The position numbers were made by a program, and so were the translations under genes. The notes under the pieces were generated by a model, which saw only the letters and a list, made by a program, of their open reading frames with translations, was not told where the DNA came from and ran no database searches. Positions 1 through 64,000 of a stretch of 64,000 nucleotides of DNA are shown here, piece after piece (within the stretch, counting starts at the first letter, position 1; every line of letters begins with the position of its first letter). Source of the DNA: a virus; IMG/VR virus record IMGVR_UViG_3300009657_000001, positions 1 to 64,000 of that record; one strand, written 5' to 3'.

Positions 1-1
1 A

Positions 2-1027
2 ATTGGGACTGTTGTTAAAAAGAACCTCATCGGACTCGAAGTTTTCGATAGAGAAGGTACAACCAAAGTTGTGGCTGTAGCTGATAATGGTAAAAAAGAA
101 GTATTTCGCGTTGAGCTATCAAATTCTAACTACATTGAAGCAACAGCAGATCATCAAATCCTCGTTGTTAAGGATTACTACCACAATAAAGCTTATCAAA
201 CTTTCGAATATATTCGTCTTGATGAGCTTGAAGTTGGTATGCGTTTGGTTCAACGCAATAATACAACTATTGAACTGAATAAAGTATCAGATGTAGAACT
301 TGCAGAAGCCTTTCTTGTGGGTTTTCTACAAGGGGACGGCTTTCAATCCCGTACGATGTATTCTTCACCAGTCATAGAGTTCATGACTGTTACTTCGGAA
401 GAACATACAGCCGTTATGTCAGCAATCGAGAAAGTATTCGTAGGTAAGCATTACAAAATTCGTGATGTTAAGGCTAAGAATAATAGATTGGAGGTAAAAC
501 GCATCCGTCTGTACGGAAAGCATTTGCTCCATTTTCTTGATAAGTATGCTCTACGAGAAAATCGTTGGGGTGTAAATTTACGTGTTCCTGCAAAAATTAT
601 GCAAGGCGGGTTTAACACAGTCCAACAATATTTGCGCGCACTGTTTCAAGCTGACGGTTCAGTCCGTAAGGGCTCTGTTTCGCTTAACGTGATTTCTCTT
701 GATCTCCTTCACGATGTTCAGAAACTATTGTTCAATTTTGGAATTTATTCCAGAATAAACGAAGGTGTGGCCAAGGGTAATAAACAAGCATATCATTCGT
801 TGTTTATTAAAAACAAAAGTGAACGTCAGAAATTCTTCGACAAAGTAGGATTCATTACGTCGGATAAAATCGAAAAACTTCAAGAAACTCTCAAATATCA
901 AGGTAAAGCAGTCCCTGATGTTAAGTTGGAGACAATTGTCGATATTAAGTCTCTTGGTAGAGAGCGAGTATACGATATTCAAACTGCCAGCGAAAATTAT
1001 CTTTCAAACAACGTTGTTGTTCACAAC
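2..1027 (+). mobile_element. Intein (N-terminus outside window) with LAGLIDADG homing endonuclease, inserted in nrdJ
   Basis: Block B is TADHQIL. The two LAGLIDADG motifs are FLVGFLQGDGF and LRALFQADGSV. Block F is RVYDIQT, block G is VVVHN, and the +1 residue is Cys (codon 1028-1030). Confidence 0.85.
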
Positions 1028-3823
1028 TGCTTCATTCAGTCGATTTCGGATCACCTGATTGCCAGTGGTGGTATCATGGACTTGGCCTACCGTGAAGCGG
1101 CGGTGTTTAAGTTTGGATCCGGTAGCGGTTCGAACTTCTCCAAGCTGCGTGCGAAAGGTGAAAAGCTATCGTCTGGTGGTATCTCATCCGGTCTTATGTC
1201 GTTCTTGAAGATCGGTGATACGTCCGCAGGGTCGATCAAGAGTGGTGGTACAACGCGTCGTGCAGCAAAGCTGATTGCAGTTGACGTTGATCATCCAGAG
1301 ATTGAAGATTACATCGCGCTCAAGGTACGCGAAGAAAACAAAGTTGCAGCACTTGTTACTGGGTCGATGTTGAATCGGCAGTATTTGTCTGTGATGCGGG
1401 ATGCCAAGACAGAAAACGAATTGAACATTGCGGGTGCAGAAGCGCTTGACGCAGGTGTACCTGGTGGGCTTGTACAGCGTGCCATGCAAGCTTGGTTGAG
1501 TGGTGTCAAGTTCGACGTTGAAACCTACGACGTTGATTGGCAGGGTGAAGCCTACGGCACAGTGACAGGTCAGAACGCGAACAATTCGGTTACCATTTCC
1601 GATGATTTCATGGCCGCGCTTGAAAAGGATGGTGATTGGAATCTGACCGCACGTACCGACGGTAGGGTCATGAAGACAGTCAAAGCGAAGAAGCTTTGGC
1701 AGGATATCGCCTTTGCAGCGTGGGCATCCGCTGATCCGGCTGTGCTGTACACGGATACCATGAACAAATGGAATACGTGTATCAATGACGAGCGTATTAT
1801 TGCGTGCAATCCGTGTGCAGAATATCACTGGTTCGATGATACCGCGTGTAATCTTGCATCGTTGAACATCGTTGCGATTTGGGAGCAGGCGAATAAGAAT
1901 GTCAAGAAGTTCATGGAACTTCTTGGCTTCTATGCACGCTTGTTTACGACCGTGCTCGATATCTCGATTCAGATGGCACAGTTTGTCTCGCACGCGATTG
2001 CAGAAAAGACACATATCTATCGTACCACTGGTCTTGGATACGCGAACATTGGTTCGTTCTTGATGCGCCAAGGTCTTGCATATGGTAGTGACGAAGGCAA
2101 CGCTGTGATTGCTGGTATTACCTCGATCATGACGGCAAATGCATACCTTCAATCACATCGCATTGCGAAGGAACTAGGGTCGTTCCCGGCGTACGAGCGC
2201 AATAAGGATGCTTTCACAGAAGTGATGATACTCCATCGGAGTGCAAATTATAAATGCTTGCTGGAATCACCGCGTTCGCTTCTTGGTGAAACACTGCTGA
2301 ACAACGCACAGAATATTTGGGCCGATGTTGTCAATGCACAAGGTTTCCGCAACGCTCAAACGGTTGTGATTGCACCAACAGGTACGATCTCGTTGATCAT
2401 GGATACGGATACAACGGGCATCGAACCAGATTTCTCCCTTGTGAAGCATAAGAAGCTCGCAGGTGGTGGTTATCTCAAGCTCATCAACCAGGCCGTTCCG
2501 GAAGCACTGTTGAACCTTGGCTATTCGCAAGAAGAAACCGATGCAACGGTTGCCTTTATCTCTGGGGCACAAACATTCCCACACATCAATTCGCTTGATC
2601 CGTTGACTGCACGCGTGTTCACGGAAAAGGCATTGATGCAGCATATTACAAACGAAGACCTGTTGAACTTTGGGGTGTCGCAAACGATCATCGACAATTT
2701 GGACTTCAGCAACTTCTATGATCTTGATAGCATTCTCAACCATCTGCAAACCGAATCGCAGGTTGATTTGAGTGTGTTGCGTGTTCAGGATGAGAAGTTC
2801 TTCAACACACAGACGTTTATCTTCGGTTTTGGTAACATCGACGACTGCGCAATCATCAAAGATCACCACAAGCCGATCTTTGCATGTGCGGTTTCAGCAA
2901 AACCCGATGGTCTTGTGATCGACCCCATGTCACACTTGAAGGCGATGGCATCTGCACAACCGTTTGTCTCTGGGGCAATCTCGAAAACGATCAACATGCC
3001 AAATTCGGCAACAGTGCAAGACATTGCTGATATCTATCTGTGGGCGCACAAGAATGGCCTGAAGGCTGTTTCTGTGTACCGTGATGGCTCGAAGCTGTCG
3101 CAGCCTCTGATGGCGTCGGTTGCTGAAAAACTTACCAAGGTGATCAAGGCAATTGAACCCGCCGCAGAAATCAAACAAGAACGTGTTGAAAACGTGATCA
3201 ATCTGATTGCAACACGACATGTTCGTCGTCGTCTTCCCAACAAGCGTCGTGGTTACACACAGAAAGCAACGATTGCAGGGCACAATCTTTATATTCGCAC
3301 GGGTGAATACGAAGATGGTACGTTGGGTGAAATCTTCCTTGATATGCACAAGGAAGGTGCCGCTTTCCGTGCCGTGATGCACAGCTTTGCAATCGCTGTG
3401 TCCATCGGTTTGCAATACGGCGTGCCGCTGGAAGAGTTCTGCGATGCCTTCGTTGGAACGCGCTTTGAACCAGCTGGTTTTGTCAAGGGCCACGACAACA
3501 TTCGAATGGGTAAGTCTCTCATCGACTACGTGTTCCGTGACATTGGGTTTAACTACCTGAATCGACACGAATACGTAGAAGAAAAGCCCAAACAGGATGA
3601 AGATGTAACGGATCGTGTTCTGGAACTGGCAAGCGTTAATTCTGTTACAACGGTTGATAAAAAGAGTGATGGTGGTGTTGTTATTCGGCATATTCCCGTC
3701 GCAGTGAAAGCCTCATCGATTTACACAGGTGATACGTGCAGTTCATGTGGTAGCACACGAATGAAATCGACAGGCACATGCGCGACATGTGAAGAATGCG
3801 GGACTACCTCGGGGTGCAGCTGA
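2..3823 (+). CDS. nrdJ: Ribonucleotide reductase, class II (NrdJ-like), 5' end outside the window, interrupted by an intein
   Basis: Frame 2 is open from the window edge, so the GTG at 71 in the ORF track is internal. After the intein the extein reads CFIQSI...SGGTTRRAAK...DHPEIEDYI...ACNPCAEY (thiyl-radical Cys loop). It ends in a Cys-rich redox tail, CSSCGS...CATCEECG. Confidence 0.8.
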   Translation: MGTVVKKNLIGLEVFDREGTTKVVAVADNGKKEVFRVELSNSNYIEATADHQILVVKDYYHNKAYQTFEYIRLDELEVGMRLVQRNNTTIELNKVSDVELAEAFLVGFLQGDGFQSRTMYSSPVIEFMTVTSEEHTAVMSAIEKVFVGKHYKIRDVKAKNNRLEVKRIRLYGKHLLHFLDKYALRENRWGVNLRVPAKIMQGGFNTVQQYLRALFQADGSVRKGSVSLNVISLDLLHDVQKLLFNFGIYSRINEGVAKGNKQAYHSLFIKNKSERQKFFDKVGFITSDKIEKLQETLKYQGKAVPDVKLETIVDIKSLGRERVYDIQTASENYLSNNVVVHNCFIQSISDHLIASGGIMDLAYREAAVFKFGSGSGSNFSKLRAKGEKLSSGGISSGLMSFLKIGDTSAGSIKSGGTTRRAAKLIAVDVDHPEIEDYIALKVREENKVAALVTGSMLNRQYLSVMRDAKTENELNIAGAEALDAGVPGGLVQRAMQAWLSGVKFDVETYDVDWQGEAYGTVTGQNANNSVTISDDFMAALEKDGDWNLTARTDGRVMKTVKAKKLWQDIAFAAWASADPAVLYTDTMNKWNTCINDERIIACNPCAEYHWFDDTACNLASLNIVAIWEQANKNVKKFMELLGFYARLFTTVLDISIQMAQFVSHAIAEKTHIYRTTGLGYANIGSFLMRQGLAYGSDEGNAVIAGITSIMTANAYLQSHRIAKELGSFPAYERNKDAFTEVMILHRSANYKCLLESPRSLLGETLLNNAQNIWADVVNAQGFRNAQTVVIAPTGTISLIMDTDTTGIEPDFSLVKHKKLAGGGYLKLINQAVPEALLNLGYSQEETDATVAFISGAQTFPHINSLDPLTARVFTEKALMQHITNEDLLNFGVSQTIIDNLDFSNFYDLDSILNHLQTESQVDLSVLRVQDEKFFNTQTFIFGFGNIDDCAIIKDHHKPIFACAVSAKPDGLVIDPMSHLKAMASAQPFVSGAISKTINMPNSATVQDIADIYLWAHKNGLKAVSVYRDGSKLSQPLMASVAEKLTKVIKAIEPAAEIKQERVENVINLIATRHVRRRLPNKRRGYTQKATIAGHNLYIRTGEYEDGTLGEIFLDMHKEGAAFRAVMHSFAIAVSIGLQYGVPLEEFCDAFVGTRFEPAGFVKGHDNIRMGKSLIDYVFRDIGFNYLNRHEYVEEKPKQDEDVTDRVLELASVNSVTTVDKKSDGGVVIRHIPVAVKASSIYTGDTCSSCGSTRMKSTGTCATCEECGTTSGCS

Positions 3824-3897
3824 TAACTATGCACTAAATGTGCCTCTACAATTTACTTCATAGAAACGTTAATTCTCCTGTGTCCAGGAGAGAAAAA

Positions 3898-4914
3898 ATG
3901 AGAAGTGAAGTTGTAAACGAAGCACAAAAATTGCTAAGCGAAATACGACCCCAGATAAAAATTGTGGGGTCGTACAATGGTCAGCAGAAGCGAGTAAAAC
4001 TCGCGTGCACAATACATCATGTAACTTGGACAGGACAGGTAGAAGATTTTCTAGGTTCTAGACCTAGAAATTGTCCACTTTGTTATGTTAAACTAACACC
4101 TTTCAACGCCAAAACGTATGCGGCAAAACTCAAATTTGTCAACCCATGCATAGAAGTCTTAGAGCCTGTTATAAATGCATCAACGCCGATCAAGCACAGA
4201 TGCAAAATATGCTCAACAGAGTATGATTGGTATCCTAGCCATACAATTCGTTCAAAAAATCCTGCACAATGTGGGGTGTGTAATGGTACGCGATATTCAT
4301 ATATCGGAGAGCGCTTTGGTAAGCTAACAGTTATCAAGCAATACAAGCATCGAAATTCTCAAAATGAAATCCAATGGTTTTGTCAGTGTGACTGCGGAAA
4401 TACGCATTACACGGCATCAAGAAACTTAATTGACGGTTCGACCAAGTCATGCGGTTGTCTAAATCATGTACCAAAGCATGATATGCACACAACTGATGAA
4501 TACAAAATTCTGCAAGGGCTTCTTAGTCGATGCTACACAAAAACAAATAAAGCGTATCATCGTTATGGTGGTCGCGGTATTCGCGTTTGTAAGCGTTGGC
4601 GTCAGGGTGAAAACGGATTGACTGGAATTGAATGCTTTATTCAAGACATGGGTAAACGCCCAAGCAAGAAGCATTCAATTGATCGTAAAAATAATGATGG
4701 ACATTATACGCCTAAAAATTGCCGTTGGGTAACAAAGAAAGAACAAGACAGAAATACACGGCGAACAATTTGGGTAACATATAAAGGTAAACAAATGAGT
4801 TTGCCGGATGCAATAGAGAAAAGCAATAATTCTATGCACCCAACTGATTATCAAAGAATTCGAACGCGTATAAAAAATCAGAACATGACATTCGAAGAAG
4901 CCATTTCATTCTAA
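3898..4914 (+). CDS. Free-standing homing-endonuclease-like protein (two zinc-ribbon repeats plus an HNH-like SIDR...NCRW C-terminal module)
   Basis: ATG at 3898 follows the RBS AGGAGAG. Repeats are of the form H-x-C-x2-C...C-P/G-x-C. The central region reads CQCDCG...SCGC, and the C-terminus reads HSIDRKNNDGHYTPKNCRWVTKKEQ. The gene is AT-rich compared with its neighbours. Confidence 0.55.
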   Translation: MRSEVVNEAQKLLSEIRPQIKIVGSYNGQQKRVKLACTIHHVTWTGQVEDFLGSRPRNCPLCYVKLTPFNAKTYAAKLKFVNPCIEVLEPVINASTPIKHRCKICSTEYDWYPSHTIRSKNPAQCGVCNGTRYSYIGERFGKLTVIKQYKHRNSQNEIQWFCQCDCGNTHYTASRNLIDGSTKSCGCLNHVPKHDMHTTDEYKILQGLLSRCYTKTNKAYHRYGGRGIRVCKRWRQGENGLTGIECFIQDMGKRPSKKHSIDRKNNDGHYTPKNCRWVTKKEQDRNTRRTIWVTYKGKQMSLPDAIEKSNNSMHPTDYQRIRTRIKNQNMTFEEAISF

Positions 4915-4944
4915 AATGAAAGTCATAGAGGATGCGGACTAACA

Positions 4945-5583
4945 ATGCCAAACGTATGTAAAGCTGCGACAGCGAAGTCAGCGCTCGAACCATATTTCAA
5001 AGAAACAGATAAAGTCGCAATCCTGATTGATGGGTATGCGACTGGACTATCAGCGCAAGCAATCAATCTCAAAATCGATTGGAAGCGCCTCGGAAGTTTG
5101 TTTCGTTATTTGTCTCGCGTTTCGTTTATGAATTTCTATCTGTCGGCGGCACCCGGTAAAGAAGATGAGACAAAACCACTCATTGACTGGTTGTCGCACA
5201 ACGGATACAAAGTAACGGTAAAACCGGGGACTGTTTACACAGAAACAGGAATCCCCGGTATTGATGCCAAAAAAGCATACAAAACGGGTTACGATGTTGA
5301 CCTTGCATCGGATGCTTTGTTGCTGGCCGAACGCGTTGACAAAGTAATCTTGTTTTCATCGAACATCGATTTCTGCCCGTTAGTTGAAGCGTTGCAAGTT
5401 CGAGGTGTTCCGACAACGCTGATTACCAATTCTGTTGGCTACACAAAACAGATGCGGGAAGAAGGTAAGATCAAGACAACCGGAACAATTGGTGTACAGT
5501 TGATCCGTGCCGCGAACGAATTCTTTGAGTTGGATGAACTTCGATCTGAAATTGAAGCGACACCATCCGGTCGAGACGCATAA
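4945..5583 (+). CDS. NYN/LabA-like (PIN-fold) putative ribonuclease
   Basis: Motifs are VAILIDGYA and DVDLASDALLLAERVDKVILFSSNIDFCPLVEALQVRGVPTTLI. These match the conserved acidic positions of the LabA/NYN domain. Confidence 0.6.
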   Translation: MPNVCKAATAKSALEPYFKETDKVAILIDGYATGLSAQAINLKIDWKRLGSLFRYLSRVSFMNFYLSAAPGKEDETKPLIDWLSHNGYKVTVKPGTVYTETGIPGIDAKKAYKTGYDVDLASDALLLAERVDKVILFSSNIDFCPLVEALQVRGVPTTLITNSVGYTKQMREEGKIKTTGTIGVQLIRAANEFFELDELRSEIEATPSGRDA

Positions 5584-5597
5584 TTTATGGGACTACA

Positions 5598-5846
5598 ATG
5601 AGATCGCACTTAGATGAAGTTGAACAACGCGCTTTACTCTGGTTATACGCTCAAAGTAGTCCTGTGTATGGCTTCAAGCCTCGTGATCCGGATATCTCAA
5701 CCATTCGCAAGCTTATTAAGAAGCGATTGGCTCGTGTGGCAAAAATTATAGAGCATCCACGAAACAAAGGTTTACACGTATCGTGTTTTACCTTGACACG
5801 TAAAGGGAAGCGCTATTCACACAAATTGTCCGACAAGATATCCTGA
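5598..5846 (+). CDS. Hypothetical small protein, possibly winged-helix
   Basis: 82-aa ORF close to the upstream gene. It is basic and ends in a TLTRKGKRY-type wing-like segment. Confidence 0.45.
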   Translation: MRSHLDEVEQRALLWLYAQSSPVYGFKPRDPDISTIRKLIKKRLARVAKIIEHPRNKGLHVSCFTLTRKGKRYSHKLSDKIS

Positions 5847-5900
5847 AAATACCTAATTCTATCTTATTCAGCCTGAAAATGCACCCAGAAAGGAAACAAG

Positions 5901-6584
5901 ATGTTTACCAATGATGTAACGGCTATCAATCCTTTGACACCCGTCGATGATACTGGTGGCCAGCTGTTGCAGTTTACGTTTCCGCGTAATCAAGCAACCT
6001 ACGAAGACGTTGTGAAGCAATTTGGTGGTTCGACCAAGATCGATGCGCTGACTGTTACCGCAACCTACACTGACGTGTATCTGGAATCGGCATCGGATTC
6101 TGAAGTTGTTCTGCGTGTGTCAGGTGTTGAGAATGAAATTGGTCTTGGTAAGATCAAGGCAGGCAAGCGCGACAAAGCCGACGTTGCCCAGATTGATGAT
6201 CTGACCAAAGCGCGTGATCGTGCTGTTGCAGACTACGATTCGTTGAAGTCAGCACATGACACGCTGCAAGACGATAATAAAAAGCTCAAAGATGATAAAG
6301 AGCTTATGCAGATGGAGCTTGATGACCTGAAGCAGCAACTGAGCGAAGCACAGGCTCAGTTGGCGGCACAATCCAGCAACACTCAAACCTCTGGAGATGC
6401 CAACATGGCAAACACAAACACCGATGTTGTGAACAACAGCACGAATGCAAATGCGCCCGCGGCCCCGGCAAATCCGGCTGAAAGCACGGATGCAAAGACC
6501 ACGCCGACGGATGCACCTGTTGATGGTGAACAGCCGACCGCTCCGGCCGCAGAAGAAACCAACACGCCCAAGCCCAAGAAGTAA
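5901..6584 (+). CDS. Hypothetical protein with a central coiled coil and a low-complexity A/P/T/N tail
   Basis: RBS GAAAGGAAAC lies upstream. The coiled-coil segment reads KKLKDDKELMQMELDDLKQQLSEAQAQL. The tail reads NANAPAAPANPAEST...TNTPKPKK. Confidence 0.6.
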   Translation: MFTNDVTAINPLTPVDDTGGQLLQFTFPRNQATYEDVVKQFGGSTKIDALTVTATYTDVYLESASDSEVVLRVSGVENEIGLGKIKAGKRDKADVAQIDDLTKARDRAVADYDSLKSAHDTLQDDNKKLKDDKELMQMELDDLKQQLSEAQAQLAAQSSNTQTSGDANMANTNTDVVNNSTNANAPAAPANPAESTDAKTTPTDAPVDGEQPTAPAAEETNTPKPKK

Positions 6585-6608
6585 ACCTTTCTTAGAGAGG
6601 AACAACAC

Positions 6609-6983
6609 ATGTTGAGTTTGTTCCCTATCGAGTATTGGATACTTCTCTTTGTTGTAGCGCTGACCAGGGTTATCTCTGGTCAGCTAATACATTGGAGATT
6701 GGCAACGCTAAAATCGGAAGCCAAGTACAAGAAGATCATACAAACCGTTTCATCAAAACAATTTAGAGCGTACCTACGATTTAACGGTATTACCCACATT
6801 TTGTTTATCGCCGGGTTGGCATTTATGTGGTATATGACTTATACGTACGTTGTTCCAATAACTTATGAGTCGGCACGCATTCTACGATTCGTACAGTTCA
6901 CAGGGAATTTTCTCATCGCTGCTGAGCTTGGAAATGCAATCATTTCAATTGTGTTGGCGATTTATCTGCTTCGACAGAAATAG
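6609..6983 (+). CDS. Small integral membrane protein
   Basis: Three to four hydrophobic segments are visible (ILLFVVALTRVI, ILFIAGLAFMWY, FLIAAELGNAIISIVLAIYLL). Confidence 0.6.
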   Translation: MLSLFPIEYWILLFVVALTRVISGQLIHWRLATLKSEAKYKKIIQTVSSKQFRAYLRFNGITHILFIAGLAFMWYMTYTYVVPITYESARILRFVQFTGNFLIAAELGNAIISIVLAIYLLRQK

Positions 6984-7025
6984 AAATAGCCTAGTGTCAA
7001 AGAAAGGGCACTAGGCTATTTTTGT
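6984..7025 (+). terminator. Rho-independent terminator
   Basis: A 13-bp stem pairs AAATAGCCTAGTG with CACTAGGCTATTT and is followed by a T-rich run. It lies directly after the stop codon at 6983. Confidence 0.75.
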
Positions 7026-7032
7026 ATCTGGA

Positions 7033-7044
7033 CCGTAAAGTATA
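7033..7044 (+). promoter_or_regulatory. Phage promoter-like motif CCGTAAAGTATA
   Basis: One copy of the recurring intergenic motif, ending 27 nt upstream of the ATG at 7071. Confidence 0.5.
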
Positions 7045-7070
7045 CACGAGCAAGTAGAATAGAGGCAACA

Positions 7071-7706
7071 ATGAATAACGAAACGACAATCATTTTTATC
7101 AACGGTGTTCCTGGTTCTGGTAAGGACGAATTTATCAATCAACTCAAGCAATTTCATGGTAACGGTGTTCAGACGATTTCTGCTATTCATTGCATCGAAA
7201 AGCTCCTTGGCATTCCAAGTTCGGACAAGAGTCCCGAAGCGCGTCGTGTGAAAGCGGATGTTGGAACATCGCTTGAAATCTACAACCACTACAAATCAAA
7301 GAACACAGCGCTTGCTGCACTCAATTTGATTGAGATTCAAACTCCAACGCTCTTGTTTGTACACGCGCGCGATGTGTTGGTAATCAATCGCATTGAAGAC
7401 TACATGCGACAGTTTGCGCGACAAGATTTGAAGTTGAATTTCATGCGCGTCATTATGCATCGTCCGCAAATGATGAAACCTGCCAGTGAGTATAGCAATG
7501 AACCGGATCGTGAAGCGTTGGAGCTCACACGTCAGTTTCTCCGTTATGACTACGTACAGCTTGTACCAACAATGATGTATAGTGTCGTACATGGTCGAAG
7601 CCATATCTTGATTGATAACTCACACGCAACGCTTGATCCGTTGATCGCAACCAGTGTTGAATTCTTGGGCGTCTTGAACAATTTGTTCAAAAGCGAGGCT
7701 GCATGA
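7071..7706 (+). CDS. P-loop kinase, dNMP-kinase-like
   Basis: The Walker A motif is INGVPGSGKDEF, of the SGKD type seen in phage deoxynucleotide monophosphate kinases. The gene sits in a nucleotide-metabolism cluster. Confidence 0.5.
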   Translation: MNNETTIIFINGVPGSGKDEFINQLKQFHGNGVQTISAIHCIEKLLGIPSSDKSPEARRVKADVGTSLEIYNHYKSKNTALAALNLIEIQTPTLLFVHARDVLVINRIEDYMRQFARQDLKLNFMRVIMHRPQMMKPASEYSNEPDREALELTRQFLRYDYVQLVPTMMYSVVHGRSHILIDNSHATLDPLIATSVEFLGVLNNLFKSEAA

Positions 7707-8347
7707 TTTCTGGTTATCTCACGTACAGCAGTGATTCAAACATTGATTACTATGGTGCGATTGGTTTGAAGAAACACGCACCTGTTGGTGAGATCAAACG
7801 ACGGATCGCAATCCTCTTTAAAGCGGCACATCCAGACAATGGTGGCTCACAGCAACGTCTTGCTCAAGTGCTGGAGATCAAAGAGATTCTTCTTAATCCT
7901 ATGAATCGTGAAATCTACGATAAGACGGGGATGACAAAACACGACATTGAAAAGGTTGCTGCTGAATTTACCAACAACATGATTGTCTTGTATGCACAAG
8001 GCATCGACAACGAAGCGGACATGCACCAAGTCCTGTATAACACGTACAATGATTCGTTGACTGGAAAACAAAACGAATTGAAGGACTTGAAAAAGAAGAT
8101 TGCCAATGTTGAAAAGCTGCTCGACGAAATTGAAGCAGACAATATTCTAACCAACATGATCTTCACGCAAATGTCTGCGGCGAAACGAGAGCTTGATGCT
8201 GGTAAAATCATGCTTGATACAGCGATTAAGAGCCTCACAGGTAAATTGGTCTTGTGTCGTATGATCAAGCTCAAAACAAAAATGAAGGCTGTGCAACAAT
8301 TTCGGTGGTCAAACACCACGTCATCATCGACGAACGCACGGTGGTAA
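7703..8347 (+). CDS. J-domain (DnaJ-like) protein with a coiled-coil C-terminus
   Basis: The J-domain reads DYYGAIGL...IKRRIAILFKAAHPDNGG and includes the HPD tripeptide. The start forms an ATGA overlap with the upstream stop. Confidence 0.75.
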   Translation: MISGYLTYSSDSNIDYYGAIGLKKHAPVGEIKRRIAILFKAAHPDNGGSQQRLAQVLEIKEILLNPMNREIYDKTGMTKHDIEKVAAEFTNNMIVLYAQGIDNEADMHQVLYNTYNDSLTGKQNELKDLKKKIANVEKLLDEIEADNILTNMIFTQMSAAKRELDAGKIMLDTAIKSLTGKLVLCRMIKLKTKMKAVQQFRWSNTTSSSTNARW

Positions 8348-8436
8348 AGATCAAATTCTACAAAGCACTAATTCTTCAGTGTATCTGGATAAGGTTCCTT
8401 GTTCCGATACTGCCTTCCTTCTTATTTCTCCTCTTT

Positions 8437-8470
8437 GGGGCGTCGGTCTTCGGACTTACGCCCCTTTTTT
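8437..8470 (+). terminator. Rho-independent terminator
   Basis: Stem GGGGCG pairs with CGCCCC and is followed by TTTTTT. Confidence 0.7.
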
Positions 8471-8484
8471 ACCAGTTCAGACAA

Positions 8485-8496
8485 CGGTAAAGTATA
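8485..8496 (+). promoter_or_regulatory. Phage promoter-like motif CGGTAAAGTATA
   Basis: Copy of the recurring motif, ending 29 nt upstream of the ATG at 8525. Confidence 0.5.
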
Positions 8497-8524
8497 GGTG
8501 ATCTATAACAAGGAAGGTCAGAAC

Positions 8525-9607
8525 ATGAACATCAATCGTCGCATTGAATACACACGCACGTATCAAGACACAGCTTATTTGAAGCTCGTACAAAAGATTC
8601 TGAATGAAGGTTTCACGGTGATGGATCGTACCGGAACGGGCACCATCGGAATCAATGGCTACCAATGCGACTATGACATGTCGCGTCATTCGCGTTACAC
8701 TGACAGTGGTGTGCTGATTGTAGACAACTTCCCGCTGCTTACAACAAAGCGTGTGTATTTGAAGGGTATCGTCTACGAGTTGCTGTGGTTCCTACGCGGT
8801 GATACCAACATCAAGTATCTTGTCGACAATGATGTGAACATCTGGAATGATTGGCCACTCAAGGCATACAACAACCAGTACGCAATCATGCGTACGGTTC
8901 CGCCGATTTCGAAGACAGGTTCGCAAACAGCAACACTGGAAGAATTCGTTGAAGCGATAAAGACACGACCTGATTTTGCAAAGAATTATGGTGAACTTGG
9001 ACCTGTGTATGGTAAGCAATGGCGTGCTTGGGAAACACCAGAGGAAGCCCGTCTTGGTGGCGCTGGTGACCATGTTATTGATCAGCTTGCGCTGATGGTT
9101 GATCAATTGAAGAACAACAAGTTTTCGCGTCGCATCATTGTGAGTGCTTGGAATCCTGCTGACATTGATGAAATGGCGAAGGCTGGCCTTCCTCCCTGCC
9201 ATATGGAGTTTCAAGCTCTTGTGCGTCCGAACTCAGAAGACGAAACACGTCCGTATCTTGATCTTCAACTTTATATCCGCTCAAACGACATTTTTCTAGG
9301 TGCACCATTCAATATTGCATCGTATGCATTGTTGCTGTGTTTGCTTGCGAAGGAATGTGGATATCTTCCAGGTAAACTCATCTATATGATCGGATCGGCA
9401 CACATTTATCTCAATCATGTTGAACAAATGAAAGAACAATTGAGTCGCGAACCGCTGCGGTCGCCTACGCTTCACATTACCAATCGTCACGATAACTTGA
9501 GCATTCTTGAAACAGATGCAAATAGTGAGAATGCTTATCGTTATGATGATTTTGTGTTGACAAACTACGTTGCACACAAGCCGATTAAGGGTGCTGTTGC
9601 GGTTTAA
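8525..9607 (+). CDS. thyA: Thymidylate synthase (ThyA) with an internal insertion of about 60 aa
   Basis: Motifs are DRTGTGT, FPLLTTKR, LLWFLRGDTN, GPVYGKQWRAW, RRIIVSAWNP, LPPCH, RSNDIFLGAPFNIASYALL and HIYLNH, with the C-terminus KGAVAV. ATG at 8525 with RBS AAGGAAGG is preferred over the GTG at 8498 given in the ORF track. Confidence 0.9.
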   Translation: MNINRRIEYTRTYQDTAYLKLVQKILNEGFTVMDRTGTGTIGINGYQCDYDMSRHSRYTDSGVLIVDNFPLLTTKRVYLKGIVYELLWFLRGDTNIKYLVDNDVNIWNDWPLKAYNNQYAIMRTVPPISKTGSQTATLEEFVEAIKTRPDFAKNYGELGPVYGKQWRAWETPEEARLGGAGDHVIDQLALMVDQLKNNKFSRRIIVSAWNPADIDEMAKAGLPPCHMEFQALVRPNSEDETRPYLDLQLYIRSNDIFLGAPFNIASYALLLCLLAKECGYLPGKLIYMIGSAHIYLNHVEQMKEQLSREPLRSPTLHITNRHDNLSILETDANSENAYRYDDFVLTNYVAHKPIKGAVAV

Positions 9608-9618
9608 AGGAATCAATC

Positions 9619-9921
9619 ATGCATTTGAACGAATACATGCTAACAGTGCTGGGCGAAGAAGGTGTTGAAATCGCCCAGCGTGTGTCAAAAGCAAATCGGT
9701 TTGGGTTGAACGAGACCGAACCTGGTAAAACACTGAACAACGCTGAGCGCATTGAAGAAGAATTCATCGATATGATTGCAGTCTATCAATTGTGTGAATC
9801 CTTTGGAGTATTGCGAACACTTGACCTTGAGGATCGGGAGACCCAGAAACGCATTCGTGAAAAGAAAGCCAAAGTGCTCGAATACATGAATTATTCACGC
9901 GAACAAGGAACACTCGAATGA
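9619..9921 (+). CDS. MazG-like all-alpha nucleoside triphosphate pyrophosphohydrolase
   Basis: 100 aa with acidic metal-binding motifs LGEEGVEIAQR and ERIEEEFIDM. Confidence 0.5.
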   Translation: MHLNEYMLTVLGEEGVEIAQRVSKANRFGLNETEPGKTLNNAERIEEEFIDMIAVYQLCESFGVLRTLDLEDRETQKRIREKKAKVLEYMNYSREQGTLE

Positions 9922-10403
9922 GTGAAAACTACAATATTCCAACAAAAGGCGTTACCAATACAGCTTCTTTGAAACTCCCGAACAATCCTTTTGCTGCGGA
10001 TAATCAAAGTATCATCAACCGATTTGATTTGAACATCGAAATTGGTGTTGGCGAACTTCGCAACGCATTCTCGATGCTGATAAAAAGTATCGATCTTATC
10101 GAAGACGATCTCAATGACCGGTACTATATGATTATTCATGCAATGGAAACTGTTGATGGTATTGTTGAGCAAGTTAAAAAGCTTGTAATCGAAACAAAGC
10201 AATCATTCGAAATCACAATCTATAACAAACAAGGACACGCTGAAAAATCTCTGTCCTTGTCTGGTGAGTACGTTGATATTCGCCATTCAACACTGTTCGA
10301 CTGCAGTTATCCTGGATTTCAGCCGTTGGTAAAACACTTGTACTTTGAAATTTCTGTACACGCGGCAACCAAAATTAAAAACTTTGTTGGGAGAGATACA
10401 TGA
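9918..10403 (+). CDS. Hypothetical protein
   Basis: 161-aa ORF with ATGA overlaps at both ends, consistent with translational coupling. Confidence 0.6.
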   Translation: MSENYNIPTKGVTNTASLKLPNNPFAADNQSIINRFDLNIEIGVGELRNAFSMLIKSIDLIEDDLNDRYYMIIHAMETVDGIVEQVKKLVIETKQSFEITIYNKQGHAEKSLSLSGEYVDIRHSTLFDCSYPGFQPLVKHLYFEISVHAATKIKNFVGRDT

Positions 10404-10780
10404 ATATTTCATTAGACTTCGATGGGACTATAACCGCTGACCCAGATTTCTGGTACAAATTCTGTGTGCTTGCAAAAGCTGCCGGGCATCGTGTGTACAT
10501 CGTGACAATGCGTTATCCAGAAGAAGTGGTTGAAACGAAGACCGGACATGTATTCGATGCTCTGGTAGAGGACATTATCTATACGCACCGAAGTGCAAAA
10601 CGACCGTACGTCGAAAATCTTGGGATCGATATCGATATCTGGATCGATGATAACCCGCGCGCAGTTAACGAACACGCTGTACAAATTTGGCCACGTGTCT
10701 TCCCGAAGGGACACACAACACATGATAGAGTACATGTGCATACGTCGTACATGACACCGAATGAGATTGAGGATAAGTGA
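10400..10780 (+). CDS. HAD-superfamily hydrolase, possibly a nucleotidase
   Basis: Motif I is SLDFDGTIT and motif IV-like is IWIDDNP. The gene lies in a nucleotide-metabolism context. Confidence 0.6.
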   Translation: MNISLDFDGTITADPDFWYKFCVLAKAAGHRVYIVTMRYPEEVVETKTGHVFDALVEDIIYTHRSAKRPYVENLGIDIDIWIDDNPRAVNEHAVQIWPRVFPKGHTTHDRVHVHTSYMTPNEIEDK

Positions 10781-11296
10781 ATGGGTGGTATTATTCCGCA
10801 TCAAGAGATCATTCGACGCAACCGCGAAACAGCGTTGTTTGATGTTTTCTCTGAAACAAAACAAGTGGTAAATGGCAAAAGCTGGGGTGTTTCACAGGCG
10901 GGTTATGATGTACGCATCGCACAAGATGTTACGCTCTATCCCGTTACGCTTCCAAGTCTTGCGCTTGAACTCTTTGGTATTCGTCGTGATAGCTTCAAGC
11001 TTGCATCAACGGTTGAATATTTCTATATGCCAAATGATTTGATTGCTCGCGTTGCTGACAAAAGCACGTGGGCTCGTCTTGGTTTAGCTGTACAAAACAC
11101 AGTGATTGAGCCAGGCTGGCAAGGTTATCTCACACTCGAACTCACCAACCACAGCCGAGACGTGATTCGAATTCAAAAAGGTGAACCGATTGCACAGATC
11201 ATCTTTGAGCAATTAACAGAAGCAACAGAACAACCGTACAGTGGAAAGTACCAGTATCAAGAAAATCGTCCCGTCGACGCTATTCTGGAGAAGTAG
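10781..11296 (+). CDS. dcd: dCTP deaminase
   Basis: The segment KSTWARLGLAVQNTVIEPGWQGYLTLELTN matches the Dcd core (SSLARLGL...IDPGW.G...LE..N). The tail reads YSGKYQYQ. Confidence 0.8.
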   Translation: MGGIIPHQEIIRRNRETALFDVFSETKQVVNGKSWGVSQAGYDVRIAQDVTLYPVTLPSLALELFGIRRDSFKLASTVEYFYMPNDLIARVADKSTWARLGLAVQNTVIEPGWQGYLTLELTNHSRDVIRIQKGEPIAQIIFEQLTEATEQPYSGKYQYQENRPVDAILEK

Positions 11297-11572
11297 ATGA
11301 GAGTCATTGTCTTTCTTAGTCTTTTACTTTGTGCGGCTTTTTATGCTGGAATAGGTCTACTGTTTCATTGGGTATTGCTCGGAGATACAGTAAACTATGC
11401 GTCAGCCGGAAGTCTTGGAGTCATTATAGGATGGCCGCTTATCTTAACAGCAGCCATGATTGTGTTTGCTTTTGCTATTCTTGCTGGTGTTCTTGTATAC
11501 TCTGCAGTACAAGAGAAGTTTTTTCCAAATGAATTTGAACAACTTACCAAAGAAATCAGAAAGCGGCGATAA
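11297..11572 (+). CDS. Small membrane protein (2 TM)
   Basis: Two long hydrophobic segments and a basic C-terminus. The gene is abutted by dcd and dut. Confidence 0.55.
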   Translation: MRVIVFLSLLLCAAFYAGIGLLFHWVLLGDTVNYASAGSLGVIIGWPLILTAAMIVFAFAILAGVLVYSAVQEKFFPNEFEQLTKEIRKRR

Positions 11573-12009
11573 TGACAACCTACGTTCCGATTAAGGTTAA
11601 GCTCGCGTCAGGTGCGAAGCTTCCTGAACATGCAAATAGCTTTGCTGTTGGTGCTGATATTCATGCTTTGGAGTACACTGAACTCTACGGGCATCAACGT
11701 TATGCACTGCGCACAGGTGTGTACATTGAAATACCACCTGATTATGAAATTCAAGTGCGTGGTAAGAGTGGTCTCGCACTCAAGCATGGTTTACAAGTTT
11801 TGAACAGCCCAGGGACAATCGATCCGGATTATCGTGGCGAGATCGTCGTGATCATGTTAAATACGTCAACAGAAATGTACGTCGTTAAACCCGGTGATAA
11901 GATCGCACAGTTGGTGATCGCGCCGCGCTTCTTTGGTGGCTACACAGAAGTTGATGAATTGAGTGAAACAGAGCGAGGCGTCAATGGATTCGGCAGTACA
12001 GGAAAGTAA
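11572..12009 (+). CDS. dut: dUTP pyrophosphatase (trimeric dUTPase)
   Basis: Motifs are AVGADIHA, GKSGLALKHG, NSPGTIDPDYRGEI, GDKIAQLVI and RGVNGFGSTGK. Confidence 0.9.
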   Translation: MTTYVPIKVKLASGAKLPEHANSFAVGADIHALEYTELYGHQRYALRTGVYIEIPPDYEIQVRGKSGLALKHGLQVLNSPGTIDPDYRGEIVVIMLNTSTEMYVVKPGDKIAQLVIAPRFFGGYTEVDELSETERGVNGFGSTGK

Positions 12010-12574
12010 ATTCCTCTACGCACTTGTGGAAGGTAAGAAACAATATTTTCAAGACGTTGTGCGTTCGTCAGAATCCGAATCTCCGTTGGTCTTCTATTGG
12101 GGTGAAGACAGGGCACACGCAAAGCCGCTAACAGACGAACAAGCGTTGAGCTTATCTGAGATTTTAGTTGAATCAGAAATCGCCAAAGACATAGAATTGA
12201 TCAATGTTCCGGATAATTTTGTTCAATTGACGTTAGCTGTTGATCTTGAACCGGCAAACAAAGCAATTCGATTGCATCGTGAACGCGCTCATGTTTTGAA
12301 AGCCCTCGAACATCAGAAAGACTATTACAAGCGGTTTGATGGATTCCGTGGAAGTCGATTTTGTTGCGATGAGTGCTTAGGACACCACGAGCCGTACATG
12401 ATTCAGGACGAATTGTGGTTGTCGATTATGCCAAATCGAAAAGGTAGTCTATGTTTCGATTGTGTCGAGAAGAAACTTGGCCGTAAATTAACAATAGAAG
12501 ACTTTCACAATGGTGCCGTGAATAACCCGATCTTCTTCGGATATTTGCTTGCGCTACGAACAATAGAAGAGTGA
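11984..12574 (+). CDS. Hypothetical protein with a C-terminal CxxC...CxxC zinc motif
   Basis: ATG at 11984 follows GAGGCG. The zinc motif reads CCDECLGHH...LCFDCVEKK. The start is uncertain; the ORF track begins at 11963. Confidence 0.55.
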   Translation: MDSAVQESKFLYALVEGKKQYFQDVVRSSESESPLVFYWGEDRAHAKPLTDEQALSLSEILVESEIAKDIELINVPDNFVQLTLAVDLEPANKAIRLHRERAHVLKALEHQKDYYKRFDGFRGSRFCCDECLGHHEPYMIQDELWLSIMPNRKGSLCFDCVEKKLGRKLTIEDFHNGAVNNPIFFGYLLALRTIEE

Positions 12575-12578
12575 TACA

Positions 12579-14687
12579 ATGTTCGGGAACAACACAGCCA
12601 CAGGCAAGAGCTTCTTCCGTGACAACGCAGAAGCTCAAGCTGGTAAATTGCTCGTGACGTCCATGTTCTACACTCTGCAAGGTGAAGGGCCGTATCGTGG
12701 TGAACCCGCGTTCTTCATTCGCCTTGCGAAGTGCCAACTCCAATGCAGCTTTTGCTTTCCGACGTATAAAACCATCCGGACAGCAAATCGTGGTCTCGTC
12801 GCAATGGGTGATTTGAGAAAAGGTGACATTCTCTATACGTTGGATGAAAATCTGCAATTGACAACTACCAAAGTCACGAAAACAATGCGACGCGAGGTTG
12901 AAGCGGAAGACTTAGTGAACGTAAGTTACGTTACGGACGAAGGCAAAGAGGGTAGTCTAGTTTGTACAAACGAACACCCATTCCATGTCAAGAATCATCC
13001 AAGTGGCAAAGAATATATTCCTGCTGATCACCTTGCAACAGGTGACATCGTCTATTCTGTTTCTGGTAGTGATCGAATTGCGTTCAAAATGAAACAGAAT
13101 AATCCCATGAAGAACAAAAAGACAGCTAAGAAAGTAGCAAAAACTCTTTCCGAAGGCTATTCATCTGGAGAACTTATTCCGTATAAGCGGTCCAAAAAAT
13201 GGCGTAAAGCGCAAGCGCAACGCATGTCGGAAAACAATCCTATGTTCGATTTGCAAGCGCGTAAGTCTATGATGCAAAATAAGATCTATGCGAAGTCCGG
13301 TCTCGAAAAACTTGCACATAAGAAGTTTAAGAAAATTGTTGATGATATTCGTTATGTGGGTAACAAGCCAGACTTCGTTGTTGGGAACGATGAGATAGGC
13401 TACTTGCGCCCAGATTTTGTTATCAAAGGAACACGCAAAGTTATCGAAGTTTATGATCCAACTTTTAAGCCTTATGTACGTGATACTCAAGCGGAACAAA
13501 AGGCTTATGAGGACAACAGGCGACAACACTACAAGAAAGCTGGTTATCGCGTTATCTTCTTTAAGGCTGATGAGTTTAACTGGCGCATTGGTCAGGGCAA
13601 AGGTAATAAAACACTTCCCGATACCTTTAAGAAGAAAGAATTCATTCGTAAGCTTTGTGATTTTGTATATAATGGAGCAAGAATTACATCAGTTGAACCT
13701 TTGAACAAAAGGCAGTATGCGCGTGTTCGATTTACCTGCAATCCTGATACAGGTGTAGCAGAAGTTGCCAATGTATCCTGCGAACCGCATAATCATTATC
13801 TTATTGATGGCTTGCATGTTCATAATTGCGATACGTTCTTTGATGACGGTCAGTGGCTGTCTCTTGATGAGATTGACAAGCTTGTTGACATTGAGATCGA
13901 ACGATTCTTCACCGATCAAGCTAAAGTCGTGCCTCACTGGGCACAATACAGAGCTCCAACGTATACAGCAGAAACAAAGCGCAATGCGGCTCCAGCATTG
14001 AAGCGATTGAATGAAGCTGTGCGAGAAGCTTCTGGTCACAAACGACAAATGGTTCTTGTTATTACTGGTGGTGAACCAACTCTGCAAAACATCAAGCCAC
14101 TGCTAGAGTGGGGTGCGGCGCACTTTAAGAACACACAGATTGAATCGAACGGCATTACAGTGTCTGCGGATGCACTTCCTGCCTCAACAACGGTTGTTGT
14201 ATCTCCAAAATGCCGTGAAGAAGATCGTATCAAAGATGAACCAGAGAATGGTAAGGTTGCTGTTGCGTATTTAAAACCGAGTCAAGCGATGCTTGATCGT
14301 GCCGATTGCTTGAAATTTGTGATGGAAGCCGGTTGGTGGTGGAACGATCCCGATGACCATCTTAAAGGTTACATCAGCGTACCGTCGGCGTACACGTCTA
14401 TTCCGGATTGGGCACATGATTGGGCTGCAAAGACCGGCAAGCCAATCTTTCTATCGCCGATGAACATCTATAAGCAGCTACCGCAAAAAGCCAAAGAATT
14501 GCGTGCGAAGAACACGGAAACAACCATCGAACAACGCTCGCACTACGATGAAGTTGTTTCGTTCTGGCAGGAAGGCTTGCTCGATATGGAAGCGAACAAA
14601 CGCAATCATGAATGGGCAGCACGATATGCAATCGAACACGGATTTATTTTCAACGTACAAATCCATCTTCTGGCGAGTCTCGCATGA
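12579..14687 (+). CDS. queE: 7-carboxy-7-deazaguanine synthase (radical-SAM QueE), interrupted by an intein
   Basis: The N-terminus reads TLQGEGPYRGEPAFFIRLAKCQLQCSF. After splicing the cluster motif becomes CQLQCSFCDT (Cx3Cx2C). Downstream motifs are VITGGEPTL and IESNG. Confidence 0.8.
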   Translation: MFGNNTATGKSFFRDNAEAQAGKLLVTSMFYTLQGEGPYRGEPAFFIRLAKCQLQCSFCFPTYKTIRTANRGLVAMGDLRKGDILYTLDENLQLTTTKVTKTMRREVEAEDLVNVSYVTDEGKEGSLVCTNEHPFHVKNHPSGKEYIPADHLATGDIVYSVSGSDRIAFKMKQNNPMKNKKTAKKVAKTLSEGYSSGELIPYKRSKKWRKAQAQRMSENNPMFDLQARKSMMQNKIYAKSGLEKLAHKKFKKIVDDIRYVGNKPDFVVGNDEIGYLRPDFVIKGTRKVIEVYDPTFKPYVRDTQAEQKAYEDNRRQHYKKAGYRVIFFKADEFNWRIGQGKGNKTLPDTFKKKEFIRKLCDFVYNGARITSVEPLNKRQYARVRFTCNPDTGVAEVANVSCEPHNHYLIDGLHVHNCDTFFDDGQWLSLDEIDKLVDIEIERFFTDQAKVVPHWAQYRAPTYTAETKRNAAPALKRLNEAVREASGHKRQMVLVITGGEPTLQNIKPLLEWGAAHFKNTQIESNGITVSADALPASTTVVVSPKCREEDRIKDEPENGKVAVAYLKPSQAMLDRADCLKFVMEAGWWWNDPDDHLKGYISVPSAYTSIPDWAHDWAAKTGKPIFLSPMNIYKQLPQKAKELRAKNTETTIEQRSHYDEVVSFWQEGLLDMEANKRNHEWAARYAIEHGFIFNVQIHLLASLA
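12753..13826 (+). mobile_element. Intein (358 aa) with NUMOD-like repeats and a PD-(D/E)XK (Vsr-like) endonuclease domain, inserted in the QueE Fe-S cluster motif
   Basis: It starts with Cys (CFPTYKTIRT). Block B is CTNEHPF. It ends LHVHN, followed by a +1 Cys at 13827. The interior has NNPMKNKK and ENNPMFD repeats and the segment RPDFVIKGTRKVIEVYD...GYRVIFF. Confidence 0.8.
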
Positions 14688-14699
14688 TAGTAGACGGTC

Positions 14700-15029
14700 A
14701 TGAGTAACATCGAAAAGCTAAAAACTTTCAAAACACCTGACACGCGTCTTTATGAGAATGCCAGAGACGCGTGTCTGAGCATCCTTCCGGAAATAGTAGC
14801 GCGTATCAAAAAGCTGTACCCAAGTCTTGACACAGAGGCGATGGAGCGATTTGACCCGGAGTTCTACTGTCCTTTGGTCGATTACTTTATAGATTCTGTC
14901 CGTCGTTTGCAAAATGACGAATTGCAAAATACGACACAGAATTCATTCAATCTTAATTCCTTCCTATCGAATGACACTCTGGTTAGCTATGGTGGGAGAG
15001 ATGGGGATACTACTGGATCAACTGATTGA
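14700..15029 (+). CDS. Hypothetical protein
   Basis: 109-aa ORF on the + strand, starting 13 nt after the queE stop. Confidence 0.5.
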   Translation: MSNIEKLKTFKTPDTRLYENARDACLSILPEIVARIKKLYPSLDTEAMERFDPEFYCPLVDYFIDSVRRLQNDELQNTTQNSFNLNSFLSNDTLVSYGGRDGDTTGSTD

Positions 15030-15255
15030 GATATACGGTTATAAGGGTCGGGAAGCTGGGTTTGAGCACACAATCGATTTAACAGCGTATCTTGATCAAC
15101 CACTGAACATTTTGTACCAACGTATCAGTGAAGAGTCACTCAAAAGCTATTACTTGAAATTCCCGAGTATGGTTTTTGTTGGTGAGGGTGCTGTTTTTAA
15201 GTTGAATAAGCACCAGGTTAACTTAAAAACAACACAAAATTCCTTTAAAAAGTGA
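14989..15255 (+). CDS. Hypothetical protein (start uncertain)
   Basis: The ORF is open from 14914. An internal ATG at 14989 or 15001 keeps the overlap with the upstream gene small. Confidence 0.4.
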   Translation: MVGEMGILLDQLIEIYGYKGREAGFEHTIDLTAYLDQPLNILYQRISEESLKSYYLKFPSMVFVGEGAVFKLNKHQVNLKTTQNSFKK

Positions 15256-15261
15256 CAGAAA

Positions 15262-15292
15262 TTGCTACCTTCTTGGGCGTATATCTTATACT
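15262..15292 (+). promoter_or_regulatory. Possible sigma70-like promoter (TTGCTA-19 nt-TATACT)
   Basis: It lies in the 149-nt gap upstream of 15405. The spacer is longer than optimal. Confidence 0.3.
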
Positions 15293-15404
15293 CCAATTTT
15301 CTGTGACTTGTTCAGTGAAACAAAGTTTATTGAGTCTCATAAAATGGTGTTCCGCCGCATACCCGCGTATGCGATTGATGTACCTTTGAGTAGGTTATTG
15401 GGTC

Positions 15405-15794
15405 ATGCTAAACAAGATTCTTGAGAAAAAGGTGGAAATACTAGAACGAGAAAACGATGAACTTCGGAATGAAAATTCGGAATTGCGTTCGCTGCTTCAA
15501 CCAACGTTTGTATTTCCGGTGGAGTGGGGTATTCCGCGCCGCCAAGAACAAGTTCTTATTCTACTGTGTGAGTTACGTAGTTTACTGACCAAAGATAACT
15601 ACAGAATGCTTGCTTATAAGTATGATGAAGACGTGGATCTCAACGTTCTGGAAGCGTATGTATCAAAGTTGCGTAAAAAGCTTAGTTTCTTGGGAATTCC
15701 TGTAACGATTCATTCTGAACGCTTCAAAGGTTACTGGATAGATGACCACGGTAAAGAATACCTGAAACAGTTTAAGGCTACAGAAAATGTTTAA
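15405..15794 (+). CDS. Coiled-coil plus OmpR/PhoB-type winged-helix DNA-binding protein without a receiver domain, paralog 1
   Basis: The N-terminal heptads read KKVEILERENDELRNENSELRSL. The C-terminus reads EWGIPRRQEQVLILL...LEAYVSKLRKKL...IHSERFKGYWI, the trans_reg_C pattern. Confidence 0.65.
   Translation: MLNKILEKKVEILERENDELRNENSELRSLLQPTFVFPVEWGIPRRQEQVLILLCELRSLLTKDNYRMLAYKYDEDVDLNVLEAYVSKLRKKLSFLGIPVTIHSERFKGYWIDDHGKEYLKQFKATENV
15750..15761 (+). promoter_or_regulatory. Phage promoter-like motif CGGTAAAGAATA, inside the 3' end of the upstream gene
   Basis: It ends 26 nt upstream of the queD ATG, the same spacing as the intergenic copies. Confidence 0.4.
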
Positions 15795-16287
15795 TCATCG
15801 TGTTTTCCGATACAACTCTACCAAGTTTTACCGAGAGCTAGGCCCTGTTGCTTATCGTCAGTGGCGCGCAGACTCGCATTGTAATCAGCTACATGGTTAC
15901 GCGCTGAGCTTTCTATTTCATTTCTCGTCGGACGATGTTGACGTTCGAAATTGGGTTGTTGATTTTGGAGCTTTGAAGCCTCTCAAAGAAAAGCTTCAAG
16001 AGTGGTTCGACCACACACTTCTTGTTGCGATGGATGATCCTGAAATCGAGCACTTTCTTGCGCTTCACAAAGCGAAACTTGCGCGTGTGGTAGAAGTCGA
16101 ACGCACAGGCTGCGAAGGGATTGCAGATTTCTTGTATCGCTATATTAACAATCCAGAAGACGGCTTTATGAAATCGCTGGGTTATAGTAATGTCTGGTGT
16201 ACGCGCATTGAAGTGCGCGAAACAGAAGCGAACATGGCCTATGTTGAAGGAACACCAGAAACGTGGTCCCTATTTGAGGAAGAATAA
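15787..16287 (+). CDS. queD: 6-carboxy-5,6,7,8-tetrahydropterin synthase (QueD/PTPS family)
   Basis: Motifs are HCNQLHGYALSF (Cys plus Zn-His motif), NWVVDFGALK, FDHTLL and VRETEANMAY. Confidence 0.75.
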   Translation: MFNHRVFRYNSTKFYRELGPVAYRQWRADSHCNQLHGYALSFLFHFSSDDVDVRNWVVDFGALKPLKEKLQEWFDHTLLVAMDDPEIEHFLALHKAKLARVVEVERTGCEGIADFLYRYINNPEDGFMKSLGYSNVWCTRIEVRETEANMAYVEGTPETWSLFEEE

Positions 16288-17195
16288 TGCACGACAATGA
16301 TATTGCAGTTGAGGCTGAGCTTGGTGGTATTTCGGATGCTCTTAGTAATCATCGACTTATCCAACCTCTCCATCTTGCACAGAATGTATTAAAGTACAGC
16401 ACAGTTCAAGATTTTGAACCTGATTTTCGAATGGTTGATCCTCACACGCTTTGGGTTGACGACACGTATCAACGAAGCCCAACCAAGAACTCGATTCGTC
16501 TTGTAAAGAAGATTGTTGAGACCTGGTCTTGGGATAACTTCAAACCACCAATCGTTACCGAATACAACGATTGTCTTTTTGTGGTAGACGGACAGCACAC
16601 GTCCATTGCGGCAGCAACGCACCCGGATATTAAACGAATCCCGGTGTTTGTCATTGGTATCGATCAAGTTTCAGACGCTGCCAAAGCATTCATCGCACAC
16701 AATATGAATCGAACAGCCGTCAATCCGATTCAGTTGTTTAAAGCAAGCATCGAAGCGGGTGATGACGAAGCAATTTCAATTAACATGGCTCTACAACGCG
16801 CCAATGTTAAGCTGTCTTACGGAGCAAACCTCGAAGAACGTATTGGGCATTGTGCGTGTCTTGGAACACTAAAGTCTGTGTTCAATAAGTACGGAATGAT
16901 GAACTTGCGTATTACACTTGATATTTGCGTGGCAAGTAAACTTGCACCAATTCAAGCACATTATGTGGTGGCTATTTCAGAATTGATGTTTGCAAAAGAA
17001 CACAAGTCGAAGTACGATCCACAAGGCATTGCGCTTGCTATTCGAGATTATCCTTACAACAAACTTGTTGCTGACATTGAAAGTCAATCCCGACTTAACA
17101 AAGAGCATCGACAAGTAACTGCTGTTCGAATGATCAAAAACAAGTATGAATCAATGTTTGGAACCGTTGATGCATCAACAACAAACAGTGAATGA
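16287..17195 (+). CDS. ParB/Srx-fold protein with a DGQH motif (DndB/DpdB-like)
   Basis: Motifs are LWVDDTYQR and CLFVVDGQHTSIAAA, a variant of the DGQHR signature. The start forms a TAATG overlap with the queD stop. Confidence 0.6.
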   Translation: MHDNDIAVEAELGGISDALSNHRLIQPLHLAQNVLKYSTVQDFEPDFRMVDPHTLWVDDTYQRSPTKNSIRLVKKIVETWSWDNFKPPIVTEYNDCLFVVDGQHTSIAAATHPDIKRIPVFVIGIDQVSDAAKAFIAHNMNRTAVNPIQLFKASIEAGDDEAISINMALQRANVKLSYGANLEERIGHCACLGTLKSVFNKYGMMNLRITLDICVASKLAPIQAHYVVAISELMFAKEHKSKYDPQGIALAIRDYPYNKLVADIESQSRLNKEHRQVTAVRMIKNKYESMFGTVDASTTNSE

Positions 17196-17604
17196 ATTAC
17201 AGTTTAAAATTCGTCTTCTTGAAGAAGAATTGCGAATTCAAGGCAAAGAACTCCAAACAGCACTTGACAAGATCGACGAACTCAAAGAACTGATGTGTGT
17301 CAAAACCGTTCTCGTTTTACCAATTGAGTGGGGTTTATCACCAACAGAAACAAAGGTTTTGCGCATTATAATGCGACGCGAAATTGTTTCGCGGCAAGAA
17401 GTTTATAATTTTGTATATGACGTACATTCAAGTAATCCACCGGCAGAAAGAACAGTTGACGCTCATATTTGCCATATACGACGAAAATTCAAACGTGCTG
17501 GTGTACCGGTGGTAATTGAAACACGCTTTGGGTTGGGTTTTACCACAGACAAAGAGAGCAGGGACTACCTTATGCAATTTCTAAAAGAGGAAACAGGGCA
17601 ATGA
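17146..17604 (+). CDS. Coiled-coil plus OmpR/PhoB-type winged-helix DNA-binding protein, paralog 2
   Basis: The N-terminal heptads read LQFKIRLLEEELRIQGKELQTALDKIDELKEL. The C-terminus reads EWGLSPTETKVLRIIM...VDAHICHIRRKFKRAGVPVVIETRFGLGF and aligns with the 15405 product. The start could instead be 17170. Confidence 0.65.
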   Translation: MNQCLEPLMHQQQTVNELQFKIRLLEEELRIQGKELQTALDKIDELKELMCVKTVLVLPIEWGLSPTETKVLRIIMRREIVSRQEVYNFVYDVHSSNPPAERTVDAHICHIRRKFKRAGVPVVIETRFGLGFTTDKESRDYLMQFLKEETGQ

Positions 17605-18578
17605 CATTCAAACCTGATATCGTGTACTACCATTATCCATGTTCTGATGGCCTAACATCGGCAGCCGTTGTCTACAGTTACTACGGACCTGGCGCTGGAA
17701 TCGAATTCATTCCGCTTGACTATGGCAATCCACGCAACGTGCAAGAACACATTGATGAGTGTCGAGATAAAACTATATTGATGGTTGACGTCTCATTCAA
17801 GAGTAACAAGAAGGTCAATGATCTTGAAAAGGTCGCACAATCCGCCAACCAAATCGTGATCATTGATCATCACGCTGGTGTGTATGAAGACTTACAGCAA
17901 TATGATGCTGGTACATATATTGCGATTGAGAATTTTGAGAAAATGGTTGGAGATCAAAAGATTGCGTTGATCTTTGACAACAGTCATTCCGGCGCTGGTC
18001 TTGCTTGGTCGATCTTCAACCAAGATAAATCCGTACCAGAGTTTATCAAATACATTGAGCATATCGATCTTGGACGTTCGTCTCTGCCGAATGCTGCACA
18101 ATTTCGCTCGTGGTCCCGTTCACTCCCGTTTAGTATTCCGGAGATTGCAAAAGCAATCAAGATATACCAAACCTTTGATGATCTCGAAGTCGCCTTCGAA
18201 GGTGGTAAAGCCATAGAGCAGTTTGTGCGAACACGCATCGATGTTATCAAAGAACAGGTCCGCTATCTGAAATTCGATGGTTACAAAGACATTCCGTACG
18301 TGATTTCGGATTACGCGTTTGCATCCGAAGCGGCCAATGTCTTCTTGTCGGACGATCATCCGATGGCACTTGTGTTCTTCTTTACCAAAACCGGTCTAGG
18401 CGCGTCTCTGCGATCAACCGATGAAGTAGACGTATCCGAATTTGCAAAGAAGTTCGGTGGCAATGGACACAAGCGTGCTGCGGGTTTCAATATTCCCTGG
18501 ACCGATCTTCCAGCTTTCATTGAAAGCTTTGAGGCGTTTGGAAATCCTATTTTCGGCAATATGTTTCTGGAGCAGTAA
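17601..18578 (+). CDS. DHH/DHHA1 phosphoesterase (NrnA/RecJ-like)
   Basis: Motif I is HYPCSDGLTSA, motif II LMVDVS, motif III VIIDHHAG, and the DHHA1 motif is GGNGHKRAAGF. The start forms an ATGA overlap with the upstream gene. Confidence 0.75.
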   Translation: MTFKPDIVYYHYPCSDGLTSAAVVYSYYGPGAGIEFIPLDYGNPRNVQEHIDECRDKTILMVDVSFKSNKKVNDLEKVAQSANQIVIIDHHAGVYEDLQQYDAGTYIAIENFEKMVGDQKIALIFDNSHSGAGLAWSIFNQDKSVPEFIKYIEHIDLGRSSLPNAAQFRSWSRSLPFSIPEIAKAIKIYQTFDDLEVAFEGGKAIEQFVRTRIDVIKEQVRYLKFDGYKDIPYVISDYAFASEAANVFLSDDHPMALVFFFTKTGLGASLRSTDEVDVSEFAKKFGGNGHKRAAGFNIPWTDLPAFIESFEAFGNPIFGNMFLEQ

Positions 18579-18581
18579 TCA

Positions 18582-19097
18582 ATGACACAGCAGACAAAGA
18601 CAATTATTCACGTTCGCTCAAAGGACAAGAATCAAGAAAACAACAAGGCGCTTGAGAAGAAGTTTCAAGACGCTCTGAATGGATTTGCATCCCCGATTGT
18701 TGTTACACAGGATGACATTTCTGTAACGGTGATGCAAACGGAAGCACCTGTAGTACAAGTCAATGGTTTCTACATTGCCAAGATTGCGTACAACGCAGCA
18801 CGTCAGGTTGATGCTGACGTGAGACCGCTGATTCCTTATTGGGAAAACATAACACCAATTGAACGAACTATTCTTGATCAACTGGTGACATTTCTGAATC
18901 AGAATACCAATGCTACGTTGCAACAGATGTTTGAATTCTGGTGGGACCGTATGACAGAAAACGGATGGACCACTGGTGACTATGATCCTGTTGATTTGCA
19001 CCATCCCGATCTGGGCGCTGTTCTTGACAAGGATAACGCAAAGACATTGAAGTATCGTATCTTGAAACAGGCGATTCTGTCGGCATTTCCCGAATAG
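18582..19097 (+). CDS. Hypothetical protein, possible RyR-like domain
   Basis: The segment FEFWWDRMTENGWTTGDYDPVDLHHPDL resembles the W...GW..G....HP.L core of bacterial/phage RyR domains. The similarity is weak. Confidence 0.5.
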   Translation: MTQQTKTIIHVRSKDKNQENNKALEKKFQDALNGFASPIVVTQDDISVTVMQTEAPVVQVNGFYIAKIAYNAARQVDADVRPLIPYWENITPIERTILDQLVTFLNQNTNATLQQMFEFWWDRMTENGWTTGDYDPVDLHHPDLGAVLDKDNAKTLKYRILKQAILSAFPE

Positions 19098-19102
19098 TAA
19101 AA

Positions 19103-19162
19103 TTGGCCACGGTAAAATATCTTCGGAAGCTAAGAGCTAAAGAGGGTGTTTACCGTGGCCAA
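19103..19162 (+). promoter_or_regulatory. 14-bp perfect inverted repeat enclosing the promoter motif, RBS and GTG start of the downstream gene
   Basis: TTGGCCACGGTAAA (19103-19116) pairs with TTTACCGTGGCCAA (19149-19162). The 32-nt loop contains AAAGAGGGTG, which is the RBS plus the GTG at 19146. Confidence 0.6.
19110..19121 (+). promoter_or_regulatory. Phage promoter-like motif CGGTAAAATATC
   Basis: It ends 25 nt upstream of the GTG at 19146 and forms part of the left arm of the inverted repeat. Confidence 0.45.
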
Positions 19163-19961
19163 GTCGTTTGTGGTACGATCTATTCTAGGTTTGGGCATTA
19201 CGTCCGTAACCGATTTTGTGCGTTTGATGGGTAAGTATAAAGTTGCGCGGGATGCTGGTATTGACTACGTCACTGCGGCGACCTTTACACTTCCCAAGAA
19301 AAAGAATTTGCTTGTGTTCGATTCGGTTAAACAAGTGATTCGTTTTTCACCATATCTTAAACCAGACATGGTTATTGTTGTGTCGGACACACCTGTTATT
19401 CTCAAAGAGATTGCAGGGATCATTCCGTTGGACTATTCAAATGAGCGTTCATTTGAATTCAATTTCAAAGAGATTGATCCCCACGAAGTGCTGCGAGTAC
19501 TCAAGAGCAACAAAACGCGCGTTGATTGCAAGCTGGTGAGCCACGATAACTTGGGCTACCACGTCAACCGCATCAAAGGCACAGGGGAGTTGCTCAACAG
19601 TTACGTTGCATTAACGTCCAGTATGCCCTTCGACAAGCGCTCTGTGATGCGTGAAGCAACAGTGAAGTTCTTCACCGCGAAGAAAGCCAACGTGACGATC
19701 ATTACCGATGCAATTACAAAGATCGGTAAGAACTACGCGTTTGGTCGAGACATTGATAGCTTTTTGGAGAAGCTCAACAAACAGTACAAAGATTACTTTG
19801 ATGCTGTGGTATCAAAAGATGCTGCTGCAATTGCTGCAAAGAAACACAACGTGGATGCTTATGCAGTCTCCTATTTCCGAAAAATAATGTTGCAAAAAAC
19901 ACTCAACGACGAACGAATCAGGAAGCACAATGTCGAGTTCAAGCAGTCTAAAACAGCATAG
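19146..19961 (+). CDS. Hypothetical protein
   Basis: 271-aa ORF with a GTG start after the RBS AAAGAGG. I recognised no motif. Confidence 0.6.
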   Translation: MFTVAKSFVVRSILGLGITSVTDFVRLMGKYKVARDAGIDYVTAATFTLPKKKNLLVFDSVKQVIRFSPYLKPDMVIVVSDTPVILKEIAGIIPLDYSNERSFEFNFKEIDPHEVLRVLKSNKTRVDCKLVSHDNLGYHVNRIKGTGELLNSYVALTSSMPFDKRSVMREATVKFFTAKKANVTIITDAITKIGKNYAFGRDIDSFLEKLNKQYKDYFDAVVSKDAAAIAAKKHNVDAYAVSYFRKIMLQKTLNDERIRKHNVEFKQSKTA

Positions 19962-20859
19962 TGAAATTCGGTATTCGGCGGAATTGTCGTCCGCCGAAAT
20001 CTGGAAAGTGTTGATTGCACTGTTGTATGAAGCGGCTGCGCCTTTGGCGATTTATGGTGACATGGCAATCGAAACCGGTTTGTCATGTCTCGCGTTATCC
20101 ACCAACAACCGTCGAAAGATATCGGAAGACAACTCCGAGCAGTTTATCTCCGATATTTTTTATGAATTGTCGCTCCGTGTAACGGATGACCGCCAAGAAT
20201 CACGTTTGAGCTTGCTCAAATACATCTTGAACCGTGGTGTTGAGCGTAATGTGATTGTTGACCACATTGTGTTTTCTCTTTCGACGGCACAGTTTCCGAA
20301 CTACATCGATCGTGGTAAGCTGCGACAGTTTGTGTCTGATTACCTGCAAGACTATGCACGCTTTAAGCAAGACGTGGTGTTTCGGTACTACAACTTTGCT
20401 GAATCGCACGCAAACAAGAACCAACGTGCGAAATCAAATCACGGTTTGAAAACCTCCAAAAGTGATATGCTCAACGTATACATCATTTCGTTGAGTCGTG
20501 CCATTGATCGTTTTATTCCGACCAAAGGAACGCTTACATCCTACATCGAACAGTGGTTCCAGAATGCAAAGGGATCATCGGATTATGTAGTGTACGACGG
20601 AGAAGCACTTAGCGTTAATCGCACCGTGCGTCGTACCTTGCAAGAAGGTGGGATGAACCTTAACACGAAGGCGATTCCGCTGGAAGATCGTGAAAACACG
20701 ATCCCAGATGAGTTTAACACCGAAGAGAAGATGAATTCGACGTATGCAAGTTTTGCACGGCATGTTGCACGACTTCCGAATTCAACGATTATCTTTCTGG
20801 CGTTGAACTTGCCGTACATACTCACCAAAGAACATATTGATAGGCTCAAAGACAAATGA
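19930..20859 (+). CDS. Divergent sigma-70-family-like factor (region 2-like segment)
   Basis: DMLNVYIISLSRAIDRFIPTKGTLTSYIEQWFQNA resembles sigma regions 2.1-2.3 (DL.Q.g...L..A...fd...g..f.tYa...i). This rests on motif recognition only. Confidence 0.45.
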   Translation: MSSSSSLKQHSEIRYSAELSSAEIWKVLIALLYEAAAPLAIYGDMAIETGLSCLALSTNNRRKISEDNSEQFISDIFYELSLRVTDDRQESRLSLLKYILNRGVERNVIVDHIVFSLSTAQFPNYIDRGKLRQFVSDYLQDYARFKQDVVFRYYNFAESHANKNQRAKSNHGLKTSKSDMLNVYIISLSRAIDRFIPTKGTLTSYIEQWFQNAKGSSDYVVYDGEALSVNRTVRRTLQEGGMNLNTKAIPLEDRENTIPDEFNTEEKMNSTYASFARHVARLPNSTIIFLALNLPYILTKEHIDRLKDK

Positions 20860-21809
20860 TTACTGCCATCGGCGATCTTCATATTGAAAAGCTTGAACAT
20901 ATCATCCCTGGAGCATACAAGAAGATACTCTCGACTTTTGATCGTGTTGTCGAGCGCGAGATTGAGAATGGTGCATCTGCTATTGTCCAGCTTGGGGATG
21001 CTTTTCACACAGCCTATCCTGACCAGATTTATACGTCAGCGTTTCTCGAAAGTATTGTGCGTGCCAACAAGATTCCGATTTTCCTGATTCCTGGAAATCA
21101 TGATTATGACGATCCGAAGCACTACGCGCTGCGCACACTGCGTTACTTGTTTCGCATTGGCTTGCTGAAAGGAAAGGTCTTTCTCAAGCCTGAAGTGATC
21201 ACTATCGACGGTGATAAATATCTGTTTTGTCCACATCCGCATGTCGTCAATGATCCCCCAAAAGGCGTGCGTATGTGCTTTGGGCATTTCGGTTACGAAG
21301 GCGCGCGCGGTGACAATGGCTACATCATCAAGTCTGGAAACGCACCACGCGGGCGCTGGACACTCGGAGACTATCATACAGCACAACGCGGAAAGAACTA
21401 CGCCTATCCAGGTTCTCTCACGCAAGTTGGGTTTCACGAAGACCCAAAGAAGTACATCATTCGGCTCACTGACAAGACTGAAATGACACGTATTTCACCA
21501 GATTTGAAGCTTGGTCGTGCGACAATCAACTCCGAAGCTGATTTTGAAGCTCTTGATACAGACACATATTGGTCTGTGAACATTTCAAGTAAATTTAAAC
21601 TCCCACCTGACTGGGCCGTAAAGTATCCTCATATCGTTCGGCATCACACCGAAAAGGATACAAACAAGCGCCAGCGTGTTTTGATGCAGCAAGTTGCGTC
21701 TGAAAACCCACTCGAAGGTTTTCGTGATTACTTGTTGGATGAAGGTTTGAGTCAGAAAGAAACAAACCGTACGCTGCAACTGTTGGGTGTTAAGGAATGT
21801 TCAAACTAG
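20856..21809 (+). CDS. sbcD: SbcD/Mre11-family nuclease
   Basis: Metallophosphoesterase motifs are GDLH, QLGDAFH, IPGNHD and GHFGY. The start forms an ATGA overlap with the upstream gene. Confidence 0.8.
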   Translation: MITAIGDLHIEKLEHIIPGAYKKILSTFDRVVEREIENGASAIVQLGDAFHTAYPDQIYTSAFLESIVRANKIPIFLIPGNHDYDDPKHYALRTLRYLFRIGLLKGKVFLKPEVITIDGDKYLFCPHPHVVNDPPKGVRMCFGHFGYEGARGDNGYIIKSGNAPRGRWTLGDYHTAQRGKNYAYPGSLTQVGFHEDPKKYIIRLTDKTEMTRISPDLKLGRATINSEADFEALDTDTYWSVNISSKFKLPPDWAVKYPHIVRHHTEKDTNKRQRVLMQQVASENPLEGFRDYLLDEGLSQKETNRTLQLLGVKECSN

Positions 21810-24013
21810 AATCTCTACAACTCAGTTCGTTTCACTTGTGGGACGATCTGGAGTTTACATTTGAAGAAGGTATTACGTTCATCAACGGACGCAATCGAAG
21901 TGGTAAATCGCTGCTTATGTCACCGATCCCCGCGATTTTGTATGACGTTGATCCAATCCCGACAAATTCGCGGGCTGTTCTGTCTTTGACGTCGGATCAA
22001 CATGAACTTGATTTTACTGTTTTCAATCAATCTGGAAAACGCAACAAATTTGAAATCGCAATCGACGGTCGCGATCAAAAGACAGAAACCATCAATGCAG
22101 GACGAACCCTGATTGACGAGCATTTCTGTGCGCACATCCAATATTCGTTGTTTGAAACAACGGTGTCTATCTCCGGCCTTGCAGAGCATCCGCTCGCTAA
22201 GAAAGGGTCTAAACCGTCTCAACGTCTCGATTGGGTGCATGAAACACTGGCGTATGCCAGTGTACTCGATTCCTATTTGGAAGATGTTGAAAAGAAGCTG
22301 AAACACACGCGCGATGACGCCGTTCGCTTCAATCTCCTCAAAGACCAACTTAACAAGCTTGAAACGGTTGAAAAGCCAACCAGCGATCCTGATAAGATCA
22401 AAGGACGACTCACCGTTTTGAATGGTGAAATCAAAGAGTTAGAACGCAAAAAGCGTCTTGTTGAGCAAGCGCTCGAACTAGATACCAAACGCGTTCAAAA
22501 GCCCGATCTTTCGTTAGAAGAAGCACAACAAAAGCTCAAAGCGCAAGAAGCAATCGTACGACAACAAAATGCATTGAAACCGCTTTTTGAATCATACGAA
22601 GAAGACTTGGCAAAGTACAAGAAGCATCAGAAGAACATCGATGCTGCAAAGGGTGTGTACAAAACGGCGTGTGAGTCTGCCAAGCTTAAAGCGCAAAACC
22701 CATCAACAGTGGAAGACTCTTTGGGTGACGATATTCGAGCGTTGCAACAACGTATCAAGCGTGCCATTTCAAACAACGCGCAATACGAACAGGAAGCCGA
22801 AGATCGTGATCTTGCACAATCCGATCATGAGGTATCCTGCAACAGTGAGAAAGAATTTACCAAACGCATCAATGATTTGCGTGAAACGATTGCGATCAAC
22901 TCCAGTCAGTTGAAGTTTATTAAAGGCGATAAACGCAATTGCCCAATGTGTGGTAGTAACAAATCGCACATGCACGATGCACAATCGATTGAACGCGAAC
23001 GGGATAAAGCAAAGAAACGTCTTGAAAGCATCGAATACGATTACAGTGTTTGGCAGGCACGACAGAAAACCTACGTCGAATACATTGACGTTGAGAAGCT
23101 TGAAAAGCGCGTTGAAAAGCTCACCAATGTCATTGCCGCCGCCGAAGCGTACAACAACTTGGTAAATCGTCGTATTGATGAACCAGAACAAGTTGACTTT
23201 GATGTTGATAAGCTCAAGAAAGCCAAAAATCGCGTTGAGTTCTACAGCAATGCTGTGATTGAAGCAAAAGCCTACACAGCATCAAAGAAGATTGCCGTTC
23301 CAGACAACAACGAATACGTCAGTTGGAAGAAGACGGATTTGCGCGCTTTGGAAGTCGATCTCGACAAAGAGCTTCGACAGAAATCAAAGCAACACAGTGA
23401 ACTCAGTGAGAAACTGATTACTGTGAAAACCAACGCAGCTTTGTATACCAAATACATCGGTTCGCGGCGTGAATTGATTGAGGCTGCAAAACCGCTGAAA
23501 CAAGCTAATTCTGATAACCGTTTGCTGCAAATCGCCAAGAAAGGTTTGGGGCGTGACGGGTTTAGAACAAAGCGTCTTGAGAAGACACTTGAATTGTTTG
23601 TTCACAACCTAAACGAATTTGCTCCGTTAATTTGGGACGAACCGTTCAAATTTGAGATAGAAACAGGCCCAAGAAAATGCGATGTGGTTGTGCATCGTAA
23701 CAACAAGTACGGAACAACATCAACCTTTTCAGGTTCCGAGAAACGGTGTTGGCAAGCACTCGCAGCACTCGCAATGCTGCGGCTTCTTCCGAGCAACCGT
23801 CGATGCGATACCATCATTCTCGATGAGCTTGATGCAAACATGGACATGACTGGGCGTGCAAAGTTGATCCAGGATTTCATCCCAGAACTACGCAAAACCG
23901 TTGACAAGATCATAGTCGTGAGTCCGTTGACGAAGAAAGAGCTTGGTATCACACCAGATAGAGCATTTCTGGTTGAAAAGAGACGCGCAAAGAGCCGTCT
24001 TATTACACTCTAG
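21797..24013 (+). CDS. sbcC: SbcC/Rad50-family ATPase
   Basis: Walker A is NGRNRSGKS. There are long coiled coils with a central CPMCGS zinc hook. The signature motif is FSGSEKRC and Walker B is TIILDELD. Confidence 0.85.
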   Translation: MFKLESLQLSSFHLWDDLEFTFEEGITFINGRNRSGKSLLMSPIPAILYDVDPIPTNSRAVLSLTSDQHELDFTVFNQSGKRNKFEIAIDGRDQKTETINAGRTLIDEHFCAHIQYSLFETTVSISGLAEHPLAKKGSKPSQRLDWVHETLAYASVLDSYLEDVEKKLKHTRDDAVRFNLLKDQLNKLETVEKPTSDPDKIKGRLTVLNGEIKELERKKRLVEQALELDTKRVQKPDLSLEEAQQKLKAQEAIVRQQNALKPLFESYEEDLAKYKKHQKNIDAAKGVYKTACESAKLKAQNPSTVEDSLGDDIRALQQRIKRAISNNAQYEQEAEDRDLAQSDHEVSCNSEKEFTKRINDLRETIAINSSQLKFIKGDKRNCPMCGSNKSHMHDAQSIERERDKAKKRLESIEYDYSVWQARQKTYVEYIDVEKLEKRVEKLTNVIAAAEAYNNLVNRRIDEPEQVDFDVDKLKKAKNRVEFYSNAVIEAKAYTASKKIAVPDNNEYVSWKKTDLRALEVDLDKELRQKSKQHSELSEKLITVKTNAALYTKYIGSRRELIEAAKPLKQANSDNRLLQIAKKGLGRDGFRTKRLEKTLELFVHNLNEFAPLIWDEPFKFEIETGPRKCDVVVHRNNKYGTTSTFSGSEKRCWQALAALAMLRLLPSNRRCDTIILDELDANMDMTGRAKLIQDFIPELRKTVDKIIVVSPLTKKELGITPDRAFLVEKRRAKSRLITL

Positions 24014-24022
24014 GAGAGAACG

Positions 24023-24481
24023 ATGAAGTTTTCCTACAATTTCGCTATCACCCCAACGATGTACAATCGAAAGTACGCCAAGAACAAGATCACTGCTGAC
24101 ACACTGTCGATTCAGATCGATCTGGAAAGTGATGAACCTGTACATGGTGGTAGTTTGCAGAACATCGCTGAAGAGGTACGTGAAGCTCTGCACGGTGCAA
24201 CCATCGTGCATGTAAACGATCCGATCATGGTTGATTTGCTTGAACCCAAATCGGGGAACACGGTTCATAACCGTCTCAATGAACTCAAAGCAACTGTGCT
24301 TGAACTGCCTGTTTTTCTGGGACTGACAACACCCCCAGAAACGAAGAATGGTCTTCGCCTTGTGGTATTCCCGTCTGTTGATGACGTAACGCTTGAAGGT
24401 TTGGCACACTGGATCAAGCGTTCTTACTCCAATTTGAGCGCGGTATCGATCACGGATGGATCTCTCATTGTTGAAGTGTAA
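24023..24481 (+). CDS. Hypothetical protein
   Basis: 152-aa ORF with RBS AGGAGAG. Confidence 0.6.
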   Translation: MKFSYNFAITPTMYNRKYAKNKITADTLSIQIDLESDEPVHGGSLQNIAEEVREALHGATIVHVNDPIMVDLLEPKSGNTVHNRLNELKATVLELPVFLGLTTPPETKNGLRLVVFPSVDDVTLEGLAHWIKRSYSNLSAVSITDGSLIVEV

Positions 24482-24493
24482 CCGTAAAGTACA
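24482..24493 (+). promoter_or_regulatory. Phage promoter-like motif CCGTAAAGTACA
   Basis: It ends 34 nt upstream of the ATG at 24527. Confidence 0.5.
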
Positions 24494-24526
24494 ACATAAC
24501 GAAAACGTAAAGAAGGAAAGTGCATA

Positions 24527-25981
24527 ATGGATTGGACGCGTGATACAATCGACAGCAACAACCGTGGACCTAAGTTGTCCGATCAGGTTGAAATGCTCGA
24601 TTTGCCGTCTGGTGCGGATTTCAAAGCAATCCGTATGATTGGGCCGTCGAAGCGAGTTGCAAAACATCTTTTACCTGTTTTCAAGGCGGATGGTACGCCT
24701 GTTATGAAGAAGGGGCAGCAGGTTCGCGTTCCCAAGGTATGCCTCGCATACAATCACGAAACAGATGCCTACGAAGGCAGTTGCCCGTATTGCAAGATCG
24801 ATCCGAATACTCCGAAGAAGGAAGTACATACCAACGTTATTGATCGCGAAGAACAAGAGAACGAACCCTCCAAGAAGAAGCCACCGACCGAAAAGGAAAA
24901 GAAGGTGCGCGATATGCACGGCCATAAGTTCCGTGTGAAGGAAGGTAAAGGTGGAGCGTGGACACCGGCACGCTACTGGGTTATCAAATCATCTGTTGGG
25001 ACGAAGCTTACGGATTATACCAAGCTTAACAAGCGCAAAGACAAAGATGGCAACGTCAAGGTCTTCCCGCCGCAGCATCCAAAGGCTGGCTTTGATCTCC
25101 AGATCAAGTTTGACAACACAAAAGCTGGTTCGGAAATGTATTCCGTTGTGAAGGATGAAAAGTCTACTCTTTCCGAGGAAGAACTGAAGTACCTGCTGTG
25201 GGATATCGATGTTGATAAGCCCGAAGACATGGAGACTGCAAAGAAAGAAGCAGCATCGTTTGCAAAGCGTATGAAAGCTGGTGCGCAAGCAAACGGTGAT
25301 TCTGACTCCGACGATGACGACGACGCACCCAAGAAAAAGAAGGGTTCCAAAAAGTCTGCCGAAGACGATTCCTGGGATGAGGATGAAGACTTTGAAGACG
25401 ATGACGAGCCCAAGAAGAAGAAAAAGTCTTCCAAGAAGCCCAAGGACGACGATGACGACGATGCACCTTGGGGTGATGATGACGAAGACGAAAAGCCCAA
25501 GAAGAAAAAGAAGCCTCGTGACGAAGATGAAGACGACGAGGATGACGAACCCAAGAAGAAGTCTTCCAAGAAGTCTAAAAAGTCAGACGATGAAGATTGG
25601 GATTCCGATGACGAAGATGATAGCGATGACGATGACGATGAAGACGAACGTCCGAAGAAAAAATCCAAGGTAAAACCGAAAAAGAAGCCCAAAGATGAGG
25701 ACGATTGGGATTCGGATGATGACGAGGATTCCGACGAAGATGAGGACGAAGAGGATGAGCGCCCCAAAAAGAAGTCGAAGTCCAAAGAAAAGGTAAAGCC
25801 GAAATCTTCCAAGAAGAAGTCCGAAGATTGGGATGACGACGAAGACGATGATGACTCGGATGAAGATGATGACGAGGATGAGGAAGAAGAACGTCCGAAG
25901 AAGTCTTCTAAGAACGCATCAAAGGCCAAGTCGAAAAAGAAGCCCAAGGACGACGATGACGACTCAGATTGGGATGACTAG
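24527..25981 (+). CDS. gp32-like ssDNA-binding protein with a C-terminal tail of about 230 aa made of alternating acidic and basic blocks
   Basis: The N-terminal half has KAIRMIGP and a Cys-x4-His...Cys-x2-Cys zinc motif (CLAYNHETDAYEGSCPYC), as in T4 gp32. The tail is described under findings. Confidence 0.6.
   Translation: MDWTRDTIDSNNRGPKLSDQVEMLDLPSGADFKAIRMIGPSKRVAKHLLPVFKADGTPVMKKGQQVRVPKVCLAYNHETDAYEGSCPYCKIDPNTPKKEVHTNVIDREEQENEPSKKKPPTEKEKKVRDMHGHKFRVKEGKGGAWTPARYWVIKSSVGTKLTDYTKLNKRKDKDGNVKVFPPQHPKAGFDLQIKFDNTKAGSEMYSVVKDEKSTLSEEELKYLLWDIDVDKPEDMETAKKEAASFAKRMKAGAQANGDSDSDDDDDAPKKKKGSKKSAEDDSWDEDEDFEDDDEPKKKKKSSKKPKDDDDDDAPWGDDDEDEKPKKKKKPRDEDEDDEDDEPKKKSSKKSKKSDDEDWDSDDEDDSDDDDDEDERPKKKSKVKPKKKPKDEDDWDSDDDEDSDEDEDEEDERPKKKSKSKEKVKPKSSKKKSEDWDDDEDDDDSDEDDDEDEEEERPKKSSKNASKAKSKKKPKDDDDDSDWDD
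25295..25978 (+). repeat. Coding low-complexity repeat: about 7 K-rich blocks alternating with D/E-rich, Trp-containing blocks
   Basis: Reiterated GAT/GAC/GAA runs alternate with AAG/AAA runs. The peptide pattern is (E/D)(R)PKKK(S/K)...DD(W)D(S)DD. Confidence 0.9.
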
Positions 25982-25994
25982 TATGTAACATTTA

Positions 25995-26024
25995 GGGAGA
26001 GCGCGAAGCTCTCCCTTTTCTTTT
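25995..26024 (+). terminator. Rho-independent terminator
   Basis: Stem GGGAGAGC pairs with GCTCTCCC around a 5-nt loop and is followed by TTTTCTTTT. Confidence 0.8.
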
Positions 26025-26033
26025 GAGGTAGCT

Positions 26034-26561
26034 ATGTGGAGCAATGCGAATCTGAAAAATGACGCATGGTTTTTAAAAGCTGTTGAAAAGGGTTTGTTAC
26101 TCGTTAGTAGACAAGGAATTGTAACAAACCCTAAAACTGGTAACATTTTAGGATCTAAACCTTTAGCAAAAGCTGGCGGTTATCATCGTGTCTGTCTTTC
26201 GTACAAGGGTAGAAATCATTCGATCTACCTACATAGATTGGTTTGGCTAGTATTCAAAGGTCCAATACCTGAAGGTTATCAGGTAAACCATAAAAATGGA
26301 AATAGATCGAAAAATTGTTTGAGTAACTTTAATTTAAAAACCAATGCCGAAAACACTGAGCACGGTTATAGAAGACTTGGGAATTCTCAACGATCAGGTG
26401 TGAATCACAAGCTTTCAGCTTTTAATGCCAGTCAAGTTCGAGAAATACGAAAGCTCTACCGTAAAGGAAGTACACAGAAGAGTATTGCAGATCGTTTCCA
26501 CGTGTCACAAAAGGCAGTATTTAATGTGGTTAACTACCGGTCATACACAGAGGTTGCTTAA
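26034..26561 (+). CDS. HNH homing endonuclease with a C-terminal helix-turn-helix module
   Basis: The HNH region reads GYHRVCLSYKGRNHSIYLHRLVW...VNHKNGNRSKNCLSNFNL. The C-terminus reads STQKSIADRFHVSQKAVFNV. The gene is AT-rich and sits between the SSB and recombinase genes. Confidence 0.8.
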   Translation: MWSNANLKNDAWFLKAVEKGLLLVSRQGIVTNPKTGNILGSKPLAKAGGYHRVCLSYKGRNHSIYLHRLVWLVFKGPIPEGYQVNHKNGNRSKNCLSNFNLKTNAENTEHGYRRLGNSQRSGVNHKLSAFNASQVREIRKLYRKGSTQKSIADRFHVSQKAVFNVVNYRSYTEVA

Positions 26562-28111
26562 TGGCGAGAATAGCTAAAAAGAAAGAACGAACAACACCAA
26601 AAACGAAGGCCGCGAAACACACACGCGCACCGCGCAATGAGGTTGTTGAACTTACACGCGCACAAAAGATGGCGCTTTTCTATTCGAAAGAATCGAAAGG
26701 TATTGAAAACGATCTCACGCTGGTATCAAACACAATCAAAGAGCCTGAACGCCTCTCCACTGGTGTCCTTGTTCTTGATTGGATATCCGGCGGAGGTAAG
26801 GTCCCAGGTCTTCTTATTGTTGCAGGTGAAGAAGCCTCTGGTAAAACAACACAATTGTTTCATAGTATTGCGCAATCTCATGGTGTTATGAAGCTTCCAA
26901 CCACGAAGATGTGGGATGCAGAAGGATCAACATCGCCAAAATACGCAGGTAACATCCTTTCACCGTTCGGTCTTGATTTTAAGACTCTCATGACCGAACA
27001 AGGGCATGATGAAGGGTTTTATTACTTCCGTAACAACGTCATTGAACGTATGTTTGATTATCTCAAACGTACACTTAGCCAAATGCCTGATAAGAATTGG
27101 GTTTCCCAGATTGAAAGCTGGGCTTATTTCTTTCCGAAACGCGACGACGTTGCAAAACGTTTGATGCAAGCACTCGACGTTAAGGCTGATAAAACGTTGT
27201 CGGCTGGTGGCGACTTCTACGTATGTCCGACAGATTATGGTGGTCCAGAAGGCTTGTTTGCAGTTGATAGCTTTGCATCGCTGCTTACCAAAGCAGAGGA
27301 ACAAAAGGAAGATTCTGATAAGGGTAAACGATCTGCACTGGAAGCAAGTGCCTTCTCTGAGCATTTGAAACGTGTTAAAGTCGATCTGTTTGATAAAAAG
27401 ATCATTATGTATGGAACCAATCAGCTAGGTTCACATGTACGCGCTGTTTATGGTTCGCCAGAAGATCAATTGTATGAAAAGGGTGGTAACGCACTCAAGT
27501 TCTACAGTGATGAACGTAGTCGTACCTTTAGCCGTTCTCCGTCAAACGGTGCAAAATGGGGGCCGTTTACCTGGGATAAAGATAATTCTAAATTTGGCAT
27601 AGAAGAATCTGTCGAAGCAAAAGGGACAGATCGTTATGCATATAAAGAAGCGAAAAATACCAAGAACAAATTTGGTAAACCGGGACTAAAGGCACCGTAT
27701 CGAGTTTGGGTCAGTGACGCACACGGAAATCCTCGCGGTATTGATCCAGTGTTTGACGTTTGGGTGCATTTGCGCAATACAGGACAGCTTGGAAAAGACG
27801 GACAGTCTACATTCAAGTTTCGTTTGAAGCCTGGTGTTGGTAAGAAGCGTGCAGCAAAGCTAAATGCACTCAAGGGATTCAAATTCCCAGTATTCAAAAA
27901 GCTTATCATCGCTGAATACACTAACAACGAACGTTTGTTGCGCGAAGCGCTATCGGAATTGGGAGCAGACTTCAAGCCCGGTCTTCGTATCGCTCTTTTC
28001 GCACAAATGAAGAACTTCGAAGATGAGGTATACTCCAACGTCAAGGATTCTGCCAAGACAGAAGCGGATGAGATGGAGGATGCACCAGACGAAGATTATG
28101 AAAGCATTTGA
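26561..28111 (+). CDS. RecA/UvsX-family recombinase
   Basis: LSTGVLVLDWISGGGKVPGLLIVAGEEASGKTT covers the RecA N-terminal core and Walker A. Walker B-like is FAVDSFASLL, followed by MYGTNQL. The C-terminal tail is acidic. Confidence 0.7.
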   Translation: MARIAKKKERTTPKTKAAKHTRAPRNEVVELTRAQKMALFYSKESKGIENDLTLVSNTIKEPERLSTGVLVLDWISGGGKVPGLLIVAGEEASGKTTQLFHSIAQSHGVMKLPTTKMWDAEGSTSPKYAGNILSPFGLDFKTLMTEQGHDEGFYYFRNNVIERMFDYLKRTLSQMPDKNWVSQIESWAYFFPKRDDVAKRLMQALDVKADKTLSAGGDFYVCPTDYGGPEGLFAVDSFASLLTKAEEQKEDSDKGKRSALEASAFSEHLKRVKVDLFDKKIIMYGTNQLGSHVRAVYGSPEDQLYEKGGNALKFYSDERSRTFSRSPSNGAKWGPFTWDKDNSKFGIEESVEAKGTDRYAYKEAKNTKNKFGKPGLKAPYRVWVSDAHGNPRGIDPVFDVWVHLRNTGQLGKDGQSTFKFRLKPGVGKKRAAKLNALKGFKFPVFKKLIIAEYTNNERLLREALSELGADFKPGLRIALFAQMKNFEDEVYSNVKDSAKTEADEMEDAPDEDYESI

Positions 28112-28212
28112 TAGCGTCGAAAGCGCTATCGGATCGAAAAGCCTTATAAACCGGGCTTTTTCAGGGGCTAGACAGGCCGATCCGAATCGTCTAGCCTAGA
28201 GATAGGTTGCAA

Positions 28213-28224
28213 CCGTAAAGAACC
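28213..28224 (+). promoter_or_regulatory. Phage promoter-like motif CCGTAAAGAACC
   Basis: Intergenic, ending 68 nt upstream of the ATG at 28292. Confidence 0.4.
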
Positions 28225-28291
28225 TGTGTAGGAAATGACCTTCCGGTTAAAACCTAAAGTTAGCTAACAACCTCAATTGGAGAAATACAGA

Positions 28292-28771
28292 ATGGCACGC
28301 AAGTCTAACGCCAAGAACGATCTCAAGGCCGCTATCGACGAACTCGATGACGAAATTGCAGGTGCGCTGCTTCCGCTCGTTACCAAGCTCGCTGACGCCG
28401 ACGCCGATTCGGCTGCCGACGATGAAGACGATCTTGACGATGATCTCGATGACGATCTGGATGATGCACCGAAGTCGAAGCGCGGCGCCAAGAAGTCTTC
28501 CAAGAAGTCCAAGGACGAAGATGAAGACGACCTGGACGACGATGATGACCTTGACGACGATCTGGATGATGAAGATGACCTGGACGGCGACGATGACGAC
28601 GACCTCGAAGATGACGAGGACGACGAAGACGAGGATGAAGACGAAGAGGACGAAAAGCCTGCACGTCGTGGCCGTGGTCGCGGTAAAGCCCCTGCAAAGA
28701 AGGCTCCGGCTAAAAAGGCTCCTGCAAAGAAAGCCCCGGCAAAGAAGACGACTCGTCGCGGTCGCCGCTAA
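28292..28771 (+). CDS. Highly acidic D/L-repeat protein with an RGRGRG plus (KAPAK)x4 basic tail
   Basis: ATG at 28292 follows the RBS GGAG; the ORF track starts at the TTG at 28277. The acidic region reads DDLDDDLDDDLDD...DEDEDEEDE and the tail reads ARRGRGRGKAPAKKAPAKKAPAKKAPAKK. Confidence 0.7.
   Translation: MARKSNAKNDLKAAIDELDDEIAGALLPLVTKLADADADSAADDEDDLDDDLDDDLDDAPKSKRGAKKSSKKSKDEDEDDLDDDDDLDDDLDDEDDLDGDDDDDLEDDEDDEDEDEDEEDEKPARRGRGRGKAPAKKAPAKKAPAKKAPAKKTTRRGRR
28685..28744 (+). repeat. 4 x 15-nt tandem coding repeat (KAPAK)
   Basis: The sequence is AAAGCCCCTGCAAAG / AAGGCTCCGGCTAAA / AAGGCTCCTGCAAAG / AAAGCCCCGGCAAAG. Confidence 0.9.
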
Positions 28772-28788
28772 TAGCATCTAGCACCTTG

Positions 28789-28815
28789 AAAGGCCGGGAT
28801 TTCCCGGCCTTTCTT
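28789..28815 (+). terminator. Rho-independent terminator
   Basis: Stem AGGCCGGGA pairs with TCCCGGCCT and is followed by TTCTT. Confidence 0.75.
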
Positions 28816-28939
28816 GTATCATCGCGGAATATGCATGTTTTTCCAAGAATCAGTTGATTTCGAAGTTATGATTTGCTAATTGTATCTACGAAGGAAACGG
28901 TTCTTTCAAACAACCCACAACAAATCTTTGGAGATTAAG

Positions 28940-29479
28940 ATGTCGAATGTAGTTGTATCGGTTCTGGCTGCAAGCGCAATTCCGACGCGCCTCGTTGGTG
29001 CTGTCACGAAGTCGAAGGATGGCAGCGTTTCGATCACGTACGCTGAACCCGGTCAGGTCAAGAAGACGACCAAGTCGTTCCTGCCGAACGAAATCGTCGC
29101 TGCTCTCGCTGGTGAAGCTGGCTACGTCATCGCAATGCTGAACACACCGATCACCAAGATCGTTGGTGAGCAGGTTATCAAGGACGGTGTTCGTTTCATC
29201 AAGACGGACGGTGGCAACGTTCAGTTGAACCAGCTTCCGGGTGTTACCTTCGACGTGAAGGAAGTCGAAGCGGATTCGAAGGAAGCACGCGCCGCCGAAC
29301 GCGCTGGTCGCGTCAAGGTTCGTGGCGCTCGCCGCCCGGTCGAAGAAGTGAAGAAATCTTCCAAGGCGGATCGTCGCGCTGCTGCGAAGGCTTCTGCCTC
29401 GTCTTCCTCGAAGTCGTCCAAGTCGGAAAAGGCTGAAAAGCCGTCTGCAAAGGACGCGGCTAAGAAGAAGCGCCGTTAA
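28940..29479 (+). CDS. Hypothetical protein with a basic S/K/A-rich C-terminal tail
   Basis: ATG at 28940 follows the RBS GGAG; the ORF track starts at 28880. The tail reads KVRGARRP...KSSKADRRAAAKASASSSSKSSKSEKAEKPSAKDAAKKKRR. Confidence 0.65.
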   Translation: MSNVVVSVLAASAIPTRLVGAVTKSKDGSVSITYAEPGQVKKTTKSFLPNEIVAALAGEAGYVIAMLNTPITKIVGEQVIKDGVRFIKTDGGNVQLNQLPGVTFDVKEVEADSKEARAAERAGRVKVRGARRPVEEVKKSSKADRRAAAKASASSSSKSSKSEKAEKPSAKDAAKKKRR

Positions 29480-29500
29480 GCACATCGTTGTTACTGTTTG

Positions 29501-29525
29501 AGGGCCGAGGAAACTTGGCCCTTTA
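29501..29525 (+). terminator. Probable terminator hairpin
   Basis: AGGGCC pairs with GGCCCT around a 10-nt loop. The T-tract is weak. Confidence 0.45.
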
Positions 29526-29567
29526 ACTGTTTCCAGGGATCATTTTTGGTCTATCGGGAGTTAGACT

Positions 29568-31973
29568 TTGACTGATTTTCTCAAAGATTTAGCCTATGAC
29601 AATATTACGCAGCATCTTGATACATTGGGTGTTCCCGGTGATGGTTTGAACTGGGCACGCGTTCAATTGTATGCTGAATCGTACCACAAGTTAACAAAAG
29701 CAAAACCGGTAAAAGATCCACGCACATTTGAACTAAGCGACGATCAAAAGTCTGCTTGGACAAAGTTGCAAACGTGGGCAATCAATGACAAACCTTACTT
29801 CGTGTTGCGCGGATACGCTGGGGCTGGTAAAGAGCAACCACTTTGGACAAAAGTGCAAACACCGGCTGGCGTAAAAACCTTTGGAAATTTGAAGATTGGT
29901 GACGAGATATACGGCAAAAACGGAAAACTTACTAAAGTAACGGCTGTGTATCCCCAAGGTAGGAAGCCTTTTTATAAAATTACATTCCGTGACAGAGTTT
30001 CGACCTATTGTAGTATAGATCACCTTTGGAATGTTTTTGATAAAAAGGGTAAAAACAGAATTCTAACCACTCAGCAACTTATTGATTCTGGTTTAAGCAA
30101 TAGCGCTGGTTACAAATTTAGCGTACCATTGTGCGAACCTGTTGCATATGAAAAGAAAAAACTTCCAATACATCCCTATGTTTTAGGAGTTTTACTCGGT
30201 AACGGATGTTTGATGGGCGACAACGCAGTTCCACGAATTTCGTGTGCCGCGTATGACACGTTCGTTATGAAAAAAGTTAAGACTCTTGAACCAGAATTCA
30301 CTTATACTCGTCGATTGACCTCTGAAAATTGTTTTGAATACAACATTAGAGACAATGAGTATAGAAATCGTATGAAAATTGCTCTGAAAGAGCTTGGTTT
30401 GTGGGGTATGTCATCGAGAAATAAATTTATTCCCAAAACTTACTTGTTGTCATCAATTGAAGACAGGAAAGCGCTGTTGGCAGGTCTATTGGATACTGAT
30501 GGGTCAGCCTCTCAAAATGGTGGTGGTCGTTATTCTACATACTCCACACGACTTATGAAGGGCATTCGTAGGCTGGTGCAATCGCTTGGCGGCTTAGCAA
30601 TGCTAGACCCGTCGTCCAAAAAGCATGATGAATACTCTGTGAATATATCGATGCTTTTTAATCCGTTCACTTTACCACGTAAAGTGAAACGGTACATGGT
30701 GCATAAATCGCGGTTTAATAAACCCAAGAGAGCTATCACTAAAATAGAGTACATGGGAGAAACTGAGCAACAGTGCATTACAGTTGCGGCAAAAGACCAT
30801 TTGTATCTTACGGATCATTTCATAGTAACGCATAATACTTTTCTGCTGCAACTGATGAAAGACCTTGACATTGAGTTGATGTTCACGGCTCCTACAAACA
30901 AAGCGACCAAAGTGCTTGGGAATGCTGTCACAGCAAAAGCAAGTACCACATTTAGTGCGCTCGGTATCAAGATGGCACAGAATGAAGACGGTTTGGAGCT
31001 CAAATTTAGTGATACTCCACCGCACATTCCGAAAGGAACTGTGTTGGTTATCGATGAATCAAGTATGGTTGGTGAAATTCTCTACGATTTCATTGTTGAA
31101 ACACAAGATCGCACCGATTGTAAGGTTCTCTTCGTTGGAGATCCTGCGCAGCTACCGCCGGTTGGTGAACTGCGTAGCAAAACGTGGCAAGCAACAAAAG
31201 ACCTATCATGTCGTGCGTTCTTGAAACAAATCATGCGTTATGATAACGAGTTGCTCAAGCTTGCAACGGATATCCGCACATGCATTGAAGATCAAGACTT
31301 CCATGTGCAGATTAAAAACAACAATAACGGTGAAGAAGGTGTGTTTGTACATAAAAACATCACCACACCGATCCTAAAGTTCAAGAACCCCGCAGATTGG
31401 CAGTCGCGTAAGATCATTGCATGGCGCAACAAGACTGTGAACAACTACAATGAAATGCTGCGTGAAAACTTCGGTTTCAACGAGCGCTTCAATGTTGGAG
31501 ACATTCTGCTTCTAGCAGAACCGATTGAGGAAGATGGCAACATTGTTGCAAGCATCGATGAAGAATTCAGTGTTGTTGACGTCCATAAGGATGCGCGCAC
31601 TGTTGAGCATAGAGGGAACACATACAGCGTTCCAGTATGGCGTCTTGAAGCAAAAGGTGACGTCGACCAGATCTTGTACATTGCGATCAACGATTCCAAT
31701 GTTGATAAAATCCTATCAGAGAAGGCAGGTGATGCACGTTCGGCGCAACCGTCTGCGAAGCGTGCTGCGTGGCGTGATTTCTGGGAGACGAAGTCACTCT
31801 TTCACAAAGTCCGTTATGGGTATGCGCTTACAGCGCATCGCGCACAAGGTAGTACGTACTCCGAAGTGTTTTTGGATCGGCGCGATATTTTGCTGAACCA
31901 GAACAAGAAAGAGGCTTGGCGCTGCCTCTATGTCGCCGCGACACGCGCAACGACAAGTATTCACACGTTTTGA
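29568..31973 (+). CDS. SF1 RecD/Dda-like DNA helicase, interrupted by an intein in the Walker A motif
   Basis: TTG start follows the RBS GGGAG. Splicing joins GYAGAGK to TFLLQ, giving the P-loop GAGKT. Other motifs are TAPTNKATKVL, VLVIDESSMV, FVGDPAQLPPV and ALTAHRAQGSTY. Confidence 0.8.
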   Translation: MTDFLKDLAYDNITQHLDTLGVPGDGLNWARVQLYAESYHKLTKAKPVKDPRTFELSDDQKSAWTKLQTWAINDKPYFVLRGYAGAGKEQPLWTKVQTPAGVKTFGNLKIGDEIYGKNGKLTKVTAVYPQGRKPFYKITFRDRVSTYCSIDHLWNVFDKKGKNRILTTQQLIDSGLSNSAGYKFSVPLCEPVAYEKKKLPIHPYVLGVLLGNGCLMGDNAVPRISCAAYDTFVMKKVKTLEPEFTYTRRLTSENCFEYNIRDNEYRNRMKIALKELGLWGMSSRNKFIPKTYLLSSIEDRKALLAGLLDTDGSASQNGGGRYSTYSTRLMKGIRRLVQSLGGLAMLDPSSKKHDEYSVNISMLFNPFTLPRKVKRYMVHKSRFNKPKRAITKIEYMGETEQQCITVAAKDHLYLTDHFIVTHNTFLLQLMKDLDIELMFTAPTNKATKVLGNAVTAKASTTFSALGIKMAQNEDGLELKFSDTPPHIPKGTVLVIDESSMVGEILYDFIVETQDRTDCKVLFVGDPAQLPPVGELRSKTWQATKDLSCRAFLKQIMRYDNELLKLATDIRTCIEDQDFHVQIKNNNNGEEGVFVHKNITTPILKFKNPADWQSRKIIAWRNKTVNNYNEMLRENFGFNERFNVGDILLLAEPIEEDGNIVASIDEEFSVVDVHKDARTVEHRGNTYSVPVWRLEAKGDVDQILYIAINDSNVDKILSEKAGDARSAQPSAKRAAWRDFWETKSLFHKVRYGYALTAHRAQGSTYSEVFLDRRDILLNQNKKEAWRCLYVAATRATTSIHTF
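29832..30836 (+). mobile_element. Class 3-type intein (335 aa) with LAGLIDADG endonuclease, in the helicase P-loop
   Basis: There is no Cys/Ser/Thr at the N-terminus (EQPLWTKV). Block B is SIDHLW (Trp at B12), block F is EQQCITV (Cys at F4), block G is IVTHN (Thr at G5), and the +1 residue is Thr. The LAGLIDADG motifs are LGVLLGNGCL and LLAGLLDTDGSA. Confidence 0.75.
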
Positions 31974-31979
31974 GTCGAC

Positions 31980-32008
31980 TTTACTTTCGTCGCGATCTGT
32001 GTTATACT
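31980..32008 (+). promoter_or_regulatory. Sigma70-like promoter (TTTACT-17 nt-TATACT with upstream TGTGT)
   Basis: It shares GTGTTATACT with the sites at 44441 and 51521. It lies 23 nt upstream of the ATG at 32031. Confidence 0.6.
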
Positions 32009-32030
32009 AAAGTATAAAGGGCAGTAGACC

Positions 32031-32321
32031 ATGCTTGTTACACAACTCCCCAAAGATACAATTCTCACAGGAACTCAAGTCAAAGAGTATCGCAAGCTGT
32101 GTGATCTTACACGGAAAGAATTTGGTGCGTACCTTGGGTATAGTGAGAGCGGTATTCAAGGAATTGAAGAACGCGGTGATCAAGAAGTTATGAAGGTTTT
32201 CTCAATCGCGTTGCGGATGGCATCGGCTGATATTGCAATGAAATTGCATCGGAAAGAATTGATTTTTGACGACGTTCGAGACGATTTGCTCACAGTCGCA
32301 AAGTTGCTCGAAGCGCACTAA
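32031..32321 (+). CDS. XRE-family helix-turn-helix regulator
   Basis: The HTH_3 pattern reads GTQVKEYRKLCDLTRKEFGAYLGYSESGIQGIEERG. Confidence 0.7.
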   Translation: MLVTQLPKDTILTGTQVKEYRKLCDLTRKEFGAYLGYSESGIQGIEERGDQEVMKVFSIALRMASADIAMKLHRKELIFDDVRDDLLTVAKLLEAH

Positions 32322-32329
32322 GGTGAAAC

Positions 32330-34192
32330 ATGGCAAAAGAAGCACAGATACAACGCTTTGCGGGTCTTGCGGGCATTCGTAAAAAGAGTACCGTTTACAT
32401 CGGCCCAAATAACTCTGACGGCTTGTGGACGATCTTTCGTGAACCAGCGGACAACTTCGTTGACCGCGCACTGAAAGGTAAGAACAAGTACGGACATTTG
32501 ATCATTGACCCGAATGGTAAGGGTTATTGGGTTCTCGACCGAGACGATGAAGGCTTTCCGGTTGCGAAAGCTCGCTTCGAGGACGAACGTGGTAGGCCAG
32601 AAGTTCTATCACAATTCTATGCAGCAACGGGCCTGACGCACGCTGGCTCAAACTTTGACAGCGATCAAGCATCGCGTGGTACGCACGGTATCGGTATCAA
32701 GACCACGAGCGCAATGTCGAAGGTTGCAACGTATTACACCTTCAAACCGAAAGAAGGTCAATGGTACACAATTGAATATCGCGATGCGAAGCTGTACCAA
32801 GACGTCAAGAAGTGCAAAGCTCCGAAGCTGCCGCATGGTATCAAAGCAACACGCGGATCGGTGATCTACTTTGAACCTGATTTGACGCTCTTTACCAAAG
32901 ATGCGAAGATGCCGCTCAAGGATGCAGACGAGTGGGCAACACTTACATCATATCTGGTGCCGAATCTACAAATCGCGATCACAACGAAAACGGGCAAAAC
33001 GAAAACCTACAAAACCAAAGGGATTTCCGACTACATCGTCAATCAGCTTGAAAAGCTGGGAGCGAAACAGTCCGGGAAGACGTTTGTGCATCAAACCCCG
33101 ACAATTGACGTCGCACTTGCATTTGCAAATGCCGAAGGGGATGCAATTGCTGCGTATACCAACGGTTTGCGCAACGTCGATGGTGGTGAACATGTGAAGG
33201 CTGTGCTTGACGCACTAGTAAAGAGTTTGAAGCCGTACAAGGGTAAGCTCGAATACACACCCACGGACCTGCGCGATGGTATCGTTGGTCTTGTAAATGC
33301 GAAAATCGCAGCACCAAAGTTCAGCAACCAACGTAAAGATCGACTCGATGATGACCGTGCGTATGGTGCCTGCCATCAATCAACGCTTGACGCGTTCGTT
33401 GAGTTCTGGAAGAAGAACAAAACACTCGCAGCGGAAATCAGCAAACGTGCAGCGGAGTTGCGCAAGAAGACCGCAGATTTCTTGAAAGACAAAAAGTTGA
33501 TCAAGAACGTCGCGAATGCCGGTCGTAAAATGTCAACGAAGCTTGCCGATATCGGCAACAAGAAGACACCCGTCGAAGATCGTGAATTGTTCCTTGTTGA
33601 AGGGGACTCTGCGGGTGGTACAGCAAAGCAAGCACGCTTCAACGATTTCCAAGCAACCTTCAAGCTGCGCGGGAAACCACTCAACGTGATGGACGCTGCA
33701 AAAGAAAAGGTGAACGCAAATGAAGAAGTAACAGGCATTCTCGCAGCAATCGGTCTGGGGACTGGTAAAGCAAATGAAGCCGTGCGTTACGGCAAGATCA
33801 TTTTCCTCGCCGATCCAGATATCGACGGAAAGCATATCAATTGCTTGCTAATGGCGCTGTTTTGGAAGTACATGCCGCATTTGTTCAAGGAAGGTCGTGT
33901 GTACATGTTGCGCGCGCCGGAATACTACGCGGAAGTCGGAAAGAAGATACACTTTGGTGACTCTCCGGAAGAAGTGTACAAGCTGTCTGGAAGCACCAAA
34001 GCCGACGTACGACACATCAAGGGTTGGGGCGAGCTAGATGCTTACAAGATGGTTCCCATGGTCTTTGATAAAAAGACACGCAAACTCATTCGTTTGACAC
34101 CGCCAAAAGACAAGGATGGCGTGAAACATTTCGAAGCGCTCATGGGGCGTGACAGTAGCTATCGACAAAAGATGCTGGGAGTATCAGAATGA
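32330..34192 (+). CDS. Type II DNA topoisomerase, ATPase/Toprim subunit (GyrB/ParE/T4 gp39-like)
   Basis: Motifs are EPADNFVDRA, GTHGIGIKTTSA, the QTK-loop-like FSNQRKDRL, LFLVEGDSAGGTAKQAR and FLADPDIDGKHI. Confidence 0.85.
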   Translation: MAKEAQIQRFAGLAGIRKKSTVYIGPNNSDGLWTIFREPADNFVDRALKGKNKYGHLIIDPNGKGYWVLDRDDEGFPVAKARFEDERGRPEVLSQFYAATGLTHAGSNFDSDQASRGTHGIGIKTTSAMSKVATYYTFKPKEGQWYTIEYRDAKLYQDVKKCKAPKLPHGIKATRGSVIYFEPDLTLFTKDAKMPLKDADEWATLTSYLVPNLQIAITTKTGKTKTYKTKGISDYIVNQLEKLGAKQSGKTFVHQTPTIDVALAFANAEGDAIAAYTNGLRNVDGGEHVKAVLDALVKSLKPYKGKLEYTPTDLRDGIVGLVNAKIAAPKFSNQRKDRLDDDRAYGACHQSTLDAFVEFWKKNKTLAAEISKRAAELRKKTADFLKDKKLIKNVANAGRKMSTKLADIGNKKTPVEDRELFLVEGDSAGGTAKQARFNDFQATFKLRGKPLNVMDAAKEKVNANEEVTGILAAIGLGTGKANEAVRYGKIIFLADPDIDGKHINCLLMALFWKYMPHLFKEGRVYMLRAPEYYAEVGKKIHFGDSPEEVYKLSGSTKADVRHIKGWGELDAYKMVPMVFDKKTRKLIRLTPPKDKDGVKHFEALMGRDSSYRQKMLGVSE

Positions 34193-35649
34193 CCGAAGTG
34201 ATTGAAGAAATCAGCATCGACGTCAAAGCAAAAGCGGATTACTACGATTACGCTGTGCATGTCATCGAAGATCGTGCCATCTATGCAAAGGATGACGGGC
34301 TCAAGCCCGTTGCACGTCGTTTGCTGTGGGCCGCGCACAAGATGGGACTGTCAAGCACTGCGCGCTTTGTAAAGGCTGCAAAAGTCACCGGTGACACGAT
34401 GGGTAACTATCATCCGCACGGTGACGCAGCAATCTTTGGTGCATTGGTAACGGCAGTCAACACGCCGGTTCCGCTGTTCGAAGGATCTGGTAACTGGGGA
34501 TCAATGACAGATGACCCCGCTGCCCCGCGTTATGTTGAGTGCCGTTTGTCGCAATATGCAGATCGTGTGTTCTTCGATAAGTTCTACCTCAACGCTGTCC
34601 ATTATGTTCCGAACTACGATGATTCGCTGCAAGAGCCGCTCACGCTCCCAACCTTGCTGCCGAATGCGTTGATCAACGGTAACTTTGGGATTGCACCAGG
34701 TGTACGCACAAGCACACCAAACTTCACCCTGAAGTCGGTTGCGAAAACGCTTGTTGAAGCCTTCAAGAACGGTGGTAAGGCAGACGCAAAAATCTGCCTC
34801 AACCTTGATATGATCACAGAGTATGGGGGTGTTCTCAAGAAAACACCAACGCTCAAGAAGGATTTGCTGAACTTCTATCAAACGGGACAAGGCCGTTTCG
34901 TCTTCGAAAGCTCGTTTGACGATGATGGTAAATCAATCCGTTTGACGCGTTTCGCTCCGCACGGGAAGCTTGATGGTGTGCAAACGAAGAAGGGTTACAA
35001 GCCCGGTTTGCTCGACAAAATCGCTGCGTTGAATGGTGTTGATCGTATCTATGATGACACCACAACCGATGACAAGTACAATGCTTATGTTGTTGATTTC
35101 AAGCGTGGACTTACGACGGCTGCACGACAAGCGGTGATCAACAAAGTGCTTGGTATGTTCTCTGGTGCGATTTCGTTCAGCGTGCAGGTGGTTGAACGCC
35201 GTCCGGATCCAGACAACGCGTACGGGTTCAAAGAATTGCAGATGTCCACAATTCCGGACATGATCAATTATTGGATTAAGTATCGTATCAGTCTTGAAAA
35301 AGTAGCGTGCAAGTTCTGGATTGAGAAACGTCAAAAGGAAATAGACTATCTCAATTTGATGCGTCTCGCTGTGAAGAATCGTTCGTTTATCATCAAAGCA
35401 CTTGATAAGAAAATTGATGACGAACAATTGGAAGCGTACCTTGCAAAAGGTCTGAAAATTACGGTTGAACAAGCCAAGATCATTCTCGATCTTAAAGTTC
35501 GCCAATTAAAAGCTCTTGAAGATGACAAGCTTCGCGCAAAGATTACCGATCTCAAGCTCGAAATAGCAGAGTATCGGGATCGGATTGCTCGACCGAAGTC
35601 CTTTATTGCGAAGCAAATCGTCCGACTCGCGAAAGAACTCGGCGCTTAG
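34189..35649 (+). CDS. Type II DNA topoisomerase, cleavage-religation subunit (GyrA/ParC/T4 gp52-like)
   Basis: Motifs are DGLKPVARRLLWA, GNYHPHGDAAIFGALV and the catalytic-Tyr context APRYVECRL. The start forms an ATGA overlap with the B subunit gene. Confidence 0.85.
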   Translation: MTEVIEEISIDVKAKADYYDYAVHVIEDRAIYAKDDGLKPVARRLLWAAHKMGLSSTARFVKAAKVTGDTMGNYHPHGDAAIFGALVTAVNTPVPLFEGSGNWGSMTDDPAAPRYVECRLSQYADRVFFDKFYLNAVHYVPNYDDSLQEPLTLPTLLPNALINGNFGIAPGVRTSTPNFTLKSVAKTLVEAFKNGGKADAKICLNLDMITEYGGVLKKTPTLKKDLLNFYQTGQGRFVFESSFDDDGKSIRLTRFAPHGKLDGVQTKKGYKPGLLDKIAALNGVDRIYDDTTTDDKYNAYVVDFKRGLTTAARQAVINKVLGMFSGAISFSVQVVERRPDPDNAYGFKELQMSTIPDMINYWIKYRISLEKVACKFWIEKRQKEIDYLNLMRLAVKNRSFIIKALDKKIDDEQLEAYLAKGLKITVEQAKIILDLKVRQLKALEDDKLRAKITDLKLEIAEYRDRIARPKSFIAKQIVRLAKELGA

Positions 35650-35695
35650 CCGGGTTTTACCACAGAAGTCTCCCCTTTACACGGGAATCGTTTCA

Positions 35696-35707
35696 TCGTA
35701 AAATAAA
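35696..35707 (+). promoter_or_regulatory. Degenerate copy of the phage promoter-like motif (TCGTAAAATAAA)
   Basis: Intergenic, ending 52 nt upstream of the ATG at 35759. Confidence 0.3.
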
Positions 35708-35758
35708 GACATAGGGTTAGATACCGAGTACCCTACTTTGGAGAAAAGGAAAGAAGGC

Positions 35759-36658
35759 ATGGAAAATCTGTTTAAGTCGCCGGTTCTGGTGAAGCCGCTT
35801 GGAGTTATTGTTCCGGCAGGTGCGTTTGAAAACAAACTCTCCCTCAATGTCGAATTGCAACGCGTCTATTCGCTCGTTGAACCCACGTCGCTTACCAGTG
35901 AACTGTTTGTTGCTGCAAAGGTTGTTGCACGGTTCACTGCAACCGTGGTTATGGAAAAGGACGTTCTGGCTCTGTCGAAGGGTGCCGAAGCGTACAATAC
36001 GTTTGTTCTTGACACGATCAAGCGTCAAACGGAAATGGTAATCGCAGATGAACAGGAAGAAGAACCCACGCGTCGTGGTCGCGGTCGTCGTTCAAAGGCA
36101 GAAGCAACGGAACCGGTTGAAGCCCCTGTAATCGATTATGCATCGATGATTGGTTACGTCGCAAAGTCGTTTGCATTCTTGGAAGTCACGTACGACGAAA
36201 AGCAAACGACACTGATTGATTCCAAGCCGTTCACGTATTTCGCTGAAAAGAGCGAGAACAACGAAGCGGCAATGCATCAGCGTGTAGCGCAAATGAGCGC
36301 TTTGATGAATCGCATTTCGCAGATGCGGGCTAAGCTGGTAACGCCGTCGCGTGAATCGATTAATGATTCGCTGGGATCGTTGGTTCCTCATCTGGACAAT
36401 GATACGCTCGACATTGATCGTCAGGGCTTGGAAAACTTTGAAAGCAATCTTCGTCATCGGATCGAAGACGATGAAACCAAGTTGCGCAATCATTACACCT
36501 GGTTCAATCAGGTTGTAATTGAAAAGTACGCAGAAAAGAACAACAAGGTTTCCATCGTTCCTTTCGCTGGGTCCTTCTCTCTTGGTGACACGACTGTGAC
36601 ACTCGAAGAAGTTATCTCTGCGATGCAGGAAGAGCTTTTCATTTCCGTAAAGCTTTGA
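35759..36658 (+). CDS. Hypothetical protein with an internal EEEPTRRGRGRRSK segment
   Basis: ATG at 35759 follows the RBS AAAGGAAAGAAGG. 299 aa. Confidence 0.65.
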   Translation: MENLFKSPVLVKPLGVIVPAGAFENKLSLNVELQRVYSLVEPTSLTSELFVAAKVVARFTATVVMEKDVLALSKGAEAYNTFVLDTIKRQTEMVIADEQEEEPTRRGRGRRSKAEATEPVEAPVIDYASMIGYVAKSFAFLEVTYDEKQTTLIDSKPFTYFAEKSENNEAAMHQRVAQMSALMNRISQMRAKLVTPSRESINDSLGSLVPHLDNDTLDIDRQGLENFESNLRHRIEDDETKLRNHYTWFNQVVIEKYAEKNNKVSIVPFAGSFSLGDTTVTLEEVISAMQEELFISVKL

Positions 36659-36667
36659 TCCTTTTCA

Positions 36668-36679
36668 CCGTAAAATATA
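36668..36679 (+). promoter_or_regulatory. Phage promoter-like motif CCGTAAAATATA
   Basis: Intergenic, immediately 5' of the terminator hairpin, ending 69 nt upstream of the dpdA ATG. Confidence 0.4.
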
Positions 36680-36684
36680 CTTAG

Positions 36685-36712
36685 GGGACGGAGATATCTC
36701 CGTCCCTTTTTT
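36685..36712 (+). terminator. Rho-independent terminator (perfect 22-nt palindrome plus T6)
   Basis: GGGACGGAGAT pairs with ATCTCCGTCCC and is followed by TTTTTT. Confidence 0.8.
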
Positions 36713-36747
36713 CTCCAGAAAACGATCCAAAGGATACCTGTTTCGTC

Positions 36748-38355
36748 ATGTCTCATAAAAACAAATCATTTGTTCTACCTGGTCATAACATGACGAAAGC
36801 GTATGGAGATATCCGGTTTCGTTTCTATCCGTGCGGCTTGAAACCCATTGATTACAATTCGATGGTGTATGTTCGCTACAAGACCGCGAAGAACGCGCAT
36901 TTCGATCAAAGTAACTCCATTGTTGCTCTCGATCACGCTTATGTGCATTTCGATTTCCCGGATCGCGAATTGCTGTTTACAGATAACGCATACGCACCCG
37001 GTGGAGATCGACCGTTTAACAAACCCAAACACGGTGATAAGTGGCACTCCGCAGTTGCGTTGAGTTTGGCCAGCAGTGTCGGCGACGATCTTCCGTGTGA
37101 TCGTTTCATGATCAATCCGCACGCATACTCACCGTCAACTGAACCACGCTTGCGTATGGAAGAAACAATTGCCGACAGCGACAAGGTTGTGATTTCGGAT
37201 TCTGGCGGCTTCCAGCTGGGTCATGGATCAATCAACTTCATTCATCCTGAAGAACTGTGCGGTTTCTACATGCGCAATGTGGATGAAGGCGTCGTTCTCG
37301 ACGTACCGGCGCGTCAGCTTGGTGATGGTGATATTCTAAAGCATACAGCACGTATTCAGAATTTGAATACCAAGTACATGAAGAAGATTCTTCCAAAGGA
37401 CTTCCGCCTGTCAACCGTTGCACACGGTTTGTCGTTGCAAAAGGTTGATCAATTTCGCAACGACATTGAAAGCGTGGACGCAGACTTCCCGATCATTTGT
37501 ATATCAGGTACGTTGCGATTCAATCTGTTGGAAGGCTTACATCGCATTCTACACATCATCGAAACTGGTCAGCGCTACGAACAATATCACGTTCTTGGAG
37601 TAAGCAATCCACCTTTCTACGCGGCACTCATTCGCGCCGCTTATGTGTTGAAGAAGAAGGGGATACATGTTCTACTCACAGCAGACTCATCATCCCCAAT
37701 TGCGTTCTCTCTTAAACACACATACTACAATCAAGGTGCGTTCTATGATGGTTTGAATCCGACACGATTTGGGCAAAAAGCAAGTGCGTCAGCGGAAACA
37801 CCGGCTGCAACCTTCCCAAATCCGCACCGACGGTTTGCGGCAACTGATCCTTTCACACAAGTGATTGGTGGGTATCAGGATGTGATTTCAACGTACAACG
37901 TGGCAACCACACAATCCTATTTGATGTACATGAATCAGATGGAGCTTGTGCGCTATTGTAATCAGATGTGTTTGCATGCCAACGATCTTGATCACAAAGA
38001 GTACAAAGCCCTAGTGAAAGAGCAGTACGCAAAGTCTGTACATCGCCACCTGTTGCAAGTCACGCTTGATTACCTCAATGTGTATCATGAGCACGGACTA
38101 AAAGCAGCGTACGAGAAATTCAAATATTACATGCCAAGTTTCAGTGGTGAGCGCGGAATGGTAACATATCCGTCGATGATTCAGACGGCATCTGAACTTG
38201 AACAAGAAGCTGAATATGGTGTGAAGAAGAAGCACTTGATCAAGGTACTGAAGGGTTATTACGAGTTTCACCGCTCTGGGAAAGTACCCGAACGTGTGAA
38301 CAAGGATTTTGCAAAGAAGCAAGCGGCAAAGAATGGTCTGGCCGTCAAAATATAG
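36748..38355 (+). CDS. dpdA: DpdA-like 7-deazaguanine DNA transglycosylase (TGT superfamily)
   Basis: The catalytic-Asp motif is VISDSGGFQLGHG (TGT: DSGGFQ). The layout is TIM-barrel-like. A possible zinc-site remnant reads RYCNQMCLHANDLDH. QueD and QueE are encoded in the same genome. Confidence 0.7.
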   Translation: MSHKNKSFVLPGHNMTKAYGDIRFRFYPCGLKPIDYNSMVYVRYKTAKNAHFDQSNSIVALDHAYVHFDFPDRELLFTDNAYAPGGDRPFNKPKHGDKWHSAVALSLASSVGDDLPCDRFMINPHAYSPSTEPRLRMEETIADSDKVVISDSGGFQLGHGSINFIHPEELCGFYMRNVDEGVVLDVPARQLGDGDILKHTARIQNLNTKYMKKILPKDFRLSTVAHGLSLQKVDQFRNDIESVDADFPIICISGTLRFNLLEGLHRILHIIETGQRYEQYHVLGVSNPPFYAALIRAAYVLKKKGIHVLLTADSSSPIAFSLKHTYYNQGAFYDGLNPTRFGQKASASAETPAATFPNPHRRFAATDPFTQVIGGYQDVISTYNVATTQSYLMYMNQMELVRYCNQMCLHANDLDHKEYKALVKEQYAKSVHRHLLQVTLDYLNVYHEHGLKAAYEKFKYYMPSFSGERGMVTYPSMIQTASELEQEAEYGVKKKHLIKVLKGYYEFHRSGKVPERVNKDFAKKQAAKNGLAVKI

Positions 38356-38364
38356 GAGAGTAGC

Positions 38365-38976
38365 ATGGAAGACGAACTGCGAAACGCCTACGCTGAAACG
38401 TGCGCATTGGAAAAGAAGTATGGTATTCCATATGCCGTTGCGCGATCTCTTGTTGATGGATCTTTCAAAGATAAGTACATTAGCGGCGAAAACAAATCAG
38501 TCTTGAATGACTGGGTTGTTGATCTGACACTGATGCAGCAAAGCGTGTTGCTTTCGCTTGTGCGCAATGCTGATGGTATCCCGAAGTTTCACAAGCAAAA
38601 GGCGCTCATTCGCTGGTATCGTCGGTGCATTCTCAAATCTGCTTTTGAAGGGGCCGAACTGCGTAACCCACAGCAACCTGGCGGTGGTTCTTTCACTGGC
38701 CCCGTGGATGACGTAGCACAAGCGCTCGATGATTTCATTGACAGTCGCGATGAAATGAGCTTGCACTACTTCGCTCATGCGATGCACGCATTCGAAATTC
38801 TTGGTTACAAGCATCCTGACAGTGGAATTCGAACATTCTGGAACACAGCTTACGTGCGCATGGTGCATTGCTTGCATATATGGCCGGAAACAGAAGAACA
38901 ACTCGACAAACGTCTGGGTGACAACGAAACAGGCTGGCGCGAGCGCAACGATCCGTCTTCCACATGCAGTGATTGA
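38365..38976 (+). CDS. Hypothetical protein
   Basis: 203-aa ORF starting 9 nt after dpdA. I recognised no motif. Confidence 0.6.
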   Translation: MEDELRNAYAETCALEKKYGIPYAVARSLVDGSFKDKYISGENKSVLNDWVVDLTLMQQSVLLSLVRNADGIPKFHKQKALIRWYRRCILKSAFEGAELRNPQQPGGGSFTGPVDDVAQALDDFIDSRDEMSLHYFAHAMHAFEILGYKHPDSGIRTFWNTAYVRMVHCLHIWPETEEQLDKRLGDNETGWRERNDPSSTCSD

Positions 38977-38987
38977 AAGGCTGTGCA

Positions 38988-39176
38988 ATGAATCGATATG
39001 GCAAAACACGTATTCTTGCAGAGCACATCAAAAATCTTGTGATTGAAGGGAAGTCAGTGCTACTCGTTTCACAGCGTGGTAATCGTGAATTCAAACTCAA
39101 AGATGTTACACCGAAAACGAAAGAGATTGAGCACCATGATACCAACTGCAACTTTGTACAGTCTTGGTTACGATGA
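38988..39176 (+). CDS. Hypothetical small protein
   Basis: ATG at 38988 lies 7 nt after GAAAGG. The ORF track uses the TTG at 38973. Confidence 0.4.
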   Translation: MNRYGKTRILAEHIKNLVIEGKSVLLVSQRGNREFKLKDVTPKTKEIEHHDTNCNFVQSWLR

Positions 39177-39381
39177 TTTCGGTAACAACGAAGCGCTGCT
39201 TCATCCCACTGACAAAGCGATCATTGACGGCGAAGCAATCAACGGAAAGTATGGCAAGCAGGGTGTTCCACGTGCTGGTGGTGATGCACTGTGCAAATGC
39301 GGTTTCATTTTCTATCTGCATCCCAAAGTGCAAGGCGCACTGTATTTAACACGGACATGCGAAGGCATTGTTAAGCTATGA
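39043..39381 (+). CDS. Hypothetical small protein (start uncertain; internal ATGs at 39103 and 39136)
   Basis: The ORF overlaps the previous one. The C-terminal part reads CKCGFIFYLHP...CEG. Confidence 0.35.
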   Translation: MKGSQCYSFHSVVIVNSNSKMLHRKRKRLSTMIPTATLYSLGYDDFGNNEALLHPTDKAIIDGEAINGKYGKQGVPRAGGDALCKCGFIFYLHPKVQGALYLTRTCEGIVKL

Positions 39382-39581
39382 TTGATCGTCAGAAATTGGC
39401 CTACGCTTTGTGGTCATCAAACGTACAACCGAACAACGATCCGGAATTCTGGAAAAACATCGTAACCCCACCGCCGGGTGATACACGCTGGCAAGGCGTG
39501 CTGGCCTTTTATCTGAAAAAGGCGGACGCTGTGATTGACTACATGAATGAATATGATAACCTTTCAGGAGAAAGCAAATGA
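39378..39581 (+). CDS. Hypothetical small protein
   Basis: 67 aa, with ATGA overlaps at both ends. Confidence 0.5.
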   Translation: MIDRQKLAYALWSSNVQPNNDPEFWKNIVTPPPGDTRWQGVLAFYLKKADAVIDYMNEYDNLSGESK

Positions 39582-39844
39582 AAGCTGTTGAATTCTGCTA
39601 CTGGCTACAAGGACTGTTTGAAGTCGGTGAACCGACCGAACTTAATGCAAAGCAAACAGATTTGATCAAGCGTCATCTGAACATGGTGTTTGCACATGAA
39701 ATCGATCAATCATATCCTGCGGAACAGCAAGACAAACTGAATAAGTTGCACCATGGTCCGATCCCACCAAATCAAAGTAAGAAGAAAAATTTTATGGGAA
39801 TGACCGACGAGGAATACGAGCAAGCGGGACGACCACGTTGCTAA
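39578..39844 (+). CDS. Hypothetical small protein
   Basis: 88 aa, with RBS AGGAGAAAG upstream. Confidence 0.55.
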   Translation: MKAVEFCYWLQGLFEVGEPTELNAKQTDLIKRHLNMVFAHEIDQSYPAEQQDKLNKLHHGPIPPNQSKKKNFMGMTDEEYEQAGRPRC

Positions 39845-39874
39845 TTCCTCTTTGATAAACCAGAGGACACACCT

Positions 39875-40402
39875 ATGTCATACAAAACATCAATCAAGCC
39901 GTATCAGAAAACACCCAAAATGCTGGTGAAAGCACCGCGTCTGACAATTCGTCAGATGGCCAATAAAATACCCAATGAAACGCGCTTGAAGTCTCGCATT
40001 GTTGGTGTCGAGGACGTTAAAAAAGGGCGTGTTCCTGCGGCTTTGGAAGGATATACGTGCTATCGTTTGCAGACACGTAACATCGAGAATTCTCACCAAT
40101 ACCGTATAAGTATTTACTCCCCAACACCAAAAATTACTTTGGACACAAAAGTTATTATAGATTCGCCAGTACCAGCCTTCGTATTTAAGTACGAACATGC
40201 CCTAGCAAAAAGAGGGAATGCTTTTATATACAGGTCCAATGGCGATCCTCCGGTTCAAACAAATCCTAGGCTTATACCTGGCTTCGATCACCATTCTTAT
40301 AGGTGCCTTCAGTACCTCATTAAAAACACGACCAAAAATGGCCTGAAAGAACCCGATGTAACGCCAGAACGTGTTCGAAGGACACGACGCAATGCGCGTT
40401 AA
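39875..40402 (+). CDS. Hypothetical protein
   Basis: 175 aa, with RBS AGAGGA upstream. The C-terminus is basic. Confidence 0.55.
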   Translation: MSYKTSIKPYQKTPKMLVKAPRLTIRQMANKIPNETRLKSRIVGVEDVKKGRVPAALEGYTCYRLQTRNIENSHQYRISIYSPTPKITLDTKVIIDSPVPAFVFKYEHALAKRGNAFIYRSNGDPPVQTNPRLIPGFDHHSYRCLQYLIKNTTKNGLKEPDVTPERVRRTRRNAR

Positions 40403-40802
40403 CAAGCCGTTTTCACCCAAAGAAAAAGAAGCGATAGAGTTGTATTTTGAAGCAACGAAAACGCTTCCTCGTATTCCGTTGCATGTTGTTGGTTTTCTTC
40501 ACAATGAAGTAGAACTTCCCAAAGACGATCTTGCAAAGATTTATAAAGCTCAAACAGACAAAACTGTGAATACAATGGTGGGATTGCGCAAATTGATTGC
40601 GCAAGATCAAGGTTCTGTTGGACATCAAAATCTAAAAGACGTGTATTATAACTGGGAGAAGACACCACTTCCAGAAGTGCTTGCCCTCAAATCCGGTTTT
40701 TACTGGATAATAGAAGGTCATCATCGGTTTGCGTTGCAGATGATCGCACAACGGCAGTCTGTTTTGGCCAATGTGAAATATTCACAATCTCTATTGAAAT
40801 AG
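40392..40802 (+). CDS. Small ParB/Srx-fold protein
   Basis: FYWIIEGHHRFALQMI matches the ParB N-terminal-domain core (DGHHR-type). ATG at 40392 is preferred over 40371. Confidence 0.5.
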   Translation: MRVNKPFSPKEKEAIELYFEATKTLPRIPLHVVGFLHNEVELPKDDLAKIYKAQTDKTVNTMVGLRKLIAQDQGSVGHQNLKDVYYNWEKTPLPEVLALKSGFYWIIEGHHRFALQMIAQRQSVLANVKYSQSLLK

Positions 40803-40808
40803 GTTGAC

Positions 40809-41405
40809 ATGTCATACAATTTCGCTGGTGCAGATCCAGGGTCTACGAATTACGGTTACACCGCAATCAACGTAGATCCTTTTTCAGGTTTTAAAATCAC
40901 AATTCTGGAAATTGGCATGTTGACATGCCAAATCAACAACCTGACGGCGAAGGAAGCAAAGCCGCCGAAGTCCAAGCGTCGTAAAACAATTGTAGTACCG
41001 AATCTTCCGCCGTTTCCTTTTCAATTGCGTCGTTTCAAGCGAGAGTGGAATTCGTTGCTCGAAGATTACAACATTCGTCGTGTCACCATGGAGCGGTTTC
41101 AACCCCGTGGTGGCGGCGGACTGATGGGTCTCGCAACAGAGTCTGTGAACATGATGAACGCGATTGTTTGCATGTTGGCAGATCGACAAGATCGTGTGTA
41201 CGAATTGATCACAGCTGCGGGTTGGAAAAATCAAGTCAATCGATTTATTGATCTTGAAGGTTTGTACAAAGAAGTTGATATCCCCAATCACAGCGTGGAT
41301 TCCTTCTTTATCGCCGTGCATAGTGCATTGCGGTACTTCGATCTGGAGTGGGGTGACATAGACTTCACGCATGTGGTTGCAGAACTCAAAGATTTTGATA
41401 AATAG
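40809..41405 (+). CDS. RuvC-like Holliday junction resolvase
   Basis: The first catalytic Asp lies in GADPGSTNYGYTAI. Other acidic positions are MERFQPRG and HSVDSFFIAVHSA. Confidence 0.65.
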   Translation: MSYNFAGADPGSTNYGYTAINVDPFSGFKITILEIGMLTCQINNLTAKEAKPPKSKRRKTIVVPNLPPFPFQLRRFKREWNSLLEDYNIRRVTMERFQPRGGGGLMGLATESVNMMNAIVCMLADRQDRVYELITAAGWKNQVNRFIDLEGLYKEVDIPNHSVDSFFIAVHSALRYFDLEWGDIDFTHVVAELKDFDK

Positions 41406-41414
41406 GAAAGCACA

Positions 41415-41993
41415 ATGTCAGCAAGTCATGTCTGCCCTCACAACGAGCATGTCCACATTACAGGGCGTTGCGCAATCACAGAATGCCCATACCACATGCA
41501 ACGTGTGAAAGACTTGTTTGATATTCCAGAAAAAGAAACAGGATGCTCGTTTTACGACACAGACTTGATGCAAAACGTGTCTGTGAATCGAACACAAATA
41601 TCCGCGTTGAGTCGTGACCCACGTCGCCGTTTATCTCCAAAACTCATGCGTGATTCATACGAAACATCCATCGAGCAAGCAAAAACACTATATTCTTTAA
41701 CACACACGGTTACTGCGGCCCAGCATCACTGCAAAAATTGTGGCTATCCTGGGCGTGCAATTCGATGTGTATCAACAGATGTTTGCAAAGCCCGACGTGA
41801 ATGGGTTAAGTTCATTTGCTCACTGTATCAAATTGAATGCTCAATTACCAAGTTTCAAATCATTTGGGAGTTGCTGTTGAAGAACGAAATATCGGCCAAT
41901 GAAACATCCTTGAAAATGGGATTATCTTTGTGTCAGAGTAAAGACGTTGTTAAAAATCAAAATATCCCACAGCAATGGCTGACAGGAACGTAA
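41415..41993 (+). CDS. Hypothetical Cys/His-rich protein
   Basis: The N-terminus reads CPHNEHVHITGRCAITECPYH. A second cluster reads HHCKNCGYPGRAIRC. Confidence 0.55.
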   Translation: MSASHVCPHNEHVHITGRCAITECPYHMQRVKDLFDIPEKETGCSFYDTDLMQNVSVNRTQISALSRDPRRRLSPKLMRDSYETSIEQAKTLYSLTHTVTAAQHHCKNCGYPGRAIRCVSTDVCKARREWVKFICSLYQIECSITKFQIIWELLLKNEISANETSLKMGLSLCQSKDVVKNQNIPQQWLTGT

Positions 41994-41997
41994 ATAA

Positions 41998-42035
41998 AAG
42001 GCGGAGCGGGGTTAATTCCTCTCTCCGCCTTTTTG
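41998..42035 (+). terminator. Rho-independent terminator
   Basis: GGCGGAG pairs with CTCCGCC and is followed by TTTTTG, directly after the stop at 41993. Confidence 0.7.
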
Positions 42036-42047
42036 CGTTTTGGCTCA

Positions 42048-42059
42048 CCGTAAAGAATA
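42048..42059 (+). promoter_or_regulatory. Phage promoter-like motif CCGTAAAGAATA
   Basis: It ends 36 nt upstream of the ATG at 42095. Confidence 0.5.
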
Positions 42060-42094
42060 CGTGTACAGATTCCCTAAACAAACGAGGTTTTAAC

Positions 42095-42784
42095 ATGGGT
42101 ATTCAAGTAACGCCGATTAAGTCTTTTGCCAAGATCACAGAACTTGCAACGTCGGGTGATCTTTATGTCATCAACAATTCTGACTTGGGCAACAAGCAAA
42201 GCCGTGGCAATGTTGTGATGGACATTGTGGGTGAGAATGGTGCCAGCTTTGGTGTGACCGTACTTGACACCTGGGTTCCGCAAAACCTTGCAAACTTCTG
42301 TGAACCACTGTTGTATTTGAAGTCGAACACGTTCCGTGAACTTGTTGCCAAGGAAATTCTGGTGGTTCTTGATACCAAGAATGCCACCGACATTCTGACA
42401 ACACCTCAGGCTATCCAAGCTGTTCACGAAAAGGATGAAGCTCGTCGTGCATACGCTGCCAACTTGACGGCAAGCACGACGATTTCGGCTGGTCCGGAGA
42501 AGAAGATCAACATCAATACCAACAACAACGGCCTGTCGGAAACGGTAACGACTGAAAAGTCGGCAGCAATCAACCATGATGACAATGAATTGCATCGTCT
42601 TGTTGCCAATTTCAATGCCAATGCGATTTCAGATGAACTTGCAGTACAGGCGTTGTTTACGCTGCGTCCGAGCCTTGACGCACTCAAAGTGGTTGGTGGC
42701 GAGATTGCTAATACATCGAGCCAGTTCTATCTCAAGATCGGCGATATGATTTCCGAAGGCACGACGACACACGTGGGAAACTGA
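42095..42784 (+). CDS. Hypothetical protein
   Basis: ATG at 42095 (MGIQV...) lies downstream of the terminator and the motif. The 41975 start in the ORF track would read through the terminator. Confidence 0.65.
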   Translation: MGIQVTPIKSFAKITELATSGDLYVINNSDLGNKQSRGNVVMDIVGENGASFGVTVLDTWVPQNLANFCEPLLYLKSNTFRELVAKEILVVLDTKNATDILTTPQAIQAVHEKDEARRAYAANLTASTTISAGPEKKININTNNNGLSETVTTEKSAAINHDDNELHRLVANFNANAISDELAVQALFTLRPSLDALKVVGGEIANTSSQFYLKIGDMISEGTTTHVGN

Positions 42785-42787
42785 TTC

Positions 42788-42806
42788 GTTCCGGGCAGAC
42801 CGGAAC
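42788..42806 (+). terminator. Possible terminator hairpin
   Basis: GTTCCGG pairs with CCGGAAC. The T-tract is weak. Confidence 0.4.
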
Positions 42807-43019
42807 TTCTGGTGTCAACCCTAAAAATAAGGTCACAAAGCGATTAATTTCACTTATGTTAGAGTGATTTTTCAAGTTGTTTTTGATGACCTAATCGGTT
42901 ATATTTACCGTGATAGCGATGTAATGTGTATTTAAGTTATGTCGTGGATATATCGCATGGTGTACGCTGCCCCTACTTTAAGGGGCAGTATGAACTTCCT
43001 TAAACTGGGTGGTAAGGAC

Positions 43020-44384
43020 ATGATGCATAATCGGAATATAACTGGGAATAAAATCGAAACATCTGTTTTAAACAATCCTCTTAGCACGAACTTCGTTATA
43101 CCCGAAGCGGTCGTGGAGGAGGTGAATTATAGAGAGCAATCGGACCTACACAATCAACAGAACAAGATCACCATCGAGTTGCTTGAAAAAGCAATCGTGC
43201 ATGTACGGCAATACGATTCACTGGAAACCGCGACAAAGATTGTCGCGAAAGCATTCCACAAATGCCCGTCGATGTATAATCGAAAGCACATCGTTGATGC
43301 ACAGCGATCCCTCAAAGCGGCTATAAAAGCGGACAAATGGGCGAAAAGCCGTCGTCGAAAACGACACGTTGACGCCTCAACAGTACGACGCAACATTGAT
43401 ACCTTCTATGAGAAGGTGGCAGAAACAGTTGAATCCATTCGTTTGGATCTCGACAAACGCAGTCTCACACTTTTTTCGAAGATCAAGAAACAGTACGAGT
43501 CCACGCTTCCTCTTGTGCTCCCCGCAGATAAGAAAGCTGTGAAGAAATCAGCACACATTATTGCAATGTGTGAAAGCAAACCAAGTGACAAATACAAAAC
43601 GACGCGCCTTGAAGGCAACTTGTATCTGATTGAAAACGCGATTGTTGTTGGGATCAATCGCAAAGCCATCAAAACAAAAGCATCGTATACCACAGCAGAC
43701 TACGCAGAAGGACTCGCAAAGCGTTCTGGGAAGACGATCTATACGAGTGCTTTATCACGTCCGTCCGACAACATTGACTGGTATCTTGTTCAAGATTTCG
43801 GAACAAACATCACGTTTGCATCCTTTGCAGACAAGATGGATGTGCATGATAATCCAGAAACAGACGACTTGTCGTTTGAAGGTTATCTAAAGCGACAATC
43901 CGAAGAGAAACGTGTTGCTGAACAATACAAAACAAAACGCCTGCGCGATGTACGTGAAGCGTTTAACACAGACAACATCGCTATCTTCGATGACATTCGA
44001 ACGCTGAAAATTTCTCTGGAAAACATGATCTTCGAACGATCACAAATCGCAATTGAATTCAGCAATATCACTATGCTTGATGGGCATGAGAAAGGTCTTG
44101 ATATAAACCAAGTGTCGCATCTGTACGACAACTCCATGTCGTATCGGAAACAGCTTCAGCACGAAGGTTTGGACTTCTACCGCGCACATCGTATGTCGCT
44201 CAAACAGCGACTTGAGGCCAAAAGCTGCTATTATGATCACGTCGATATCACCAGGAAGATTAAGGAAACACGAGATCGCATTAACTTCTTGGCATCCGAA
44301 TTGGAGCAGCGAAAGAACGTTTACGCACGCAAGTTGGGAATGGTTTCGGAATCAAAATATGTCCACTTTGACGGAACTACCTAA
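43020..44384 (+). CDS. Hypothetical large protein, coiled-coil rich
   Basis: ATG at 43020 follows GGTGGTAAGG. An alternative start is 42939. Confidence 0.6.
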   Translation: MMHNRNITGNKIETSVLNNPLSTNFVIPEAVVEEVNYREQSDLHNQQNKITIELLEKAIVHVRQYDSLETATKIVAKAFHKCPSMYNRKHIVDAQRSLKAAIKADKWAKSRRRKRHVDASTVRRNIDTFYEKVAETVESIRLDLDKRSLTLFSKIKKQYESTLPLVLPADKKAVKKSAHIIAMCESKPSDKYKTTRLEGNLYLIENAIVVGINRKAIKTKASYTTADYAEGLAKRSGKTIYTSALSRPSDNIDWYLVQDFGTNITFASFADKMDVHDNPETDDLSFEGYLKRQSEEKRVAEQYKTKRLRDVREAFNTDNIAIFDDIRTLKISLENMIFERSQIAIEFSNITMLDGHEKGLDINQVSHLYDNSMSYRKQLQHEGLDFYRAHRMSLKQRLEAKSCYYDHVDITRKIKETRDRINFLASELEQRKNVYARKLGMVSESKYVHFDGTT

Positions 44385-44417
44385 CGTTTGTTCCATATCA
44401 CTTTTTGCAGATTCTTC

Positions 44418-44446
44418 TTGCATGAAGAAGGGTGCTGTGTTATACT
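44418..44446 (+). promoter_or_regulatory. Sigma70-like promoter (TTGCAT-17 nt-TATACT with upstream TGTGT)
   Basis: It shares GTGTTATACT with the sites at 32003 and 51521. Confidence 0.6.
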
Positions 44447-44529
44447 AGAGGTGTAGGGTCTCTTAGGTCTTGCGTAGCCCTACGCCTCTATTTTCTATGG
44501 TCTATCATCTATTTTCTAAAGGGACGCGA

Positions 44530-46014
44530 ATGATGCAAAACGAGAGAGCATCGTTGGGGAGTGAATCGAATACTGTGGAACAACCAGACGTCATTACTGA
44601 CATAGTTGATGACGGAACCGGTTGGACAACCGTGGTCGGAAAAATCATGTCAGACGTGGTTTTCGATCTCGATACAGACGAAGATTTGCCGGATGACTAC
44701 AAACATATTCCGGCGCTACCAATAATCGAAGATGATCCGGAATACAATGCTGTTTATCGTACGCTCTACGAACTCGAGCCGTCCGACGATGAAACAGACG
44801 ATATTGAGGAAGTTGGTGGTATGCTGCAAGACGAACTTGCGTCGGAGCGTATTGTAATGCCAAATGCGGATGAAAAGATTGCCGACATTGAATCCCGCTA
44901 CGGCGACGGATTATTGAACGAGACAGAATACTGGCAGCAAAAAGCTTACGTATACAGTCAGGTTGGTGACTTGCAGAAATTCAACGCGTGCATTGATGCG
45001 CTGAACAATGCGATAGCTCACGCTGATGATCCGGTTGAAGAACCGCACGTTACGTTTGAAGACGTTGTGCATTTGGTAGAGCCGACACGCGAAGAACGCC
45101 GCGAACAACTCTTGAAAGAAGTTCGTGAGTTTTATGAACTTCTTGACATGCCGTCGATGGGGCGCAATTTTGCGCAGATGGACGATATCACGCTCGAAGA
45201 ACATCTTGGGTTGTTGCGAAAGAACAACGGCGGTTCGCTCAAGATGGCAGAACTGATTCAGCAGACAGAAATCGAATACGATAATTTGCTGAAGTCTGAA
45301 ACACTGAAAATGCGGATGACGTTGATCGAGCAAAAGTCGGTCGATACCATTGCGATGATGCAGAAGTTGCGTTCTGTTATTGGCAATGACTTTGTTATTG
45401 GTGGTGTGAAAGCCAGTGACTATCATCTGATGTTGAAATCCGCTGTGTCGTTTATCTCGGTGATCCATGATAAAACGACAATGATTGGGCAGCAGCTGGG
45501 GATTAAACTCCCTGTGAATGAACTCAACAAGCGTTTAGATTCGATTCCGATTGTTGAGAACATGCCTGCCGATCCACGTATTGCAATGTGTGTGTTGAAC
45601 GCATTGATGGCATACATGGACAAGTTTCATATGCTACTTGATGCTGGGCGTACGCAAAACATGCGCAGCGAAGATCGCATCCGCGCACTCGAAAACCGCG
45701 AGAAGTTTCTTGCGAAGAATTTGGATGACGCGCAAGCCTACAAAAAGCTTGTTGAAGAACAGTATGAGAAGTATGTTGCGAACAGCGCATACTGGATCAT
45801 CAAAGACAGTGAAGGTCGTATTCTTCGACAGGTAAACCCGGAAGAACCCATTCGACATACGCGTGATCTTGATTTGCGCGGCGACTACGACACAGCCCTT
45901 GTTTTTCCGAGTCGCACACAAGCGCATCATTGGCGAGATCGTTTGATGGGAACACGTCGTTTCCGCAATCACACGCTCAAAGTCAATCGCGTGTCTGTTG
46001 TCGAAGACAACTAA
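44530..46014 (+). CDS. Hypothetical protein with an acidic N-terminal region
   Basis: ATG at 44530 follows AAAGGGA. The TTG at 44470 in the ORF track lies inside the leader hairpin. Confidence 0.6.
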   Translation: MMQNERASLGSESNTVEQPDVITDIVDDGTGWTTVVGKIMSDVVFDLDTDEDLPDDYKHIPALPIIEDDPEYNAVYRTLYELEPSDDETDDIEEVGGMLQDELASERIVMPNADEKIADIESRYGDGLLNETEYWQQKAYVYSQVGDLQKFNACIDALNNAIAHADDPVEEPHVTFEDVVHLVEPTREERREQLLKEVREFYELLDMPSMGRNFAQMDDITLEEHLGLLRKNNGGSLKMAELIQQTEIEYDNLLKSETLKMRMTLIEQKSVDTIAMMQKLRSVIGNDFVIGGVKASDYHLMLKSAVSFISVIHDKTTMIGQQLGIKLPVNELNKRLDSIPIVENMPADPRIAMCVLNALMAYMDKFHMLLDAGRTQNMRSEDRIRALENREKFLAKNLDDAQAYKKLVEEQYEKYVANSAYWIIKDSEGRILRQVNPEEPIRHTRDLDLRGDYDTALVFPSRTQAHHWRDRLMGTRRFRNHTLKVNRVSVVEDN

Positions 46015-46027
46015 ACGGAGGCTCATC

Positions 46028-46492
46028 ATGCAAGTGGCCTTCCTTGAAAAGGTTCCCGGTCTATCTGGGAATAATGCAAAGATGCTCATGCAAACAGCGC
46101 AATCAAATCCAGGTGATAAGGTTGCGATCTTGAAGGCACGCACATTGCTTTCCTTTCTGTGGATGCACAGTTTGTTGAAAGCGGATGAAAGCGGATTTGA
46201 TGGTTGGATCATGTTTTGTGGTCCAACATCGAGCAAAGAAAACGTCGATCTGTTGAAGAACTTCATTTCGATGGGTGTTGTATCAGCACGTGGTGACACG
46301 ATTGACGCTGTAATCGGTATGGTGTATGGTAAGCCAAGTTGGGAACAACCAGGATTGATCGCTATCAAGAACGACATAGAGACGAAAAGTGTATTTATCA
46401 ATTCGTTTCTCAACAGCAGTCAACTGTATCTGAAAAGACACCAAAGCGAAGAAGAACAATTGTTGTCGCATTTCGACGAACACATGAAGTAA
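46028..46492 (+). CDS. Hypothetical protein
   Basis: ATG at 46028 lies 7 nt after GGAGG. Confidence 0.6.
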   Translation: MQVAFLEKVPGLSGNNAKMLMQTAQSNPGDKVAILKARTLLSFLWMHSLLKADESGFDGWIMFCGPTSSKENVDLLKNFISMGVVSARGDTIDAVIGMVYGKPSWEQPGLIAIKNDIETKSVFINSFLNSSQLYLKRHQSEEEQLLSHFDEHMK

Positions 46493-46496
46493 AAGA

Positions 46497-46525
46497 AAGG
46501 CGAGGGATATCCCTCGCCTTTCGTA
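46497..46525 (+). terminator. Rho-independent terminator
   Basis: AAGGCGAGGG pairs with CCCTCGCCTT around a 4-nt loop. Confidence 0.65.
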
Positions 46526-46540
46526 TATTGGGAGCTTTAC

Positions 46541-46993
46541 GTGACACGCATCAATTTGATCTCTGTCAAGCATTTGCTAGACCAGCATTTGGTAGCAGAA
46601 TATCGTGAACTCCCGATGGTGTGTGCAGCGCTCAAGCGTAGTTTGACGGCGAAAAAGATGCCGAAGATTGCGACGCAGTTTCTGCTAAACACTGGTCATG
46701 TGTCATTCTTCTACAACAAACAACACTTCTTAGCGGATCGCTATGCATCGTTGGTGGTCGAACTAACCCGTCGTGGGTTTGTCACAAACAATCCGTTTCA
46801 TCGTGTTAACTGGGGACCATTCGGTTATGTCACGCAAATTGACTGGACACCGCGTCAACGCGATATTGATCTAAGCGTAGACCGCATTATAACGCGCGTT
46901 GAACAAAAACCTTTGTGGTATCGATACAAAAGACAACCCGTTACTTTTGATTGGTACCATGCAGCCTTACAAAAGAGAGGATACAATCTATGA
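46541..46993 (+). CDS. denV: Pyrimidine-dimer DNA glycosylase/AP lyase (T4 endonuclease V family)
   Basis: MTRINLISVKHLLDQHLVAEYRELPMV closely parallels the T4 DenV N-terminus, with the N-terminal Thr2 nucleophile and the catalytic Glu in AEYRE. Also present are GHVSFFYNK and PLWYRY. The start codon is GTG. Confidence 0.85.
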   Translation: MTRINLISVKHLLDQHLVAEYRELPMVCAALKRSLTAKKMPKIATQFLLNTGHVSFFYNKQHFLADRYASLVVELTRRGFVTNNPFHRVNWGPFGYVTQIDWTPRQRDIDLSVDRIITRVEQKPLWYRYKRQPVTFDWYHAALQKRGYNL

Positions 46994-48288
46994 ACTCGGC
47001 TCTGCAATCGTTTATGCATGGTTTCAACTTCGATATCAAAGACGACAGCATTAATGTTGTTGTGGAAGCGTTGAAAACGCATGAAGGTAAGTCTGTGAAG
47101 ATGCAGCTTCCAAATGTGCATCCTGATATCGAAACGCTGGACATTCGGCAAACTGTTTACGCTGATCCAGTTTCGGCCTTCAATGATTACCTTGCGTCGG
47201 TCGCTGCGGATGACATCACATTGTTCTCGTGGTTGAATCAAACGGCAATCTTCGATCTGGTTTCGTCCTTCGTTGAAGAGATTGAAGGGTCGCGCAATGT
47301 TGACGATGTTGTGGTTCAAGATCAAGCGGTTATCACGCTGCACAAGGCCATTATGAAGGATGGTACGTCGCAAGAGCAAATCGCGTGCTCTTTCTTCGTC
47401 GAAGTATCGACATACAACGAAGATGATATCGATGAAACCGATACAACGTGCTACTTCGTCACGTTCACTTGCGATGCTATTTTCCATATGGAGAATGGCA
47501 AGCTGGTGATCACGGATCGTCTTGAAACATCGGATATGAAAACCAACTTCATCGCTGCAACACTGTTTCAAGGCTTCATGCGCGATGTGATGGATTCGAT
47601 CATCTTCGATGAAACCGACGAACAGCATCATTTGGTGATGCAACAGCTTGATACTGAAGAAAACGTCAAGTATGATCGCTTCTTGCAGATTCGCGATCAA
47701 TTGCTGTATGGTGTCAAGAACGGCACGTCACGCATTTACCAAAGCGTCAAGAAAGCATACCCGAATATTACGTTGTCGTATGTGGAAGAGTCGCTCACCA
47801 CAGTCATTCCGAATTTCGATCTTGTTCTGTCTGACAACGAAGCGGCAGTGCAAAGTTATGCAGCCGCACAAGAAATTGATGAAAAGGAAGCTGCCGAAGA
47901 ACTTGAAGTTGATTTGAATGCCGACTTCGATGAATATGCGATGGTGATTGTTGCGTACCAAACGGATGACCCGACTAACATCGAACATGAAGCGGCTTTC
48001 CAGTCTCTCGGTTTCAACTTCGAAGACTCGCTTGTTTTCGATGAAGCAAAGCTGATCAAAGAACTTGATGAAATCAAAGCTGACCAGGAAGACTTCTGGG
48101 AGTCTTTGGATGATGACTTTTATAGCCTCGGCGATATGTCGATCAATCCCGACAAGCCCGAATGGGTGCAGACTTTGTTAATTCCCTTTGTGCGCATTCA
48201 AATCGAACGCATTGAAGACGTTGAAAGCATTGATCCAGAAGCATTGATGGCAACCTTTGAAACGTTTGTTGACGCGAGGGCCAAATAA
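46990..48288 (+). CDS. Hypothetical acidic protein
   Basis: ATG at 46990 forms an ATGA overlap with the denV stop. 432 aa, D/E-rich. Confidence 0.6.
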   Translation: MNSALQSFMHGFNFDIKDDSINVVVEALKTHEGKSVKMQLPNVHPDIETLDIRQTVYADPVSAFNDYLASVAADDITLFSWLNQTAIFDLVSSFVEEIEGSRNVDDVVVQDQAVITLHKAIMKDGTSQEQIACSFFVEVSTYNEDDIDETDTTCYFVTFTCDAIFHMENGKLVITDRLETSDMKTNFIAATLFQGFMRDVMDSIIFDETDEQHHLVMQQLDTEENVKYDRFLQIRDQLLYGVKNGTSRIYQSVKKAYPNITLSYVEESLTTVIPNFDLVLSDNEAAVQSYAAAQEIDEKEAAEELEVDLNADFDEYAMVIVAYQTDDPTNIEHEAAFQSLGFNFEDSLVFDEAKLIKELDEIKADQEDFWESLDDDFYSLGDMSINPDKPEWVQTLLIPFVRIQIERIEDVESIDPEALMATFETFVDARAK

Positions 48289-48289
48289 C

Positions 48290-48655
48290 ATGGCAAAAGT
48301 GTATGGACGGATGCCTGTTCCTCAAGTGAACGGACGTGTTGTAATGTGCGAGTGGGGTCCGAACTATATGTATCGGATTCCACCAGATGACGTGAATGAT
48401 ACTGGGCATGAAACACTGTTGGAGTGCCTCAACGCCTATTATGACTATCTGTTGTCATCAGCAGATTTTGTTGATTTGGTGCATGTCGATACAGGATTTA
48501 AACCAGCGTTTGCCGTGAATGGTGAATTTAAACCTTGCACGCATATGATGATTTTCAAATCCGTTGATATTCGTTTCCCTGTTGCGGAGGACTTTTCACG
48601 CGAGACATTTAAACAGCAAGTTTTGATTCCCAACTTGCTGAAGATTATCTTCTAG
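48290..48655 (+). CDS. Hypothetical protein
   Basis: ATG lies 2 nt after the upstream stop. Confidence 0.55.
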   Translation: MAKVYGRMPVPQVNGRVVMCEWGPNYMYRIPPDDVNDTGHETLLECLNAYYDYLLSSADFVDLVHVDTGFKPAFAVNGEFKPCTHMMIFKSVDIRFPVAEDFSRETFKQQVLIPNLLKIIF

Positions 48656-48671
48656 CAATGAGCATAACAGT

Positions 48672-49109
48672 ATGAACTTCTTCTCTCCCTTTGCTGCAAT
48701 TGTTGCAGCCCCCAACGCTCGCTTGGAACCTACTGCCGTGTACATTTCGTGCGCACAGTTGAACAACAAGAAAAGCTTGTACATCACACTCACGGAACAA
48801 TCGGTTATCGATCACCTTGGATTTGAACATCGCACATTTGTGCGTGTACAAGGTGTTATTCGTCATGGTGTGCCATGTATGACGCTTCGTCGAGCGAAGG
48901 GTGTGGGAGAGGGGAAAATTACACGATACAATGAATACACGCGTATTAAAGCAGATGCTCTGACATTTCTCCCAGCAGAATTACACGACAAGAAGCATGT
49001 TGAGGCGTTTTTCGATCCGGTTGCCAAAACAATGCTTGTTTATCTCCCACTCGATTACAAGCCTTCACACGTCTTTGACCAACAACCTCATATAAGCATT
49101 GAAAAATAA
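48672..49109 (+). CDS. Hypothetical protein immediately upstream of terL; a small-terminase role is possible only by position
   Basis: 145-aa ORF. I recognised no motif. Confidence 0.5.
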   Translation: MNFFSPFAAIVAAPNARLEPTAVYISCAQLNNKKSLYITLTEQSVIDHLGFEHRTFVRVQGVIRHGVPCMTLRRAKGVGEGKITRYNEYTRIKADALTFLPAELHDKKHVEAFFDPVAKTMLVYLPLDYKPSHVFDQQPHISIEK

Positions 49110-49119
49110 GGTTGGAGAA

Positions 49120-51477
49120 ATGAATAGGAAGCCTTTAGGAAGTGCAGTGCGGTCTAGTTTGGACCGCAATTGCCTGCTTTGCACACGCTGGATGACATGT
49201 CGTGATCCAGCAAAAGACTCAATGTATGCGTGCTCAAAGTTTAACACAGAGTTTGATCTCAACCTCAAACAACTCTTTGAGCAAGAAGTGGAAGAACCTA
49301 TACAAGCCCACGTCAAAACTGACAGTGGGCTTTTAGTGCCAAAGAACTCGCTCATTCTGTCCACACCAAATTATAATACGCAACTGCAAGTCTCAGAAAT
49401 GGGGGAAGGAACGAAAGGTGACGACGGCTCAACGTCGCTTTCTGATATCGTTCACAAGGTTCTGAATTCAGGTGTACCTGTTCCGCCAGACTTGCGCATT
49501 GACGATCAAGACATTCCGCGTCCTAAAAACGTTGTTGAGTGGATCACAGATGAGCGGTTTATCGGTGGTGAAGACCAACCGTTCGGTAAACAGATTCAGA
49601 TTATGGCGCACTACATGGCGGAATGGTGCCCGCGATGCAGCGATGAGGATTACTTCGAAAACGTTCCGGTTAAGCATCGTCATGATCGCATTCGTGAGCG
49701 TGTGTACTTCCTTGAGAATGGTGTTTGCCCGAAGTGCAAACGCAACAAGATTGAGTTGATTGAAGACTACGATCTGCTCGACCCTTTCGAAATGGTGGGC
49801 GTCGTTGGACAGCGTGGTTCGAAAACCATTTCAGCAACGATGATTGAATCGTACAATCTACAACGGTGGCTAACAACACCGAACATTCCAGCGACGTATG
49901 GCATCAAATCATCAACTGTTATTTCATTCACATACACAGCCACCACCTTTAATCAGGTGAAAGAAAACTTCTGGATGCCGTATGACACGTTGATCAACGG
50001 TTCAACGTGGTTCCGTAACTATCACCGTTTCCTTGACGACGTTGGAAATCGTTACGGCGAAGAATTGTACAAACACAGTGAAACAATGCTTGCGTACAAG
50101 CATAAGAATCTGTTTTCCTCTCCAGCCTCCCCGTCGATGCGTGCGCTGCGTGGTCGTACACGCGGGTCTGCGGCTATCGACGAATTTGGCTGGATGCGCT
50201 CTGGTAAAACAAAGGGTGGTGGTGATTACGAACGCATGAACGGACGCGAAGTCTATACTGCGTTGAGCCGATCTCTCACCACGATCAAAGCCGCGTATAT
50301 GAACCGTCGGCGTCAAGGTTACTTCAATCTCCCCAAACCACTTATGACATTGATTTCGTCACCATCTGGTCGTAACGATCCGATTATGACGCTGTTGCGT
50401 GAAACACAGGGCTCGGTTGAAACGTATAGTTTCAAGTACGAAACGTGGAATTTCAATCCGCTTGTACCACGCTCCGTTCTCAATGAAGAATTCCGCAAGC
50501 GTCCTGTTGAATCCGAACGCGACTTTGCATGTAATCCGCCGCTTGCCGCCAATCCGTGGATCGGGGATGAAGACCTTGTGCAATCGTCTTTCTCTGGTGG
50601 TAAGAACCTTGTTTCGACGCAAACGCGTCGTACACGTACCAAATCACGCAAGCTTGTCACCGCAGCGGACTTTAAGGCAACCGGCAAGCTCAAAGAAGAG
50701 TACGGTGGTGTGATGGGGATCGACGCAGGTTGGAATAACAACAGCTTTGCGATTGCAATTGCGTACCCAACAAGTGTTCCAGACCCTGATGATGAGGATG
50801 AGGAAGACATTTTCGTTGGTGTTTCGATTCCTCTGATTGTTGAAATCATACCACGCAGTGATTACCCAATCTCGTTTACAGCAGTTTACAACCAAGTGAT
50901 CAAGCCGCTGTGCGAAGCATACAACGTTGCTGTGGTTGCTTCGGACCGCTGGCAAAACAAGAAGATCATGGATGATCTTGACGCTGCTCTTGGTCTCGAA
51001 ACATTTGAAATCAAGCTCACACTCAAAGACTTCGATGACTACAAGCAATGCCTCTACGATGAAATGATAACGCATCCAAAGTTGGATATGCCGTTTGAAG
51101 AAGTCGTTAACATGTCACTGGAGAACTATCCGGATTGCTTTGCAAAGCATCCTGTTGCACATCTTGCTTTCCAGATGCTCACAGTGCAAAACACAGGCAA
51201 TGCGATTACAAAGGGTGAAGACGACACAACGGATGATATTCTGCGTGCGTGCGTGGTTGCTCATTGCGCTTTGCAAAGCGAAGACGTTCTCGAAGAATGC
51301 TTGAACTTTACCAACAACGTTGTTGATCGTGGACCGGCTGTAGGGGCAATGAGCGTGCTCTCCGCAGGTGGTGGAGTTACCACGGTTGCGAACTTTGGGG
51401 TCGTTGCGTCCAGAGGTTCTGGTGGTGGGCGCGGAGCGGTGTCAAGTGTCGGTGTGATGGGGACTCGACGTCGCTAA
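49120..51477 (+). CDS. terL: Terminase large subunit with a long Cys-rich N-terminal extension
   Basis: Walker A is VGQRGSKT and Walker B is AAIDEFGW. The RNaseH-like nuclease Asp motifs are MGIDAGWNNN and VVASDRWQ. The N-terminus carries CPRCSD...CPKCKR. The C-terminal tail is Gly-rich. Confidence 0.75.
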   Translation: MNRKPLGSAVRSSLDRNCLLCTRWMTCRDPAKDSMYACSKFNTEFDLNLKQLFEQEVEEPIQAHVKTDSGLLVPKNSLILSTPNYNTQLQVSEMGEGTKGDDGSTSLSDIVHKVLNSGVPVPPDLRIDDQDIPRPKNVVEWITDERFIGGEDQPFGKQIQIMAHYMAEWCPRCSDEDYFENVPVKHRHDRIRERVYFLENGVCPKCKRNKIELIEDYDLLDPFEMVGVVGQRGSKTISATMIESYNLQRWLTTPNIPATYGIKSSTVISFTYTATTFNQVKENFWMPYDTLINGSTWFRNYHRFLDDVGNRYGEELYKHSETMLAYKHKNLFSSPASPSMRALRGRTRGSAAIDEFGWMRSGKTKGGGDYERMNGREVYTALSRSLTTIKAAYMNRRRQGYFNLPKPLMTLISSPSGRNDPIMTLLRETQGSVETYSFKYETWNFNPLVPRSVLNEEFRKRPVESERDFACNPPLAANPWIGDEDLVQSSFSGGKNLVSTQTRRTRTKSRKLVTAADFKATGKLKEEYGGVMGIDAGWNNNSFAIAIAYPTSVPDPDDEDEEDIFVGVSIPLIVEIIPRSDYPISFTAVYNQVIKPLCEAYNVAVVASDRWQNKKIMDDLDAALGLETFEIKLTLKDFDDYKQCLYDEMITHPKLDMPFEEVVNMSLENYPDCFAKHPVAHLAFQMLTVQNTGNAITKGEDDTTDDILRACVVAHCALQSEDVLEECLNFTNNVVDRGPAVGAMSVLSAGGGVTTVANFGVVASRGSGGGRGAVSSVGVMGTRRR

Positions 51478-51496
51478 CCCCTTGAAATAAACCCTC

Positions 51497-51526
51497 TTTA
51501 CAACGCGGTTCGCTTCGTGTTATACT
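51497..51526 (+). promoter_or_regulatory. Sigma70-like promoter (TTTACA-18 nt-TATACT with upstream CGTGT)
   Basis: It shares GTGTTATACT with the sites at 32003 and 44441. Confidence 0.55.
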
Positions 51527-51553
51527 GTAACAAGGTAACACGGAGTGATTCGC

Positions 51554-51850
51554 ATGAAGAAAGCGGAACGTCTGGAAGCAGCAAAGCGTGCGTTGGAGAA
51601 AACACTCAATCGCACACGATACAACGATCTAAAAGCCAAACACGGTAAAGTATCTGTAGTTGCTTTTCCGGATTATACGGTTGATAATCCACATCAACTA
51701 TCAAACGGGATCGGCAATGGCTTCAAAGTGAAGAGTGGTGCCGAGCATCCTGATGCAATCCAATTCCCTGTTGGGAATGATCATAAAAGTGGTCTGCGTC
51801 TGATTGTCAAAACCGATGACTTAAAATTTATGGCAGGGAAAAAGACCTAA
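51554..51850 (+). CDS. Hypothetical small protein
   Basis: ATG at 51554 lies 8 nt after GGAG. Confidence 0.55.
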   Translation: MKKAERLEAAKRALEKTLNRTRYNDLKAKHGKVSVVAFPDYTVDNPHQLSNGIGNGFKVKSGAEHPDAIQFPVGNDHKSGLRLIVKTDDLKFMAGKKT

Positions 51851-52614
51851 TGGGTAGACCAGCATTAGATAGAACTGGAGAGGTATATCCGACGAATCAT
51901 GGAGACGTAGAGATTATAAACTACGTCTCACATGCAAATGTGACTGTAAAGTTTAAACAAACACAGACAGTCATAACATGCACTATGGGCAACCTAGTTA
52001 AAAAGCATTTGTTTGACCCGTATTCAAGAGTGCAACATTATGGAAAAGGCTATTTTGGTAGCGGCGAATTCTCGCAGGTAAAGCATAAGCGTCTTTATAT
52101 GTTGTGGGCTTTCATTTTGCGTAAAGCCTATGATCCCGAGTATATACGAAGTAATACGTCTTATACTGGCTGTCAAATTGCGAAACAATGGCACTCATTT
52201 CAAAATTTTGCTTCAGACGTTTCCGAAATGGAGAATTTTTCCGAATCAGGTTTTGATTTCGATAAAGATTTAATATCGATTGGTAATAAGAAGTATTGTA
52301 AAGGCTTGTGTAGTTTTGTTCCCTCGGAACTTAATAAACTACTAAACATGCAAATGTTTAGAGTCAAAACGACAAATTTACCAATGGGTGTTCGTGCAAC
52401 ACGGTCCGGAAAAACTTTTGAAGCACAAATTACGCTGTACGGTAAAAATACCCACATAGGAACATTTGATTCAATTGAAGAAGCACAGTTAGCCTACGCG
52501 AAACGTCGTGTGGTATATGTACGAGAGATAGCGAAGAAATTTCGAGATAAAATTGATGTCAGAGTTTATAAAAATCTCTCTGGATTAACCGAGGAATTTT
52601 TCTTACGAAAATAG
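51850..52614 (+). CDS. AP2-domain protein, homing-endonuclease-like
   Basis: The C-terminus reads PMGVRATRSGKTFEAQITLYGKNTHIGTFDSIEEAQLAYAKRR, the AP2 pattern. The gene is AT-rich. Confidence 0.6.
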   Translation: MGRPALDRTGEVYPTNHGDVEIINYVSHANVTVKFKQTQTVITCTMGNLVKKHLFDPYSRVQHYGKGYFGSGEFSQVKHKRLYMLWAFILRKAYDPEYIRSNTSYTGCQIAKQWHSFQNFASDVSEMENFSESGFDFDKDLISIGNKKYCKGLCSFVPSELNKLLNMQMFRVKTTNLPMGVRATRSGKTFEAQITLYGKNTHIGTFDSIEEAQLAYAKRRVVYVREIAKKFRDKIDVRVYKNLSGLTEEFFLRK

Positions 52615-52623
52615 GAAGAAAAC

Positions 52624-52989
52624 ATGATCAGAGGTACGTACGATATCAAAACTGTTACAACCCGCTTTGACGATCCCGGCGTCGTGTGCGCTATCTGTGA
52701 AGCAACAAAGCAACCACCGAAGCGTATGGTACAACAAGCCGTCAGAGAAGTTCTCGGCTACAAAGACAATTTCCCACCATCGAAACATCGATCAAAACGC
52801 ATCGAAAAGAAGCTTCGTAAGCGCCTTGGTAAAACACCAATTCTTGGTGCAGTGAAAACCTTTCAGTTTGCAGAAGATAGCAAGCTCGCCGCACTTCTTG
52901 GACATGTGATTGTTGAAAAAGAACAGCGAACTGGATTAGGTTCGAAGTTGATGCATGATTTATTGGAGAGAAAACTCAATGAGCGTTGA
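52624..52989 (+). CDS. Hypothetical protein
   Basis: 121-aa ORF. Confidence 0.5.
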   Translation: MIRGTYDIKTVTTRFDDPGVVCAICEATKQPPKRMVQQAVREVLGYKDNFPPSKHRSKRIEKKLRKRLGKTPILGAVKTFQFAEDSKLAALLGHVIVEKEQRTGLGSKLMHDLLERKLNER

Positions 52990-53407
52990 AATTACCCAAC
53001 ACAAGAACTTGATTTATACCAAGGCGTGGCCTGTGATGTATAAGGCCATCGTCGAACTTATGGATGCAGGATTAATTAATCAGACATTTGACAACGTGCA
53101 TCATTCCTATCACGGGATTGTCGCTTGGAATGGTGAAGACGTTGTCGGATTCATCTGCTATGAGTTCCTCGAAAGCTCCAATGTGTATCATATCAATCTA
53201 GCGTATGTTGTTCCGTCGCATCGACGCGAAGGCATCCACACGAAGATGTTTGAACGCCTTGTCACTGAAATGAAAACCAACGGCGTTCGTAAGATCAATA
53301 GTGGAACAATGATAGATAACATTGCGGCGCAAAAAGCCTTTGAGGCACAAGGACGCGTTGCAACCAGCATAAACTATACGTATTTGAACCCGGAATTCAA
53401 ACCATGA
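52979..53407 (+). CDS. GNAT-family N-acetyltransferase
   Basis: The acetyl-CoA-binding motif A-like segment reads YVVPSHRREGIHTKMFERLV. ATG at 52979 follows GGAGAG. Confidence 0.6.
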   Translation: MSVEITQHKNLIYTKAWPVMYKAIVELMDAGLINQTFDNVHHSYHGIVAWNGEDVVGFICYEFLESSNVYHINLAYVVPSHRREGIHTKMFERLVTEMKTNGVRKINSGTMIDNIAAQKAFEAQGRVATSINYTYLNPEFKP

Positions 53408-53883
53408 TACACATCGAAAACCTGTCTCTCACAGAGCAAATCTATTCGCACAAAGACAAGACTGGTAAAGAATACACGATTGCGATTGAGCGTTTACGTC
53501 AAAAGCTTCAAAAGCGCGACCCGCAAAAGATTGCCGTCAACACTGAACTCGCAACCGAGTTTGCGAAGTTTGCAGGCTTGGAGCAGCATCGTTTGCGTGC
53601 ATTGGTGGAGCTTACCGACGCGGAATTCGATTCACTGTTACCTGCTGTTGTTCTTTGGTTCAAAGATAACACCTGGGTCATGGCAGATGGCAATCATCAA
53701 TACGTTGTTGCATTCATGCGTGGTCGAACAGAAATTCCCGCACTCATTGCGCAACGACAAGACTGGACACCGTTTATTGTGAAAGGCGCCAGACCGAAAT
53801 ACGAATCGTTTTCTGGCATCGTCAAAAGCCCGGCGGAAAGGAAATCACATGATCGAGTTCCTGAAACGTTTGCTAAAACGTGA
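53404..53883 (+). CDS. Hypothetical protein, possible ParB-like fold
   Basis: WVMADGNHQYVVAFMRGRTEIPAL resembles the ParB N-domain core (DG.H....A...G...IP). The similarity is weak. Confidence 0.45.
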   Translation: MIHIENLSLTEQIYSHKDKTGKEYTIAIERLRQKLQKRDPQKIAVNTELATEFAKFAGLEQHRLRALVELTDAEFDSLLPAVVLWFKDNTWVMADGNHQYVVAFMRGRTEIPALIAQRQDWTPFIVKGARPKYESFSGIVKSPAERKSHDRVPETFAKT

Positions 53884-54010
53884 TATTAAAGATGAACCAC
53901 GACATTCTGTGCGATTGTCGTATCAAGATGCTGGTGCGGTTTATCTTCGACTTGGACCACCCTCTGTGATCCTGCACATCGAAGAGTGGTACGATATCCG
54001 TGTCAACTGA
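53849..54010 (+). CDS. Small ORF (53 aa), below the ORF-track length cutoff
   Basis: ATG follows GGAAAGGAAATCAC. It bridges the gap between 53883 and 54000, and its stop overlaps the GTG start of the HNH gene. Confidence 0.35.
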   Translation: MIEFLKRLLKRDIKDEPRHSVRLSYQDAGAVYLRLGPPSVILHIEEWYDIRVN

Positions 54011-54485
54011 ATCGATCTCGGCAAGCGATATTCGCAACGCTGATCCAAAGCGATGTTGGGTTGACGGTGTTAAAAACGTCTCCGATCAACATCATATTGT
54101 TCCGGTTGAGTTTGGTGGGCCAGCGGATGGCTTAACTGTTCCTCTGTGTCCAACCTGTCATCGAAACATCCATCGCGAAGCGGAACACCAATTCAAAAAG
54201 AAGGAATCGGGGGAGTTTGTCAATGACGAAAACTACCCCGATTTTCGTGCCAAAGAAAGAGCTTTACTTCTTTCTCGCTATGTTCTACAATCGAAAGTGA
54301 AGTTTGTTGAAACTGGGAGGAAAAAAGCGGAAGGTGCGCGGAACATGTTGCAGGTGTCATTCGAAGCGGATGAGCTTGCCATGGCACATGATTTGAAACG
54401 TATGATGGGTATGCGTAGTCTTTCACGCATGGTCAAACGTCTTGTATTAGATGAGTGGATGCGTCGAAAGACGAATAAAAAGTGA
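54000..54485 (+). CDS. HNH endonuclease
   Basis: The HNH/zinc motif reads DQHHIVPVEFGGPADGLTVPLCPTCHRNIH. The start codon is GTG. Confidence 0.7.
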   Translation: MSTESISASDIRNADPKRCWVDGVKNVSDQHHIVPVEFGGPADGLTVPLCPTCHRNIHREAEHQFKKKESGEFVNDENYPDFRAKERALLLSRYVLQSKVKFVETGRKKAEGARNMLQVSFEADELAMAHDLKRMMGMRSLSRMVKRLVLDEWMRRKTNKK

Positions 54486-54518
54486 TCATAAAAACAGATC
54501 AACCAGGAAGGAACGAAC

Positions 54519-55457
54519 ATGCTTGCAATGCGTCCATTGACAGAACGGTCAACGGAAACGTTGGACCGTATTTCTTTTTGTCTGAATGGTAGTGGAATCG
54601 TTATCCTGCACGGTGTTGAGCGTACGAAAATAACGTATGCCATCGATGCAACCGATCTATCAATTGTAAAGCATATCCCGTGTGACGTGGACGTCACCGG
54701 AGAGGACATTCTCAATCTCGCTTATCTTTCGTATCTGTATGCACTGCGCTTAGCCGATACACGCATGATGCGGCGACTTACCAAAGTTGATCGCAGTGTA
54801 GTGACAACAACGCGTGACAACGTGTTTCTGTCTTTTGACATGGTGAAATACAAGATCGCGACGTTGCGCTGCGTCATTCAACAGTTAACTCCGGAACAAT
54901 CCGAACGTGTTGAGCGCAATTTTATTGCATGTGGATTGAAGCGCGAAGATGCGATTCTCTACTATTTGCTCTATAACAACAACGACGTCCAAGAGTTCAT
55001 TGAACACATTCGTAAGATAGAAGATCGAACCTTTACACTCGATGTTAACGCGCTTCCTTTGGAGCTCGAAGATCGAAAAATAAATTCTGAGTTTGAAAAG
55101 ACCGCAACGTATCATACCAATGCAAGTTTGCGGTTTATTGTCACAGGCAATAACTGGTCATTTAACGACATTCGCAACGAATTGAAGTTGCGCGCAGTTC
55201 AAGCGTACTATTGGGTAAGACCGTTCTACACACAATTGCATTCGATCAACTACGCGAAAGCGAGCTTGAACGGCTATCGCATGGAGTTGATCAAGTATTA
55301 CAATCAACCGGAACGCGCGCGCATTGTTCGCGACGAACAAGGGAACTTCCAAAACGTGATTCGAGAAATCACAGAAGATGTCTTTTCAGCCGTTGATATC
55401 TACGAACAAGAAAACAATATGATCGAATATCTTGACTACAAGCGAGCTTACGCATGA
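54519..55457 (+). CDS. Hypothetical protein, possible second sigma-like factor (very tentative)
   Basis: 312-aa ORF. NDIRNELKLRAVQAYYWVRPFYTQLHSINYAKASL is loosely reminiscent of sigma region 2. Confidence 0.5.
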   Translation: MLAMRPLTERSTETLDRISFCLNGSGIVILHGVERTKITYAIDATDLSIVKHIPCDVDVTGEDILNLAYLSYLYALRLADTRMMRRLTKVDRSVVTTTRDNVFLSFDMVKYKIATLRCVIQQLTPEQSERVERNFIACGLKREDAILYYLLYNNNDVQEFIEHIRKIEDRTFTLDVNALPLELEDRKINSEFEKTATYHTNASLRFIVTGNNWSFNDIRNELKLRAVQAYYWVRPFYTQLHSINYAKASLNGYRMELIKYYNQPERARIVRDEQGNFQNVIREITEDVFSAVDIYEQENNMIEYLDYKRAYA

Positions 55458-56110
55458 GAGAGATCAAAGCTGAAAAGAAACCCAAGATTACAATCAGCAC
55501 CAAAGAGCCAGAAGATATAGGTGATGTTTTCGACATTTCCAAGATACAGCAAATTGATAAGAAGACCATGTCGAAGCTGTATTCGAAATTCTTTGAGCAG
55601 CACAAAGAGAAACTTCTCAACCTAGCGCTATCTCGTATAGCGTTAGACTCTGCCATGATTTCAATTGAATCCAGCTTTGATGAACACATGAGTGGTTCGC
55701 CGATCACACTGCGGGACGAAGAAATCACAAGTAAGATCGATACAGCTTTTTCAAAAAGCGTGATTATGTACGCACTTGATTGCGCAATGTCAGAGTTCAT
55801 TCTTGATCCGGCCATTCGACAAGAGTACACCAATAACTTTTTGAATCAAACCAAAACACCGCTTGTCCGTGAACCCAACGGCGAGCGGTCTCCGCTTGGG
55901 ATTGTGACCTCACGCGGTGGTAGTTCGGATTCGATTCACAACATCGTTGAAAACCTACAGCACATTATTGCTGATCGAACAGGGCTTGTTGATAACTCAC
56001 CATCACCGTATGGAAATGTTAAGAAGCCCAAAACCGGTTCGAGTGCATCTAACCGTAAATTACCTGAAAAGCCCGGTGTTGTGAACCGGAAACGCAATAA
56101 GCGTGGGTAA
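55454..56110 (+). CDS. Hypothetical protein
   Basis: 218 aa, with an ATGA overlap with the upstream gene. Confidence 0.55.
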   Translation: MREIKAEKKPKITISTKEPEDIGDVFDISKIQQIDKKTMSKLYSKFFEQHKEKLLNLALSRIALDSAMISIESSFDEHMSGSPITLRDEEITSKIDTAFSKSVIMYALDCAMSEFILDPAIRQEYTNNFLNQTKTPLVREPNGERSPLGIVTSRGGSSDSIHNIVENLQHIIADRTGLVDNSPSPYGNVKKPKTGSSASNRKLPEKPGVVNRKRNKRG

Positions 56111-56115
56111 GTGCT

Positions 56116-56940
56116 ATGGTAGGTGTTCGAATAAAATCAAACTCGCAATATGATGCAAAACTAGCGGCAAGAAATCCTCAAATCATCCGTTTGGGTGATT
56201 ACGTTAGATGTAATCAACATTTAAAGCATCAATGCTTAACCTGTGGGCATGTGTGGGATGTGTTACCTATGCAAGTAACAACTCGCAAACAAAATTGTCC
56301 AGAATGTGATCGAAAAATAAACAACGTACACAGGCGACATACCATCGACCAATACAATAAAAAATTGGAGTCGATGGGATCAACATTACGTGCGCTATCT
56401 TATGTAAATATTCGCACCAAAGTTGAGCATCAATGTTTAGTTTGTAAAGATGTTTTTATTAAACATCCACAAATGAATATTGACAACGGAGCCAAATGCT
56501 TTTCATGTTCATATCCTGAACGTTTTGAGCGCTCAAAACGTAGTAAACGTGTTCGATTTAACGGACAAATAATAAGAACAATGGGTTATGAGAATCATGC
56601 TATTAGATACTTGGTATCGAAAGGTATTGAGAAGTCTGATATAGTTTTTGGTAAGGATGTACCTAGAGTCCATTACGAAGGAACTATACATTTTCCAGAT
56701 ATCTACGTTATTTCAAGAAATTTATTGATAGAAGTTAAGTCATTATGGACTCTTATAGGCTCTACTTCTAAATGGCGTATGCAGATTGCTAAATACAATG
56801 CTGCGTTGTCTCAAGGTTTCGACTACAAACTTCTTGTTTTTGAACGACAAGGAAGTAGAATTCGTCTACCGAAAAATTGGTTTTCGTGTAGTCGAAAACA
56901 AATGTTGAAGATACTGGATCTTAGCTATGGCTATAGATAA
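56116..56940 (+). CDS. Free-standing homing-endonuclease-like protein (two zinc-ribbon repeats plus a PD-(D/E)XK nuclease)
   Basis: The repeats read KHQCLTCGHVW...NCPECD and EHQCLVCKDVF...KCFSCS. The nuclease core reads HFPDIYV...LLIEVKS. The gene is AT-rich and sits directly upstream of the primase gene. Confidence 0.6.
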   Translation: MVGVRIKSNSQYDAKLAARNPQIIRLGDYVRCNQHLKHQCLTCGHVWDVLPMQVTTRKQNCPECDRKINNVHRRHTIDQYNKKLESMGSTLRALSYVNIRTKVEHQCLVCKDVFIKHPQMNIDNGAKCFSCSYPERFERSKRSKRVRFNGQIIRTMGYENHAIRYLVSKGIEKSDIVFGKDVPRVHYEGTIHFPDIYVISRNLLIEVKSLWTLIGSTSKWRMQIAKYNAALSQGFDYKLLVFERQGSRIRLPKNWFSCSRKQMLKILDLSYGYR

Positions 56941-57856
56941 AATAGGACATGTACGATCACAAATTGCTTCTTTTAGCGGGAAACTGAGACCAAAAGAAGA
57001 ACATGATGGTGTGAAAATAGTTTGTCCTTTTCATGCCGGTGGTCACGAACGAACACCATCCTGTAAAGTGAATATCACGAATGCAATCGGACGCTTCTAT
57101 TGCTTTGGGTGTCATACCAAAGGCGATTGGAATCTGCTGTGTGAAGCAACAGGAATGCAAGGTTTCAAGCGTTCCGATCAAGTGCATGACGTGTTTGCAT
57201 TTGCGATGCCCGAGATACACTATTCGGAAAAAGCGCCCGAGCTTGAAGATATCGATGCATTGAAACGTTACAATATCCCAACGCCGTGGCGCGGAATTGA
57301 ACTTGAAACACTTCAACTCTTTGGCGCACGCTTCCCGAAGCATCGATTTTACCCGCAAAATGATTTCTTCTACTTGCCGGTTCATGTGAATAAGAAGTAT
57401 GTTGGTGGCGTGTATGCGCGTCGTGTTGTTACCAAAGAAGGTAAAGAGCGTGGCGAGATATCCTATATCAACACCAAAGGACGCTGGTCGAAGCAATACG
57501 TGTTCGGCTATAACATTGCGCGTCAACGACGCGGACCGCTTTGGTACGTTGAAGGTCCACGTGATTGTTTGAAGATTTCACAACTTGGAGGCCGCGCGGT
57601 TGCAGGGCTTGGATCCTATGTTGGACCGCACAAAATCAAGTTGATTGAAGCCCTCGATCCGCCCGCTGTTATTATTGCAACGGACCCTGATGAAGCTGGG
57701 GATCGTGCGCGCGCTTATCTCAAAGAGCATCTACCAATGATCCCTGTACATGATGCCGTTTTCCCGGAAGGAAGAGACCCGGCAAATTTTACACCTCGGT
57801 CATTCAGTCGTATGATGCACAAGTTTGGATTTGATTATGAGTATGAAGCGGCTTAA
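56927..57856 (+). CDS. DnaG-like DNA primase (CHC2 zinc finger plus Toprim)
   Basis: The zinc finger reads CPFHAGGHERTPSCKV...FYCFGCHTKGD. The Toprim motifs are WYVEGPRDCL and IIATDPDEAGD. Confidence 0.8.
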   Translation: MAIDKIGHVRSQIASFSGKLRPKEEHDGVKIVCPFHAGGHERTPSCKVNITNAIGRFYCFGCHTKGDWNLLCEATGMQGFKRSDQVHDVFAFAMPEIHYSEKAPELEDIDALKRYNIPTPWRGIELETLQLFGARFPKHRFYPQNDFFYLPVHVNKKYVGGVYARRVVTKEGKERGEISYINTKGRWSKQYVFGYNIARQRRGPLWYVEGPRDCLKISQLGGRAVAGLGSYVGPHKIKLIEALDPPAVIIATDPDEAGDRARAYLKEHLPMIPVHDAVFPEGRDPANFTPRSFSRMMHKFGFDYEYEAA

Positions 57857-58355
57857 AGAACTTCTCAAAGAAGACCCCATTTATAGCAGATCGATGAAGC
57901 GTGTTCTGCGTATGGATATGAAAGATGAGTCGTGGTTGGAAGAACTCGAACGTCTTCATGCTGCGCGTGATATACGTGCGTTGAACAGTACGGCATTGCT
58001 GCAAAGTAGCCAGAAAGTTGCAATCGACAACAACATTGATAATCAAACTGTGCGTTCGCGTTGCGTTGAAATCAAGATACGTGCGATGAAACAGCTTGTT
58101 GCGTACGAAAACACACACAAGTTCTTGAAGAAGTATATACCAGCACGGTTTGCAAAAACAATGAAATCGATGACAGGAACAATCACCGAGCGCAAAGCTT
58201 TGGTTGATTACCTGCTTGCAGACTTGGACAATCTCATTGAGCGTTTGCGACACGTTGAAAACATCTGCAACGTGATCATTGAAGACTGCGATGCAGCTGG
58301 GTATACACTCCATCGCATTGGAACTATGCTCGAACAGAAGAGTCGTGATCGATGA
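57837..58355 (+). CDS. Hypothetical protein
   Basis: The ORF is open from 57825. ATGs at 57837 and 57843 overlap the primase stop. Confidence 0.5.
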   Translation: MSMKRLKELLKEDPIYSRSMKRVLRMDMKDESWLEELERLHAARDIRALNSTALLQSSQKVAIDNNIDNQTVRSRCVEIKIRAMKQLVAYENTHKFLKKYIPARFAKTMKSMTGTITERKALVDYLLADLDNLIERLRHVENICNVIIEDCDAAGYTLHRIGTMLEQKSRDR

Positions 58356-58600
58356 GATATTTATTAAGGCGTGGTCTAGCAAGTCAGGCTGCTCAAGCAG
58401 GCTTAAAACTAGGAGAGCTTGGATACTCGACAGATACAGAAGAACTCATTGTAGGTACAGGTGAAGGTAAATTCACAGTTGTAAACAAAGTCTATGCAAT
58501 GCCGTCTGGGGAACTCGTTGCAGACATACAAACTGACAATGGTTATCTGATACCATTATGCATTCCGATGAAAGATCCATTAGTACCAAAAAGAGGATAG
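58352..58600 (+). CDS. Hypothetical small protein with a tail-fibre/Mtd-N-like motif
   Basis: RRGLASQAAQAGLKLGELGYSTDTEELIVGTGEGKF resembles the N-terminal motif of phage fibre and hyaluronidase-type proteins. Confidence 0.45.
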   Translation: MRYLLRRGLASQAAQAGLKLGELGYSTDTEELIVGTGEGKFTVVNKVYAMPSGELVADIQTDNGYLIPLCIPMKDPLVPKRG

Positions 58601-58603
58601 ACG

Positions 58604-58990
58604 ATGGGGATTCTGTTATCTTCAAAGCTAGGCAAAGTAGGCCCAAAGGATTACATTCGACAACCGTCTCTTGCACACTGGTGCGAAGGCTGCGAAGAAA
58701 TACACCACTTCTCTTGTGAAGTTCCGCAATCGAATGGTGCTATCTGGACGTGGGATAAGAACGTTGAAAGTCCGACGTTTAACCCAAGTATGCATATCCG
58801 GATTTTGCACACAGAACAACCACATGAAGTGTGTCATTATTTCCTTCGTTCTGGTCAGATAGAATATCTCTCGGATTCAACACATCGATTGTCAGGGCAA
58901 ACAGTGCCTTTGATTGACATTCCCGATAATATCAAAATGCGCTGGCGGATGAATGAAATGCGAGGCGATGATGCAGATACAAAAGGGTGA
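58604..58990 (+). CDS. Hypothetical Cys/His protein
   Basis: The pattern is HWCEGCEEIHHF...PTFNPSMHI...VCHYFLRSGQIEYLSDSTH. Confidence 0.55.
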   Translation: MGILLSSKLGKVGPKDYIRQPSLAHWCEGCEEIHHFSCEVPQSNGAIWTWDKNVESPTFNPSMHIRILHTEQPHEVCHYFLRSGQIEYLSDSTHRLSGQTVPLIDIPDNIKMRWRMNEMRGDDADTKG

Positions 58991-59159
58991 TGTTTTTACG
59001 TATGACGCAACGCCTGGGTTTATGATTTCTCCAAGGCAGTATATGAAACGTGTCAAAGTTGTTTGGAATGACGGTGAAAACATACACTACGTCACCGAAC
59101 ATGATCGACACAACATAAAACAAACACCAATTGATCGATTTATTAGCATCATTCAGTGA
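58968..59159 (+). CDS. Hypothetical small protein
   Basis: The ORF is open from 58953, with ATG ATG at 58968. Confidence 0.4.
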   Translation: MMQIQKGDVFTYDATPGFMISPRQYMKRVKVVWNDGENIHYVTEHDRHNIKQTPIDRFISIIQ

Positions 59160-59166
59160 GGATACC

Positions 59167-59607
59167 ATGCCGAAAGTCATTGATAGTTTCAAAGATGAAT
59201 ATGCCTTCCTGTCCAATTTCTATGCGTCACCGATCCTGCACGACGACATCCTCTACCCCACGAATGAACATTTCTTTCAAGCGATGAAGACCAAAGACGT
59301 CGATGTGCGCAAACAGATCGCGCTGGTCAACTTCCCATCGCAAGCAAAGAAGATGGGGAATGACAAGAAGCTCGTCAAAATACGCAGTGACTGGGAAGAT
59401 ATCAAGCTCAAAGTCATGATGAAGGGCTTGAAGATGAAATTTGAAATACCAGCGTTGCGGACCATGCTGTTTTCAACGGGCGAAGCAAAGCTGATTGAAG
59501 GGAATTTTTGGAAAGATACCTATTGGGGTGTTTGCAACGGTGAAGGTGAAAACAAACTTGGTAAATTGCTGATGAAATTGAGGAGCCAGTTGTGCGATGA
59601 AAGATAA
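59167..59607 (+). CDS. NADAR (YbiA/DUF1768) domain protein
   Basis: Motifs are EYAFLSNFY, YPTNEHFFQAMK, TGEAKLIEG, DTYWGVCNGEGENKLGKLLMKLR. ATG at 59167 follows GAGGA. Confidence 0.75.
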   Translation: MPKVIDSFKDEYAFLSNFYASPILHDDILYPTNEHFFQAMKTKDVDVRKQIALVNFPSQAKKMGNDKKLVKIRSDWEDIKLKVMMKGLKMKFEIPALRTMLFSTGEAKLIEGNFWKDTYWGVCNGEGENKLGKLLMKLRSQLCDER

Positions 59608-59908
59608 TCCTTTGCTTTATCCTCCAAAATACGATGCATTGGAATACGTCTACAATACCGCGCTCGAAGACCTGCTCGAAAAGAAGCGTCAAGAGTTTAT
59701 AGACGGTATCTATGAAGCACTCGATAAACTTGCTTGTGAGCACATGAAGATTTCAGTTGAAAACTGGAAGAAACTATCTCGCGACCAGCAGGTTGACTTT
59801 GTTACACGGGCTGGAATCACAGGTTATCGCATTCGACAAGAGTCACAGTTTCTAACCGGGAATCAGCGTGTAGTGGTTGAACTTGAGTTCTACACACCAA
59901 AAGAATAG
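59597..59908 (+). CDS. Hypothetical protein
   Basis: 103-aa ORF that overlaps the upstream stop. Confidence 0.5.
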   Translation: MKDNPLLYPPKYDALEYVYNTALEDLLEKKRQEFIDGIYEALDKLACEHMKISVENWKKLSRDQQVDFVTRAGITGYRIRQESQFLTGNQRVVVELEFYTPKE

Positions 59909-59920
59909 CGGTAAAGTAGA
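59909..59920 (+). promoter_or_regulatory. Phage promoter-like motif CGGTAAAGTAGA
   Basis: It ends 30 nt upstream of the ATG at 59950. Confidence 0.5.
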
Positions 59921-59949
59921 CGTGAAGCTGATAAAACAGGTGTACGCGA

Positions 59950-61578
59950 ATGTCGAATCGAATTGTTTTGGGACGACGTATGTTGATCCCAAAGACTCTG
60001 ATGCCTAAAAAAGCAATCGAGCAGAGATTCAAGATTGAATTGTTCAACGAAAAGCTGTGTAAAGTTTGCGAAAATTTTGACCAAAGATCGAATGATATGT
60101 GTCGCGGCTGTGAAGGCATGACAGCCGCGTATAAGTTGTTCAAGGAAACTCCTGGTCATTGGAGCGTTCCGCAAGGCGATTACCTCGCTTTGAGTAAATT
60201 ACTAGACCGAAAGAACATTGATTACGACGTGATCGAGAAACGTCCACAGTATCCGTTCAAGTTTCCGATCAAATTTACCGGTTCGTTGTTTGGTGAAGGT
60301 CACATCGATGAAAACGGTATCCGACGCATCAACCAGAAGAAGTTGCTCAAGTCGTGGTTTCGACACAAAGAAGGTATTCTAAAAGCGAAACCTCGGGCTG
60401 GCAAAACTGTTATGGCGGGATACGCGACGTGCCGTCTTGGTCAGAAAACAATCATTCTTGCGGACCGCAAAGAGCTTCTCAAGCAATTCTACCGCATGTT
60501 TATGGGTGATCCGATCCGCAAACGTGCGCCAATGACGAATATACCGCAACTTCAGAAGAAGACTGGCAAAGAGATTATCCGCATCGCTGAAAAACCAAAA
60601 GACCTGACCAATCTTAAAGACATTGATATCCTTCTTGTCAATTACCAGAAACTTGTTCGCGATCCGCAAAGGATGGCTGAGCTTGTTGAAGGTAATTTTT
60701 CTTTTTTGATCGTCGATGAAGTACATGGATCTGGTGCCGAAGGTTACTTGCGTGTTGTCAGCAATTGCAGCGTGAGGCATCGCATGGGATTGAGTGCGAC
60801 ACCGCGCCGTAAGGATAATCGACACAAGCTGATTCATCGTATCATGGGTCCTGTTGTTGCTGAATCAGGCACAGCATCGTTAATACCAGAAGTTCGCGTC
60901 CGTTTTGCAAAGGCTGAACCCAAACGAAAATACAAACTGTGGACACACGCAATCGGTTGGTTGAGCACAGATAAGAATCTACAAATTGAATTACTTCAAG
61001 CAATCTTTGATGATCTTCGCGCTGGACATGATGGTATTATTGTGCTTGTTGACCGACGATTACACATTGATCTCCTCACAAAGATGGTGAATCAACAAGC
61101 AAAGATGAACAACATCAAGCGTGGTGAGAAGTGGCCAAAAGACCTTGCGATCAAGTTCTACGATGGTGTAGATCGGGATAAAACACTTCTGTCTGTTGAC
61201 CGAGGCGGACCGACGGTACTATTTGGAATGCGTCAAATGTGCAAGCAAGGCATCGATTTCGAGAAGCCAAGTAAGATTCACATTTTCATTCCGATGAGTG
61301 CATCATCGGATAAAGACACGGGAGCTCCACTCTTTGAACAATTGAGTAATCGAATAACGACTCCCGCGAAGAAACCACAACCTGTTATTGATATCTGGAT
61401 GCATCAGGTGCAAATGTTTAGATCCTGTAATATTGGGTTGTTTTGGAATGAGATCTGGCCTAATCGCGTAACAGCCAAAAATCCGAATGGTAAATACAGA
61501 GTTTCTGAACAAGAAATGCTCAAAGTAAAGAACATGAACGCGAAAATTCAAACACAGCAAAGCTTCGACTGGGTATAA
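59950..61578 (+). CDS. SF2 (DEAD/DEAH-box type) helicase with an N-terminal zinc ribbon
   Basis: The zinc ribbon reads CKVCENF...CRGCEG. Walker A is KPRAGKTVMA, the DEAH-like box is FLIVDEVHG, motif III-like is GLSATPRR, and a motif VI-like region contains QMCKQGIDF. Confidence 0.75.
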   Translation: MSNRIVLGRRMLIPKTLMPKKAIEQRFKIELFNEKLCKVCENFDQRSNDMCRGCEGMTAAYKLFKETPGHWSVPQGDYLALSKLLDRKNIDYDVIEKRPQYPFKFPIKFTGSLFGEGHIDENGIRRINQKKLLKSWFRHKEGILKAKPRAGKTVMAGYATCRLGQKTIILADRKELLKQFYRMFMGDPIRKRAPMTNIPQLQKKTGKEIIRIAEKPKDLTNLKDIDILLVNYQKLVRDPQRMAELVEGNFSFLIVDEVHGSGAEGYLRVVSNCSVRHRMGLSATPRRKDNRHKLIHRIMGPVVAESGTASLIPEVRVRFAKAEPKRKYKLWTHAIGWLSTDKNLQIELLQAIFDDLRAGHDGIIVLVDRRLHIDLLTKMVNQQAKMNNIKRGEKWPKDLAIKFYDGVDRDKTLLSVDRGGPTVLFGMRQMCKQGIDFEKPSKIHIFIPMSASSDKDTGAPLFEQLSNRITTPAKKPQPVIDIWMHQVQMFRSCNIGLFWNEIWPNRVTAKNPNGKYRVSEQEMLKVKNMNAKIQTQQSFDWV

Positions 61579-61579
61579 G

Positions 61580-62104
61580 ATGTCTGGCGAAATAAAAACA
61601 ACATACAGTTCAATGTTGCATGGATTCGGTCTACCCTACCGATTGCAAGGCGGATCAGGTTTCGATTTGAAATCAAATTTAAAGAATTACAACGTGGGAG
61701 AAGACAAAATCGTCTCAACCAAAAAACAATTTGAGAACTATAAAATTGCCTGCGAGGATGCTCCTGGTTGGTTGATGTACGTGTGTGCAAACAGTATCCT
61801 AGATCGTGCAAAGCATGTTGCAGCAAACATCATGCAAAACTACTTCTCGAAAAGCCAGTCTGTACACTGGTTAACAAACGTCGATACAGTTAAAAACATC
61901 AGCTTTTCACAATTAAAGCTGGTTATAATCGACGCGCTGTTTTTTGATTCAAGTGCGTATCGTCGTGATAAGATTTATGAAATCATCAACTACAACTGCA
62001 ACGTTCCAAATCTGAGTGTGCTTGTAATCGGTCAGAACACTGATCCACTTGCAATGGCAAACCAACTTGGAATGAAGCCTAACCTTTCGGTGTTGCTCAA
62101 ATGA
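61580..62104 (+). CDS. Hypothetical protein; a helicase-loader role is possible only by position
   Basis: 174-aa ORF between two helicase genes. It contains LVIIDALFFD, a Walker B-like hydrophobic-Asp segment. Confidence 0.5.
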   Translation: MSGEIKTTYSSMLHGFGLPYRLQGGSGFDLKSNLKNYNVGEDKIVSTKKQFENYKIACEDAPGWLMYVCANSILDRAKHVAANIMQNYFSKSQSVHWLTNVDTVKNISFSQLKLVIIDALFFDSSAYRRDKIYEIINYNCNVPNLSVLVIGQNTDPLAMANQLGMKPNLSVLLK

Positions 62105-62319
62105 ATACCATTATTGTTGTCTATGGTCGTACCTTTGTTGTAAAGTTTGATACAGAAGGTGCGCGCATTATTGCAGAACGCAAGTTCGATTCCAGCCTAA
62201 AGAAAGGGTTTCGTGATATTAAATACTGGTCTCGTCGTGTGCGTCCCAATGTTACCTCGAACAGTATTGTAAAGCTCATTATTCAAACTGCTGAAAAAGT
62301 ACGGAATCAGAAGCAATGA
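62101..62319 (+). CDS. Hypothetical small protein
   Basis: 72 aa, with an ATGA overlap upstream. Confidence 0.5.
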   Translation: MNTIIVVYGRTFVVKFDTEGARIIAERKFDSSLKKGFRDIKYWSRRVRPNVTSNSIVKLIIQTAEKVRNQKQ

Positions 62320-62492
62320 CAACCTTTCGTTGGCGCTGGGTTGATCTTCTACACCCTTTCGAACTGTATCAACGATACCAATGGTACAAGTTTGGTCTAG
62401 CATTAAAAACGGATATAGAAAGTCGTATGCAGCGCAAAGGATTTATGGAAAGTTTGTTGGAGAAAGAGGAATTCAAAAATGAACAACCGTAA
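62316..62492 (+). CDS. Small ORF (58 aa), below the ORF-track length cutoff
   Basis: The ATG forms an ATGA overlap with the stop at 62319. It fills an otherwise empty 160-nt gap. The product begins MTTFRWRWVDLLHPF. Confidence 0.4.
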   Translation: MTTFRWRWVDLLHPFELYQRYQWYKFGLALKTDIESRMQRKGFMESLLEKEEFKNEQP

Positions 62493-62811
62493 ATTACTAC
62501 AAACAAGTGTAGCATTACCGTTGAACTACGAACCTCCAAAAGGTTTTCAAACCAACGGTGTTGAAGTTTATATTGAAGGCAACGACGGTCGCTTTATTCC
62601 GTGTGAGTACACACTGGAAGATTATACAATTCGATTGAACTCTCGTGTGCCCGCAGGTGTAAACTTACGAATTCATTATTCGATGAAAGAAAGTCCTAAG
62701 AATGGTTGGTCGGAAACTTTACAGTCTCGCAATGGAGCTCCGCGCTATCCGAACGCTGACGGTAGAGCCAGAAAGTCGTGCAGCCCAAGAGCTTATTGCG
62801 AAGCTCGATGA
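62479..62811 (+). CDS. Hypothetical small protein; its 3' part overlaps the DnaB-like frame
   Basis: RBS GAGAAAGAGGA lies upstream. The last ~35 codons overlap the helicase ORF and look non-protein-like. Confidence 0.4.
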   Translation: MNNRKLLQTSVALPLNYEPPKGFQTNGVEVYIEGNDGRFIPCEYTLEDYTIRLNSRVPAGVNLRIHYSMKESPKNGWSETLQSRNGAPRYPNADGRARKSCSPRAYCEAR

Positions 62812-64000
62812 GAGTTACTTCGCAACCGAAGTTGCTCGGACTGCCTTCAAAGTGTGTTTGAAAAGCCTTCGTAAGAAATCGGAATTGCCAGATTGGGATG
62901 ATTTAATCACCGATCCGGCTATCGATGAAAGCATACGTGATACGCTATCCGAATGCGATTATCCTCCGCTTGATACCAAGAAGAAAACAAACATTGTCAT
63001 CAGTCGTTTGTCGGACTATCGTCGGTGGCGATTGCTTGCGAAGATTGGTAAAGCGGCAGAGCGTGCAATCAGTTCGACCGAAGATGTTAACATTGACGAA
63101 GCGTTTGCTGACGTTGCGAACATCATGAACCAACAAAGTGCCGGAAAGAATTTCCGTGTGCTCCGAATTGGTAAAAACTCGAATTCACTCAAGTATGTGA
63201 AAAAGGTTCTCAAAGGGACTGCGATCACGTACATTGCAACCGGTTTCAAAGGCTTTGATTCGATTAATCGTGGGTTTCCGCCCGGCTTTATTCTGATGGC
63301 GTCACCAACGGGTCGTGGTAAGTCCACAATGCTCAATCAGATCGCACAGAACATGGCAGAACAAGGTGCAAAAGTTGGGTTTGCACCGCTTGAAATGACG
63401 AATGAAGAAAATCTGCAACGTAATATTGCGCGTGTTGCACAGATAGATATGATTCGGTTGCTTGATCCACAAAACAAGATCAGTCGTGCGGATTTCGATG
63501 AAATCATCGAAAAGTGGGAGAAACACGACCAGAAGATCGACAAGAACGGTGGTGCAATCGAGTTCTACGAATTCGACAACGCTGTCAACGCCGAATCGCT
63601 TGCTGTTACGGTACAGCCATTTGCGCTGGATGTTCTTATCATCGACTATCTTGGTCTGCTTGATGAAACAAGCGGTGAACAACAGTGGCAGAAGCTTGGT
63701 GAAGCAGCCTGGTTCTTGCACACGTGGGCAAAAGCAAACGGTGTTGTTGTCATTGCCGCAGCACAGTTGAGTGAAGAGGGTGCGCTTCGTTACTCTAAGA
63801 TGCTTGCCGAACACGCGAAGTTCTTCTGGTTCTGGGCACCGGATGAAACGTCGCGCGCAAGTGGTATCTATAAAATCACACAACGCAAAGCCCGTAACGC
63901 ATCCGATCACGATTTCTATCTCAAGTTCGATCTTCCCAAGATGACGGTCACAGATGCCGAAAAGGATGATATCGAAGAGACGGAAAAGCAACAGCGTGAT
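62702..64000 (+). CDS. dnaB: DnaB-family replicative helicase, 3' end outside the window
   Basis: This ORF is absent from the ORF track because it has no stop in the window. Frame 2 is open from 62687, with ATGs at 62702 and 62732. Walker A is MASPTGRGKSTM, Walker B is VLIIDYLGLL, followed by VVVIAAAQLS. Confidence 0.75.
   Translation, partial: MVGRKLYSLAMELRAIRTLTVEPESRAAQELIAKLDESYFATEVARTAFKVCLKSLRKKSELPDWDDLITDPAIDESIRDTLSECDYPPLDTKKKTNIVISRLSDYRRWRLLAKIGKAAERAISSTEDVNIDEAFADVANIMNQQSAGKNFRVLRIGKNSNSLKYVKKVLKGTAITYIATGFKGFDSINRGFPPGFILMASPTGRGKSTMLNQIAQNMAEQGAKVGFAPLEMTNEENLQRNIARVAQIDMIRLLDPQNKISRADFDEIIEKWEKHDQKIDKNGGAIEFYEFDNAVNAESLAVTVQPFALDVLIIDYLGLLDETSGEQQWQKLGEAAWFLHTWAKANGVVVIAAAQLSEEGALRYSKMLAEHAKFFWFWAPDETSRASGIYKITQRKARNASDHDFYLKFDLPKMTVTDAEKDDIEETEKQQRD

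What the first reader, a model, noticed from the sequence alone, without database searches (positions are those of the whole stretch)
25295..25978. The SSB carries a C-terminal tail of about 230 aa made of seven K-rich blocks alternating with D/E-rich, Trp-containing blocks
**Seen in sequence.** After a gp32-like zinc-containing core, the protein alternates between basic and acidic blocks.
- Basic blocks include PKKKKGSKKS, PKKKKKSSKKPK, KPKKKKKPR, PKKKSSKKSKKS and RPKKKSKVKPKKKPK.
- Acidic blocks include EDDSWDEDEDFEDDDE, DDDDDDAPWGDDDEDE, DDEDWDSDDEDDSDDDDDEDE and further similar blocks.
- The protein ends ...DDDDSDWDD.

**Established knowledge.** Bacterial and T4 SSBs end in a single short acidic tip that recruits partner proteins. 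Strongly blocky arrangements of opposite charges favour self-association or coacervation.

**Inference.** The tail could be a multivalent version of the SSB acidic tip, with the repeated D-W-D motifs acting as partner-binding sites. It could also be a self-interacting scaffold that concentrates replication and recombination proteins. I do not know of a described SSB with such a tail.
Basis: partly seen in the sequence, partly recalled or inferred. Interest (0 to 1): 0.65.

Follow-up and report, generated by a model that had tools for sequence, protein, structure and literature searches.

The report
Charge-block disordered tail on phage SSB

Summary
ORF 24527-25981 (+, 484 aa) has a confidently modelled core (pLDDT 88.5). 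Its only structural matches are T4/RB69 gp32. A 228-aa tail follows (nt 25295-25978), with 7 basic and 8 acidic blocks. Trp sits in 6 of the 8 acidic blocks. Charge segregation is far beyond chance (kappa 0.55; z about 15; 0/5000 shuffles).

It is not an artefact. The DNA repeats are degenerate, and the identical protein occurs on 8 contigs.

It is not unique either. A core-only profile finds 687 clusters at 50% identity. Of 146 diverse representatives, 125 have significantly blocky tails (median 142 aa, maximum 341). Their C-terminal tips fall into classes: E. coli-SSB-like DDDIPF, poly-K, or D-W-D as here. The window protein is an extreme member: its tail is long, and it has six Trp where no representative has more than four. 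T4 gp32's own tail has 48 aa, almost no basic residues and no blockiness.

Best reading (inferred, not shown): an expanded SSB linker-plus-tip. The charge blocks would drive salt-sensitive tail-tail, tail-DNA and tail-partner association. The acidic-Trp motifs and the terminal tip would act as docking sites.

No description of such tails was found in the searchable literature. I rate it a new variant of a known kind, of moderate interest.

The parts
24527..25981 (+). SSB gene, 484 aa plus stop codon
   Evidence: ORF listing. PHROG 15004 'single strand DNA binding protein', E=8e-44. The identical product is called on 8 contigs.
24527..24562 (+). N-terminal aa 1-12 (MDWTRDTIDSNN), predicted disordered. 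It is not basic, unlike the T4 gp32 N-terminus.
   Evidence: pLDDT below 50 in both models. 'MDW' is conserved in the close clade. The gp32 N-terminus MFKRKST was read.
24527..25294 (+). Folded core, aa 1-256, with a gp32-like OB fold
   Evidence: AlphaFold2 pLDDT 88.5, pTM 0.83. Foldseek PDB: 2a1k RB69 SSB E=1e-5, 1gpc T4 gp32 E=5.5e-4, and 8gme. BFVD: phage SSBs.
24665..24793 (+). Candidate zinc-binding residues H47, C72, C86 and C89 (C86-P-Y-C89)
   Evidence: C86 is invariant and H47/C72/C89 are at least 90% conserved. CPYC aligns with gp32 C87-P-V-C90.
25229..25294 (+). Long C-terminal helix of the core (aa 235-256), just before the tail. It may be the counterpart of the gp32 248-269 partner-binding helix.
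   Evidence: DSSP helix 235-255/256 with block-mean pLDDT of roughly 87-92. The gp32 comparison comes from PMC11551737 and is an inference.
25295..25978 (+). Disordered charge-block tail, aa 257-484 (228 aa, net charge -49)
   Evidence: No secondary structure and pLDDT 42-55. Kappa 0.55 and z=15. Patterning z-scores 8.0, 15.8 and 15.1.
25295..25327 (+). Acidic block 1, GDSDSDDDDDA (net -7, no Trp)
25328..25357 (+). Basic block 1, PKKKKGSKKS (net +6)
25358..25411 (+). Acidic block 2, AEDDSWDEDEDFEDDDEP (net -13). It contains the conserved motif aromatic-x5-hydrophobic, W283...F289 (nt 25373-25393).
   Evidence: The same motif occurs in relatives: WDDDEDF (P0012), WGDDEDL (P0090), FGDDEDL (P0001) and FNEDEDM (P0094), and FDEDEDM (RHph_N46).
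25412..25444 (+). Basic block 2, KKKKKSSKKPK (net +8)
25445..25495 (+). Acidic block 3, DDDDDDAPWGDDDEDEK (net -11; W315)
25496..25519 (+). Basic block 3, PKKKKKPR (net +6)
25520..25552 (+). Acidic block 4, DEDEDDEDDEP (net -10, no Trp)
25553..25585 (+). Basic block 4, KKKSSKKSKKS (net +7)
25586..25651 (+). Acidic block 5, DDEDWDSDDEDDSDDDDDEDER (net -17; W358)
25652..25693 (+). Basic block 5, PKKKSKVKPKKKPK (net +9)
25694..25762 (+). Acidic block 6, DEDDWDSDDDEDSDEDEDEEDER (net -18; W394)
25763..25822 (+). Basic block 6, PKKKSKSKEKVKPKSSKKKS (net +10)
25823..25894 (+). Acidic block 7, EDWDDDEDDDDSDEDDDEDEEEER (net -20; W435)
25895..25948 (+). Basic block 7, PKKSSKNASKAKSKKKPK (net +9)
25949..25978 (+). 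Acidic block 8 and C-terminal tip, DDDDDSDWDD (net -8; W482)
   Evidence: The D-W-D(n) ending is conserved in P0012, P0018, P0052, P0069, P0063, P0064, P0060, P0090, P0001 and P0002, and in PaBG-like members.
26561..28111 (+). Context: UvsX/RecA-like recombinase with a K-rich N-terminal extension and an acidic, aromatic C-terminus. It is a candidate partner of the tail.
   Evidence: Pfam RecA E=4e-15 and PHROG 97 UvsX-like. Termini. SSB followed by UvsX is conserved in relatives. Any interaction is inferred only.
28292..28771 (+). Context: 159-aa protein with an N-terminal helix, long Leu-punctuated acidic tracts, one K-block and a (KKAPA)x4 basic end. It uses the same charge grammar in the same gene module.
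   Evidence: Conserved in L008 and in Rhizobium phage RHph_N46, where it is labelled 'CDC45-like'.

Best explanation
The tail is the enlarged, intrinsically disordered C-terminal region of a gp32-fold phage SSB. Functionally it corresponds to the disordered linker plus C-terminal tip of bacterial SSB, and to the C-terminal domain of T4 gp32.

**Shown**
- It is disordered, very highly charged and strongly segregated into K-blocks and D/E-blocks.
- This architecture, rather than the exact sequence, is conserved across a large phage SSB family.
- In this clade, aromatic residues sit only inside acidic blocks. They form a conserved first-block motif (W283-x5-F289) and a conserved D-W-D C-terminal tip.

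**Inferred mechanism**
- When many SSB molecules line up on ssDNA, K-blocks of one tail would pair with D/E-blocks of neighbouring tails. They could also pair with DNA, or with the oppositely charged disordered ends of the UvsX-like recombinase and the small acidic/basic protein encoded just downstream.
- That would give salt-sensitive cooperative coating and possibly a condensate-like replication and recombination compartment.
- The acidic-Trp motifs and the terminal tip would act as repeated low-affinity docking sites. Possible targets are basic or hydrophobic pockets of partner enzymes, and possibly the protein's own ssDNA-binding groove when no DNA is bound.
For: - **Disorder.** No secondary structure and pLDDT 42-55 over aa 257-484, next to a confident core.
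- **Blockiness.** Kappa 0.55, z=15. Pos-pos, neg-neg and pos-neg z are 8.0, 15.8 and 15.1.
- **Conservation of the pattern.**
  - 125 of 143 scored tails among 146 representatives (each under 50% identical to the others) have blockiness z of at least 5.
  - 127 have at least 2+2 blocks, and only 3 have a tail under 30 aa.
  - The family has 687 clusters.
- **Tips of the partner-binding type.** 25 of 146 representatives end in xPF, for example DDDIPF as in E. coli SSB. The window's clade ends in D-W-D(n).
- **Aromatic placement.** Trp is 6/0 in acidic versus basic context in the window and 32/0 in the clade. The first-block motif is conserved as far as the Rhizobium phages.
- **Complementary charged ends nearby.** Both the UvsX-like protein and the small downstream protein have them, and they are conserved in relatives.
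- **Precedents in the literature.**
  - The E. coli SSB tip binds at least 18 partners and its own OB fold, and linker-linker multivalency drives condensation (PMC7584906).
  - The gp32 C-terminus is described as bifunctional, with a partner-binding part and an acidic part proposed to occupy the ssDNA site (PMC11551737).
  - gp32 and UvsX form condensates in vitro (PMC11951158).
  - K-blocks and D/E tracts tethered to nucleic-acid-binding domains drive complex coacervation of nucleolar proteins (PMC11938373).
Against: - There is no experimental or structural evidence for any interaction. Everything beyond sequence, disorder and conservation is inference.
- The tail is strongly net negative (-49). 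Self-coacervation without a polycationic partner, DNA-bound counter-ions or Mg2+ is therefore not guaranteed.
- The SCD measure is no different from shuffles in the window (z=-0.2).
- Canonical SSB tips use a free C-terminal carboxylate (general knowledge, from memory). Internal Trp motifs lack one, so they are not equivalent to a tip.
- Most family members have no Trp in the tail and many end in poly-K. The docking-site part of the model cannot be general.
- A minority have non-blocky tails, for example Voja-6 with kappa 0.14.
Confidence: 0.45

Rival explanations
1. The tail is purely a multivalent recruitment platform. The six acidic-Trp motifs are repeated copies of the SSB tip, each binding a phage replication or recombination enzyme. 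The K-blocks serve only as spacers and charge compensators that keep the tail off the core and keep the protein soluble. No tail-tail association or condensation is involved.
For: - Internal motifs resemble the terminal tip, and Trp positions are conserved in the clade.
- Trp occurs only in acidic context and is evenly spaced, about one per block (aromatic patterning z=-1.4).
- The T4-type gp32 tail also has repeated acidic-Phe motifs (DAF, DDF, DDF), and its hydrophobic residues matter for binding Dda (PMC11551737).
Against: - Multi-Trp tails are rare. Only 3 of 146 representatives have at least 3 Trp, whereas the K/DE alternation is almost universal.
- That alternation therefore needs an explanation that does not depend on Trp.
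- K-blocks carry conserved features of their own, such as Pro at block edges and K/S composition. Inert spacers would not be expected to show this.
Confidence: 0.2
2. The tail is mainly an autoinhibitory, DNA-mimicking flap that regulates DNA binding. Acidic blocks would occupy the basic ssDNA groove until ssDNA displaces them, as proposed for the gp32 acidic end. K-blocks would provide a secondary, non-specific nucleic-acid contact that helps transfer and sliding.
For: - The core is net positive (+9) and the tail strongly negative.
- The acidic end of gp32 (~273-301) is proposed to bind its own ssDNA site in the absence of DNA (PMC11551737).
- The E. coli SSB tip binds its own OB fold and competes with ssDNA (PMC7584906).
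Against: - One short acidic segment is enough for this in gp32 (48 aa).
- It does not explain 7-10 alternating blocks, 230-340-aa tails, or family members that end in poly-K.
- AlphaFold2 did not dock any tail segment onto the core with confidence. This is weak evidence.
Confidence: 0.15
3. The tail has no specific function. It would be a tolerated low-complexity expansion from replication slippage, or a generic solubility or 'entropic bristle' tag. On this view the block pattern is a by-product of how the repeats arose.
For: - Tail length and block number vary widely, from 2 to 341 aa and from 1 to 11 blocks.
- Degenerate direct repeats of roughly 36-41 codons show growth by duplication.
- Low-complexity regions are often evolutionarily labile (general knowledge).
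Against: - Presence of a tail and its blockiness are retained in about 87% of very diverse members, across phages of Erwinia, Dickeya, Pseudomonas, Rhizobium, Vibrio, Xanthomonas, Achromobacter and Yersinia.
- Specific short motifs and tips are conserved.
- Repeats are old and degenerate, with mixed synonymous codons.
- Within the 64-kb window, only this protein and one neighbour in the same module show such extreme charge density.
Confidence: 0.12
4. The tail is a sequencing, assembly or gene-calling artefact: a collapsed or expanded repeat, or the wrong reading frame.
For: Low-complexity DNA also produces long spurious ORFs in other frames, for example the 310-aa Ser-rich ORF at 25015..25947 on the minus strand.
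Against: - The identical protein is on 8 contigs.
- Repeats are only 60-78% identical.
- Homologues from independent sources have the same architecture in the same frame, continuous with a conserved core.
Confidence: 0.01

Closest known systems
Bacteriophage T4 / RB69 gp32 (ssDNA-binding protein with an acidic C-terminal domain)
   Same: - The core is the best structural match (PDB 2a1k, 1gpc, 8gme).
- It has a Cys/His zinc motif, with CPYC aligning to CPVC.
- It has an acidic, partly aromatic C-terminal region.
- It sits in a T4-style module with SbcCD-like (gp46/47-type), UvsX-like and Dda-like genes.
   Different: - Structural alignments show only 12-13% identity. There is no significant sequence match to Pfam (no hit at all, so not the gp32 model either) or to PDB sequences.
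- The N-terminus lacks the basic KRKST-type cooperativity motif.
- The gp32 tail is 48 aa, 6% basic, net -12, blockiness z=0.5. Here the tail is 228 aa, 26% basic, net -49, z=15.
Bacterial SSB (E. coli type): OB fold + intrinsically disordered linker + conserved C-terminal peptide (...DDDIPF)
   Same: - The three-part logic is the same: ssDNA-binding fold, a disordered linker of variable length and composition, and an acidic/hydrophobic tip (PMC7584906).
- 25 of 146 family representatives, and Achromobacter phage Motura, end in xPF or DDDIPF.
   Different: - The fold is different (gp32-type, with no Pfam SSB hit).
- The window protein ends in DWDD, not IPF.
- From memory, the E. coli linker is Gly/Gln/Pro-rich and nearly uncharged. 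Here the linker is 74% charged and blocky.
Nucleolar disordered regions with D/E tracts and K-blocks (nucleolin, UBF, NUCKS, NOLC1/Nopp140; King et al. 2024, PMC11938373)
   Same: - Blocks of lysines are interspersed with long acidic tracts and tethered to a nucleic-acid-binding domain.
- Patterning z-scores exceed that paper's threshold of 3 (pos-pos 8.0, neg-neg 15.8, pos-neg 15.1, computed with my own implementation of the measure).
- This resemblance explains database labels such as 'Nop14-like' and 'CDC45-like' on the phage homologues.
   Different: - There is no homology; the resemblance is one of composition and patterning only.
- The tail is Asp-rich (D 0.34, E 0.14), so it fails that paper's 'E at least equal to D' rule for K-block + E-rich regions.
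- The setting is a bacterial virus, and Trp is embedded in the acidic blocks.
- Condensation has not been tested here.
Phage T7 gp2.5 acidic C-terminal tail with a terminal aromatic residue (from memory, not checked here)
   Same: An acidic tail whose aromatic residue is essential for binding replisome partners, and which competes with ssDNA for the protein's own binding surface.
   Different: It has a single short tail and a different fold and oligomeric state. It has no basic blocks and no repetition.

Membership tests
gp32-type phage SSB (T4/RB69 gp32) | Core with the gp32 OB-fold architecture | tested here: met
   The AlphaFold2 core has pLDDT 88.5. The top six Foldseek PDB hits are all gp32 or RB69 SSB, at E from 1e-5 to 3e-2 and probability 0.94-1.0, with TM 0.40-0.54 normalised to the target. 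The next hit has probability 0.02. BFVD hits are phage SSBs.
gp32-type phage SSB (T4/RB69 gp32) | Significant sequence similarity to the family (Pfam gp32 model or PDB gp32 sequences) | tested here: not met
   No Pfam hit for the protein or for any of the 19 aligned family cores. Neither phmmer nor the core profile finds anything real in PDB sequences. The profile against T4-type gp32 gives a negative bit score.
gp32-type phage SSB (T4/RB69 gp32) | Zinc site formed by one His and three Cys (gp32 H64, C77, C87, C90) | tested here: inconclusive
   H47, C72, C86 and C89 are conserved in at least 90% of aligned members, and CPYC aligns with CPVC. The geometry could not be measured because no coordinates were available. 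Some family members (GR11A, Motura) lack the Cys residues.
gp32-type phage SSB (T4/RB69 gp32) | Basic N-terminal cooperativity domain (KRKST-type motif) | tested here: not met
   The N-terminus MDWTRDTIDSNNRGPKLSD is not basic, whereas gp32 begins MFKRKSTAEL. A different short N-terminal motif (RGF or MDW) is conserved instead.
gp32-type phage SSB (T4/RB69 gp32) | Acidic C-terminal domain | tested here: met
   The tail is net -49 with 48% D/E. It is nearly five times longer than in gp32 and is interrupted by seven K-blocks, which gp32 lacks.
gp32-type phage SSB (T4/RB69 gp32) | Cooperative ssDNA binding | not testable with these tools
   This needs biochemistry.
PHROG 15004 (jumbo-phage 'single strand DNA binding protein') | Significant match to the family profile | tested here: met
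   E=8.3e-44, covering aa 15-364 against profile positions 20-385 of 421. Homologues are annotated as SSB in PaBG, Y3, Motura and the P. putida phages. The name is an annotation, not a tested function.
Bacterial SSB (OB + disordered linker + C-terminal peptide) | SSB-type OB domain (Pfam SSB) | tested here: not met
   No Pfam hit. The fold matches gp32, not bacterial SSB.
Bacterial SSB (OB + disordered linker + C-terminal peptide) | Disordered linker after the DNA-binding domain | tested here: met
   Aa 257-484 have no secondary structure and pLDDT 42-55.
Bacterial SSB (OB + disordered linker + C-terminal peptide) | Conserved C-terminal tip ending in (D)DDIPF | tested here: not met
   The window protein ends in DDDDDSDWDD. 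The feature is met by other members of the same phage family: Motura ends in ...DDDIPF, and 25 of 146 representatives end in xPF.
Nucleolar-type charge-block disordered regions (King et al. 2024 definitions) | D/E tract: neg-neg patterning z of at least 3 | tested here: met
   Neg-neg z=15.8, with 0/5000 shuffles reaching it. This used my own implementation, not the authors' software. The definition was read.
Nucleolar-type charge-block disordered regions (King et al. 2024 definitions) | K-blocks + E-rich region: pos-pos and pos-neg z of at least 3, and fraction E at least equal to fraction D | tested here: not met
   Pos-pos z=8.0 and pos-neg z=15.1 pass. The composition rule fails, with D 0.34 greater than E 0.14. 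The K-block z-score itself was not computed.
Nucleolar-type charge-block disordered regions (King et al. 2024 definitions) | Drives salt-sensitive complex coacervation with nucleic acid or partners | not testable with these tools
   This needs in vitro reconstitution or validated coarse-grained simulation.

The most novel reading that the evidence does not exclude
A large lineage of jumbo phages may have independently evolved the sequence pattern of eukaryotic nucleolar scaffold proteins: K-blocks alternating with D/E tracts, tethered to a nucleic-acid-binding domain. On this reading the SSB is the scaffold of a membrane-less replication and recombination compartment in the infected bacterium. 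The UvsX-like recombinase, with its K-rich N-terminus and acidic C-terminus, and the small acidic/basic protein downstream would be co-scaffolds or clients. The repeated acidic-Trp motifs would be client-recruitment sites, and the tip class (DDIPF, DWD or poly-K) would set which host or phage enzymes are drawn in.
Probability: 0.25. Interest if true: 0.8.

Novelty: new variant of a known kind. Interest (0 to 1): 0.55.

Why it matters
- **A new kind of SSB tail.** SSB tails are a textbook case of a disordered linker plus a short partner-binding tip. Here a gp32-fold SSB family of 687 clusters at 50% identity has replaced the bland linker with a long, strongly segregated polyampholyte. In different clades it is capped with an E. 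coli-type DDIPF tip, a Trp-acidic tip or poly-lysine.
- **A natural experimental series.** If the blocks drive electrostatic self-association, these proteins offer natural variation in block number (1-11), net charge and tip type. That would let one test how charge patterning controls SSB cooperativity, hand-off to recombinase and helicase, and condensate formation in bacteria.
- **Convergence with the nucleolus.** It would also be a clear case of convergence with nucleolar sequence patterns.
- **Practical value.**
  - The result corrects misleading annotations on phage proteins ('Nop14-like', 'CDC45-like').
  - gp32 and UvsX are the working proteins of recombinase-polymerase amplification, where condensation is reported to accelerate the reaction (PMC11951158). 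Naturally 'stickier' homologues could be useful there.

Tried and rejected
- **Assembly or frame artefact.** Rejected. The identical protein is on 8 contigs, the DNA repeats are degenerate, and homologues are in-frame.
- **Feature unique to this phage.** Rejected by the family surveys.
- **Sequence-level link to gp32.** Pfam, PDB sequences with phmmer and with the core profile, and the profile against T4-type gp32 all gave nothing. Only fold comparison links them.
- **Close relatives among annotated phages.** Megablast of 12 kb found only a 38-nt low-complexity match. tblastn found the core at no more than 39% identity.
- **First protein search.** A single-sequence search with the core found only 2 relatives, so a profile of diverse cores was needed.
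- **SCD as a patterning measure.** It was uninformative for the window tail (z=-0.2) because the large net charge dominates it. Kappa-type measures were used instead.
- **Zinc-site geometry.** It could not be checked because model coordinates are not exposed.
- **Literature.** Six full-text searches, plus reading a jumbo-phage overview and the PaBG paper, found no description of these tails. One search failed on term syntax, as did one paper reading. The library lacks most subscription-journal papers, so absence there is not proof.
- **Docking of the tail on the core.** The full-length AlphaFold2 model gave no confident contact.


Full report
**1. What is there**

The finding lies inside ORF 24527..25981 (+ strand, 484 aa). 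Nt 25295-25978 are exactly codons 257-484.

Segmentation gives 15 alternating blocks:
- 8 acidic blocks, with net charge -7 to -20.
- 7 basic blocks, with net charge +6 to +10.

The tail composition is D78, K56, E31, S27, P14 and W6. It is 74% charged and has a net charge of -49, while the core is +9.

One small correction is needed. Trp occurs in six of the eight acidic blocks, not in all of them, and there is one Phe.

**2. Is it more than chance, and is it real?**

Charge segregation is extreme:
- Kappa is 0.55, and the segregation measure lies 15 SD above 1000 composition-preserving shuffles.
- Patterning z-scores of the kind used for nucleolar proteins are 8.0 (pos-pos), 15.8 (neg-neg) and 15.1 (pos-neg). 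None of 5000 shuffles reaches them.
- Trp lies only in acidic context (6/0, p=0.003). Pro lies almost only at the edges of, or within, the basic blocks (1/11, p=0.01).

The DNA argues against an artefact:
- It is not a clean tandem repeat. Repeat families are 60-78% identical with variable spacing.
- Asp codons are split GAT 40 / GAC 38.
- The identical 484-aa product is called on eight contigs, seven of them 50-200 kb, including a 180.5-kb JGI metagenome contig.

The Ser-rich 310-aa ORF on the minus strand, and the other-frame ORFs over the same region, are by-products of the low-complexity sequence.

**3. The core**
- Pfam finds nothing, and PDB sequence searches find nothing.
- PHROG 15004, 'single strand DNA binding protein', matches at E=8e-44.
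- An AlphaFold2 model of aa 1-256, built on a 40-sequence alignment, is confident (pLDDT 88.5, pTM 0.83).
- Its six best PDB matches are all RB69 or T4 gp32, at E=1e-5 to 3e-2 and probability 0.94-1.0. The next hit has probability 0.02.
- The viral structure library returns family members first and then diverse phage SSBs.
- H47, C72, C86 and C89 are conserved in at least 90% of the aligned members.
- The only local match between the family profile and a T4-type gp32 is CPYC against CPVC, at gp32's zinc ligands C87 and C90.

'gp32-like, probably zinc-binding core' is therefore supported by fold but not by sequence. The N-terminus (aa 1-12, disordered) is not basic, unlike the gp32 cooperativity motif.

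**4. The tail is disordered**

In a full-length model, aa 257-484 have no secondary structure and pLDDT 42-55. No segment docks on the core.

**5. The tail is a family trait**

Distant homologues of the core occur in 42 phage records. These are jumbo phages of Rhizobium, Vibrio, Achromobacter, Pseudomonas (including PaBG), Xanthomonas, Erwinia, Dickeya and Yersinia. The gene is usually followed by a UvsX/RecA-like gene, directly or after one intervening ORF.

Reading their products shows the same alternating K and D/E tails in RHph_N46, Motura, PaBG and Y3, with kappa 0.51-0.68. GR11A is weaker (kappa 0.30). Voja-6 has a basic, non-blocky tail (kappa 0.14).

A profile search of the 5.8-billion-protein collection gave 100 members, nearly all with tails of 80-230 aa. 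The window's tail, at 232 aa, was the longest among them.

An exhaustive HMMER search with a core-only profile against 1.84 billion cluster representatives found 687 clusters at E of 1e-3 or better, and 378 at 1e-30 or better. Among 146 representatives with a complete core:
- Tail length has a median of 142 aa and a range of 2-341 aa. 101 tails are at least 100 aa and 34 are at least 200 aa.
- 125 of the 143 scored tails have blockiness z of at least 5.
- 127 have at least two blocks of each sign, and 27 have at least seven basic blocks.
- Only 3 have a tail under 30 aa.
- Tips fall into classes: 25 end in xPF (for example DDDIPF, the E. coli SSB tip), 26 are basic (poly-K, typical of the Erwinia and Dickeya phages), 28 are acidic, and 5 are W-acidic.
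- Only 33 have any Trp in the tail, only 3 have at least 3 Trp, and none has 6.

The window protein is thus an extreme member of a common type. Its tail is in the upper length range, and it has the most Trp seen.

**6. Short conserved motifs inside the tail**

In the window's clade (core identity 41-73%), three features recur:
- Unit boundaries of the form E-[R/K]-P-K-K.
- A first acidic block containing aromatic-x5-hydrophobic. Examples are W283DEDEDF289 in the window, WDDDEDF, WGDDEDL, FGDDEDL and FNEDEDM in relatives, and FDEDEDM in Rhizobium phage RHph_N46.
- A D-W-D(n) C-terminus.

Internal Trp residues lie 4-9 residues after the preceding K-block.

**7. Context**

The gene sits in a T4-style replication and recombination module. 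In order it contains: sigma factor, SbcD-like, SbcC-like, a 152-aa ORF, the SSB, an HNH endonuclease, UvsX-like, two small ORFs, a Dda-like helicase, and topoisomerase II.

Two neighbours have complementary charged disordered ends:
- The UvsX-like protein has a K-rich N-terminal extension (MARIAKKKERTTPKTKAAKHTRAPR). It also has an acidic, aromatic C-terminus (...DAPDEDYESI). Both are conserved in kind in relatives.
- A 159-aa protein immediately downstream has a short N-terminal helix, long Leu-punctuated acidic tracts, one K-block and a (KKAPA)x4 end. It too is conserved, and is labelled 'CDC45-like' in RHph_N46.

Within the 64-kb window, only the SSB and this small protein reach a charged fraction of 0.92 over 25 residues.

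**8. Comparison with what is known**
- **T4-type gp32.** Its tail (aa 254-301) is 48 aa, 6% basic, net -12 and not blocky (z=0.5). It has acidic-Phe motifs. Its C-terminus is described as bifunctional. A ~248-269 segment binds Dda through hydrophobic residues. An acidic ~273-301 segment is proposed to occupy the ssDNA site when DNA is absent (PMC11551737).
- **E. coli SSB.**
  - It consists of an OB fold, a disordered linker of non-conserved composition, and a conserved nine-residue C-terminal peptide.
  - The peptide binds at least 18 partners and also the OB fold.
  - Linker multivalency and peptide-OB contacts drive condensation (PMC7584906).
- **gp32 and UvsX in vitro.** Both form condensates under crowding (PMC11951158).
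- **Nucleolar proteins.** D/E tracts and K-blocks tethered to DNA- or RNA-binding domains drive salt-sensitive complex coacervation (PMC11938373).
- **How this tail compares with the nucleolar definitions.** It passes that paper's z thresholds. It fails the 'E at least equal to D' rule because it is Asp-rich.

**9. Interpretation**

*Shown:* a disordered, strongly charge-segregated tail; its conservation as a pattern across a very large gp32-fold SSB family; clade-specific short motifs and tips of the type that bind partners in other SSBs; and complementary charged ends on neighbouring recombination proteins.

*Inferred:* the tail is an enlarged SSB linker-plus-tip.
- Its K-blocks and D/E-blocks would mediate salt-sensitive tail-tail, tail-DNA and tail-partner association on ssDNA. 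That would give cooperativity and possibly a condensate.
- Its acidic-Trp motifs and tip would be repeated low-affinity docking sites.

I give this 0.45. Rivals are listed below:
- Recruitment platform only: 0.20.
- Autoinhibitory DNA-mimic flap: 0.15.
- Non-specific bristle or neutral expansion: 0.12.
- Artefact: 0.01.

The main caveats are the total absence of functional data, the large net negative charge, and the rarity of Trp-bearing tails within the family.

**10. Novelty**

Six full-text searches, a jumbo-phage comparative review and the PaBG genome paper gave no description of these tails. The searchable library is incomplete, however. Database annotations ('hypothetical', 'Nop14-like', 'single strand DNA binding protein') suggest the feature has gone unnoticed.

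I rate it a new variant of a known kind: an SSB disordered tail with a nucleolar-like charge-block pattern. It is of moderate interest and readily testable.

Noticed in passing
window 28292-28771 (+); also L008 8760-9209 and L001 6034-6444: A small protein (159 aa) just downstream of the UvsX-like gene. It has an N-terminal helix, long Leu-punctuated acidic tracts (DDLDDDLDDD...), one K-block and a (KKAPA)x4/RGRG basic end. It is conserved in relatives and is labelled 'CDC45-like' in Rhizobium phage RHph_N46. It uses the same charge grammar as the SSB tail and sits where a recombination mediator might be expected.
   Followed up: partly
window 26561-28111 (+): The UvsX/RecA-like recombinase has a K-rich N-terminal extension (+7 in the first 30 aa) and an acidic C-terminus with Tyr (...DAPDEDYESI). 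Relatives (L008, RHph_N46, Motura, PaBG) have the same kind of K-rich N-terminal extension and an acidic C-terminus; the C-terminal Tyr recurs in L008 and RHph_N46. These ends may be electrostatic partners of the SSB tail.
   Followed up: partly
window 29568-31973 (+): The Dda-like helicase (801 aa) appears to carry an intein-like insertion in or near its Walker A motif (GYAGAGK...). There is a LAGLIDADG-type motif (LAGLLDTDGS), a weak Pfam LAGLIDADG_3 hit and '...VTHN|T' at the end of the insert. PHROG hits to terminase, DnaC and primase families over aa 71-454 probably reflect inteins in those families.
   Followed up: no
window 26034-26561 (+): An HNH homing-type endonuclease with a C-terminal HTH is inserted between the SSB and UvsX genes. 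It is also present in the 64%-identity relative L008. It is absent from RHph_N46, Motura, PaBG and Y3, where UvsX follows the SSB directly. T4-type phages likewise carry a homing endonuclease next to gene 32 (L009).
   Followed up: partly
family members: L003 2953-4467 (Motura); P0082, P0079, P0108, P0151 and others: Many gp32-fold SSBs of this family end in DDDIPF, DVPF or DMPF, which is the E. coli-type SSB C-terminal tip (25 of 146 representatives). This suggests that these phages plug into host SSB-interacting proteins. Others end in 7-8 consecutive lysines.
   Followed up: partly
L002 2944-3963 (Vibrio phage GR11A); L003 2953-4467 (Motura); L004 2866-3951 (Voja-6): Some family members lack the conserved Cys residues of the putative zinc site (for example ...IEDPYESIP, ...KYDPWLDAA). 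The zinc site therefore seems dispensable in parts of the family.
   Followed up: no
window 25475-25512: The only megablast hit of the 12-kb region to annotated phages is a 38-nt, 97%-identical stretch inside the tail. It matches a gene annotated 'clamp loader of DNA polymerase' in Erwinia phages pEa_SNUABM_7 and pEa_SNUABM_21. This is probably a chance low-complexity match, but it may mean that protein also has a charged tract.
   Followed up: no
window 25015-25947 (-) and 25281-25673 (+, other frame): Long spurious ORFs, a 310-aa Ser-rich one and a Met/Thr/Arg-rich one, overlap the tail. They are a by-product of the GAN/AAG codon repetition and are not genes.
   Followed up: yes
window 12579-14687 (+), 16287-17195 (+), 17601-18578 (+): Upstream are a 702-aa ORF whose C-terminal third matches a QueE-like radical SAM family (possibly 7-deazaguanine DNA modification), a ParB-like protein and a DHH phosphoesterase. 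The related Vibrio phage GR11A has a TGT-domain gene near its SSB.
   Followed up: no
window 24023-24481 (+): A 152-aa ORF between the SbcC-like gene and the SSB is conserved in position in L008 (155 aa). It has no informative family match, only weak sub-threshold hits to tail-completion and tail-terminator families.
   Followed up: no
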